From a virus (lineage: Duplodnaviria; Caudoviricetes), in the IMG/VR virus record IMGVR_UViG_3300032125_000008, positions 1 through 43,747 of that record: a stretch of 43,747 nucleotides of DNA. One strand, given 5' to 3'. Positions 1-43,747 of the stretch are shown piece after piece (position 1 is the first letter of the stretch; each line of letters begins with the position of its first letter). The notes under the pieces are model-generated. The model was given only the letters and a program-made list of their open reading frames with translations, was not told the DNA's origin and did not search any database. Position numbers and translations under genes: made by a program.

Positions 1-127
1 GCACTTGTCAGAATTGGAAGATGAAGTAACCACTATGGATTATCGCGACTGCGAGTATCCGTGGAACTATTTAGATTAGATGAGGTGATTTATGGTGTGG
101 GCAGCAACAGCAGTAGCAGGCGCTACT
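1..127. repeat. 127-bp terminal direct repeat identical to 43621..43747 (assembly circularisation overlap; genome about 43,620 bp)
   Basis: Exact match of first and last 127 nt; it cuts through the 43160..43699 ORF and the start of the 92..691 ORF. Confidence 0.95.
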
Positions 128-691
128 TTGGTCAGTGGCTATATGTCTTCAAGATCAGCAGATAAAGCATCTGATCGAGCATCTGAGGCAAGTGACCAAG
201 CATTAGCGCTTGAATACGAAAAGTACGATGAGTGGAACGCAACTTACGGTGATTTGCAAGATAATCTAGTTAGCTACTATGAAAATGTTTCACCTGATTA
301 TTACGCTGCTGTTGGTGTCGAAAAGTTTAATGAAGAATTCCAAACAGGAATGCAGCGCATAAACGAAAACTTTGCTCAACGTGGTATTGATCCAAATTCT
401 GCATTAGCTGCTAGTACAACTGCGCAATCAGAAATAAGTGCAGCAGAGACTAGAGCTGGTATTCGCAGAGATGCTCCAAGACAAGCACGAGAAGATCAAC
501 GATCATTTTTACAAATTGGTCTAGGACAAAACCCAGGTAGTTCTTTGAGTAACGCGTTAGCTAGTGATGCTACTAACAAGGCTAATCAAGCAAATAGTGC
601 TCAAGGCGCTGCAGGTGATGCTTGGGCAGCTGCTATACCAGCAGTAGGTAATGCTATTACTGCTCATAATACACCTGCACCAACGACTTAA
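92..691 (+). CDS. putative internal virion / DNA ejection (pilot-like) protein
   Basis: GAGGTG RBS; hydrophobic Ala/Gly N-terminus, then Ala/Ser/Gln-rich helical sequence; lies in the structural operon after the tail genes. Confidence 0.55.
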   Translation: MVWAATAVAGATLVSGYMSSRSADKASDRASEASDQALALEYEKYDEWNATYGDLQDNLVSYYENVSPDYYAAVGVEKFNEEFQTGMQRINENFAQRGIDPNSALAASTTAQSEISAAETRAGIRRDAPRQAREDQRSFLQIGLGQNPGSSLSNALASDATNKANQANSAQGAAGDAWAAAIPAVGNAITAHNTPAPTT

Positions 692-702
692 GGAGTATTC
701 AA

Positions 703-2397
703 ATGCCTAGTGCACAAATGTGGTCAGGTGTAGCTCGTGGGTTAGGTCAGGTATCTAATGACTTATCTAATAGAGATTTGCGAGCAGCGCAGCTGGCTGA
801 GGCTAAAGCTAAACAACAGAAAGCTCAAGGCGAATTAAAAGAATTTAATGCTAATGCTCCTACGCGTGAGCGTAAAAACGAACTTGACATGCAGCAGCTA
901 GAAGTAGAGACGCGCTCGCTTAATCAGACGTCGTTAAAATCTACTACTATGAGCGCTATGGATCGTTATAACGCAGATGGTAATACCAGACATTTAAATA
1001 CTTGGTTAAAGGACGCTAAGAAAAATCCTGCTGGTGCTAAAATCTATGGTGGAGTAGCCCGCTATGATCCTTTGACGCCTTCTGATAGCAACGATAAACT
1101 ATTGCGTAAAGCTGGTTACAATCCTAAAGATTTTTATGCTGACGAAGAGTCTGCAAGTGATATGATTGTCGTTACCCAAAATAACGGTGATCAAGTACTA
1201 TTGCCTAAAGAAAAGATGTTTGCTGCTACTAAGTATACAGAGTACTTAGATGACAAGCAACTTGCAAAGTTAACTAAGAAAGCACGTATCAGTCAAATGC
1301 TTCGCGCAGGTCAGTCTCGTAAAACTGTAGACATGAAAGAACGAGTAGTACAAGATCTAGTTGACACAGGCAAAGCTAATTCATTAGCTGAAGCTTATCA
1401 AATGTTGTTGGAAATGGAAAGTTCTGGTAATGGTAGAGGTACTCTTAGTTCTACAGAAGAACGAGCTGTATCGCGAATAATGGAAGAAAAGAATGTTGGT
1501 TATGTTGAAGCCTTAGATACTTACTACTCTACTAAGCGTCAAGGCACAGGTAATACTAACGAGTCTCGTTATATTACAGAGTTTATGGATAGTAATCCAG
1601 ATGCTACTTATGAAGAAGCAGCTGCTAGCTACCGTAACATAACAAAAACTTCTACTCAAAAAGAAGTGGGTGATGTTAAAGAACTACGTCAAGGCCTTGA
1701 TGAAATGGGCTGGCTATCAATGAGCCAAAAAGACATGGACCCAGTTCAAAGATCACGCGTGTATCGTGATTATATTAGTCCACTTGAAGACTTGCGTAAT
1801 TTTAAACTCTCAACTGAAGACAAGCGCACAGTTAGACAACTACGTGAATTGACTTCACTAGGTGGTACTGCTGGCACTGAGTTGACACCTGAAGAAACAG
1901 GTTTAGTTGACAGTACTCTTAACACTTTTAAGAAATATATTTTTAATGAAGTTGGTGGCAAAAAAGCTACTTCAGCTTATGAAACTTTCCGTAATCTGTT
2001 TAGGAATTCTTTGTACGGTGCAGCGCTTACTGACAATGAAATTTCAGCGTTTAACAAAGCTGCTGGCACTTTAGGTCAACAGTTCCAGCCTGTCATGGCA
2101 CAACTTAAAGTTCAAATGACCACTATCAAAGATAACTTAGAGTCTATTCGTGATCTAAACGATCCTGACATAGCGCATTATTATACTGGCAAGTCAATTG
2201 AACAGATTGATGACGCAATAATGGCTATAGAAGAGCGTATGAATGATCCAAGATTGCAAGGTATGACTTCAGTAGAAAGTTCTGAAGGTAGTGGTATTAC
2301 TGTTAAGCGAGTACAAGACGAAACTGTACCAAATATAAATGATGAAGTAAACGTTGATTTTGATTTTGATGCAGCTATGGATGGAGCAGGACTATGA
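703..2397 (+). CDS. putative internal virion / ejection protein
   Basis: 564 aa, helical, AAGGAG RBS; N-terminal GVARGLGQ plus Gln/Ala-rich coiled coil typical of podovirus core proteins; position. Confidence 0.5.
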   Translation: MPSAQMWSGVARGLGQVSNDLSNRDLRAAQLAEAKAKQQKAQGELKEFNANAPTRERKNELDMQQLEVETRSLNQTSLKSTTMSAMDRYNADGNTRHLNTWLKDAKKNPAGAKIYGGVARYDPLTPSDSNDKLLRKAGYNPKDFYADEESASDMIVVTQNNGDQVLLPKEKMFAATKYTEYLDDKQLAKLTKKARISQMLRAGQSRKTVDMKERVVQDLVDTGKANSLAEAYQMLLEMESSGNGRGTLSSTEERAVSRIMEEKNVGYVEALDTYYSTKRQGTGNTNESRYITEFMDSNPDATYEEAAASYRNITKTSTQKEVGDVKELRQGLDEMGWLSMSQKDMDPVQRSRVYRDYISPLEDLRNFKLSTEDKRTVRQLRELTSLGGTAGTELTPEETGLVDSTLNTFKKYIFNEVGGKKATSAYETFRNLFRNSLYGAALTDNEISAFNKAAGTLGQQFQPVMAQLKVQMTTIKDNLESIRDLNDPDIAHYYTGKSIEQIDDAIMAIEERMNDPRLQGMTSVESSEGSGITVKRVQDETVPNINDEVNVDFDFDAAMDGAGL

Positions 2398-4226
2398 AAG
2401 CTACAATCAAAGACTGCAGAGATACATTTAAGATAGGCTACGAAGCTTACGAAGATTCTCGTGATGAAGCTAATAATGCTTGGGATATGTACCATAACAG
2501 GCATTATACAACAGAACAATTAGCTGTATTAGCACAGCGTGGACAACCAGCAGAAACATTTAACATTATTAAAATGTTTGCTCGCATGCTTGTAGGTTAT
2601 TACAGTACAGTTGTTAATACTGTTGTTGTTCGTCCTAGAAATCCACGGGACATTACTACTACTACAGTATTAAACGACACAGTTAACTATATACTAGAGC
2701 AAAATCGGTTTGATATCGAAGGCGATCAAATTAAGCTTGGCGGTATGATTTCTGGTATTCTTTGTGCGTATACTGAAGTTCGAGACACTGGTGAACTTGA
2801 CCAGTTTGGCAGAGCAATTAACGAAGTTAAGACAAGCCACGTGCCTGAATACGAAATAGTGCTTGATCCGATGAGCAAGCTAGACGACTATTCAGACGCT
2901 AGCTATCTTCACCGTTTTAAATGGATGACTGAAGATGATGTCAAAAAAGCGTTTGGTGCAGAAACGGTTAAGGGCATGTCGCCGTATCAGAACTTTGTTG
3001 ATGCGAAAGAGGCAGACTTCAACTATACGCAGACTCAAGGTTTCTCCGGCTACTACAGAGTCCATGATAACTACTTAGTTGTACACACTGTGCTGGAGGA
3101 TGACGAAGGTAAACGCTGGTCTATTTATTGGCACAACAATGATATACTACAAAAAGATGAGATCACTTACAAAAAGACTAAGTGGCCTTATCGTGTACAA
3201 AAGCTACACAGCTCTAATAAAACAGAGTACTATGGTGTATTCCGTGAAGTATTAGAATCGCAAAAAGCTATCAACCAGGCACTACTGCAAATTCAGCTAA
3301 TGGCAAATACAACTAAGGTGTTTGTTGAAGAAGGTGCAGTAGATAATCTCGAAGAGTTTAAGACTTTAATAAATAGGGTCAACAGTGTTATACCAGTTAA
3401 TCACTTGCTTGGTGTAAGAGTAGACCAAATGTCTAAGGAAGTACTAGATCAATATACATTGATCGACAAAGCACTCGATAGAGTACAACGTGTGCTTGGT
3501 ATTAATGATAGCTTCCTAGGTATGGCGTATGCTAGTGATTCAGGACGTAAAGTGAAGCTACAGCAGAGCGCAACAATAATGTCTCTGCGTTATTTCACTG
3601 CTCGCATTGAATCTTTCTATCAGTCTCTTGCGTCTGATATTGCTAACTTAGCTAAGCAGTACTATAGAGCTTCACAATTCTTAAGAATTACAGATGAGAT
3701 GACGGGTATTCGTTGGGTAGAAATTAATAAGCCAATGGAGATGTTCTCTGGTAAAAGAGATGACCAAGGTCAACCTATATTTGAGCCTATCTTAATGGAG
3801 GTTATTGATCCAGCTGATGGCGATGTCATGGAAGATGATGAAGGTAATATACTGTTAGCTCCGATAGCTGAAGATGGTACAGACTTTGAGTTCAGCGAAT
3901 TCGACATTAAGATTGAATCGTCTAGCTTTAATGATGAAGATGAAAAAGGGCAGCTTATGCTTGAGTCTGTAATGTCAGGGCAAATTGGAAGCATGCTTGC
4001 TAATGTCAATCCAGCAGGCTTTTTCAAAGTGTCCTCCTTAGCTATGAAAACTATGGGTACAAAATATAGCCCTCAAATTTCAGCAATACTTGAACAGACA
4101 GCTCAGCAGCTAAGTGAGAATCCTGGTGCTGAACAAGAAGCATCAGCTATGGCTCAAGGTCAACAACCATCGCAGCAGCCTAAGAGCCGCAGCATGAAGT
4201 TACCACAGAATACTAACGAGGCATAA
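2394..4226 (+). CDS. portal protein (P22-like)
   Basis: 610 aa; motifs YHNRHY..QL..L..RGQP..TFNII, YYGVFREVLESQKAIN, LGINDSFLG...SG, FDIKIES; Gln-rich C-terminal tail. Confidence 0.85.
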   Translation: MKATIKDCRDTFKIGYEAYEDSRDEANNAWDMYHNRHYTTEQLAVLAQRGQPAETFNIIKMFARMLVGYYSTVVNTVVVRPRNPRDITTTTVLNDTVNYILEQNRFDIEGDQIKLGGMISGILCAYTEVRDTGELDQFGRAINEVKTSHVPEYEIVLDPMSKLDDYSDASYLHRFKWMTEDDVKKAFGAETVKGMSPYQNFVDAKEADFNYTQTQGFSGYYRVHDNYLVVHTVLEDDEGKRWSIYWHNNDILQKDEITYKKTKWPYRVQKLHSSNKTEYYGVFREVLESQKAINQALLQIQLMANTTKVFVEEGAVDNLEEFKTLINRVNSVIPVNHLLGVRVDQMSKEVLDQYTLIDKALDRVQRVLGINDSFLGMAYASDSGRKVKLQQSATIMSLRYFTARIESFYQSLASDIANLAKQYYRASQFLRITDEMTGIRWVEINKPMEMFSGKRDDQGQPIFEPILMEVIDPADGDVMEDDEGNILLAPIAEDGTDFEFSEFDIKIESSSFNDEDEKGQLMLESVMSGQIGSMLANVNPAGFFKVSSLAMKTMGTKYSPQISAILEQTAQQLSENPGAEQEASAMAQGQQPSQQPKSRSMKLPQNTNEA

Positions 4227-4228
4227 CA

Positions 4229-7200
4229 ATGGCTATCGGACCTATAATTAAGTCAGTACTAAAAGAGACTATTAAAGATTTGCCTGAGGATTATGTTCGC
4301 AAGAACTCTGGTACTGCTTCAGCTGAGCTACTAAAAAAGGGCGTCAAGAAAGAAGAGCTTGACATGTCAGGCTTTATGCTACCCGAAGGTAAAGTTACAA
4401 AGCAAGACATGGTTAATGCAGAAGCCAAGCGTAAAGATTCATTCTTTACTACTGAGCCTGCAATTAACTTTAATAGCATAACAGTAGGTGACAATGCAGA
4501 TAATCCTACTTATCGGGAAAAGGTAATAGAATTTAAACGTGCTGGTGATAGTAGTGTACCTGACAAGCCTAGGTCAGAACACTTCACAGAGCAAGAAAAC
4601 TATGTTATGCATACTCGCATTTATGACGAGACCATAGATAATACACCCACTCGTGTGTTGACAGAGATTCAGTCTGATCTACATCAAGCAGGTGAAGGCT
4701 CAGATATGCCATTTGCAAACACTTGGCTACGTAAAGGTATAGAGCGTGAACTAGTTGATGCAACAAATGAAGGTCGTCAGCAACTAGCTATACCAATTTC
4801 TGGTAAGGTTAGCAATTTACACCGATCTCCTGGCGTGCAAAAATGGTATGAAGATTCAGTACTTAGCACGGCTAAAAAAGTTGCTAAAGAAACAAACTCT
4901 GATTTTAAAATTGTAAAAGGTAATAAACCTACGCCTATTAAATTACCATTCACGCAAGAAGAAGTAGAAAGAATTCAAGCTTCTTATAAAGCTAGTCCTG
5001 TTGATCGGTATAGAAGTGAACAAGTGCAGAATTTTGTAGTTACTAAGAGCGCTGAAATTGAAAAGTTAAATCCAGGTGTGGAAGTAGATTTATATGGCGT
5101 TGTTAGTGACATCATACAAGGTAAAAGTGCTAAACAAATATCTGAAAGAACAAGCACAAAACCGTTAAGCGCTATAGCAAATGATCTAGTTAGTGAAAAT
5201 AAGGCAGATGAATTTAATGCGCTTTTAAAAGGCAATAATGTAAACATAACGCTTGATGAGTTTAAAAGCCTTTCTTCTCAGGAGCGGGCTCCTATTATAC
5301 AAAAAATGCGTGGAATACAAGTACCAGTAGATGATTCAGTTAATTATGCTGTTATTGCTCCGCGCTCTAAAAACTTCTCAGCTAATCTATATACGTCACC
5401 TGTTGCTGGTGCATTCGTTGCTTATCAAGCTTATCAAGCAGGAATGTCTGAAGATGCAGTTGAGTCTAAGCTTGCTAAAGATTATGAGTATGATGAAGAA
5501 GACATTGCTGAAATACGGCAACGTGTTAAAGTTATAGCGGATGCTCAAGAAGCAGGTATGAGCATTGAAGACATCAAAGCTAAAATGGAAGGTAGACAGA
5601 CAGTAGCTACCACGAAATCATCGGAACCTAGTAAACCTAAAAAGCAGTCAGGTAGTTTAGAAGACAAAGCTCAAGCTTCTAGGTTTAACGACCTGACAAA
5701 CATCGCTGGTTCTAGGCTTAATGGTAAATCTTCGCCTAAAGCTGAAAACTATAATAAGATTGTAGATGAAACTGTAGAAATGTCAGCAGAAGAACTTGTC
5801 AGTTCTATGAAAGTCATTCATCCGACTATGGTCTCAGATACACTAACTACTATTCCTGCTTTCTTTGGTAATAAAGAAGCTAAGCAGCGCTATGACATAG
5901 CTCGTGAATCTAGTCGTAAGCGTATAGTTGATACTGCAAAAGCTAATTACAATCTTGACTTAGTTTGGGCGCCTGAAGGTGTTGCAAGTGAAGGCTTCTA
6001 CGCTAATACAGAACAAGGTCTTGTAGAAGTTACACCAGGTTTTTGGGAAGACATTAAAAAAGTATCTGGTGAAATAACAGGTGGTATTAGCGGTGCAATT
6101 GCTGGCGCTAAAGTTGGAGCTTCATTAACTCCGCCTATTACTCCTTGGGCTAAAGCTGCTGGTGCTGTTATTGGTGGTGCTGTAGGAGGTATTAGTGGTG
6201 CAGTAGCTGGTTCACAAGCTGATTATCTGTATCAAGCCATTAAGCTGCAAGAAGACATGGAAGCTGAGGCTATGGCTTACAAAGCACTAAGTGCTTTTGA
6301 AGCTGCTGCTATTGGTGAAGTGATTGGTTATCCTCTTGTCAAAGGTTTAGGCACAGGTTGGAACGGTATAGTTAAGGCTAAAAATTATATTCAAACTGGT
6401 GAAATAAGATCAGCGTATAAATCTTTGAAAGATACTACTTTTCTAAATGATGACCAAATTGCTAATATAGTAGCACAGCTAGAGAAGCATGCTACTTTAG
6501 AAGGTAACCAATACGAGAAAGGCATCAAAGCTGTAACATTAACTGAGCCTGGAATGCAAGACTTAGTTAGAGCAGCAGCAGGCACTCATCCAAAGGCAGG
6601 CTCAGCTACTGCTAATATTGTGAATTCTAGAGCTGAAGATGTTCTACTTCAGACTTCTAGACTTACTGATGAACAAGTACCTAGGATGCTAGCTGAAGAC
6701 TTACGCAACTATACAATAGATGTTAAAGATCAATATGCTAAAGTTAAAGCGTTAGCTACTCAGTCTCCTAAAGGCCTTAACTTTCAATGGAATATGGACG
6801 AACTGGCTATTCAACCAGTTATGGATGACTTATATAAAAAGCTAGTTGATCCTGCTACTAAAGAAAAGTTCATGCTGCAAATGCAGCGTGTTAATGGTAT
6901 GTCTGAAACTCATAAGTACGGTGATCTTATAGAGCTTAGGCAAACTGTAAACGATTTTCTTTACAATACAAAAATAGCTAAAGCGGATGATAAAAATTCA
7001 ATTCGTAAAGTAATTAATAATATTGACGCAGCTATTGAGGAAGGCGCTGATAGTGTACTAGAGAATCCTAAGCAATGGCTAAAAGATTGGTCTAAAGCAA
7101 GATCAGACTATAGTCAAATGAAACAAGTAGAACGTACAGCAATGTATCGTTCAATGTATGATGCTAAAGGTAATCTAAGATCAGTGCAACCTGAAACAAT

Positions 7201-8005
7201 TGTTAAATCATTAGGTAAGTATATCACATCTGTTGATGGTTCATTTGAAAGTATAATGTCTAAGCTGCCTATAGAAGGCCGTAAAATGTACGAAGGAGCA
7301 GTTGTTGATGCATTGACTCAACAATTTACTGCTGGTATATCTCAAGGCTCTAAAGCGATTCACTTTCCTATGTTAGCTGATGAGCTAAGAAAAATTAACT
7401 TTACAACTCCAGCTGCTAGAGCAACTAAGAACGCTTTGTTAGAGTTAGGTGAAACGTTTAAAAACGATGTGTACTTAGCTCAAACAGCTGGTAAAATAAC
7501 TATACCAAAGTTTCAAAGCTACTTAACAGTTGATCCAGTTGTACGAGCTAAGTTTGAAGTGGCATCAGGTATATTCAACTACATTAAAAGTAAAGCACCA
7601 GGTGATGCCAACAGACAGTTAGCTCTGGTTCGTGCTACAGCTAAGTTGCTAGAAAAGCCGCTAGATGTTCAGAACTTTAAATTCTTACAAGAGCAAGTGT
7701 TTGATGATTCTAATCTGTCTAAGCAAATTTTAGAATTACAGCAAAGTGCTGCTCGTAATCGTGCAAAAGAAGTTGACGTAGGCACAGCTAGAGTAAAAAT
7801 ATTTGCAGGTGGCAAACTAAAGGGTACAAATCAAGTTGCATCTATACCTCCACATAGAATATTAACGTTGACTCAAGCCAAGGAGATTGCTGAAACAGAA
7901 TCAATCACACTGGATAGTAAATCGTTAGACGCTATACTTATTAAGTACGGTTACAAAGCAATTTTAGAAAGTTCTGATAGAGTTCGTATCCTAGGAGATA
8001 AGTAA
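4229..8005 (+). CDS. large internal virion (ejectosome / polyvalent-like) protein
   Basis: 1258 aa; N-terminal H-x-R...EIQSD-x-HQ motif seen in large injected phage proteins; central Gly/Ala-rich membrane-like stretch GGISGAIAGAKVG...GAVIGGAVGGISGAVAG. Confidence 0.6.
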   Translation: MAIGPIIKSVLKETIKDLPEDYVRKNSGTASAELLKKGVKKEELDMSGFMLPEGKVTKQDMVNAEAKRKDSFFTTEPAINFNSITVGDNADNPTYREKVIEFKRAGDSSVPDKPRSEHFTEQENYVMHTRIYDETIDNTPTRVLTEIQSDLHQAGEGSDMPFANTWLRKGIERELVDATNEGRQQLAIPISGKVSNLHRSPGVQKWYEDSVLSTAKKVAKETNSDFKIVKGNKPTPIKLPFTQEEVERIQASYKASPVDRYRSEQVQNFVVTKSAEIEKLNPGVEVDLYGVVSDIIQGKSAKQISERTSTKPLSAIANDLVSENKADEFNALLKGNNVNITLDEFKSLSSQERAPIIQKMRGIQVPVDDSVNYAVIAPRSKNFSANLYTSPVAGAFVAYQAYQAGMSEDAVESKLAKDYEYDEEDIAEIRQRVKVIADAQEAGMSIEDIKAKMEGRQTVATTKSSEPSKPKKQSGSLEDKAQASRFNDLTNIAGSRLNGKSSPKAENYNKIVDETVEMSAEELVSSMKVIHPTMVSDTLTTIPAFFGNKEAKQRYDIARESSRKRIVDTAKANYNLDLVWAPEGVASEGFYANTEQGLVEVTPGFWEDIKKVSGEITGGISGAIAGAKVGASLTPPITPWAKAAGAVIGGAVGGISGAVAGSQADYLYQAIKLQEDMEAEAMAYKALSAFEAAAIGEVIGYPLVKGLGTGWNGIVKAKNYIQTGEIRSAYKSLKDTTFLNDDQIANIVAQLEKHATLEGNQYEKGIKAVTLTEPGMQDLVRAAAGTHPKAGSATANIVNSRAEDVLLQTSRLTDEQVPRMLAEDLRNYTIDVKDQYAKVKALATQSPKGLNFQWNMDELAIQPVMDDLYKKLVDPATKEKFMLQMQRVNGMSETHKYGDLIELRQTVNDFLYNTKIAKADDKNSIRKVINNIDAAIEEGADSVLENPKQWLKDWSKARSDYSQMKQVERTAMYRSMYDAKGNLRSVQPETIVKSLGKYITSVDGSFESIMSKLPIEGRKMYEGAVVDALTQQFTAGISQGSKAIHFPMLADELRKINFTTPAARATKNALLELGETFKNDVYLAQTAGKITIPKFQSYLTVDPVVRAKFEVASGIFNYIKSKAPGDANRQLALVRATAKLLEKPLDVQNFKFLQEQVFDDSNLSKQILELQQSAARNRAKEVDVGTARVKIFAGGKLKGTNQVASIPPHRILTLTQAKEIAETESITLDSKSLDAILIKYGYKAILESSDRVRILGDK

Positions 8006-9846
8006 TGACTATTAAAATTACAAAGCAATTAGCAACAATGGAAGATTTGGCAATTGGTACTGGTACAGTGTCGCAAACACGTAATGGTGTGCCAATGACA
8101 TTAACTAAGATTGACATGGCCACTAAAGCGGAGCTTGCTTCACAGGCAGCAGACGAGGGCGCATCACTAGTCTCAATGGAAGGCGGGCCAACGGTTGAGG
8201 TTGCGGTAACCAATGCTGAGGCTGATATTCTTGATCGCGTTATCCGAGTCTCAAGCCGCGCAGAAATGCAAGCGTATGATGTTGGCGCCGGGTACCAGTT
8301 TAGTCTTGAGGAAGGCTGGCGCTCAGGGATGTTTGTGATTAAATCTGGAACATCACCCTCTGACCCGCAGGAGGGGGTCTATGTTGTGCTTGATAATGGA
8401 AATTATGCTATGCGTCGGTATGATGGGATAACTGGAAATGGCGGTATTAACATGGCTTGGTTTGGGGTAGAGCCTGATGGTTCTACAGACAACACAGCTA
8501 CGGGTCAGGCCGCTATTGATTTTATTTCTTCTGGCAAAGTGTTTCTTCCGGCGGGATCAATTCTCACTAATAGATGGTATGTAAACAAAAGTGGATTGCA
8601 TTTTGAGGGTGCTGGCGAGAATTCTACGATAATCACTCATACAGCAACTACAGGCGATGCAATTACAGTTTCTGACACTAGTAGTCTAGAGAATGTAACT
8701 TTTAGAAATATTAGTTTTAATACCTCTGTCACAAAAACCTACGGGTATTATATATCTCTCGACGACACATATTATGCCGGCATCTATAACTGCACTTTTA
8801 ATGGTGGTTACAGCGGTATCTTAATTACTGGCAAACCTTCTTGGTTCACACGAATAGCTGATGTTAGAATAGCTGGTGTTTCTGAGAATGGAATTGTTAT
8901 TAATGCAAACACCGGAGGGCAAGGGTGTGTTGATGTTGTGCTTGATAATATTTTTGTTACCGGCCAGTCTAGTTCGGTTGAAACCAAAAATGGTATTCTA
9001 ATAGAGGCTGCTGGCGATTTGACAATAAAACACTTCCAAAATTTTTATTGTACTACTGGCATGAGAGTAACGCCAGATAGTGCAGTTGATTCTCAGCGAG
9101 TTCAGGCTTTGTTTGTTTCCGATTCATTTTTTGACGCAGGAACTGGGTCAGGCATTATTATAGACCCAAGAAACTCTGCAGAAGTTCAGCTATTTAAGCT
9201 GTACGACACTTGGTGTGCCAGCTCAGGCAGTGACGGCATTATTTTAGGCTTGGGAACTGGGTCAATTAAACAGACGGATATAACAAACATTATCTGCTCT
9301 GCTCATGCTGGCAAAGGCTTGCTTTTAAATCCAGTAGCGTCAAGAACGCGGATTACCAATAGCTCTTTTTCTGCTAATACCGATTCTGGGATATCAGTTG
9401 CAGCTGATGTTTCAGACTTTGAAATAATAAACTGCACTTGCGGGCCATCTGGTCAGTTTGGAGGAAACGCTGGCAGAGGAATTTTAATAAACACTGGAAC
9501 ATCTAACAATTTTGTAATAGCAAATACTAATGTTACTGGGAATACACTTGCTGGGCTTAACAATTTTGCCTTTGGCGTAAACCAAAAGATACATGACAAC
9601 ATCGGGTATGACACATTCAACAGAGGATCCGCTACTATGGCGGCGGGCAATACTTCTGTGTCTGTTAGTCACGGACTTGAATCGCAACCTGCAAAAGAAG
9701 ACATACAAGTGACGCTAGCTAGTAACCCACAAGGCGCATTGTATTGGGTGTCTGCTGTGTCATCAACTACATTTGATATTAGCATTGATGCTGCCGTTGC
9801 AGGTGCTATATATTTCGGTTGGGCAGTAGGCATAGAAGGCAATTAA
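8005..9846 (+). CDS. tailspike with pectate-lyase-like beta-helix (putative polysaccharide depolymerase)
   Basis: N-terminal virion anchor, then WFGV.PDG.TDNT...QAAID and F.PAG start of beta-helix; repeated GI.I / N-ladder strands; C-terminal HGL...P domain. Confidence 0.85.
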   Translation: MTIKITKQLATMEDLAIGTGTVSQTRNGVPMTLTKIDMATKAELASQAADEGASLVSMEGGPTVEVAVTNAEADILDRVIRVSSRAEMQAYDVGAGYQFSLEEGWRSGMFVIKSGTSPSDPQEGVYVVLDNGNYAMRRYDGITGNGGINMAWFGVEPDGSTDNTATGQAAIDFISSGKVFLPAGSILTNRWYVNKSGLHFEGAGENSTIITHTATTGDAITVSDTSSLENVTFRNISFNTSVTKTYGYYISLDDTYYAGIYNCTFNGGYSGILITGKPSWFTRIADVRIAGVSENGIVINANTGGQGCVDVVLDNIFVTGQSSSVETKNGILIEAAGDLTIKHFQNFYCTTGMRVTPDSAVDSQRVQALFVSDSFFDAGTGSGIIIDPRNSAEVQLFKLYDTWCASSGSDGIILGLGTGSIKQTDITNIICSAHAGKGLLLNPVASRTRITNSSFSANTDSGISVAADVSDFEIINCTCGPSGQFGGNAGRGILINTGTSNNFVIANTNVTGNTLAGLNNFAFGVNQKIHDNIGYDTFNRGSATMAAGNTSVSVSHGLESQPAKEDIQVTLASNPQGALYWVSAVSSTTFDISIDAAVAGAIYFGWAVGIEGN

Positions 9847-9889
9847 TAACTATGGAAAAACCTAACACTTAGATAAACAGGAGGTAATA

Positions 9890-10375
9890 ATGCGCACTGA
9901 AAACTTTAACGCAGAAGAGTTCAGAGACTGGGCCGATGAAATGTCGCCCAGGCTTCTGACTATGTTTGACGTGCTTCGGTATCAGCTTGGCCGGCGCGTC
10001 ATTATCAGCCCACATCCTTACAGCCTTGGGCGGAACCTTGGGCGCGACGACATGTCCGCTCATAATATCGACCACTGGGGCGAGGTATTGGCGGGGGATT
10101 TCTTTGTCGATGGTGTCACACATAGAGAAGCAGTGGAGGACGTTGCACGTAAGATGAAGTTGATAGGCTTTACCGGCATTGGCGTGTATTCTGATACTCA
10201 TTACATTGACGGACTGCATCCAATGTTTCATGGTGATGTGAGGCCAAACGAGAAAATGGGTGATCCTGCAACTTGGGGGCGCGTTTTCGATGGCGGAACA
10301 GACATCAACGGAAATCCAACAAGTGAGTACACAAGCCTGATGGCTGCTATTCAATCTGTTACAACTGGAGTTTAA
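9890..10375 (+). CDS. endolysin, peptidase M15 family
   Basis: Zn-ligand pattern SAH...GDF...GIGVY...FHGDVR; first gene of the lysis cassette; AGGAGG RBS. Confidence 0.8.
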   Translation: MRTENFNAEEFRDWADEMSPRLLTMFDVLRYQLGRRVIISPHPYSLGRNLGRDDMSAHNIDHWGEVLAGDFFVDGVTHREAVEDVARKMKLIGFTGIGVYSDTHYIDGLHPMFHGDVRPNEKMGDPATWGRVFDGGTDINGNPTSEYTSLMAAIQSVTTGV

Positions 10376-10376
10376 A

Positions 10377-10574
10377 ATGAAACCTAATAAAGCATGGTAC
10401 AAATCAAAGACAATCTGGGGCGCAATCGTTGCGATTCTGGCACTCGTGGCCGGGGCATTCGGCTATAGTGTTGGGCAAGAAGCGCAAAGCGAGGTCGTGG
10501 CCGCGATCATTGGCGTTGTAGGTGGGCTGTTTGCTATCTACGGACGGATCAAAGCCGTGGATAAAGTTCAGTGA
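10377..10574 (+). CDS. holin
   Basis: 65 aa, two TM helices, K.WYKSKTIW N-terminus and basic C-terminus; follows the endolysin. Confidence 0.75.
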   Translation: MKPNKAWYKSKTIWGAIVAILALVAGAFGYSVGQEAQSEVVAAIIGVVGGLFAIYGRIKAVDKVQ

Positions 10575-10786
10575 TCAGCCAAATACTCTACCTGCTGGCG
10601 GTGCTAACAAAGGCCGTCAAGCGGGTATTTCGTAAGAAAGAACAACGCGAGGCCCAGGATGAGCGCGACAAGATTGACTCTGACTCTGCTCAGTACGCTG
10701 CTGATAAGTTTGGCGATTGCAGGGTGCAGCAGCTCAATGCCGACAAAACCGACGACCCCGAGCGGACTGACGGTGATGGCCGGTGA
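10571..10786 (+). CDS. putative i-spanin (Rz-like)
   Basis: Short hydrophobic N-terminus, then charged helical region; overlaps a lipoprotein ORF in another frame. Confidence 0.55.
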   Translation: MISQILYLLAVLTKAVKRVFRKKEQREAQDERDKIDSDSAQYAADKFGDCRVQQLNADKTDDPERTDGDGR

Positions 10787-10874
10787 CGGAATAGTGTGCT
10801 ACTCGGAATCTGATAATGCTCAGCTAATGACCTACATTCTTGAGCTTGAGCGAGGCTATAATGCACTCCAATGA
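10659..10874 (+). CDS. putative o-spanin lipoprotein (Rz1-like)
   Basis: Signal peptide with lipobox IAG-C, Pro-rich linker, second Cys; overlapped-spanin geometry. Confidence 0.7.
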   Translation: MSATRLTLTLLSTLLISLAIAGCSSSMPTKPTTPSGLTVMAGDGIVCYSESDNAQLMTYILELERGYNALQ

Positions 10875-10887
10875 CTAGACTGATACT

Positions 10888-11223
10888 ATGCTCAACAAGA
10901 AACCCAAAATTTTACAGATGAGACCATGTAATATGCCAGATCCTATGTGGAATAAACTTGACAGGCATGATGAGATCATTAGTACACTCCAGCAGAAGCA
11001 GGCCGCAACAGACGCGCGGCTAAAAGCTATGGATGAAAGGATTGATCGCAATCAGCACGAAATAGTACGCTGTATAGGAAGACTCGAGGCAAAGATTGAC
11101 GAGCAAAGTAAGTGGATGAATAAATCAAAAGGCGGTCTCCGTTTTGGTGTGTGGTTAGCTGGCGTAAGTCTAACATTAATTGGCATCCTTGCCACATGGG
11201 TTAAGTTCTTTAAGGGCGGTTAA
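10888..11223 (+). CDS. coiled-coil protein with C-terminal TM helix (XhlA/holin-like lysis accessory)
   Basis: Heptad region followed by GVWLAGVSLTLIGILATWV; true start may be downstream. Confidence 0.5.
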   Translation: MLNKKPKILQMRPCNMPDPMWNKLDRHDEIISTLQQKQAATDARLKAMDERIDRNQHEIVRCIGRLEAKIDEQSKWMNKSKGGLRFGVWLAGVSLTLIGILATWVKFFKGG

Positions 11224-11500
11224 CTGTTAATTCACTTTGTAGAGCATCGACAACGGTTTGCAAATCCCAAGCGGCTATTGCAATACCGTTGTTTTTTCTT
11301 ATACGTTCTAAAGTATACTCTTGTAACTTAGATAATGTACCTTTTCCATACTTAACTTCTATAGCTACAAATATGCCTTTAGGTGAACAAGCTAAAATAT
11401 CAGGAGTACCTTTTTTATTAGTAATTATAGTCTTAATAGCCCAAAAGCCATTTAAGTTTAGCCATTTAAGTATTACTGTTTGTAGATCTTGTTCGCTCAT
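11210..11500 (-). CDS. VRR-NUC / PD-(D/E)xK endonuclease (possible Holliday junction resolvase)
   Basis: SEQDLQ...GTPDIL...AIEVK...LSKLQ motif. Confidence 0.88.
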   Translation of the reverse strand: MSEQDLQTVILKWLNLNGFWAIKTIITNKKGTPDILACSPKGIFVAIEVKYGKGTLSKLQEYTLERIRKNNGIAIAAWDLQTVVDALQSELTVNRP

Positions 11501-12381
11501 ACATCACCCATATCTAAAGGATTACGCCAGCCTAAGAATACAGCTGGACCACGAGGTACACCAGACTTAGTTATTCCTTGATGCTTAAACCTAGCTAAAA
11601 GCACTAAGTACTTTGCTTTGTTATTCCAGATTTCTACACGTTGAGCTATACTGAAACCTGTGCCAATCTTAAAGATGTTACCTTGATACTTGCAGATCAA
11701 TGAACCCATCATACCACTTGCTATTCTATTATCTTGGTGCTTAGATCGTACAGCATAGCCCATTTCATTTAGCTGTTTATCGTTGTCATTATGATGAAGC
11801 TCTGTGAAGTCTATTACAATAGCTTCATCAGGATCAAATGGCTTCATTTTCATACCCATTTCTTGTATTTGAGTACTGCGACCATGCTTATATATTGCAA
11901 ACGGATCGCGCAGTATAAGGCCTTCATAACCATCAGACCTTGCTTGATCGTATAACACTATTGCTTGCTCAGGTTCAACTATAGTTACGTGCTCTACACC
12001 AAAAGCAAACTCATGATCTAAACAGAAAGTTTGTGCTAATCCTAGTCTAGTCACAAAAGCTTGGTTAAACGGTTTAGCGTAATCAAACACTTTAAATTCA
12101 AAATCAGGTTGTCCTGTACGGCTCATGAACGCTGATTGATTGTTATCATACACTAGACCATCTTTACCTTTTAATACTAATTCACCATCTAGAAACGGCG
12201 GTAAATCTGCAAGTACTTTTTGTGCGTACAGATTAGGTATTTGCTTTAAGCTGTTAGACAATAATCCTTTTTCACTAGTGACTCCTCGAATACCATCAAA
12301 TTTAACAGATGCAAGCTTAGGCCATTTTTTCATATCAAATGGACTAACTAGTTTACTGCAAGGCTTCATAGGTCTAAACAT
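11497..12381 (-). CDS. ATP-dependent DNA ligase
   Basis: Motif I KFDGIR, LDGEL, FKVFD, EGLILR, KMKP; OB domain IGTGFS. Confidence 0.93.
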   Translation of the reverse strand: MFRPMKPCSKLVSPFDMKKWPKLASVKFDGIRGVTSEKGLLSNSLKQIPNLYAQKVLADLPPFLDGELVLKGKDGLVYDNNQSAFMSRTGQPDFEFKVFDYAKPFNQAFVTRLGLAQTFCLDHEFAFGVEHVTIVEPEQAIVLYDQARSDGYEGLILRDPFAIYKHGRSTQIQEMGMKMKPFDPDEAIVIDFTELHHNDNDKQLNEMGYAVRSKHQDNRIASGMMGSLICKYQGNIFKIGTGFSIAQRVEIWNNKAKYLVLLARFKHQGITKSGVPRGPAVFLGWRNPLDMGDV

Positions 12382-13571
12382 TATATAGTACTCCGTTTGA
12401 ACACACTATCTACAAAATTTCGCTTATTCAACGACACTGTTTTATACACTTGAGCGCTTATTGCTCCTTTGACTAATAAGAAATGCACATTTATTGGTAT
12501 ACTACGCTTCTTGTTACTTTGCCTAGCTCTTCGCTGTGTGTGTCTTGCTGTAGAGAAGTCTTGCGAGTAAATAACTAAGTCTTGATACTCATACAAATCC
12601 ACACCTTCTGCATAAGACGTTGCTTGTAGTATTAAAGCATTCTTGAAATGCTGCTCTAGCTTCTGCTTTTCAGCTATGTAGTTATACATTATTACTAACG
12701 AACTGTTATCACCAAACTTGTTAAGTATGAAATCCACTTTTTCAGTATTGGTTAGTACATACCTGTCTACATCTATTTTTATTGTGCCTCCTTCTAGCTG
12801 GTGTAGGCTAGTCCTAAGCTTAGAACTATTGTCACAGACAACCATGCCTACCCTTAGCTCAACTAAGTCATGTTTTACCAGTTCGTTGTACACTTCTCGT
12901 GTAGTTGAATCTAACTTAATATGATGCACAACGTCTGTAGGCTCATGCTCAAAACCTAGTTCTTGTCTAGTAGCAGTTACAAACAAATGTTTAACGCATG
13001 CTAAAGCAGAGTATACATCTACTTTATCATACTGCTGTATATCTATGCAATTAATTTTTATACTGTAAGGCTTACCATACATTCTGAACCATTCATAAAA
13101 TGAATTATGCATTTTCCAGGGTGACCAAGAAGACAAAGCAAACTGATGATATAGTTGCTGTGGCCCTTGAGCATGTGGTGTCGCACTTATATAAATCAAT
13201 GGTACAAAAGCAGTTAGCTTATTTACATCTTTCCATAGCTTTCCTACTTTAGGAAAAGCAGAGATGTAGTTGTGCGACTCATCTAGCATTATAAGATCAA
13301 ACTTACCAGCTACTTTACTAGCTTTATGGTAGTTAATTACAGTATAATCTTTTAAATGCTTGAACTGCTTTAAAGTTTCTAACCAACCGCCTAATGCTTG
13401 TTTCTTAGTTATTATCAGTACAGTACTTACTTGCTCGCATCTTTCTGCAACCAATATAGCTGCTAGACTTTTACCAGTGCGCTCCTCACATGCTAAATAG
13501 ACGATCATATCTTCGCGTAATATTTCATACGCGTCATCAGCTAGTCTGGTCTGATAATCGTAAGGTGTCAT
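12381..13571 (-). CDS. superfamily 2 (SNF2-like) helicase
   Basis: RTGKS Walker A, DESH, SATP motif III, EGVDL, QRRAR motif VI. Confidence 0.85.
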   Translation of the reverse strand: MTPYDYQTRLADDAYEILREDMIVYLACEERTGKSLAAILVAERCEQVSTVLIITKKQALGGWLETLKQFKHLKDYTVINYHKASKVAGKFDLIMLDESHNYISAFPKVGKLWKDVNKLTAFVPLIYISATPHAQGPQQLYHQFALSSWSPWKMHNSFYEWFRMYGKPYSIKINCIDIQQYDKVDVYSALACVKHLFVTATRQELGFEHEPTDVVHHIKLDSTTREVYNELVKHDLVELRVGMVVCDNSSKLRTSLHQLEGGTIKIDVDRYVLTNTEKVDFILNKFGDNSSLVIMYNYIAEKQKLEQHFKNALILQATSYAEGVDLYEYQDLVIYSQDFSTARHTQRRARQSNKKRSIPINVHFLLVKGAISAQVYKTVSLNKRNFVDSVFKRSTI

Positions 13572-13753
13572 ACAGCATCCGTTACTTCTATATGAAAGTG
13601 TGTTTTAACGATGTCTGCATAAGCTTTAGACATTCTAGTGTTCCTTTGCCATTGACTTACAGACTGAGGTGATGCACCAATTAACTGAGCAAATCTATAC
13701 CCAGAAATATTGTGCTCTTTTAAAATACACTCAACTGCCGCTTTAGTATTCAT
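13568..13753 (-). CDS. Cro/XRE-like HTH protein
   Basis: SGYRFAQLIGASPQSVSQW helix-turn-helix. Confidence 0.75.
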   Translation of the reverse strand: MNTKAAVECILKEHNISGYRFAQLIGASPQSVSQWQRNTRMSKAYADIVKTHFHIEVTDAV

Positions 13754-14643
13754 ACTCTAACCACTGCAGCATCAATAAACACATCTTCATCAGAATACTC
13801 CACATCAAAAGGCGACAGCAATTCTTCAGTTCTGTCTTCTTTAGTCTGAGTAATCTTAGTACTATACAATACTTCTATTGTTTCTTTAATTAGCTCAGGA
13901 GTATAGCGTGTATCAATTAGCTCTTGATTCTGCTTAAACCTGTTTAATGCAACTTTATCTAGCAGTTCACAGTTTTCTAGATTGTCTGGGTAATGCTCAC
14001 TGACTTCTGCAATTATCTTTTTAGTTATAGATTTTTGACGTGGCTTGTCTCCTTCGATCATAAAGAAGTCTTCTACACTAAACACGTTAGGTATGCCGTC
14101 ACCTGTGTCACCTTTTAAAATGTGAGTAACAAGATCGTACTCAGTGTTTTCTAACGTCAACATCTTGTTGCGATTAGGGCTGAACTGGAATGTACCAGAG
14201 TACAAAGTTTGCAACTGAATCATGTCTTTGTCGCTAGATACGATTACAGTCTTTTCATCTTTATCATGAGCATACTTAGCTAACACTGCAATAACATCGT
14301 CAGCTTCTGCGCCACGAGTATCAATCATAACATAATTAGTGTATTCAATGATGTCTTGCTTTAGAATAGCTAAGTGTTCATAAAACAAATCACTGTTAAT
14401 TGTAGACGTCTCGCGTGCTTTAAGTCGTGGAGCTTTGTATGCAGGTTGTACATACGAACGCCAATAAGGTTTATTGTCTGCACATATAATCATACGACCG
14501 AACTGCTCACTGTACTGCTTTTCGTAATCAATCAAATCTGTGAAAAGTGTATGTCTAACTTGCTCAATACTAGGCTCTTGTTCGTTAACATAAAAGTTGA
14601 TGATTTTATGATAAGCGACACCTGACAAATCAATAAGTAGCAT
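13750..14643 (-). CDS. T4-type RNase H / 5'-3' flap exonuclease
   Basis: LLIDLS, YWRS.V.PAYK..R, EADDVIA, SSDKDMIQL, LKGDTGDGIPN; start moved to 14643 (GGAG RBS). Confidence 0.9.
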   Translation of the reverse strand: MLLIDLSGVAYHKIINFYVNEQEPSIEQVRHTLFTDLIDYEKQYSEQFGRMIICADNKPYWRSYVQPAYKAPRLKARETSTINSDLFYEHLAILKQDIIEYTNYVMIDTRGAEADDVIAVLAKYAHDKDEKTVIVSSDKDMIQLQTLYSGTFQFSPNRNKMLTLENTEYDLVTHILKGDTGDGIPNVFSVEDFFMIEGDKPRQKSITKKIIAEVSEHYPDNLENCELLDKVALNRFKQNQELIDTRYTPELIKETIEVLYSTKITQTKEDRTEELLSPFDVEYSDEDVFIDAAVVRV

Positions 14644-14780
14644 AATAGGTACTCCAAAGTAAAGGTGATTAAGATCTCCTGTGGCCTCCGTCACCAAGTT
14701 TAAATTTAGGCCCTGATAAACATATTAGCCTAGATTTAAAACTTGATGACGACTACGAAAACCACGTAGAATCTGATTTT

Positions 14781-15368
14781 TTAAATATCGATTTTCGTCT
14801 TTGATTGCCCGTCCAATTCGATCAAAAAAGCCATGTTTGTCATAGCATGCCACAAGTGTGGCATACCTGAGTCTTGATCGTGTATTTCTCCTTCTCTATA
14901 GTCTTGTATGTGTCTTAGCATAGCCGCTTCGTAACGACTAAGGTCATCGCAGTTACGCCAATTGTCCGGCTTGTACTTTCTTGCACCAAATGTTAATACT
15001 TCAGCTAAAGCTCTAGTTGAAGATGCTGGAACTAAGTCTAGTCTGAGTTTATCTCCATCGAATTTAATAAACTCCTCGACGACTTCAACACTGGTTATAC
15101 CTGTGTCCATTAATATTGCTGCGCAGTTAGGACAAGGTGGCTGAGACACGTAAGCAGTATATGGACCTGTGTCATTGTCTTCAAATTCGTCACAAGCCAT
15201 CGCTTCAGCATGAATGTCTGGTGTCTCATCATCGTCAAAAGAAGCATTGCGACCTGCAGCAATTATTGATCCATTTTTATTTACGATGACACAACCTACT
15301 TTGCGCTTATCTACGTTAGACTTAGCTGCTTCAGCAAGTACGTATTTAACTATCTCTTTAGTAGCCAT
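14781..15368 (-). CDS. dCMP deaminase fused to a DUF5664-type dATP/dGTP diphosphohydrolase domain
   Basis: N-half KVGCVIV, HAE, PCPNC (CDA fold); C-half KFDGDKLRLDLVP...VLTFGARKY..NW...AMLRH...DSGMPHLWHA. Confidence 0.85.
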   Translation of the reverse strand: MATKEIVKYVLAEAAKSNVDKRKVGCVIVNKNGSIIAAGRNASFDDDETPDIHAEAMACDEFEDNDTGPYTAYVSQPPCPNCAAILMDTGITSVEVVEEFIKFDGDKLRLDLVPASSTRALAEVLTFGARKYKPDNWRNCDDLSRYEAAMLRHIQDYREGEIHDQDSGMPHLWHAMTNMAFLIELDGQSKTKIDI

Positions 15369-15940
15369 TAGACACCTTTATCTATGATTGCTTGTAAGCG
15401 TGGCTCAGGCGGTACAAAGTATGCGCCTTTGTCACCTGCGTTAGCTTTTATATGCGAGTCAGTCTTTTTGATAGACTTAGAGTCATTACTATCACATACT
15501 ACAAGTAATGCTTCTACAAATTCTTCAGATGTCAAACCGTTGTAGTTTGCTTGAGCAAAGCTCAAAGTAATTAGCATTTGAATGTTGTGAATATGAGACG
15601 ACACAACTTTAGTGTTAGAAAATCTACTTAGCACCATTGAACTTATTTCAACTGGTTCAAAAGAATCAGTATTATTTAACATCCTAATAACTGCATTATG
15701 CGCTTTACTTTCACTATTTACAATAGCTTCATTTGCTACGTCTAGTTTCCATATAACGCCTAGCGCTACATAAACTACATCGCATAGAGCGTCTAGTCTA
15801 TCAACGTCTGTATCTGCATCAAAGTATTCTTGTAATTCTTCTTTTAACAAATCTACACTTAGCTCGTGATTATAGTCGCGTGCGTACCTAAGTGAATTCC
15901 AATTAATTACTTTGTCATACACTACATTCATGTTAATCAT
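15368..15940 (-). CDS. MazG-like all-alpha NTP pyrophosphohydrolase
   Basis: LLKEELQEY...DALCDVVYVA acidic motif; C-terminal V.DSN.SK...K...FVPPE. Confidence 0.75.
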   Translation of the reverse strand: MINMNVVYDKVINWNSLRYARDYNHELSVDLLKEELQEYFDADTDVDRLDALCDVVYVALGVIWKLDVANEAIVNSESKAHNAVIRMLNNTDSFEPVEISSMVLSRFSNTKVVSSHIHNIQMLITLSFAQANYNGLTSEEFVEALLVVCDSNDSKSIKKTDSHIKANAGDKGAYFVPPEPRLQAIIDKGV

Positions 15941-15966
15941 GCTTTTAACTCCTTTAGTTAACTAGT

Positions 15967-16773
15967 TTACGCCTTGAGTTCTAAGTCAAGTTTAGCGTGT
16001 GATTGATATACACTCAGTGCAATATCGCTGGGTTTAAACATACAAAAATCTTTGCCTGGTTTAGATGTCAACCTGTAAGTTGGTGCATTACCCGGTAGTG
16101 GACTGCAGCATACTTTCTTTATGTACTGTAGTGCTGCTTCGTAGTGCTCAGCATAGATGTGGCAATCACCGAGTGACATCTTAATTTCACCTGGCTGTAA
16201 ACTAAACTCATTAGCAATAGCTATTAGCCAAGCAGCTGCAAATACAATATCTGATGGTAGACCGATCATCATATCAACTGAACGCTGTGTCCACAGCATA
16301 TCAAGATACTTACCATCACGAACATAGAATTGATACATCATGTGACAGCAAGGTAAATCTAACTCATCAAGCTTTTCTGGTCGCCAGCCATTAATAATCA
16401 TACGACGATTCATAGGATCATAAGCTAGTGCATGCTTTAGCTTTTTAATCTGATCGTCAGCATGCCATGCATTGCCATAGTCGACGTTTATAGAACCATC
16501 TTCTTTAGCCCACTGATCCCAATAATTACAGCCCCACGTTCTAAAATCATAAATATTAGTAGGCTTACGTAGCATTGCTGCTAGCTCACCGAATACACCT
16601 TGCGGATACATCTTGCGGCCTTGCAAAATTGGGAATGAGTTGGTGCCATTTATTGGAACAGTTAACATATCACCAAACAGAGATATAGTTTCACCGTTAC
16701 GGGTCTGTCGTCTTTCACCGTTAGATAAAATGTAGCCTATCATGTCAGCGTAGTGTCGTTCAAACTGTTGCAT
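15967..16773 (-). CDS. thyA: thymidylate synthase homologue with Asp at the E. coli Asn177 position (possible dCMP methyltransferase)
   Basis: TRNG, GRK, YWDQW, RRMII.GW, LPCCH, QFYV, QRSVD..IGLPSD, DCHIY. Confidence 0.9.
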   Translation of the reverse strand: MQQFERHYADMIGYILSNGERRQTRNGETISLFGDMLTVPINGTNSFPILQGRKMYPQGVFGELAAMLRKPTNIYDFRTWGCNYWDQWAKEDGSINVDYGNAWHADDQIKKLKHALAYDPMNRRMIINGWRPEKLDELDLPCCHMMYQFYVRDGKYLDMLWTQRSVDMMIGLPSDIVFAAAWLIAIANEFSLQPGEIKMSLGDCHIYAEHYEAALQYIKKVCCSPLPGNAPTYRLTSKPGKDFCMFKPSDIALSVYQSHAKLDLELKA

Positions 16774-16783
16774 AGCATTCTCC

Positions 16784-16981
16784 TTATCGTAAATGATTAA
16801 TTTTTAAACAGTTGTTTAACTCACACCATATAGCTGATCTGCATTCTCGATGTAACTCTTCTTCTGTTTCAGGTGTTGTGCCTAATGGACAATTTTGAAG
16901 TACGTCAGATAAATATCTTGCTTCATCTTCATTTAAGTCAAGTAGTACTCGTGTGCTTGTTTGTACTGTTGAACGTGCCAT
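16784..16981 (-). CDS. hypothetical protein
   Basis: Likely start MARST at 16981 with GGAG RBS, downstream of the promoter at 17009-17037. Confidence 0.6.
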   Translation of the reverse strand: MARSTVQTSTRVLLDLNEDEARYLSDVLQNCPLGTTPETEEELHRECRSAIWCELNNCLKINHLR

Positions 16982-17008
16982 AATTAACTCCATTGATTTA
17001 TTAAATAC

Positions 17009-17050
17009 ATTATACCGTACTACATCCAGTTTGTTAAATAACATTTTGGA
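17009..17050 (-). promoter_or_regulatory. sigma70-like promoter TTAACA-17-TATAAT with upstream TCCAAAnnnTTAT motif
   Basis: -10 at 17009-17014, -35 at 17032-17037; shares its motif with the 25471 and 33096 promoters. Confidence 0.75.
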
Positions 17051-17070
17051 CTAAGCTTATAACTTATTGT

Positions 17071-18789
17071 TTATTTACTTATGCCTGTGTTAAGTCTGTC
17101 ATACATGACCATCCCATCTAAGTGATAGTCCCAAACATTAGCACAATCATCGTCTTCAATGTCACCCCAATTGAAACCAACAGCTACGTCTACAGGCATA
17201 GGCAGGTCTTTGATCTTGTACAACTTACTCATTTCTACCCATGCTTCCTGCATACACTCTGCTAGCTTTATTGCTACTGCTTTATACACTTCAGGATCAT
17301 TAGTAGCATCAATAATAAATGAGTCATGAATGAAGTCACCTATCATGACATCTGTATTACACTCTTTATTATAGTTAGCTAACCATGGAGCAAAGTAATG
17401 AAGAGCCAATTTAGCCACTTCTGCGCCAGCGCCTTGATTCATGATGTTCATTTGATCTGTCATAAGATTACCTACATACTTACGACCAAAAGGTGTGCTA
17501 CCTAACTCACCGCGTCTCCAAGCACTTATTTCTTTTTGTTGCCACTTATTAATTTCACCAAACAAACTTAGCCATTTACGCTTGTGTCTTGTAGCTAGTC
17601 GCTCTTCTATCAACAAACCGTAAGTAATCAGTATGCTTAGTACCATACCAACAGAGCCGCCATACAGTAAATTAAAATTGTACGTCTTAGTTACTTGTCT
17701 ATCTTTCTTCGTCCAATCTTCGCCAAACAATACTGATGCCACAAAGCCGTGCAAATCCACGCCTTTTCTGAACATTTCTTCCATTAGCTTAATAGCAAGA
17801 ATAGCACATATAGTTCTTAGCTCTAGCTGAGCATAATCTGAATAAATAAGGATGCGATCTGAATCAACAGGGTAACCAAACACTACTTTTAGAGCTCTTG
17901 GTATTTGCTGAAGGTTTTCATCAGACGAAGTAAATCGACCTGACCTAGCTGACGGTTTAAACTTACCTATAACTCTTTCTACATCGTACTTAGTTAAAAA
18001 GCTAAGTAGCTTGCTTCGTGTACGAACGTCTAACACTGCGCGCGCTTTATCATTACCACGCAATGCCAACTCAGATAGAAATTTCTTGTCTGACTGTTCT
18101 ACATTAAGCCACTTGCGTACTTGCTGCCAGGAGTTAGCATTAATAGGCATTGGTATTGCTGCAAGTTCTTTACTGATTCTTGTATACTCTGCATTCAATC
18201 GTTCACTATCTACGGGCATGCCATTCCATTGAAAGTCTAGTGCTATACGAAGGCTAGACATATCAAGTTGGTATACAGGTGTTTCAATTGCTGATTTTAC
18301 TGCTTCCCATACTTCTGGCATGTACTTAACATCTAATGCAGCATACAACAGTTGATCTTTTGTTAATGATGGTGAAGACCAATCTGACTTTTGCAATATG
18401 CTTTTATTCAATCCTGCTTTATTATAAGGATCATAACCAATAACGCTAGTTATAGCTGCATCTAGCGAAAACTCCATCCAGTAAGGCTTAGCTATACGTG
18501 CAGCTAGGAATGTATCGTCGAATTTTTCAGGAACGAATCTAGTGCCAGTTTGTTGCTGCGCTGTAGTTATATCGTAATGTGAGTTGTGCCAAATTGTATA
18601 ATGCTTTATTATGAAAGCAGCTAGCTGAATAGAATTAGGCCATTCAACTAGTAGTACATGTTTCCAATCTTTTTGATAACACTGTAGTAGTCTAACTTTA
18701 CCATAAAAGCCGCAAGTTTCAGTGTCACAAAATAGAGGCTGAGATTCATCAACAACAACAATGTCTATAAGCTTAACTATTCTATACAT
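17071..18789 (-). CDS. polA: DNA polymerase family A with 3'-5' exonuclease
   Basis: Exo DTET / HNSHYD / YAALD; SGRF..S..NLQQIP; motif A DYAQLELR; motif B RQVTKTYNFNLLYG; motif C IHDS; start probably 18789. Confidence 0.95.
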   Translation of the reverse strand: MYRIVKLIDIVVVDESQPLFCDTETCGFYGKVRLLQCYQKDWKHVLLVEWPNSIQLAAFIIKHYTIWHNSHYDITTAQQQTGTRFVPEKFDDTFLAARIAKPYWMEFSLDAAITSVIGYDPYNKAGLNKSILQKSDWSSPSLTKDQLLYAALDVKYMPEVWEAVKSAIETPVYQLDMSSLRIALDFQWNGMPVDSERLNAEYTRISKELAAIPMPINANSWQQVRKWLNVEQSDKKFLSELALRGNDKARAVLDVRTRSKLLSFLTKYDVERVIGKFKPSARSGRFTSSDENLQQIPRALKVVFGYPVDSDRILIYSDYAQLELRTICAILAIKLMEEMFRKGVDLHGFVASVLFGEDWTKKDRQVTKTYNFNLLYGGSVGMVLSILITYGLLIEERLATRHKRKWLSLFGEINKWQQKEISAWRRGELGSTPFGRKYVGNLMTDQMNIMNQGAGAEVAKLALHYFAPWLANYNKECNTDVMIGDFIHDSFIIDATNDPEVYKAVAIKLAECMQEAWVEMSKLYKIKDLPMPVDVAVGFNWGDIEDDDCANVWDYHLDGMVMYDRLNTGISK

Positions 18790-19039
18790 TGTTTTTTCTG
18801 CATGCTGGTGGACATTCATCATTAGTATCCCAAGTTGTTCTACAGAAATGGCATATAGTTTGACAACTGTACTGTATTGCTTCGCAATTACTGCTTATGT
18901 AATACACACAATCTTGCCATTCTTTACAACCGCGCGGATCATAGTCTTTTTCTTTTTTAGCGTCTTCATAACCTGCTGTATATAACGCGTCTAGTAATTC
19001 GTGTGTTTTTGCTGCTGATTTAATTACTGGCTTATTCAT
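18782..19039 (-). CDS. Cys-rich hypothetical protein
   Basis: Overlaps both neighbours; 8 Cys in the C-terminal half. Confidence 0.5.
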   Translation of the reverse strand: MNKPVIKSAAKTHELLDALYTAGYEDAKKEKDYDPRGCKEWQDCVYYISSNCEAIQYSCQTICHFCRTTWDTNDECPPACRKNNV

Positions 19040-19331
19040 GAGTACATTCAGCCTCTATTCTAGAGCAGTCGTCAAAAGTTAGTTTATTAGTTAGCCACTC
19101 AGCATAATAACCTTTACGGTCAACTAAGTGCCAAATAACATCTGCTTCTTCGGGAGGGTCGCAGTCGCCGGGGCCGGCTCCAGGAAAGGTATGCTGCTTC
19201 CAAGGTTTTGCATGTGTGTAGCTATCAATTACTACACCACAAGGAATGCCTGAAACAGTTGTTGTAAAATCTGCTACTTCGCGATTACTCATAGTTGACT
19301 CCAGCGTCAGTGAGCAATTAATTAATAGCAT
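19032..19331 (-). CDS. hypothetical phage protein
   Basis: GIPCGVVI...DPPE...DRKGY.AEWL pattern; start may be at the downstream MSNRE. Confidence 0.6.
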   Translation of the reverse strand: MLLINCSLTLESTMSNREVADFTTTVSGIPCGVVIDSYTHAKPWKQHTFPGAGPGDCDPPEEADVIWHLVDRKGYYAEWLTNKLTFDDCSRIEAECTHE

Positions 19332-19363
19332 ACTTTAACCGGTATGCCAGCGGCTGTTGTTAC

Positions 19364-20020
19364 TTATAGACGTGGCTTGCCTTTAGGAGCATCACCTTCT
19401 GGTTCTGGTTCCTGACGTTCATCACCTGTCCAACCTTCATCACCTGTCCAACCTTCACCGTCTTCTGGCTCAGCTGCGTCAAAGCCTGCGTCAGTAGTGA
19501 ATTCTTCCAGTTTCAGAATTTGGATAGCGTCCAAATACAAAGTAACACCTGCATCTACCAAAGCACCTTTAGGTGTTGAATTGGTATAGATAGCCATGGC
19601 GCCAGAAATGACACCGACTGAACCATTACCAATCTTAGTACCTTCAGGAAGCTGCACTTTGCGAGCTCGAGTGTTGTACACTTGTACTACCTTCGGCTTG
19701 CCATCTGGAAACGATGTTCCAGTTTTAAATGCTAGATACAACTTACCATCTTCTTTATAGATGGCTTTACCGTCTTCGTCCTTTTCACCTGTAGCATTTT
19801 TGTGAACATAAATACCATTGGACTTAGCATCTTTCTTAAATCCTGCTGGCTTGTTATCTTCCCAAAACTTCTCAATTGCTGCAACAATAGGATCGTTAGC
19901 TTCAATAACTACGTTAGCAACATATTGCAGCTTACCAGACAAATTCTCTTTGCCGCTACCGTCGATTGTTACCCACTCAAGATTGCCTTTAGGTGACTTG
20001 AACTTTGCGATACTAGACAT
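19364..20020 (-). CDS. single-stranded DNA-binding protein (T7 gp2.5-like)
   Basis: SPKG.LEW, KIGNGS.G, GVTLYLDAIQILKLEEF, acidic C-terminal tail; located beside polA. Confidence 0.8.
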   Translation of the reverse strand: MSSIAKFKSPKGNLEWVTIDGSGKENLSGKLQYVANVVIEANDPIVAAIEKFWEDNKPAGFKKDAKSNGIYVHKNATGEKDEDGKAIYKEDGKLYLAFKTGTSFPDGKPKVVQVYNTRARKVQLPEGTKIGNGSVGVISGAMAIYTNSTPKGALVDAGVTLYLDAIQILKLEEFTTDAGFDAAEPEDGEGWTGDEGWTGDERQEPEPEGDAPKGKPRL

Positions 20021-20082
20021 AAGTTTGCTCTCTTTTAACATAAGTTTGCTAGACGCTAGGTTTATTCCCAACGTCTAAATAT

Positions 20083-20130
20083 ATTATAATTCAAATTTAG
20101 GCTGTTGTACACATATTTTTGAATTATTTA
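20083..20130 (-). promoter_or_regulatory. promoter TGTACA-17-TATAAT with AT-rich UP element, driving SSB
   Basis: -10 at 20083-20088, -35 at 20106-20111; 5' hairpin at 20050-20077. Confidence 0.75.
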
Positions 20131-20135
20131 TTAAA

Positions 20136-20453
20136 TCACTTTTGCTTTGACTGCGGTGACTTAGTTGTACTAGCTTTAACCTTTGGTGGTACTGTTACCT
20201 TAGCTGTACCTAATTGGTACTCCTTAGGTGTTGCCGACGCTCCTCCAGCAATAGCTGTTTGGGCTAATTCAGGTTTAAGCGTTACTATACGCACAAGACT
20301 GAATGGCTTTTCAACGATATTACCTTCATCGTCAACTATAACTGCAATACCTTCACCTGATCGCTCAAGTAAACCGAAGTGAATAATCTCACCTTCACCT
20401 TGTGGCTTGTCTTGATCTTTCTCTGGTGGGTTACGATACCATTTAGCTCTCAT
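20136..20453 (-). CDS. hypothetical protein
   Basis: AGGA RBS; SH3-like beta N-half and Lys/Thr/Pro-rich tail. Confidence 0.6.
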   Translation of the reverse strand: MRAKWYRNPPEKDQDKPQGEGEIIHFGLLERSGEGIAVIVDDEGNIVEKPFSLVRIVTLKPELAQTAIAGGASATPKEYQLGTAKVTVPPKVKASTTKSPQSKQK

Positions 20454-20463
20454 AGCAGTTTCC

Positions 20464-21003
20464 TTAATTAAATAGTTTGGTTATTGCTGCACTGATATAT
20501 TTAGCTTGCCAAATTGCGTCGTCTAATGCATTATGACTTACTCCTTTGTAGTCCACTTCGATATTACCTGCAAATTGTCTTAGCGTGCGCATGCATCTGT
20601 CTGAATTATGATTCCATGGTATTTTTATGTCATTTAATTGAAATTGACGTTCAAGCATACCAAGATCAAACTTAGTTCCATTAGCCCAAACAGTATCAGG
20701 TTTGTTAGCTTCCACAAAAACCTGTATATCAACTAACGCATCTGGTAACATAATAGAATCAGAATCTTGTTTATAATTAAACAAACCTTTCAAAGCTTCC
20801 GGATTATTTACTGCTTGCTGAGTCCAGAACTTAATAGTTCCAATAGTAGCGTTTATTTGCCAATCATTATCAATATAAATTGGTAAGTATAAGGTATTAC
20901 CAATTTTACCTGTGTTTTTGTTAAACATAGCTAAACCGATAGATAGAATTTGACTATCTACTAATGTTCCAAGCGTTTCAAGATCAATAGATAATTCTTT
21001 CAT
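20464..21003 (-). CDS. DEDDh 3'-5' exonuclease
   Basis: IDLETL, WANG.KFD, DRCMRT, HNALDDA. Confidence 0.9.
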   Translation of the reverse strand: MKELSIDLETLGTLVDSQILSIGLAMFNKNTGKIGNTLYLPIYIDNDWQINATIGTIKFWTQQAVNNPEALKGLFNYKQDSDSIMLPDALVDIQVFVEANKPDTVWANGTKFDLGMLERQFQLNDIKIPWNHNSDRCMRTLRQFAGNIEVDYKGVSHNALDDAIWQAKYISAAITKLFN

Positions 21004-21049
21004 AGCACTTCTCCTCTATACCGTTGGATTACGGCTTGTTAAAATAGTT

Positions 21050-21199
21050 TTAATGTTTCTGTCTTGCGCGTTTTCTACGTGCTTTCTGTGAAAGTTTGTT
21101 TGGCTTTCTACCGTATGTATCTTCTTCGCTTTGCGGCTTAAATTCAGAAGTCGGTAACATACTCGCAAGTAATGACCATACTGATTTCTTTTTAAACAT
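21050..21199 (-). CDS. 49-aa basic peptide missed by the ORF track (MFKKKSVW...SQKARRKRARQKH)
   Basis: GAGGT RBS; fills the gap between the 21212 and 21003 genes; translated by hand. Confidence 0.6.
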   Translation of the reverse strand: MFKKKSVWSLLASMLPTSEFKPQSEEDTYGRKPNKLSQKARRKRARQKH

Positions 21200-21211
21200 A
21201 CTCAATACCTC

Positions 21212-21463
21212 TTAAAATAGTTTAAATTTTGCTTTTGCACCAACTAAGTTATACCCAACTCCATCTTCATAATCAGTGATACCACTGTGATGTTCTATGA
21301 ACAAGTCTATACGTTCAGTTGCACGTACTTCTGCTCCAATGATTCCTATTGGATTTTTCAAAGCAACTTCAGGCGCGTCTGCTCCGGTACTATGCATAGC
21401 CATACCACCGTAGACAGTGCAACCTTGTAAAGCAACTAGCATAACTAACATTAGTTTTTTCAA
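21212..21463 (-). CDS. small lipoprotein with outer-membrane beta-strand character
   Basis: MKK-hydrophobic-LQG-C signal; amphipathic strands; C-terminal Phe. Confidence 0.65.
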   Translation of the reverse strand: MKKLMLVMLVALQGCTVYGGMAMHSTGADAPEVALKNPIGIIGAEVRATERIDLFIEHHSGITDYEDGVGYNLVGAKAKFKLF

Positions 21464-22494
21464 AATATGTCCGCCTTTTTCCAGCCTTTCGATCTGATGA
21501 TTACTTTATCTAAACTTTCGCGCAGATCACGCCTTAGTTTACTTTTATTCACTTCTTTCCAACTTGCTAGCACTTGATCTGGCGCTTCAGGGTCAGCTAC
21601 CTTCTTTGCTTCTTCTATACCACATTTACTGTACACACGCGATGCAGTATAGCCAACACTTACACTACCATGGCCACCGTAATAACTTGTACCTGGCTTA
21701 GCTATCTTAGCTCCATCACCGTACTTATTAAAGAACAACCTAGCTAGCTCTGCTTTTAATTCTTTATTATTTAAGTGATAGCTAAGGTCTTGAACGTCTG
21801 GTGCATCGCGTTCAATCAAGTCGAATATAAGCTCTGTTTTAGTTACATGCAAGCCTGCGTAGTACTGAGCTAACTGCCAGTAAACACCGTCAACCATGTT
21901 ACGATCACGGTTAAGACGTATTTCAGATGGTGCAAAGTTATAACCAAACACTAAATTAGTCTTAGTTACGAATAAACCATTAACAAAGACTTCACCAGGC
22001 CGCTTTTGCCAAATGTCTACTTTCTTTGGTAACTTAGGTGGCTCATCAGAAAAATGAGGTATTTTAGCTACTAGCTCGTCAAGATCAATGTCATTAATCA
22101 AGCAAGAGAATTCTATGTTGTCTTCAGTAAGACGTTCAGTAACTTCCAACTTGAAAGTTGCTATGTCAAATTGATTAGCTGAAAACAATCCTTCAATTAT
22201 ACTGCCATTTGTGGTTATAGTAGGTTGGTACCTTCCACGAGTAAGCACAAGCATGCCAATCTTATAGCCTTCGCCGTACTTACCGATTGCATTACTATCT
22301 TTAACTGACTGACCTAATACTAAAGTGTTAAGTGGTAGGTCTGCATCAAATGTTGTTACTTTAATAGTGAAAGAATTAATTTCACACTTATATTCTTTAC
22401 CGCTATCAATAGCATTCTGTACCATCTCGCGGATAGCATCAATAGCTGACCAATCTGCACAATAATCTTTGCTCATGTTATAATCAATCAACAT
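21460..22494 (-). CDS. GHKL (HATPase_c-like) ATPase domain protein
   Basis: IREMVQNAIDS (N box), IGKYGEGYKIG (G box), LNRDR. Confidence 0.8.
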   Translation of the reverse strand: MLIDYNMSKDYCADWSAIDAIREMVQNAIDSGKEYKCEINSFTIKVTTFDADLPLNTLVLGQSVKDSNAIGKYGEGYKIGMLVLTRGRYQPTITTNGSIIEGLFSANQFDIATFKLEVTERLTEDNIEFSCLINDIDLDELVAKIPHFSDEPPKLPKKVDIWQKRPGEVFVNGLFVTKTNLVFGYNFAPSEIRLNRDRNMVDGVYWQLAQYYAGLHVTKTELIFDLIERDAPDVQDLSYHLNNKELKAELARLFFNKYGDGAKIAKPGTSYYGGHGSVSVGYTASRVYSKCGIEEAKKVADPEAPDQVLASWKEVNKSKLRRDLRESLDKVIIRSKGWKKADIF

Positions 22495-22512
22495 ACAATT
22501 CTCCTTGTTTGT

Positions 22513-22794
22513 TTAGCTAGCTTCATCGGCGTCGATCTTGGCTAGTAGCTTTCTTGACACTTCCCATTCGTCTGTCTGCCCAATTGCACACTCTTGGCAA
22601 TCTTCTGCAAACTCTGTTGCCATAAGCTTACGCAAAGCCCCCACCAGCTCATCGTGAAGGTTTAGCTTGTTAACCATGCTAATCATCCTGCGCTCATCAT
22701 TTCCGCGACAGATAAAATTTTCTTCGTTATCAACAATATGCATCAACCCGCAGCATGAATCCTCATCATTAACAAGATCAAATTTTTCGCTCAT
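22513..22794 (-). CDS. hypothetical protein
   Basis: GGAG RBS; C-terminal LV.ALR.L...SR.LLAKI pattern common in small phage proteins. Confidence 0.6.
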   Translation of the reverse strand: MSEKFDLVNDEDSCCGLMHIVDNEENFICRGNDERRMISMVNKLNLHDELVGALRKLMATEFAEDCQECAIGQTDEWEVSRKLLAKIDADEAS

Positions 22795-22808
22795 TAGTCT
22801 TCTCCAGC

Positions 22809-22988
22809 TTAATCACGCTGACATAGAACTTCACGTTTGTACCCTGAGATTATCAAGCACAATATAATTTTATGCCCGCTGTGCCACCTACTTAGCGTGC
22901 TTTCGTGCACTCCTATGACTTTTGCAAACTCGATTGCTTTCATCCCAACTTCGTTATTGATCCTACCTTCAAGTGTGTGCCTATTCAT
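22809..22988 (-). CDS. small HTH protein
   Basis: EFAKVIGVHESTLSRW; likely start MNRH at 22988. Confidence 0.6.
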   Translation of the reverse strand: MNRHTLEGRINNEVGMKAIEFAKVIGVHESTLSRWHSGHKIILCLIISGYKREVLCQRD

Positions 22989-23020
22989 TGGTCTTCTCCA
23001 TCGGCATTGTAGGTCACCAC

Positions 23021-23473
23021 TCACCTAAATGGACGGCAGTAGCGTGGGTGATCCACTGGCAGATCCTCGGCGCGCATGGTGGCGGAGTCTTCCACCTTAG
23101 ATAGCACGTTGCCTATGCGGCACAGTGAGCCGTAGTTTTCTGCTGTGTTAGCATCAGTCTGGATTATGTCGGAGGCGTCTCGCAAAGCCGTCGCAATCTC
23201 AGCCGCTAGCGCATGACTCAGTTCAAGTTCAGCCTTGCACGCTTTCTCCAACACAATACAATCGACGTTAGCCGCGCGTAGGCGCTTGTTTTCAATCTCA
23301 AGCTCAGCCGCTCGCGCTTTTAGAAGCGTGATTTCAGCAACTTGATTATCTGGCCATTCATCAAAACAATCTTCACAAAAAGGGCCGCTGTAGCCGTGGA
23401 ACAGTGAATCTTCACTAGCCCCTGCACGACCTGTGAGATCTTCACACTCAATGCAATGCTCGTAGTTACTCAT
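23021..23473 (-). CDS. hypothetical protein with N-terminal CxxC...CxxC zinc finger and coiled coil
   Basis: CIEC...CEDC; start MSNY at 23473 overlaps the upstream stop. Confidence 0.6.
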   Translation of the reverse strand: MSNYEHCIECEDLTGRAGASEDSLFHGYSGPFCEDCFDEWPDNQVAEITLLKARAAELEIENKRLRAANVDCIVLEKACKAELELSHALAAEIATALRDASDIIQTDANTAENYGSLCRIGNVLSKVEDSATMRAEDLPVDHPRYCRPFR

Positions 23474-23807
23474 CGCTATCTTCCTGCTCCAGTTCGTTGG
23501 CTGCTTCTCGCAGACGCATGGCCTTGAAAGCCAAAATGCCCCGCGCCTTTCCGGTGTTTTCATAGCGCTTAAACTCATCTGCCATATCCTGAATCGCCTC
23601 GGCCTTTTGCCGCAGTAGCCATGCGCCTTCCATTTTCTTTATGCGCCTTTCATTTTCTTTGCACGCTGCCTCCCATGCGACACAATCAAGGTTGGCCGTG
23701 CGCAGGCGCTTGTTTTCAACCTTGAGCTCCGCGATCTCCACTTTTTGACTGATAATTTCCTCGACCAAATTGCGTCCATAAACTTCTTGCCCAGCTAGTC
23801 CGCTCAT
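23466..23807 (-). CDS. coiled-coil hypothetical protein
   Basis: ATGA coupling; shares a segment with the downstream gene. Confidence 0.6.
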   Translation of the reverse strand: MSGLAGQEVYGRNLVEEIISQKVEIAELKVENKRLRTANLDCVAWEAACKENERRIKKMEGAWLLRQKAEAIQDMADEFKRYENTGKARGILAFKAMRLREAANELEQEDSDE

Positions 23808-24160
23808 AGTTCTGACCTCCCGATCTTCATATGGTTAATGTACTGCGCCATTTGCTTGACTCGGCTCACAGTTAGCTGCTCAGTGCCGTCTAAACCCTCA
23901 ACCTCCGAAATGCAGGCGGCGATCTTATGTATCTCAAGTAGGTTCTTGCTGGCCTCGCAGTTACAGCTATTGCCAGTGGCATCCTGCGTACGAGCCTGCC
24001 ATTGAGCACCGTCACAAAAAGACTCCCAAAGCCCATTTATTGGATGCTCGATCACGCCATTATATTGCTTGTGCTGGTACATCTGGTGCTGGACGTGGAA
24101 CTCTGCATCAGAAGGTATTAAGCTGCACTTTTCAAACGCTTTCCGTTCAATATCGCTCAT
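23804..24160 (-). CDS. hypothetical protein
   Basis: GGAGG RBS before MSDIERKAFE; W..F..GAQWQAR pattern typical of small phage proteins. Confidence 0.6.
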   Translation of the reverse strand: MSDIERKAFEKCSLIPSDAEFHVQHQMYQHKQYNGVIEHPINGLWESFCDGAQWQARTQDATGNSCNCEASKNLLEIHKIAACISEVEGLDGTEQLTVSRVKQMAQYINHMKIGRSEL

Positions 24161-24218
24161 CAGACTGTCCTCCATGTTCCCGTTCCAGTTGTTCCCCGGA
24201 TTTCTCCTGGGCTCCTGT

Positions 24219-24629
24219 TCAGCTGTCGCCGTAGTCAAACGGGAAAAGCTGGTCAGCTACCTGGACAACAATTCGCTCAAAATCTGCGGTTTGATCCACA
24301 CCCAAATCAATCATAGCATCACGGACGAGCGAGTACAGCTCATGCCTATTTTCCGGCTCGTCATCAGGACCAAATCCATGACTTGCGTCATCATCGTCAC
24401 TATGCCAATCACTATAAAGTGGGTCTACTTTGGGGCTAGACTGCGGCATTTCGATGCTGCAGTTGTTTATACTAATATCACTTGGCGATCCAGATGCATG
24501 GCGCAATACCTCAAGTGCTACACGCTTGGTTTTCTCGTCCGCTCTGGCACCAAGAATTGCAATTATAGCTTCTTCTGTGCTTTTAATGGTTTCTGGTGTA
24601 GTGCCTACGTAAATTCCTACATTTTCCAT
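24219..24629 (-). CDS. hypothetical protein
   Basis: GGAG RBS, 136 aa, acidic C-half. Confidence 0.55.
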   Translation of the reverse strand: MENVGIYVGTTPETIKSTEEAIIAILGARADEKTKRVALEVLRHASGSPSDISINNCSIEMPQSSPKVDPLYSDWHSDDDDASHGFGPDDEPENRHELYSLVRDAMIDLGVDQTADFERIVVQVADQLFPFDYGDS

Positions 24630-24645
24630 ACTGTTCTCCGATTAA

Positions 24646-24930
24646 CTAATTGGTTGACTCTACTCTTTCAAAGACATGAAAGACAAAGGCACCGTTATTC
24701 AACATTACAGTGTCAATGAACTTCAAGTCTTCAACCTTACTGATTGAATGGCCAGTGCCATACACCTCAAATACACGTTTAATGTGATAAGCATATGGAT
24801 CTGGATCAACTACAATCCAAATGTATATATCGCCAAATTGCTCATTTGCCGACAACACAATTGATTTAGCTGATAACTCAATCTCTGTTTCTGGCTGAAG
24901 CAAATATTTCCAAACTTGGTTACTCATCAC
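24646..24930 (-). CDS. conserved phage beta-sandwich hypothetical protein
   Basis: WKY.L...VLS..EQ...IW..VDP...R.FEVYGTGH...FIDTV...VFHVFE, a recurrent phage family pattern. Confidence 0.7.
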   Translation of the reverse strand: MMSNQVWKYLLQPETEIELSAKSIVLSANEQFGDIYIWIVVDPDPYAYHIKRVFEVYGTGHSISKVEDLKFIDTVMLNNGAFVFHVFERVESTN

Positions 24931-24938
24931 TCACTCCC

Positions 24939-25142
24939 TCAGATGTAGTTGACTAGGCGCTTAATTGCATCTCTTGCAATCGAGTTTGCTATCTGCATCT
25001 CAATATCGCCATCGTGGCCGCAAACCTCAACTGCGAAGTCAAAGCTTAGAAGCTGATCGGCAAGATCATGAAAAACTTTAGCGTCGCTACATGCAAGCTT
25101 TGCCTGCTCTTTCTTGTCGCTCATAGCCTTCTCCGGTTTCAT
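24939..25142 (-). CDS. hypothetical protein
   Basis: Tight packing with neighbours. Confidence 0.5.
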   Translation of the reverse strand: MKPEKAMSDKKEQAKLACSDAKVFHDLADQLLSFDFAVEVCGHDGDIEMQIANSIARDAIKRLVNYI

Positions 25143-25426
25143 CAGTTTCTACTAAGTGTAGACAAAGCTTTATTGATATCCCAGTTAGCACCTTCCAGAG
25201 CATTCTTACAAGTGTATAATCCCATGCCGGTTCTTTCTTGTAACTCCTTTACAGTTTGAGGACTACGGCGCTTAGCTACAACATTGCGATGGTTAATCTC
25301 TTCGTCTACTTCTTGCCTAAGATGCTTTGAGTAATCTAGCAAAAGCTCAAGATCATTATCTTTAATAGATTGCGCTGTAATTTCTGCCAATTTAGCAAAA
25401 GCAAGTTTAATGTCTAAGTCGTTCAT
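25142..25426 (-). CDS. protein with C-terminal EF-Ts N-terminal (UBA-like) domain
   Basis: VKELQERTGMGLYTCKNALEGANWDINKAL matches the EF-Ts signature VKELRERTGAGMMDCKKAL.EANGDIE.A. Confidence 0.8.
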   Translation of the reverse strand: MNDLDIKLAFAKLAEITAQSIKDNDLELLLDYSKHLRQEVDEEINHRNVVAKRRSPQTVKELQERTGMGLYTCKNALEGANWDINKALSTLSRN

Positions 25427-25470
25427 TACACGCCTCCAATTAATATTGTTTCAAATTTTCAATATAATAC

Positions 25471-25512
25471 ATTATACATCAATTTTAATGATTTGTTAAA
25501 TAACGATTTGGA
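25471..25512 (-). promoter_or_regulatory. promoter TTAACA-17-TATAAT with TCCAAAnnnTTAT motif
   Basis: -10 at 25471-25476 (TG extension), -35 at 25494-25499. Confidence 0.75.
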
Positions 25513-25545
25513 ATGTGCATAGACCAAATCGTTATAACGCCTTAA

Positions 25546-26853
25546 CTAGTTTGTGATTACTTTGTTGCTTGCTCGACTGATAGCTACATACATCAGCTTT
25601 AGATACGTCTCAAAGTTTCTATCCGCGCACTGGCCTAAGTCTTCTGTATCAACTATTACTGTATGATACGTGCTGCCCTGACTTTTGTGCACAGTCTGCG
25701 CATATTGAAAATCAATGCATATAACACAGTCTCTAAAACTGAGGCAGTCTCGCCAAGCTTTTGATCTAGTGCGAGCTAACTTAGTTTGTGAGTTATTTTT
25801 AGACCAGCCTGCTGCCTTAAAACCTATATACTTAGATTCAATAGCTTTATTAGACTGTACAGCTTCTGCTTCTAAATTCTCTTTAGCTATCTTATACTCG
25901 TAGTGACCGAATATAACTGCGTGTTGCCATAGATCGCCGCCATCATCTTCTAAGATAGCAAACTTACATAGTCCTGACTTTACCAGATTTTCAAGCGTGC
26001 GAAATTTACTACCTAGCATTAGCGGATCAGTGTAGTGCAAATCTATATAGTCTGGTGCTCCAACCCACTCTTTAAACTCATAAGATTTTTGCGTAGTTGG
26101 GCTAAACACTCTATCGTACTCATCAGGATAAAGTTTACCTGCTATTTGTGCATTTAGTTCTTCTACTTGTTTATTAGTATAAGCTAACACTATGCGATCT
26201 TGCTTACTATTCTGATACTCTTTAACAATATCTTTGCCACGTTCAAAGTACTCAGGTATAGGGTCTAGTGGCTCTGGTTTTGCACCGTCTATATATGATA
26301 TTAGCGCATTCAATGGTATCTGAAGTGGATTGTCATTTCTCCACTGCTTAGTTAACAACAGCTGGTAGTCTCCTTCAGGCGTTACTGCTGCTATGTCACC
26401 CACAGGTGGTAGTTGATATTCATCTCCGATCCATACGACTTTCAGTTCAGGGATTGCGTCATAATCTGAATCCTGAGCTTCCCTGATGTCCATGTAGTCT
26501 TTTTCCCCAATCATCGAATATTCGTCAAGGAATAAAACTTTCGGCTCACGGTTCGTCTCTGAGGACTTCATATTCTGACTAACATGCTCTTTCTTTGTAG
26601 CATGCACGTTTATCACTGGTCTTTTACCAAGGAATGAGTGCAGTGTAGCTACTGTCGCATTCTCAGGTAACTTGCTTCGTAAGATGCCACAAGCTTTATG
26701 CGTGTAAGCACACACAATATATGGAATATGATTGTCCATGCAATGCTGTACACCTTCAGCTAAGCTGGTTGTTTTACCTGTACCAGCAGCACCACGGATG
26801 TACATGTCCCAAGCTTGACCATCGTCAAGGAATTGTTTAAACATTGTTAGCAT
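25546..26853 (-). CDS. Dda/RecD-like SF1B helicase
   Basis: GAAGTGKTT, AYTHKA, TLHSFL, DEYSM, GDEYQLPPV, YAQTVHKSQGST, YVAISRA. Confidence 0.92.
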   Translation of the reverse strand: MLTMFKQFLDDGQAWDMYIRGAAGTGKTTSLAEGVQHCMDNHIPYIVCAYTHKACGILRSKLPENATVATLHSFLGKRPVINVHATKKEHVSQNMKSSETNREPKVLFLDEYSMIGEKDYMDIREAQDSDYDAIPELKVVWIGDEYQLPPVGDIAAVTPEGDYQLLLTKQWRNDNPLQIPLNALISYIDGAKPEPLDPIPEYFERGKDIVKEYQNSKQDRIVLAYTNKQVEELNAQIAGKLYPDEYDRVFSPTTQKSYEFKEWVGAPDYIDLHYTDPLMLGSKFRTLENLVKSGLCKFAILEDDGGDLWQHAVIFGHYEYKIAKENLEAEAVQSNKAIESKYIGFKAAGWSKNNSQTKLARTRSKAWRDCLSFRDCVICIDFQYAQTVHKSQGSTYHTVIVDTEDLGQCADRNFETYLKLMYVAISRASNKVITN

Positions 26854-26854
26854 T

Positions 26855-29080
26855 TTATTCACCTTCATCATTAAATGTAGTTGTCTTAATGTAACCACGA
26901 ACCATGAAATCTGTGCCATCTTCTACACGCTTCATAGTCACATTACCGTGTTCACGTAGTGCTTTAATTAGTGACCGTCGTACTCCTTGATTGTTAGTTA
27001 ACTCTTGATACAGGTCATCTAATACACTTACCATTACTTCACCTGACTGTATAGCCTTTGCTACATGCTCGCAAGCATAGTCTAAACATAACTCTGTCAA
27101 GTAATCAAACTTGCGTTGTTTGAAGCAATAAGCTATCCGTGCAGCTGCATGCATGTTATCAGCTATCAACTCAAACTTGCCTTCAAACATCGGTGGTCGC
27201 ATATAATCAGCAGCAGATAAAGGTTTAACTTCAGTAGCTAAGTAGTAGCAAAAGTCATTGACTGTATCTATAATAGTGTTAAAGACAATTTCTATGCCGC
27301 CTTTCTCTTCAACCCATTCTTGATCTGCTAATACGTTAGGTGTGTTAAACAAAGCTATCCGCCTGTCATTATCGTCTAGCATAAGCGGATTCTTGTTAGC
27401 TGTCATTATGAACGTCATGTTATGCTCATACGTATATGAGTTCATTCTCATTTCACGTATGTCAACTTTACGTTTACCGGTCATTGCTTTCAACTTACCG
27501 ACTGCTTCTTCTTTCTCTCGCATTGTGGACAAGCTATCGCCATACTCATCTAACTCTACGAAGTACGCGCCCATAACCCAACGGTTAAACTTGTCAAGGA
27601 ATTCGCTAGCTGATGGTGATGGTACAAGCCCGAATATCTCTTCTATGATTCTTACGAAAGTACCTTTGCCACTTCCTGGCACACCAAGAAAATATAACAC
27701 AACTGGTGAATACTTAAACGTAGACAGCTTTGTCTTCAGAAAGCTAAGCAGATAATCTTGCATCAGCGGATCAGGTATAAGTGACTCAAAGAACTTTAAA
27801 GTTATCTCTGGCTTCTTGTACTTCTCTGCATAGTCTTCCGGTTCGTAGAAAATGTGCAAAGCAGGAGTCGCTTTAAAAGTATTGAAATCACGCTTAGTAC
27901 TGTCATTACCAGCATTAAAACCAAAAGGCTTGTGAGGATATGTAACTGTCCGAACAAGTGGCACACTATGTATAATATCCTTCTTAGTTTTCGGTGTAGC
28001 AGTAACAGCTTGCAAATGGTTATACAAGTCAGTGTCACGTGCAAATGAAGAGTATATACCTCTACTACTGTCAACTGAGTAATGAACTTTAGCTAAGTCG
28101 TCGTACACAATTTCTAGCGTACTCTGATCCTTGGTTGTGAATATGGACCTATACTGTTCCCACTGGTCATCGTACTTCCATATCTGCACACCATCTATAC
28201 TTGATTTGTTATTCAGCATAGGATCAACTACAGTTGAGTCAAGTCTTGACTGTGGCATTGGGTCATCAAACAACTCATTGATATACACCATTGCTTCAGC
28301 ATACAGCTCTTGACTGATACTGACATCAGAACCGAGTATAGCACTCACTGAACTAAGATACGTGCTGCCTTCTCCCTCTGGTACATTATTCGGATGCAAG
28401 TGTGCACTTTCTAAATACTGTTTAGTTTGTCTGAATCGCTTCGGTGTTATAATTCTAAACAAGCCGGGCATATAATCACCTCGACTTTGCACAAACTGTT
28501 GAACTAGTGGTGCGAGGAAATTAGCTGTAAACAAATTAGTATTCTGTGTGCTAGTATCAGTTGCTACTTGTCTTGTGCTTTTGTACAACCGCGTAAGTAA
28601 GCTAACAACACTATCAGGTAGTTCAGGAATGTTTGGTAGTGGTTCTGCAAGTGGAACCTTAGTTTTATTTGAAGTAGTTGGTAAATACACGAAACCATTG
28701 TTACTATAAAAGTCAAGTGCTAACCCGTCTTCATTTATAGAGAAATTCTGAGCTAACTCTTCATTGTACTGGTATATTAATGTACCAGCTTCTTTACCCT
28801 TGCCTTTACTGATAAACACAAAGTCGTTATACGGATCGAGTGTACGGAACATAGCCCACGTAGTAGCATTGTCGCAATCAATAGCAATTATACCTGACAC
28901 TTTACCAGTGATAGTACCGCCGAGCTTGCTGTTCTTAACGTTACGCTCTTCTTGGTATCTCTCACGCCAATTAGACTGGTACTTGGGTATAGTCTTGGAG
29001 CCATCCTCGTTGCGTTTCAGTTCGCCATTTAGTGGCACTGTATGCCAATTTAAATCTATATAAGGTTGGATACCGCTCAT
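26855..29080 (-). CDS. bifunctional primase-polymerase (prim-pol) fused to SF3 helicase
   Basis: N-terminal G.ITG..SGIIAIDCD; C-terminal GVPGSGKGT, VELDE, MTAN, DRR. Confidence 0.88.
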   Translation of the reverse strand: MSGIQPYIDLNWHTVPLNGELKRNEDGSKTIPKYQSNWRERYQEERNVKNSKLGGTITGKVSGIIAIDCDNATTWAMFRTLDPYNDFVFISKGKGKEAGTLIYQYNEELAQNFSINEDGLALDFYSNNGFVYLPTTSNKTKVPLAEPLPNIPELPDSVVSLLTRLYKSTRQVATDTSTQNTNLFTANFLAPLVQQFVQSRGDYMPGLFRIITPKRFRQTKQYLESAHLHPNNVPEGEGSTYLSSVSAILGSDVSISQELYAEAMVYINELFDDPMPQSRLDSTVVDPMLNNKSSIDGVQIWKYDDQWEQYRSIFTTKDQSTLEIVYDDLAKVHYSVDSSRGIYSSFARDTDLYNHLQAVTATPKTKKDIIHSVPLVRTVTYPHKPFGFNAGNDSTKRDFNTFKATPALHIFYEPEDYAEKYKKPEITLKFFESLIPDPLMQDYLLSFLKTKLSTFKYSPVVLYFLGVPGSGKGTFVRIIEEIFGLVPSPSASEFLDKFNRWVMGAYFVELDEYGDSLSTMREKEEAVGKLKAMTGKRKVDIREMRMNSYTYEHNMTFIMTANKNPLMLDDNDRRIALFNTPNVLADQEWVEEKGGIEIVFNTIIDTVNDFCYYLATEVKPLSAADYMRPPMFEGKFELIADNMHAAARIAYCFKQRKFDYLTELCLDYACEHVAKAIQSGEVMVSVLDDLYQELTNNQGVRRSLIKALREHGNVTMKRVEDGTDFMVRGYIKTTTFNDEGE

Positions 29081-29634
29081 TAAGTATACTCCCTCATACG
29101 TAGTTTTTTATAGAGTGTATCACGAGCAACGCCATGCTGCTTAGCTAAGGATTCAACTGACGTGCCATTGTCAATTAAGTGGTATATTGATTGCCACTGC
29201 TCTTCAGTCAACTCTACTCGTTTCTTACGTTTACGGAGCAGTCCATATTCTTTAGCAATGCCATGTACGTATGATTGAGACACGCCATTGACATCAGCTA
29301 TGTCTGTCTGGGTCCTGCTACTATCTTCACGCAATGATCTAAGGACACAAGCCTTTAAAGAATTATCAATATTTTTAGGTGTAAGTGCACTATCATTGTA
29401 TAAAGCATAGTTAAGCTGAGACTGAGATAGCGACCACCGTTTAGCTATTTGGTTTAGTGATAGCTTTGATCTTGCTTCTATGACATCAAGTGCAAGACAG
29501 ACAGTCACAGGCGTTTCGGGATATTGCTTACGATATTGCTCTTGTGTTATATCCAACTTAGCTAATATAGTGTCTATACTTATTGAGGTGGTTGTTATAA
29601 GCTGACGAGCAAGAAGCAGAGTATCTTCGTCCAT
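29080..29634 (-). CDS. multi-HTH DNA-binding protein
   Basis: Three HTH-like segments: SLNQIAKRWSLSQSQL, TQTDIADVNGVSQSYV, SVESLAKQHGVARDTLY. Confidence 0.75.
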   Translation of the reverse strand: MDEDTLLLARQLITTTSISIDTILAKLDITQEQYRKQYPETPVTVCLALDVIEARSKLSLNQIAKRWSLSQSQLNYALYNDSALTPKNIDNSLKACVLRSLREDSSRTQTDIADVNGVSQSYVHGIAKEYGLLRKRKKRVELTEEQWQSIYHLIDNGTSVESLAKQHGVARDTLYKKLRMREYT

Positions 29635-29650
29635 AGTATTCTAACCTTTG

Positions 29651-29685
29651 AAGAAAATAAAGAGAGACCGAAGCCTCCCTTTATT
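29651..29685 (-). terminator. rho-independent terminator with UUCG loop
   Basis: Minus strand AAAGGGAGGC-UUCG-GUCUCUCUUU followed by AUUUUCUU. Confidence 0.85.
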
Positions 29686-29704
29686 ATGTGGCTATAGCTG
29701 CTAC

Positions 29705-30196
29705 TTACTCAGAATCACGTGCTTCGCTGTCTGCAATGCACTCTTCAAGTGTTTCAAAGCCATAACCGTCTTCACGTGGTTCGATCCGTGCAGTGTCTTC
29801 AGCAATCCGTTCTTGCTCGCCGGCAATATCTTCAATTGCAAGCTCGCCTGAAGCAACTAGGCCGAGCAGTTCAGCTTCTTGAGACTTAGCTTCGCGTTGT
29901 TGCTTAGTCCATTTGCTGACGCCGTCTTTACACATGTTGTTAAGACCTGTTGGGCTGGTAGCTTTCTTACCGAACTCAACAACTTCAGGGTTCATCCACA
30001 ATTTGTGGTAGTAGCACTTGATTGCATCTACTTCGCCAGCTTCATTACGATGAAACGCTGTTGCTTTACCGCCGCCTGCACCAGTCTTGGCACTAGCCAT
30101 ATCGATAACATCTTGCAGCACGTCGCTTACCTTAGCACCTTCGTTAGCTTGCAACAGTTCAACAATACCTTGATACGCTTTCTTAATTGTAGCCAT
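29705..30196 (-). CDS. hypothetical protein, paralogue of 32287..32781
   Basis: Own promoter and terminator; CYYHK.W and G.N.MCK.GVS.WTKQQR motifs. Confidence 0.85.
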   Translation of the reverse strand: MATIKKAYQGIVELLQANEGAKVSDVLQDVIDMASAKTGAGGGKATAFHRNEAGEVDAIKCYYHKLWMNPEVVEFGKKATSPTGLNNMCKDGVSKWTKQQREAKSQEAELLGLVASGELAIEDIAGEQERIAEDTARIEPREDGYGFETLEECIADSEARDSE

Positions 30197-30264
30197 GTCT
30201 ATTCTCTCTTCTTAGTGGGCACCAGTGGTGCATAAGTAATTAAATTAATTTATTCAACAACTTC

Positions 30265-30315
30265 ATTATGTCAAAATAACAGAACCTTGTATACGGCTAA
30301 TTGAAATTATTTTTA
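30265..30315 (-). promoter_or_regulatory. promoter TATACA-17-CATAAT (extended TG) with UP element
   Basis: -10 at 30265-30270, -35 at 30288-30293. Confidence 0.65.
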
Positions 30316-30612
30316 ATTATTTGCCTTAGCTTCATGAGTAGCTATAATTTTGCGCAGTGTACTACAATGTACTTGTACTGTCTTTCTATCATAGTTCCAC
30401 TCACGACATATCTTCTTTGGTACCCATAACTTTACGTCGTTCATTAGATCTAAAAGTACGGACTTCTCTGTTTCTTGCAAGATGTCTTTATATGTAACTA
30501 GCATATGATAATACAAGCGATCCACTTTAAACTTAGTCTCAAGCCTTGTACCATGTTCACCTTCCTCATATCTGGCATAGTCATTATAAGCTTGGTCTTC
30601 ATGGAAGTTCAT
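30313..30612 (-). CDS. hypothetical protein
   Basis: AGGAG RBS; ETEKSVL...LWVPK..C motif typical of small phage SH3-like proteins. Confidence 0.7.
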   Translation of the reverse strand: MNFHEDQAYNDYARYEEGEHGTRLETKFKVDRLYYHMLVTYKDILQETEKSVLLDLMNDVKLWVPKKICREWNYDRKTVQVHCSTLRKIIATHEAKANN

Positions 30613-30625
30613 AGTATACTCCTGA

Positions 30626-30838
30626 TTAGAGAACTAAAAAAGACTCAAGTCTTTCTATACGCTCTAGCATGTTTAATAAAGTAGCACGATATACATCTTC
30701 ATTAATTGGATTGACAGCTGCACAATACGGACAGTGCCACCCATTAGTTAGCACCTCTTCATCTGTAGGATAGTCTAGACCATTACTGTGGTTACACTCA
30801 ACGCAATATGAATAGCTCATGTTATATCCCTTCGTCAA
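30626..30838 (-). CDS. zinc-ribbon protein
   Basis: CVEC...CPYC plus C-terminal coiled coil. Confidence 0.65.
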   Translation of the reverse strand: MTKGYNMSYSYCVECNHSNGLDYPTDEEVLTNGWHCPYCAAVNPINEDVYRATLLNMLERIERLESFLVL

Positions 30839-31116
30839 AAGCCTTCGGCTTGAGACCTTGTGGAATCAGTGCCTTGATTCAACAATTTCTCTTTAGTGTT
30901 AAGTGTCTGGTTTTCACGATGCTGTCTGCGTCTAGCCCTTGTCTCGCTTGCTGTTGATAGTATATAACAGTCTTCGTAGTTTTCATCGGTCTGCATTAAT
31001 CGCCACCACTCTTTCAACTTGTTACTAAGGTGTAATATAACGGTGAGCATTATAAGTTGCGATATTAGCAAGACAACAGGTGCAACAAAGAAATACCAGA
31101 TAGGATCACCGCTCAT
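30835..31116 (-). CDS. hypothetical membrane protein
   Basis: N-terminal TM helix; overlaps neighbours. Confidence 0.45.
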   Translation of the reverse strand: MSGDPIWYFFVAPVVLLISQLIMLTVILHLSNKLKEWWRLMQTDENYEDCYILSTASETRARRRQHRENQTLNTKEKLLNQGTDSTRSQAEGF

Positions 31117-31291
31117 TGTCTAGCTCCTTTAGCAGCTTAAGTAGTTGTGAATGGCAATAGTAGAATTCTACAGCGTTATAAGCCAACGCTTTGCCTTCCA
31201 TTTCTCTTTCTACGTTTGCTGCTTTCATAGCCTCCACTTCAGTCAGTATTGCTTGAGTTGTTACGAATATCTTTAACTGTTGGTGTGTCAT
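31106..31291 (-). CDS. hypothetical protein
   Basis: GGAG RBS; EAMKAANVERE..G.ALAY pattern. Confidence 0.65.
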   Translation of the reverse strand: MTHQQLKIFVTTQAILTEVEAMKAANVEREMEGKALAYNAVEFYYCHSQLLKLLKELDNER

Positions 31292-31525
31292 GTATAGTAC
31301 TCCAATGATTTAATGATTAGTCTTATATAAACATAAAATATACTTGCTTACTCTATAGTACCTCGCATTTCATGGCTTACTTAGTAGTACGTGGATCATG
31401 GCTTAAGGCTTACTTAGCAGTGCCCAGCTTATTGCTGGTTCAAGGTCTGAGGACATAAGTATAAGTATACAGAATAGCAGGATAAACTGCATGGCAGACT
31501 TATGTACGGAGAGAGTTCTTAGCAG

Positions 31526-31628
31526 TTGCTTAAACATTTTATAGCCTCTTTAGTGAATTGCTTAAACATTTTATAGCTGCTCGAGCTAGTGAATTGCTTA
31601 AACATTTTATAGCCTCTCTAGTGAATTG
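31526..31628. repeat. three direct repeats TTGCTTAAACATTTTATAGC-N5-9-TAGTGAA (iteron-like)
   Basis: Copies start at 31526, 31558 and 31594. Confidence 0.9.
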
Positions 31629-31832
31629 ATAGCATGTTTGCTGTAATGTATATATGTAGAATATCTCAATGATTTTATGATTGGTTCTGGTTGCACGCAT
31701 ATACGATATACATGATATAATCATATATATATATATATAAATGTCTATATATAAATAATCATTAAATCATTATAATAATATATAGTACATAAGAGCAGTA
31801 TGAAGATGCTCGCTGTATACTTAGATTAAGCC

Positions 31833-32048
31833 TTAATATACATACTCGTAGTATAGTTCAAAAGGACACAGATTAGCACTCTCACAGTACTTTAGCATAC
31901 TGTCTACATTCTCTTGTATCACATCTGTGTCTACTACATTAGTGGACAGACACTCTTTAGCCCTCTCATCGAAGTGATACATAAGGCCTTGATGATCTAA
32001 TTCACGTAGAAACTCTATAACGTCTTGCTTACTATCGAAGTTATTCAT
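31833..32048 (-). CDS. hypothetical early protein
   Basis: GAGGAGG RBS, TAATG coupling with the upstream ORF. Confidence 0.7.
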   Translation of the reverse strand: MNNFDSKQDVIEFLRELDHQGLMYHFDERAKECLSTNVVDTDVIQENVDSMLKYCESANLCPFELYYEYVY

Positions 32049-32218
32049 TAGACTACACCCTCCTCAAACCATTGTACGTACTTATGGTTAGCCGTATAAG
32101 TATAGTTTATCGGCATAAGTACTCTGGCTAGCCAATACTTCCCGCTAACCTTAGCTTTAGCCTCAGCAATACTCATGGCCTTAGCTGTGCCACTCAAAGT
32201 CGTGATATAGTAGTGCAT
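32048..32218 (-). CDS. 56-aa hypothetical early protein missed by the ORF track (MHYYITTLSG...WFEEGVV)
   Basis: AGGAG RBS; stop overlaps the next ATG; translated by hand. Confidence 0.65.
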   Translation of the reverse strand: MHYYITTLSGTAKAMSIAEAKAKVSGKYWLARVLMPINYTYTANHKYVQWFEEGVV

Positions 32219-32286
32219 AATAGTACTCCTGTACAGTAAAAGACTTAATTGAGCACCCTCCTTAAGGATGCTCTATAAGCCCTCTG

Positions 32287-32781
32287 CTATAGCTCTTCGT
32301 TCACTGCATTGTTGTGCACTTCAAGAGCTTCATCTGCACTGGTATAGCCTTGACCATCTTCACGTGGCTTGATTTTGCTAGCTATCTCTGCAAGCTTCTC
32401 TTGCTCGCTAGCGATGTCCTCAACTGCAAGCTCTCCACTAGCAACCTTATTAAGGATACCAGCTTCATCTTGTTTCTTAGCTCGCTGCTGCTTGGTCCAA
32501 TTACTAACACCCTCTTTGCACATAGTGTTATAACCTGTAGCAGTGCCCTTCTTGGAGCCATAAGCAACATCCCTGACTAGCTCCCAAGTCTTATGGTAGT
32601 AGCAATAGATAGCTATAACTTCACCCTCATCGTCTTTGATGAAAGTATTAGCTTGACCGCTAGCATTATTCTTACGCTGCATCATTTCTATAAGCTGAGG
32701 CATGATTGTAGCCACTTTCTTCGCTTTATTAGCTTCCAAAAATGCATGCAGTTCTTCGTATTGCTTTTTGACATTAGTCAT
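32287..32781 (-). CDS. hypothetical early protein, paralogue of 29705..30196
   Basis: GGAGG RBS before MTNVKKQY; same motifs as its paralogue. Confidence 0.85.
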   Translation of the reverse strand: MTNVKKQYEELHAFLEANKAKKVATIMPQLIEMMQRKNNASGQANTFIKDDEGEVIAIYCYYHKTWELVRDVAYGSKKGTATGYNTMCKEGVSNWTKQQRAKKQDEAGILNKVASGELAVEDIASEQEKLAEIASKIKPREDGQGYTSADEALEVHNNAVNEEL

Positions 32782-32870
32782 GATTGCCTCCAACGGCATT
32801 TAGTTGAATGCTTGATGCACTCACTTAAGACTCTATGTTACCACAAAGTCTTAAGGGTGTACATCTTTAT

Positions 32871-33053
32871 TCAAAGAATAACTTCACTAACCTCAAAACG
32901 GAGAGTTAGCTGCAACATCTTTTGCTCCCATAGCTCAAGGTCCTTAAAAGCCTCTAGCAAAGCTTTCTCTACTGCAAGCATAGTCTTTTCATCAACATCA
33001 TCTTGATTATGAAGAGCAGTGAATATCTGCAGAATGTTGTAGTACTGTCTCAT
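32871..33053 (-). CDS. first early gene, hypothetical
   Basis: AAGGA RBS; directly downstream of the promoter at 33096. Confidence 0.55.
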   Translation of the reverse strand: MRQYYNILQIFTALHNQDDVDEKTMLAVEKALLEAFKDLELWEQKMLQLTLRFEVSEVIL

Positions 33054-33095
33054 GAGTAATTTCCTTGCTTTGCTGTGTTTCGATTCAGTAAAAAC

Positions 33096-33137
33096 ATTAT
33101 CTCACACTTTTACTGGTTTGTTAAATAATCTTTTGGA
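33096..33137 (-). promoter_or_regulatory. early promoter TTAACA-17-GATAAT (extended TG) with TCCAAAnnnTTAT motif
   Basis: -10 at 33096-33101, -35 at 33119-33124. Confidence 0.7.
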
Positions 33138-33157
33138 ATAAGGTTATTCTATTTTGA

Positions 33158-33475
33158 TATGGTCTTCTCTTAATAATGTGTGCGCGCGTGAATATCATGT
33201 TTTCATGAAGAAGTAAACAATTATTTGAATTATTTTTTCTTGCGCTACTTTCGCTTGAAAGTACAATCATATTTAGCTATGATGCTAATAGCTTTTGACT
33301 ATGCTGAATGCTTACACTATTCTAGCTTGAAAGTACAATACTATTTAGCTATGGTCTTCTATTTTTATTGTGAGCACGCGAGTAGCATGAATTAGCTTGA
33401 AAGTAAACAATTATTTGAATTATTTTTCACTACACTAGTTTAGCTTGAAAGTACAATAACTTTTTAGCATATGCT
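33158..33475. repeat. imperfect ~190-bp tandem duplication with internal GCTTGAAAGTA repeats
   Basis: Exact 27-mer at 33211 and 33401; TATGGTCTTCT at 33158 and 33350; GCTTGAAAGTA at 33253, 33325, 33395 and 33443. Confidence 0.88.
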
Positions 33476-33718
33476 TATAGCCATAAAGTAGGCGGGGGTG
33501 GGCTAGGGACAGTCCTAGGGGTACTTAGTATTGGGACATTTGGATTTTGTATATGTATCACTAATGTGCTTTAATAAATTTATATAGAGCGCCATGCATG
33601 TTTAATGAATTTACATCTATAGTGCCGTGCGTGTTTATTAAATTTATATAGACCCACGCCCTCCATCCGTTTAAGGAAGTACCGTGCAGTGTACCCGAAG
33701 TACCTGCACGGCTCACAG

Positions 33719-35353
33719 TTAGATAGCGAAGTCTCCAGCGCCAGAGGTTTGCCCGTAGAACGTCTCCATCTTAGATTGATGTTGTGCAGCTGTTTCGATT
33801 GTATTAGCTGCTAGTTGACGAAGCGCGTCCGCTCCATGTGAAAATTCGTCGTGAACAGGAGTTTTCTTCCAGCACTGAAGTTTATCGTCCCATTCCTTAG
33901 AGTAATTAAAGAAGCAATCAATTATGTATCTGCACGAAGCATCCACCATCACGTTAGGTATGATACGACGAACCGCTTCAATGCCATTCTCTATTGAAGA
34001 TCTGGGCAAAACATCAATGCGCCAATTAAGCTCTTCCTCTTTTCTATACTCCATGACCGTATCATATCTGCTCTTCGCTCTACCGTTTTCTTTAGCTATT
34101 CCTAATTCGCGTACTCTTATGTCGTGAGGGAAACGTAGTGCTCGAACATCGAACTTGGATCCACGTATGTAGTCTAGGTAATGCTTCATTGCATATCCGT
34201 TGTTCCAGTACTCTCCTACAATGCGCCACTTACCGCGATACCACTGTACAAACACAAGTACAAAGTAATCATCGACACCTAGATCGATGTAAACATCTGT
34301 AGGTAGATTCGGATCATACAAGTCTTTGATAACTCCGCTCTTGCGAACAACTTCTTCGTTGAACAAGCGAGCATAAAATGTTCCGTCTTTACTAGCTGTA
34401 AATGCTTCTTCAGGTGTACCAGGGTACTCTTGGAATATGTCACCGCCTAATTCCCGACGCTGTGCTATCCAGAAATTCTTCTGTTGCTTAGTTAGCTGTA
34501 TCTTCAACTTAAATTCAAGGTCTTTAAAATACTCTGCTGCTTCTTCATCTACAGATTGATCTATATCAAGCAAGCAGTCTGGATCATCAACCCAGGACAA
34601 GAACACAGGATAGAAGTCCTTAGGTGATAATTGACCGGACTCAAGAGCTAACACTGAGTCATCCCAAGTGGTTTTAAACATATTCTTGCCTTCAGCAGTA
34701 CTTTCTATGACACCTGTGTTGCCACCAGCAAGTGCCTGGAGTGTACCTGTCTTTACTTCCTTAGCTCGCTTAGGGTATTTATTAGCTATTTTACCCATCT
34801 CAGATACGTGAAGCCGTTGAAGTGTTGTAGAACGAAAAGACACACGAATAAATATAGTCGAGCCATTGCCAAATGAGAATTCTTTAGTATTATCCTTCTC
34901 TAATTCTACACCTATATAGCTTTTAACATCTTCGCTTAGTGTCTCCCACAGAAATTTAGCACGTTCAAGCAAGGTTGAAGCTTCGTCTGTGCCTTGTGCC
35001 ATCAGACCTATGTTCATGAACGGCGCCCACACAGCGTCATCGAAGTAACTAACTAGCCAAAACGTGGATATACCTTGTTGTCTTGACTTCAATATAATTA
35101 TGCGCGGATGCTTGCGCGTGGCCGCGTATACAACGTGTTGCGCGTAGTTCATTCTGAATATACAAGGCTTACCGTACTTGTCGATAACCGAGTATAAGTT
35201 ATTTATGCGCCACAGTTTGTTACTTAGATAACGACGTTCAAAGCCTTCAGTGGTTAGATCGAATGGTGGTGGAGTATCAAAGAAACTATAGTGACCTGAT
35301 AAGTCAGGGTAAAGTTCCTCGAATTGATCTTCAGTGATTCGTAGATTAATCAC
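33719..35353 (-). CDS. terL: terminase large subunit
   Basis: KSRQQGIST Walker A, LHVSE Walker B, ESTAEG coupling motif, QEYP, DLGVDD and SHGADA nuclease motifs. Confidence 0.95.
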   Translation of the reverse strand: MINLRITEDQFEELYPDLSGHYSFFDTPPPFDLTTEGFERRYLSNKLWRINNLYSVIDKYGKPCIFRMNYAQHVVYAATRKHPRIIILKSRQQGISTFWLVSYFDDAVWAPFMNIGLMAQGTDEASTLLERAKFLWETLSEDVKSYIGVELEKDNTKEFSFGNGSTIFIRVSFRSTTLQRLHVSEMGKIANKYPKRAKEVKTGTLQALAGGNTGVIESTAEGKNMFKTTWDDSVLALESGQLSPKDFYPVFLSWVDDPDCLLDIDQSVDEEAAEYFKDLEFKLKIQLTKQQKNFWIAQRRELGGDIFQEYPGTPEEAFTASKDGTFYARLFNEEVVRKSGVIKDLYDPNLPTDVYIDLGVDDYFVLVFVQWYRGKWRIVGEYWNNGYAMKHYLDYIRGSKFDVRALRFPHDIRVRELGIAKENGRAKSRYDTVMEYRKEEELNWRIDVLPRSSIENGIEAVRRIIPNVMVDASCRYIIDCFFNYSKEWDDKLQCWKKTPVHDEFSHGADALRQLAANTIETAAQHQSKMETFYGQTSGAGDFAI

Positions 35354-35840
35354 TAGGAGTGTCTCCTAAAAATTGATTATACTTAGGTGCTGAGTTATCA
35401 GGGTAATTATTTTGCACATTGACTTGAGTCATGTTCTTATTAATGAATGATGTTTGCAGCTTACATAGAATATCAGTAAGTATTTCTAATTCAGAAGGGT
35501 GTTCAGCATATAGTAATAATGAATTAGCTCGTTTATTTATATTTAGCGCAGTTTGCTGTAAAGTTGCACTCAAGTGATCTAAGCCTTGCAGCTTCTCTGT
35601 GAACTCACCGATTTGTTCGCTAGATATAGTTGTATTCGCTAATTCGTCTGTTACTTCATGTAGGATAACATTATCCATATTTAAAAGTGAATCAACAGAA
35701 CCATTCAACTTAGCTTGGTCAAAGTCTCTACGTAGCTTCAAAACAACGCCATAACTAATGCCTAACTCTTCGGCTATGTCTTTAGCTTTCTCATCATTCT
35801 GCAGACGAGATATTACTTTATATTTTTGTTGATCATCCAT
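35346..35840 (-). CDS. terS: terminase small subunit (N-terminal HTH)
   Basis: AKDIAEELGISYGVV HTH; immediately upstream of and overlapping terL. Confidence 0.7.
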   Translation of the reverse strand: MDDQQKYKVISRLQNDEKAKDIAEELGISYGVVLKLRRDFDQAKLNGSVDSLLNMDNVILHEVTDELANTTISSEQIGEFTEKLQGLDHLSATLQQTALNINKRANSLLLYAEHPSELEILTDILCKLQTSFINKNMTQVNVQNNYPDNSAPKYNQFLGDTPSD

Positions 35841-36014
35841 TTACTTCTCCTCAGACGTTGCTTTGTCCATGGAGTTGTTTTCATAGTCTCTTAGTAAGCT
35901 TATCACAAGGCCAGAGAAGTTCATATTTAGACGTTCGCAGTGCTCTTTTACATTCCTAACTACCTGTTCGTCGTTAGGCCGTTTGTCTTTTGTGCTGAAG
36001 GTAAAGATTGCCAT
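35841..36014 (-). CDS. small ribbon-helix-helix-like DNA-binding protein
   Basis: Alternating IFTFST strand plus two helices (VKEHCERLNMNFSGLVISLL); start 36014. Confidence 0.55.
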   Translation of the reverse strand: MAIFTFSTKDKRPNDEQVVRNVKEHCERLNMNFSGLVISLLRDYENNSMDKATSEEK

Positions 36015-36051
36015 ATCATAGGTCCTGTTAGCTATTAAACTTATATAAGAC

Positions 36052-36098
36052 ATTATACCGTAATTACTGTGTACAAGTAAACAATTTTGCTTTATAAT
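36052..36098. promoter_or_regulatory. overlapping divergent promoters (terminase operon on -, head operon on +)
   Basis: + strand TGTACA(36070)-17-TATAAT(36093); - strand TTTACT(36081)-18-TATAAT(36057). Confidence 0.75.
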
Positions 36099-36140
36099 AG
36101 AAGAGTAGTTAATAGTAACTCATCAATTAAGGAATTCACC

Positions 36141-36872
36141 ATGCCAGGACAAAATGGTACTCCGAGCGAAGAGAATGCTCGGAACACGTCTTACGAGAGC
36201 AAAGTAAATGAAGTAATCACCGGTTCAACTAGAGGTGAAGATGGTAAGCTTACATTTCCTGAAGGAACAGATGAAAGTCTAGCATTCTCAGCTACTGCTG
36301 AAATTCGTCGTCGTGATACCCAAGGTGCTTACACAAAGAATCAACAAACTCTTAAAGCGTTACAAGCTGAAAATGAAAAGCTTGCATCATCATGGGAAAG
36401 CGACGCTGTTGCTAACCTTAGCTCAACTGAACAAGCTAGTCTCGAAGAGCTTAAAGTCCAAGACCCAGATACTTGGCGTTCAGAAATTGCCAGGCTAGAA
36501 GAAGAAAAGCGCGGCAAGTTTAAAGAGCGTCGTACAGCTATTTCTGAAGAAGCATCTCAGACTACAGAGCTAGAACGTCGCGGACTGCAACTCGAACAGT
36601 TCAATAAAGACAACCCTGAAATTGAACTTACAGATGAAGTCATTGAAAACGACATCCCTCCTCGCATTACACGCAAACTTGAAAAAGGCGAAATTCAATT
36701 CGACGAGTACCTAGCTGAAGTTGCTACTTATTTAGGTAAGTCGAAAAAAATTGACCCTGGTAAAACAGCACCTAAAACTCCAGGTTTTGCTGATATCCGC
36801 AGTTCTAACAGCCCAACTGACGACGCTCTTAATAATCAAAGTAAATCAGATTATAATAAGGAGGTTTTCTAA
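36141..36872 (+). CDS. capsid scaffolding protein
   Basis: AAGGA RBS and ATG at 36141; acidic coiled coil upstream of the capsid gene. Confidence 0.65.
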   Translation: MPGQNGTPSEENARNTSYESKVNEVITGSTRGEDGKLTFPEGTDESLAFSATAEIRRRDTQGAYTKNQQTLKALQAENEKLASSWESDAVANLSSTEQASLEELKVQDPDTWRSEIARLEEEKRGKFKERRTAISEEASQTTELERRGLQLEQFNKDNPEIELTDEVIENDIPPRITRKLEKGEIQFDEYLAEVATYLGKSKKIDPGKTAPKTPGFADIRSSNSPTDDALNNQSKSDYNKEVF

Positions 36873-37369
36873 TGTACGTCGGAACTAAAGTAATTAAAGC
36901 TTTACCAATGACTCGTCAAGAGTATAACGACTATCGTAGTTGGCAAATGCTAGAAGATGAAACAGACTGCGATGGTTTCTTAGTTGAATATTTGGAAGGT
37001 GGCAAATCAAATGATATTCGTCACAAAGGCTATATTTCATGGTCACCTGCCGATGTGTTTAATAATGCATATAAAGCTTCAGGCGAGTATTCGTTTGGAC
37101 ATGCAATTGAATTAGCTAAGCTCGGTTATAAAATAGCGCGATCAGGTTGGAACGGTAAAGGCATGTGGGTAATTTATAACCCAGGTAGCTTGGGACAGAC
37201 ACACGCAATGTTTGATGGGTCGGTGTACAAAAACCATGGAGTTGATGAGTGTGAGATTCTTCCACACTTTGATATGTACACCATCAATGCTTATGGGCGT
37301 AGGGCTATGCTGCCAGGGTGGTTGGCAAGTCAAACGGATATGCTAGCAACTGACTGGTGTATTATTTAA
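36872..37369 (+). CDS. DUF2829 / Tad2-like anti-defence nucleotide-signal sponge with extra N-terminal domain
   Basis: C-half FGHAIE..K.G.KIARSGWNGKGMW...W..SQTDMLA.DW is the DUF2829 signature. Confidence 0.8.
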   Translation: MYVGTKVIKALPMTRQEYNDYRSWQMLEDETDCDGFLVEYLEGGKSNDIRHKGYISWSPADVFNNAYKASGEYSFGHAIELAKLGYKIARSGWNGKGMWVIYNPGSLGQTHAMFDGSVYKNHGVDECEILPHFDMYTINAYGRRAMLPGWLASQTDMLATDWCII

Positions 37370-37383
37370 ATAAAAATAATAAT

Positions 37384-37412
37384 TTTACTTTTCATGTTTA
37401 ACGTGCTATAAT
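37384..37412 (+). promoter_or_regulatory. major capsid promoter TTTACT-17-TATAAT (extended TG)
   Basis: Boxes at 37384-37389 and 37407-37412, AT-rich upstream. Confidence 0.75.
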
Positions 37413-37417
37413 TAGGA

Positions 37418-37513
37418 TAGATGAGGCAAGTTGCTTGAGCGTTCTGTAGGTACTACACCGCAAATAGCAACTTGCACAAGGTCTCCGGCTTGGAATCACC
37501 TACTGTTCATTTA
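37418..37513 (+). ncRNA. candidate structured 5'-UTR RNA (three-way junction) upstream of the capsid gene
   Basis: Perfect 10-bp stem GCAAGTTGCT/AGCAACTTGC with inner stems, second hairpin AGGT..TCC/GGA..ACCT, closing UAGAUGA/UCAUUUA. Confidence 0.45.
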
Positions 37514-37547
37514 ACCATTAAATCTAACCTTTAAAAGGCGGACAATT

Positions 37548-38705
37548 ATGTCTACTGCTATTGTTAAGGTTGGTTCGGACCTTGAACGTCGTAAATGGAT
37601 GCGAGAAGGATTGATTCAAAAAGCTTCACAGTCTTTTTGGAACGCCTACTCTGGTACATCTAAAGACGCGATTGTTTTCCAAGCCAACAACGAAAATTCA
37701 GGCGAAGGCCACACTGTCGTATTCGACTTTGATGGTAACATTTCTGGCAAAGCGATCAAAGGCAAAGACACTGCATTTGGTAAAGGCGAACAGAAGAAAA
37801 AATTCTCCGACAAAATCACAGTTGAACGCTATCGTCTAGTAGTAGACAACGGTGATAAATTTGACGGCGTGAACATCGGTGACCTGCAAATCAATGAGCA
37901 CTCTGATTCACGCTCTAAGCTGGGTGATTTGTGGATTCGTTGGAAAGATCAAGCATTGTTCGATAGTGCTCAAGGCTTGCTTTCAACTAACGATGATGGT
38001 GTCCAGGCTCCTTCACACACCATTGATCTCGGTACTACGTTCACATTCAATCAATTGCTTGATATTGAGCGCACGCTGAAAACTTCTAACGGTTACACCA
38101 CTGGCGGCGTACGTCGTCCACTTGATCCTTTCCGGGTTAATGACGGTGATAAACCTATTTGGTTGTTTATTGTTGACTCAGCTATGGCTAATATCCTACG
38201 TAAGGACACTGCCGGTTACCAAACACTAATTCGTAGTGGTGATATTCGCGGTAATAATAACCGTAACATCACAGGCGTAATTGGCCAACTTGGTAGTATG
38301 CTGATTGTTGAAGCAGCTCAGTTCTTTGGTTCAACAGGTGGATCAACTCTTGGCTTCACGCTAGATGATTCTGAAGTTGAAATGAGTGGTTTGCGTCAGT
38401 ATGATGGTGCTAATCCAACCACTGCACTTTGGACAGGTCAAGAAGGTTTTGACTATGCTTCTACTGATCTACACTCTCGTGGTGTAATTCTTGGCGGTGG
38501 TGCTCTTCAAATTGCAATGGGCAAACAGCCAGATTATCGCTGGCAGCCGTCTCAAGACTTTGCCATCAAGTCTGAGTCTGCACTGGAGGTTTGGACTGAA
38601 GTTCGTAAGACCAAACTTAAAGCCGAAAATGCTAACTACAAAGCAGCAAAAGTGGCTGACATCGATTATGGTGTTGTTACTGTTGATCTGCAAGTTGGCT
38701 CATAA
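37548..38705 (+). CDS. major capsid protein (N4-gp56 / DUF4043-like)
   Basis: 385 aa; G.TVVFDFDG.ISG...G.....G..EQ, DLW....DQ..FD, IG.LG.MLIVE; biased high-expression codon use; own promoter. Confidence 0.85.
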   Translation: MSTAIVKVGSDLERRKWMREGLIQKASQSFWNAYSGTSKDAIVFQANNENSGEGHTVVFDFDGNISGKAIKGKDTAFGKGEQKKKFSDKITVERYRLVVDNGDKFDGVNIGDLQINEHSDSRSKLGDLWIRWKDQALFDSAQGLLSTNDDGVQAPSHTIDLGTTFTFNQLLDIERTLKTSNGYTTGGVRRPLDPFRVNDGDKPIWLFIVDSAMANILRKDTAGYQTLIRSGDIRGNNNRNITGVIGQLGSMLIVEAAQFFGSTGGSTLGFTLDDSEVEMSGLRQYDGANPTTALWTGQEGFDYASTDLHSRGVILGGGALQIAMGKQPDYRWQPSQDFAIKSESALEVWTEVRKTKLKAENANYKAAKVADIDYGVVTVDLQVGS

Positions 38706-38719
38706 GGAGGAGTTGAATT

Positions 38720-39160
38720 ATGGCTAACGTCGATAAAACTCGTTCTGCCAGCTTTCATCAGAAAAAGAGCGAAAGTATCTTTGCTGGTGTAGTAGTAGAA
38801 GGTACAGGAATTGCTCAGATTGCTTCGGGATCAGGTAACTTTCTGATTGCTAATCTGCCTCCACGCTCAATTGCTACTAATGCTTATATCCACACTCTTG
38901 TTGTTAGCGATGCAGCTACATCAAACGTGGTAACGCTTGGTACAACTGAAGGTGGCAGTGAAATCATGAGTGCTGGTGACATTACATCACTAGGTGAATC
39001 TGGTACTCTAACTGGTCAAGTGTCTACAGGCACTGGCGTATCTCTATATCTTGGCGTAACCACAACTGGTGCCGCTACAGACGTAGCTGAATATGTTGTA
39101 GTTGTCGAATATCTTGAATTCGGCAAAACTACTGGTGAGTACACCAAGATCAGCAAGTAA
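38720..39160 (+). CDS. putative capsid decoration / minor structural protein
   Basis: Strong AGGAGG RBS; Gly/Thr-rich beta protein (IANLPP..I...VVVEY) between the capsid gene and a terminator. Confidence 0.6.
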   Translation: MANVDKTRSASFHQKKSESIFAGVVVEGTGIAQIASGSGNFLIANLPPRSIATNAYIHTLVVSDAATSNVVTLGTTEGGSEIMSAGDITSLGESGTLTGQVSTGTGVSLYLGVTTTGAATDVAEYVVVVEYLEFGKTTGEYTKISK

Positions 39161-39167
39161 TATAAAA

Positions 39168-39196
39168 CTGCCTTAGCTAACGTTAAGGCAGCTTTT
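39168..39196 (+). terminator. terminator after the capsid genes
   Basis: CTGCCTTAGC-TAAC-GTTAAGGCAG followed by CTTTT. Confidence 0.7.
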
Positions 39197-39283
39197 AAAT
39201 GTGTAGTAACTTAGCTATACATTTAAAAGCTGAATATGTAGTAGTAAACAATCTCCATACTGAATTCCAATATAACTACACCA

Positions 39284-40150
39284 GTGGCGACAGCTATGCT
39301 TGATAGGGTAAGAAAGATTCTAGCAAGAGCTAGGTTAACACTAGCTGATCCAAATAAAGAACGCTGGGATGATGCTACACTTGTAGACATACTAGAAGAA
39401 GCACAAATTGATTTTTGTCAACAAACTCAAATGTTGCATGAACGCATAAATGTACCTGTTTTTGCTAATAATCCGTATTTTGCGCTACCAGATGATTGCT
39501 GGCAATTAACTCGTGTATTATATGACAACAATGTAATTCCTTTGGTAACACATTATGAGTTAGATAGTCAAGGTGTTGCAAATGTAGTTGGTGTTGCTAA
39601 GCTAACAACTACAAGTAATAGTTGGGAAGAAGATACAGGTATACCTGCAGCTATTATATATGACAGAGCAAACATGCTAGAAGGTAAAGTATATCCTATA
39701 CCTGATGAAAGATTTAGGTCTGATCAAGATGTAGGCTATCTAGGAGTTGCAGTTTCTGTTGAAGGTGCAGAGTTACCAGATGTATTTGGTGTAGTTTCAG
39801 ATGTAGAAGATAGTAATGCTATAGACTTAGACTATACTGATTTATTTGGTGTTGTGTCTAATCTAAGTTCAGAAGAAATTGAGTCGTACGTAAAATGCTA
39901 CTTTCTTAAAAATCCAGCCACACTAGAAAGTATAGATAGTGAGTTAAGTATACCTAGCATGTACGATATAGCGCTTAAATTTTATGTTTGTGGTCAAGCA
40001 TTCATGAATGACATAGACACAGGTTATCAGCAAAAAGGCGCTGATCAAATGAGAATTTATGAACGTCATATTAAGACAGCTAAGCGCGATAGTGCTAAAG
40101 ATTTCACTAGAGCTAGTCAGTTTGAAACTTATTATAGGCGTGGAGTTTAA
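39284..40150 (+). CDS. head-tail adaptor protein
   Basis: I...AR..L.D....RW.D..L...L.EAQ..F and IP..YD.AL..YV motifs; position. Confidence 0.65.
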   Translation: MATAMLDRVRKILARARLTLADPNKERWDDATLVDILEEAQIDFCQQTQMLHERINVPVFANNPYFALPDDCWQLTRVLYDNNVIPLVTHYELDSQGVANVVGVAKLTTTSNSWEEDTGIPAAIIYDRANMLEGKVYPIPDERFRSDQDVGYLGVAVSVEGAELPDVFGVVSDVEDSNAIDLDYTDLFGVVSNLSSEEIESYVKCYFLKNPATLESIDSELSIPSMYDIALKFYVCGQAFMNDIDTGYQQKGADQMRIYERHIKTAKRDSAKDFTRASQFETYYRRGV

Positions 40151-42054
40151 TGAAGCTACAAGAATTTAACGGCGGTGTATCAAGTAGACTAGCCGGACAA
40201 TTAATAGGTGCAAATCAAGGAACTGTCTATGAAAATATAGACAATTCTAAAGGTGTACTAGTACCTGTAAAAGACAAATTAGCAACCGCTATAGAAGTTG
40301 ATAAATTTAATAAGTATTTTGTAGCTGAAGATACATGGCTTAGTAGCGTAATAAATACTGACTATTTAGAATTCCAAAGTGTAATGTATTCTACCGATAG
40401 ATTTAGTCGACCACTTAAATATAAGAATGGTAATTACGATAACCTAGGTATAGTTAGACCTCGATATGCTAGCGCAGCAACTAACATTAGCAAGGCGACA
40501 ACGCTTAAAGATATAACAACGCTTAACAAGACTAATGTTGGTGATCTACCTGCATCAGATTTAGAATACTTACTTTTTAATGTTAAAGACGGTGTGTATT
40601 CTCAGCCATTTAGATTTGTTGTTTTTGCAAGTTCTACTACAGCAACTAGAGCGCAAGAATTTAGTTCAGGCTCACTAAGAAGTGTAGTTAATACTATAAC
40701 AACTGAAGTTAATCCAATTAATAGAGCTGTAGAATTTAAAGAACTAAAAGGTAAGTTTGAGGATAAAGCTGTATTATTTAGGAACTATGATGGTGCATGG
40801 CGGCAAGTAGCAGAGTTTTTAACAAAAGGTGTAACTGTAGTAGATTCAGTATATGACATAAGTGCAGCTACAGAATTAAATGAAGATTTGATAACACCGT
40901 TTGATGGAACTTACCAATACGTATACACTTTCTATAATTCAGATGACGGCACAGAATCTGCACCTAATACTATATCGTCAGAATTAGCAGCCAGTAGTGG
41001 TTTCATACAGGTTACTCTTAACAGTGTGTCTGCTGATCCGCAAGTCACGCATAAAAGACTATATCGAGTAGGTGGTAATATTACTGAATTTACTATGGTA
41101 GCAGAGTTAAGTAGTTCTACTACTGTATATACAGATACGCTTAAGGATTTAGACATTGATGGAAGATTGTTAGAATCTGATAATTATTATGAAGCACCAG
41201 TTGGGCTAAACTATTTAGCTGAAGCTTATGCTATGCTATTTGGTGCGTTAGGGTCTTCTTTACGTTTTACACCTGTGGGTAAACCTAATGCTTGGCCGCT
41301 AGAGTATGAAATACAATTCGATCAAGACATAACCGGCATTGGTACAGCAGCAAATGGTTTACTTGTGTTTACACTTACCAAAGCCTACATCGTGACTGGA
41401 ACCGGTCCTACTTCCCTATCTCAACAATCGCTAAGAGGTGATCAAGGTTGTATAGCTTTTGAGTCTATAAAAGAAGTAGACGCTGGTATGTTGATATGGG
41501 CTTCCGCTGACGGTCTATGCGTATCTTCAGGTAATAATGTAAAGAATATAACTAAGGACTCGCTTGGTCATATAGAGTTAACACCAGTTAGCTCAGCAGT
41601 ACATGATGAAGTGTACTATTGTCAAAACAAAGACGGTAGTATATTAGCTTTTGACTATAGATTTCAGCCAACACTTAAGTGGTTAAACCTAGGTACAACT
41701 TTTTTATCAGTAGCTAAAGGTAAATTGTACGGTTATAGTGATAGCGTATTGTATCTTTTATATAAAGCTACAAACAATCTGCAAATGAATTATAAGTCAC
41801 CTTTGTTTGTAGAAGGGTCATTCACCGAAAATAAAACGTATAAAAAGGTTTATGTTAGGTCAGAAGGCGATATAATAATAGTTGTATTAATAGACGACGA
41901 AATAGTCGCAACTTTTGATTTAGCAGGTAAAGCTACTCATCAACTGCAAGTACCTCAGAATCTTCAAAGAGGTTACAGTATACAGTTCAAAGTAACCGGT
42001 ACTGGTACAGTTAATGAGATAGAATACACTGTAGGACCTAGACAAAATGGCTAA
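40150..42054 (+). CDS. tail nozzle / tubular protein (P22 gp10-like)
   Basis: 634 aa beta-rich; F.GG start, L.FT....P.AWP, GC....SI, WAS.DGLC; embedded Ig/FnIII-like Y.Y.YTF...G.ES.P...RLYR. Confidence 0.7.
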   Translation: MKLQEFNGGVSSRLAGQLIGANQGTVYENIDNSKGVLVPVKDKLATAIEVDKFNKYFVAEDTWLSSVINTDYLEFQSVMYSTDRFSRPLKYKNGNYDNLGIVRPRYASAATNISKATTLKDITTLNKTNVGDLPASDLEYLLFNVKDGVYSQPFRFVVFASSTTATRAQEFSSGSLRSVVNTITTEVNPINRAVEFKELKGKFEDKAVLFRNYDGAWRQVAEFLTKGVTVVDSVYDISAATELNEDLITPFDGTYQYVYTFYNSDDGTESAPNTISSELAASSGFIQVTLNSVSADPQVTHKRLYRVGGNITEFTMVAELSSSTTVYTDTLKDLDIDGRLLESDNYYEAPVGLNYLAEAYAMLFGALGSSLRFTPVGKPNAWPLEYEIQFDQDITGIGTAANGLLVFTLTKAYIVTGTGPTSLSQQSLRGDQGCIAFESIKEVDAGMLIWASADGLCVSSGNNVKNITKDSLGHIELTPVSSAVHDEVYYCQNKDGSILAFDYRFQPTLKWLNLGTTFLSVAKGKLYGYSDSVLYLLYKATNNLQMNYKSPLFVEGSFTENKTYKKVYVRSEGDIIIVVLIDDEIVATFDLAGKATHQLQVPQNLQRGYSIQFKVTGTGTVNEIEYTVGPRQNG

Positions 42055-43072
42055 TCAATCTCTAGTAGCAATACCTCCAAATGTGGAGGAGCCTATTGTA
42101 CTGAAACGTTTCCTTTCACGTTTAGTTGAACAGCTAGACATTGTGTTAGGTAACAGAGCTGGTCCACAGAATAAATATGCTGATCAGCAACAGTTAGTAA
42201 GTTTAAATGAGCAGTTGACTACTAATCTTAAGTCAGCTCTAGAAAGTCTTGAATATGCAATATTGCAAACTAGTGAACTTACTGATGATGAAGTTATAGA
42301 ATTAACTAAACGTGTATTAGTTGTAGAAGACGTTAATAGCCAACAAAACACCAGACTAAATGATATTGAATTGCTCGATGGTCAGCAAGACACCAGACTA
42401 GATGATATTGAATTGCTCGATGGTCAGCAAGACACCAGACTAGATGATATTGAATCGCTCGATGGTCAGCAAGACACCAGACTAGATGATATTGAATTAC
42501 TTGATGGTCAGCAAGACACCAGACTAGATGATATTGAATTACTTGATGGTCAGCAAGACACCAGACTAGATGATATTGAATTACTTGATGGTCAACAAAA
42601 CACCAGACTAAATGATATTGAATCGCTCGATGGTCAGCAAGACACCAGACTAGATGATATTGAATTACTTGATGGTCAACAAGACATCAGACTAGATGAG
42701 TTGGATGCAGAAAAAGCCCTACTCGCTGGCTCACCAGCTCAAGCATTCTCAGCAAGCACACAAACATCAACTAATTTTAAAGTCGCGAATGATGGCGGGT
42801 ATTCTACTGATACTTCTGCGAATGCTATAGCTATTGCATCGGCTGGCACTAAGGTGTTTAGCAATTTCAGCGGGATGATTATAGTAAATAATACAGCTAC
42901 TGGTGGCGTTGGTTTATTCTTAGTTGGTGCTGGCGCCAATCTTACTGTGGCATCAGTTGGCTCGTCAGTTGGCTCGTTTTCTTACGTCGCCCCAAATTAT
43001 GTGTGGACTAGCAATGACGCAAGTACGTCGAATTATACATTTACATTATTCCGCACAAGATCTACTGCTTAA
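42047..43072 (+). CDS. tail fibre / needle-like coiled-coil protein with 14-aa tandem repeats
   Basis: N-terminal anchor, repeated QQDTRLDDIELLDG, C-terminal beta knob. Confidence 0.7.
   Translation: MANQSLVAIPPNVEEPIVLKRFLSRLVEQLDIVLGNRAGPQNKYADQQQLVSLNEQLTTNLKSALESLEYAILQTSELTDDEVIELTKRVLVVEDVNSQQNTRLNDIELLDGQQDTRLDDIELLDGQQDTRLDDIESLDGQQDTRLDDIELLDGQQDTRLDDIELLDGQQDTRLDDIELLDGQQNTRLNDIESLDGQQDTRLDDIELLDGQQDIRLDELDAEKALLAGSPAQAFSASTQTSTNFKVANDGGYSTDTSANAIAIASAGTKVFSNFSGMIIVNNTATGGVGLFLVGAGANLTVASVGSSVGSFSYVAPNYVWTSNDASTSNYTFTLFRTRSTA
42341..42699 (+). repeat. 42-bp tandem repeat, 8 full copies plus a partial ninth
   Basis: Consensus CAGCAAGACACCAGACTAGATGATATTGAATTRCTYGATGGT. Confidence 0.95.
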
Positions 43073-43159
43073 TAGTTAGGAAACATGTTATAACGATGTA
43101 GTATTAGTAAGTTACTAGTGATTGCAGATTCTAATAATTTCTAACTTAATGGTGGTGGG

Positions 43160-43699
43160 ATGAACGAAGTAAGTGGTCCGCATGACAAACTGCAACAGTG
43201 GGTGCTTGAAAATACGCCTGAAGTGGCTGATGCCAGCAAGGTCTATGGCGCCATTTCTGTCGATGACCATGAGGGCCGGATTGAAGCCAGACGCCGCATT
43301 GATCGTTTTCATGAAGCCCTAGACGCAATCGCCACTGGTAATGAAGTTGCAGAGCTTAACGCTAACGGGCTTAAGGAGTACATGGTCGACGGCGCCTATG
43401 TCCGGGAATTATTCATTCCTGCAGACATGTTCATTGTTAGCAGAATATGGAAGCAGGACAGGTTATGGATTGTTGCATCCGGAGAAATATCATTCACCAC
43501 TGAAATGGGCACGCAGCGTGTAGCTGCACCTTATCGTGGTATGTTGTTTCCTGGTTCAAAGGCCGCAGTTTACGCGCACAAGGACACGCTGATGTTCGCC
43601 ATTGTAGGCACAAAATCTCAGCACTTGTCAGAATTGGAAGATGAAGTAACCACTATGGATTATCGCGACTGCGAGTATCCGTGGAACTATTTAGATTAG
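43160..43699 (+). CDS. cupin-like fold protein
   Basis: G.YVRELFIPA....VSRI.K......V.SG.I......G...V.APY......GSK..VYAH.DT pattern. Confidence 0.65.
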   Translation: MNEVSGPHDKLQQWVLENTPEVADASKVYGAISVDDHEGRIEARRRIDRFHEALDAIATGNEVAELNANGLKEYMVDGAYVRELFIPADMFIVSRIWKQDRLWIVASGEISFTTEMGTQRVAAPYRGMLFPGSKAAVYAHKDTLMFAIVGTKSQHLSELEDEVTTMDYRDCEYPWNYLD

Positions 43700-43747
43700 A
43701 TGAGGTGATTTATGGTGTGGGCAGCAACAGCAGTAGCAGGCGCTACT
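43621..43747. repeat. copy of positions 1..127
   Basis: Exact match. Confidence 0.95.

Follow-up and report, generated by a model that had tools for sequence, protein, structure and literature searches.

Introduction

Phage Xp12 is described as making 5-methyl-dCMP (5mdCMP) from dCMP, with 5-methylcytosine (5mC) replacing all C in its DNA (PMC8543423), and a 1982 paper on Xp12-infected cells is titled 'A new thymidylate biosynthesis'. Its genome carries MazG, thymidylate synthase (TS), deaminase and DHFR genes together. Neighbourhoods with a deaminase, TS, PRA-PH and PolA in modified contigs have since been described (bioRxiv 10.1101/2024.12.05.627091) and are reported there to be enriched in contigs with modified cytosine and in restriction-resistant DNA (104/149 vs 17/277). 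According to the same preprint, five of seven linked TS yielded 5mdC, while two of the seven predicted 5mdCMP synthases yielded none; the linked deaminase was active on 5mdCTP and not on 5mdCMP; and T4 gp1 kinase was supplied in vivo, bringing modified dCMP into the dNTP pool. The words 'fusion' and 'diphosphohydrolase' are absent from the main text of that preprint.

We analysed a window of 43,747 nucleotides (IMGVR_UViG_3300032125_000008) holding the complete 43.6-kb genome of a KF-1-like, podovirus-like brine phage. An earlier note on this DNA had proposed a new pyrimidine pathway with two alternative models: (A) synthesis of 5-methyl- or hydroxymethyl-dCMP for a C-modified genome, and (B) a route from dCTP through dCMP and 5mdCMP to dTMP. 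The pathway as first proposed is already described, in the Xp12 system and in the preprint above, and the two models are not alternatives, each describing one half of the Xp12 system (1976, 1982). The new point is a one-for-one exchange of DUF5664 with a kinase-type gene.

Gene content and order of the module

All features given here lie on the minus strand. A single TS was found in a scan of 60 ORFs, a ThyA-family enzyme (15967–16773, 268 aa; PF00303, E 4.8e-57). As the earlier note had it, the TS is followed by a MazG/PRA-PH-like all-alpha NTP pyrophosphatase (15368–15940, 190 aa; PF01503, E 1.5e-5; phrog_671, E 3.2e-15) and a deaminase fusion (14781–15368), with a family A DNA polymerase (PolA, 17071–18822; PF00476, PF01612) nearby. 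The pyrophosphatase, whose protein cluster was found at 62/78 loci, is a predicted dCTPase, dCTP being its presumed substrate.

The fusion itself was confirmed, and the partner that the earlier note left unnamed is DUF5664. The N-terminal half of the ORF (aa 5–96, 15081–15356) is a PF00383 deaminase domain with HAE and PCxxC zinc motifs, conserved among 98 homologues. The C-terminal half (aa 102–190, 14799–15065) matches DUF5664 (PF18909) with E 3.8e-30 and 104 bits, compared to a curated cut-off of 27, and is a candidate 5mdCMP-phosphorylating enzyme. A PF00383 domain with these motifs, linked to an Asp-type TS, is as expected of methylation-selective deaminases (mSCD), a trait reported to be polyphyletic, and the domain is predicted to act on 5-methyl-dC nucleotides. 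Most loci have the TS linked to a deaminase; the Asp-type TS of VPMS1, Kolga and locus L031 had no deaminase match in the fetched flank.

The module shares with the reported MetaGPA neighbourhoods (bioRxiv 10.1101/2024.12.05.627091; eLife PMC8670742) the combination of TS(N177D), dCMP deaminase, MafB19-deam, PRA-PH and PolA, as well as the 5mdCTP-to-dTTP role proposed for mSCD-B5. However, mSCD-B5 is described as a single 154-aa domain, whereas the deaminase here is fused to DUF5664. Closer relatives are found in KF-1 (Edwardsiella, Kafunavirus), Amaethon (Dickeya), PH1 (Pseudoalteromonas) and VPMS1 (Vibrio), which have the same TS signature (48–56% identity) and gene order. The deaminase-DUF5664 fusion is also present in KF-1, Amaethon and PH1, while VPMS1 has DUF6378 instead. 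In all four phages the TS is annotated as an ordinary thymidylate synthase, and no base analysis of their DNA was found in a literature search listing or in passages of PMC8472413.

The earlier note had placed the module under a dedicated promoter. A sigma-70-like match with 11/12 consensus bases (17009–17037) is the best within 14000–19500, but the ORF that follows it is a 65-aa ORF (16784–16981; phrog_7471) and not the TS. The same interval holds 20 promoter-like sites, no excess over shuffles (15.7 ± 4.0). Of nine relatives scanned for the pattern, none (0/9) had a match upstream of the TS, and in KF-1, Amaethon and PH1 the polymerase gene directly abuts the TS. A dedicated promoter is therefore unsupported.

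Neither a glycosyl- nor a carbamoyltransferase turned up among the 60 ORFs. Unlike Xp12, the phage has no DHFR detected in the window; a Pfam-confirmed DHFR lies near the TS in one other locus (L028). Several C-containing palindromes are missing from the genome. Full protection would not require such absence, and palindrome and dinucleotide counts cannot settle the modification state.

Residue signature of a predicted dCMP methylase

Active-site residues were mapped onto E. coli ThyA (NC_000913.3). Residues 163–175 align without gaps, placing Asp175 (codon GAT, 16249–16251) at the position of Asn177, the canonical ThyA hallmark, as had been claimed. The claimed retention of the catalytic Cys, the Arg pair, W..W and H.Y also held: Cys143 (16345–16347) corresponds to Cys146, R123/R124 to R126/R127, W85/W88 to W80/W83, and H205/Y207 to H207/Y209. 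H144 corresponds to H147; the residue is kept here, at a position reported to differ in modified contigs. Assembled contigs from three runs (X16 record 13, X17 record 21 and X4 record 28, the last an RNA run whose contigs are no evidence of transcription) have 0 differing letters across the codon region, showing that the Asp175 codon is not an assembly error.

Asp occupies the 177 position in 82/84 aligned TS rows (duplicates included) and is fixed in the clade to which KF-1, VPMS1, Amaethon, PH1 and Kolga belong, whereas Asn is present in 34/34 canonical TS controls. By a published residue rule, the change from Asn to Asp turns TS preference toward dCMP. Rules for positions 143 and 169, as given in PMC13326640, tell methyl, hydroxymethyl and 5-hydroxy products apart. 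Leu140 (16354–16356; E. coli Leu143) stands where T4-type dCMP hydroxymethylases have an acidic residue (Asp/Glu) and goes with a methyl product. Asp167 (16273–16275; E. coli Asp169) stands where 5-hydroxy-dCMP synthases of the RB69 gp48 type have Asn. With Asp175 and Cys143, these residues predict a dCMP methylase and not a hydroxymethylase or hydroxylase. The reading of the enzyme as a dCMP-specific methylase is thus well supported by its residue signature, while the hydroxymethyl option of model A is disfavoured by Leu140.

In the 5mC system of Xanthomonas phage Xp12 and Pseudomonas phage PaMx74, the TS likewise has Asp at positions 177 and 169 and a hydrophobic residue at 143 (V163 and D188 are the Xp12 counterparts of L140 and D167). 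That system also includes an adjacent MazG/PRA-PH protein and PF00383 deaminase and a small helical domain, DUF1599 in Xp12. The two TS share only 24% identity, however, and His147 is replaced by Pro in Xp12, whose TS is a long outside branch on the TS tree. While it lies outside the Xp12 sequence clade (Bosavirus/Pamexvirus), the phage TS is predicted from these residues to work like the Xp12 enzyme. The phages also differ in genome type, podovirus-like and 43.6 kb here, and in fusion partners, with DUF5664 behind the deaminase here and DUF1599 behind MazG in Xp12.

One of four families occupies the putative kinase slot

Exactly one of DUF5664, DUF1599, DUF6378 or a P-loop dNMP-kinase-type gene is present in 57/58 whole Asp-type-TS phage records (22, 16, 10 and 9 records, respectively), and two are present in 0/58. 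Shuffles gave exactly one family in a mean of 25.2 records (maximum 44 in 100,000). Similarly, two of the four families occur together at 0/61 dereplicated loci, compared to a shuffled mean of 13.7 (minimum 6 in 20,000). Kinship among relatives makes the significance from both sets of shuffles too high. Among Asn177 control records, 4/34 carry any of the four, and 0/17 do when only records of 90% completeness or more are counted.

The P-loop family is assigned to the dNMP-kinase type by likeness only (TM 0.72 to PF21448 clusters), and its distribution requires three separate changes on the TS tree, which is a quick tree. Within the Xp12 clade, the gene before the TS ends in DUF1599 at 12/20 loci and in the same P-loop at 7/20. 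Speaking against a kinase role, three near-identical loci (L065, L066 and L068) have DUF1599 beside another Tmk-like P-loop, and G024 has both DUF1599 and DUF3310. It should also be noted that 39 Asn177 loci, which by their motifs we take to be of the hydroxymethyl-dUMP-synthase type, were left out of the control set; DUF6378 lies within 6 kb at four of them.

The one-of-four distribution, recurring as it does in the Xp12 clade, suggests that DUF5664 supplies the missing step, phosphorylation of 5mdCMP, a proposal to which we give an even chance. The earlier note had argued that the lack of a recognisable dNMP kinase favours model B. This argument is weak because a kinase is also required if model B runs on triphosphates, and DUF5664 holds the slot of a dNMP-kinase-type gene in relatives.

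DUF5664: phosphorylating enzyme or diphosphatase

The kinase HMM had no match in the window, Walker A motifs, sought in window ORFs of at least 80 aa, occur only in the helicase and a structural protein, and no homology of DUF5664 to known kinases was found. Its predicted structure is all-helical. The best structural match is the all-alpha chain 2p06 (Z 7.0, rmsd 3.9, 82 aligned), and MazG-type pyrophosphatases score Z 3.8–4.1; both fall under the helical-bundle bar of the tool. Foldseek listed its own family, with BFVD matches including SH-Ab 15497, and an ESM Atlas search skipping PF18909 gave no usable match for this part. The DUF6378 model (pLDDT 96) does not clearly resemble any PDB entry (best Z 6.2) and has only weak Foldseek matches to T7 gp1.7/DUF3310 (E 2–5).

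By annotation and Pfam, T7 gp1.7 (DUF3310) is a small phage nucleotide kinase of non-P-loop type and thus a precedent; its profile comparisons with DUF5664, DUF6378 and DUF1599 gave no match. Profile comparisons among these four gave nothing significant (E 0.15–0.75; for gp1.7, hhalign of a shallow profile vs a single sequence gave E 0.33), and deeper HMMs gave no cross-matches. These results lend no support to a common superfamily.

The one DUF5664 protein assayed by itself, from the Z-genome phage Wayne, weakly hydrolyses dATP, dUTP and dGTP to dNMP with kcat 0.05–0.48 per s; in Wayne and in SH-Ab 15497, also a Z-genome phage, the domain is stand-alone or fused to DUF550 (PMC12884076). Unlike in those proteins, the domain here has a deaminase as its fusion partner, belongs to a cytosine module and is exchanged for a kinase-type gene in relatives. 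Around 12 purZ loci (flanks up to 4 kb), DUF5664 was found at four, DUF6378 next to purZ at one, neither at seven and a P-loop kinase at none.

The measured activity opens a less probable but serious alternative, in which 5mC DNA is made as proposed, a host kinase phosphorylates 5mdCMP, and DUF5664 is only a pool-cleaning diphosphatase for dUTP or excess dATP/dGTP. The weak fold likeness to all-alpha pyrophosphatases is consistent with this, as is the presence of DUF5664 in many other phages, and fusion to a deaminase would suit clearing of dUTP made from dCTP. However, a diphosphatase leaves unexplained why DUF5664 and the P-loop gene exclude each other in the same slot (22 and 9 of 58, no overlap). 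A MazG-like enzyme is already adjacent, and the published in vivo TS assay, as described, was supplied with T4 gp1.

Proposed mechanism and remaining alternatives

We consider it probable that the locus is an Xp12-type 5mC module with putative phosphorylation by DUF5664 and a deaminase branch to thymine nucleotides. Its basis observed in this phage is the genes, the Asp/Leu/Asp signature, conservation and the one-of-four distribution. By analogy with homologous systems, in which they have been shown, 5mdCMP synthesis, 5mC DNA and deamination of 5mdCTP to dTTP are likely here. The TS homologue would methylate dCMP to 5mdCMP, the MazG-like enzyme would both remove dCTP and provide dCMP, the DUF5664 domain may phosphorylate 5mdCMP (for us an evenly balanced call), and the phage polymerase would put 5mC into DNA, with the deaminase turning some of the 5-methyl-dC nucleotides into thymine nucleotides. 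DUF5664 could be a monophosphate kinase, or it could transfer diphosphate from a dNTP. In the latter case diphosphate would be handed to 5mdCMP, giving 5mdCTP in one step for the fused deaminase, and the published hydrolysis would be a side reaction. This arrangement resembles T4 gp42/gp56/gp1 in modifying C at the nucleotide level, clearing dCTP and including a dedicated kinase; T4 differs in its acidic residue at 143, leading to hydroxymethylation, its glucosyltransferases and its P-loop kinase.

Model B alone, with dTMP as the end product and canonical DNA, is improbable. TS-deaminase linkage in most loci and the lack of a second TS agree with it, and the missing palindromes suggest exposure to restriction. 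However, host Tmk handles dTMP, so a near-obligate kinase slot would be needless. Asp-type TS also occur with no deaminase match in the fetched flank (VPMS1, Kolga and L031), the lone characterised linked deaminase is reported to ignore 5mdCMP and need a triphosphate, and the reported enrichment of such neighbourhoods in restriction-resistant DNA argues against unmodified genomes.

A 5-hydroxymethyl- or 5-hydroxy-dCMP product is very unlikely: Asp at 177 is common to T4 gp42 and the 5hodCMP synthases, but the residues at 143 and 169 are those of neither, and no hypermodifying transferase is seen among the 60 ORFs. We regard as equally doubtful an ordinary dUMP-using TS fed by a dCMP deaminase and a dUTPase. 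In its favour, His147 and most ThyA residues are kept, canonical TS come first among the PDB matches (~29% identity to E. coli) and the MazG-like DR2231 is a dUTPase. Against it stand the effect of the Asn-to-Asp change and the fixed Asp of the clade vs Asn in all controls.

Implications

More broadly, DUF5664, DUF6378 and DUF1599 (Nmad1) may be non-P-loop modified-dNMP kinases that replace a P-loop kinase in 5mC phages, DUF5664 perhaps by diphosphate transfer, with KF-1-like phages fully 5mC; we put this at even odds. An older comparative paper on base-modification domains, by Iyer in 2013, may already mention Nmad1 with kinases, and a 5mdCMP kinase activity induced by Xp12 is said to date from the 1980s (not used as evidence here). 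If the broader proposal is true, the three families would form a new class of nucleotide kinases with thousands of relatives (the DUF6378 and DUF1599 profiles cover 6,274 and 4,399 proteins, respectively), the Pfam reading of PF18909 would need revision, and DUF1599 would be the 5mdCMP kinase of Xp12, filling an unassigned step of its pathway. A native kinase would also be gained for 5mC DNA production in E. coli. Cultured KF-1-like phages annotated with a plain thymidylate synthase would have 5mC DNA, altering their restriction resistance and how restriction-based or bisulfite workflows detect them. The KF-1-like podophages would then form a second lineage, so far unrecognised, in which 5mC fully replaces C.

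The predicted product of the TS homologue

The ThyA homologue of the module (TS; 15967-16773, minus strand) has Asp175 (codon 16249-16251) aligned to E. coli Asn177, as the earlier note had read it, and the catalytic Cys, the Arg pair, W..W and H.Y are all present in the alignment. Contigs from three sequencing runs cover the Asp175 codon with no differences. In an alignment of 84 rows (83 loci of relatives and the window, four duplicates included), position 177 is Asp in 82, Asn in one outgroup and truncated in one. According to the accessible part of one study, Asp at position 177 is diagnostic of dCMP, Asp or Glu at 143 of hydroxymethyl products, and Asn at 169 of 5-hydroxy-dCMP (PMC13326640). 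These three residues are Asp/Leu/Asp in the window TS, which therefore is predicted to make 5-methyl-dCMP (5mdCMP), and Asp/Val/Asp in the TS of Xp12, the Xanthomonas phage with 5mC in place of C. Some caution comes from His147, which is retained in 77 of the 82 Asp-type rows, whereas the portion available of a further paper (PMC8670742) ranks position 147, together with 177, among those at which modified contigs differ from unmodified ones. We consider it very likely that this is a 5mdCMP/5mC module.

Gene neighbourhood and occurrence

The TS is followed by a MazG/PRA-PH-like gene (15368-15940) and a deaminase fusion (14781-15368), both on the minus strand, in the arrangement already described; Pfam identifies the fusion partner, previously unnamed, as DUF5664/PF18909. 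The proposal of a dedicated promoter found no support. Its site is the best regional match, but matches in the region are not in excess, a 65-aa ORF and not TS comes next, and a pattern scan found no promoter-type site upstream of TS in 9/9 relatives. After the module, the window and its closest kin carry a 5'-3' exonuclease/RNase H-like gene (13750-14697, minus strand), swapped one-for-one for a PD-(D/E)XK nuclease in KF-1-like relatives. A 118-137-aa ORF, DHFR-like by eye, adjoins TS in relatives' loci L032, L039, L043, L045, L083 and L084; the 3-4 copies scanned had no Pfam match.

The window is a whole phage genome: the same 127 bases open and close it. Domain and profile searches found a P22-like portal, PolA, helicases, ligase and terminase. 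The nearest cultured TS relatives are those of Edwardsiella phages KF-1/IW-1/ETP-1/ZHX (56%), followed by Vibrio VPMS1, Dickeya Amaethon and Pseudoalteromonas PH1 (48-54%). Metagenomes of brine, aquatic and permafrost origin, drawn from 17 studies (runs X1-X20), contain the phage; brine accounts for most of the runs, and 11 runs are flagged as possible sources of this DNA. A Tad2-like (anti-Thoeris) domain lies at 36872-37369 (plus strand; Pfam E 6e-21), and in relative L063 a Tad2-like gene (9048-9470) directly follows the deaminase fusion. Two phrog_10459 paralogues with no assigned function lie at 29705-30196 and 32287-32799 (minus strand). CGATCG, CGGCCG, TTCGAA and CCGCGG have 0 copies in the whole window (expected 3.3-8.1, both strands), and dinucleotide ratios are 1.40 for GC, 0.78 for CG and 0.76 for CC/GG.

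A known pathway

The earlier note offered two models: 5-methyl- or hydroxymethyl-dCMP for C-modified DNA, or a route from dCTP through dCMP and 5m-dCMP to dTMP bypassing dUMP. In the text available of PMC8543423, Xp12 replaces all C with 5mC via a dCMP methyltransferase, and a 1982 Xp12 paper is cited under the title 'A new thymidylate biosynthesis'. As far as the accessible sections of a preprint go (bioRxiv 10.1101/2024.12.05.627091), a deaminase lies within 3 kb of TS in 104/149 modified vs 17/277 unmodified contigs, PRA-PH and PolA rank among the top neighbours, 5/7 linked TS produced 5mdC when T4 gp1 was supplied, the deaminase mSCD-B5 acted on 5mdCTP (99% in 30 min) and not on 5mdCMP, and the discussion proposes dTTP from 5mdCTP without a dUMP stage. 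Given this published 5mdC synthesis and proposed conversion of 5mdCTP to dTTP, both models are therefore one published pathway; the interpretation was partly right, but the pathway was already known. The overall module scheme is probably correct.

A candidate phosphorylation slot

Within this pathway 5mdCMP has to be phosphorylated, and neither motif scans nor HMMs found a P-loop dNMP kinase in the window or the whole Xp12 genome. We tabulated 78 loci, leaving out six rows: four duplicates, one row with Asn177 and one that is truncated. Of these loci, 62 have the MazG cluster and 48 have the deaminase cluster. Beside TS stands DUF5664 in 28 (24 deaminase-fused), DUF1599 in 27, DUF6378 in 13 and a P-loop gene in 3, with none of the four in 7 and two in 0. 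After dereplication at 90% TS identity, 57/61 loci have one family and 0/61 have two (shuffled mean with two, 13.7). Mapped onto a quickly built TS tree, the four families and 'none', treated as five states, require 14 changes. The P-loop gene accounts for three, L041 among DUF5664 bearers and L034 and L040 among DUF6378 bearers, and sits with MazG on one side and the deaminase on the other. Its Pfam DNMK matches are below threshold only; it resembles PF21448 clusters (TM 0.72) and clusters named dNMP kinase (feature scores 0.97), and some phage homologues are annotated as dNMP kinase.

A second, independent clade comprises 20 Asp-type loci related to Xp12. Here the gene preceding TS has DUF1599 at its C-terminal end in 12 loci, the arrangement of Xp12 itself, and the module's P-loop domain in that place in 7, Roseobacter RDJL Phi1 and Rhodobacter RcRudolph among them; the remaining locus is truncated upstream. 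The N-terminus of this gene is MazG-like in 7 of these loci by HMM and in Xp12 by Pfam.

The same exclusivity is seen in 58 long-contig records, including a few near-duplicates, selected out of some 100 loci with an Asp-type TS: DUF5664 occurs in 22, DUF1599 in 16, DUF6378 in 10 and the P-loop gene in 9, with no record shared. Shuffling gave a mean of 25.2 and a maximum of 44 records with exactly one family. Only G026, a 67% complete record, lacks all four, and three loci with empty TS surroundings have DUF5664 elsewhere in the record. The size-matched control of 34 Asn177-TS records, drawn from 80 matches plus locus L013, had DUF5664 in 3, DUF6378 in 1 and DUF1599 and the P-loop gene in 0. 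It is an imperfect control, since its records include many proviruses, in which thyA may belong to flanking host DNA, and three of the four family models were built from the Asp-type set itself.

DUF6378 was also seen in other settings. In VPMS1, MS_034 (L002:9366-9896) holds the deaminase-fusion position, with DUF6378 behind an N-terminal part that gave no deaminase match and is possibly a decayed deaminase. At L241:3367-3984, DUF6378 lies immediately upstream of purZ in a locus lacking DUF5664. Across a Z-phage sample of 12 purZ loci with up to 4 kb of flank, DUF5664 occurs in 4, DUF6378 in 1, neither in 7 and the P-loop kinase in 0, a distribution that speaks neither for nor against the kinase reading. 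BFVD also has DUF6378-like structures within proteins annotated as HAD or PNKP phosphatases, where they may occupy the usual kinase-domain place.

Does DUF5664 phosphorylate 5mdCMP?

Several observations bear against a kinase role. In the accessible part of PMC12884076, Wayne DUF5664 converts dATP, dUTP and dGTP to monophosphates with kcat 0.05-0.48 per s, vs up to 16 per s for Dut enzymes, and the assays described had dNTP present and acceptor absent. DUF1599 adjoins a Tmk-like P-loop in L065, L066 and L068, and occurs together with DUF3310 in record G024. Profile comparisons and HMMs found no homology among DUF5664, DUF6378 and DUF1599, or to T7 gp1.7. The predicted DUF5664 structure (pLDDT 94) weakly resembles all-alpha chains. 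A putative diphosphate transfer from dNTP to 5mdCMP by DUF5664, suggested by the attack at the beta-phosphate in all-alpha dUTPases, would reconcile the hydrolase activity with the slot. We give 5mdCMP phosphorylation by DUF5664 an even chance; the first alternative reads the fusion as a deaminase joined to a pyrophosphatase.

The titles and abstract openings searched mention no kinase role for DUF5664, DUF6378 or DUF1599, and subscription papers and supplements may hold more. PF18909 is treated as a diphosphohydrolase in the part available of bioRxiv 10.1101/2025.10.22.683976. While the TS-deaminase 5mC pathway itself is already known, a kinase role of DUF5664 would, if true, be new.
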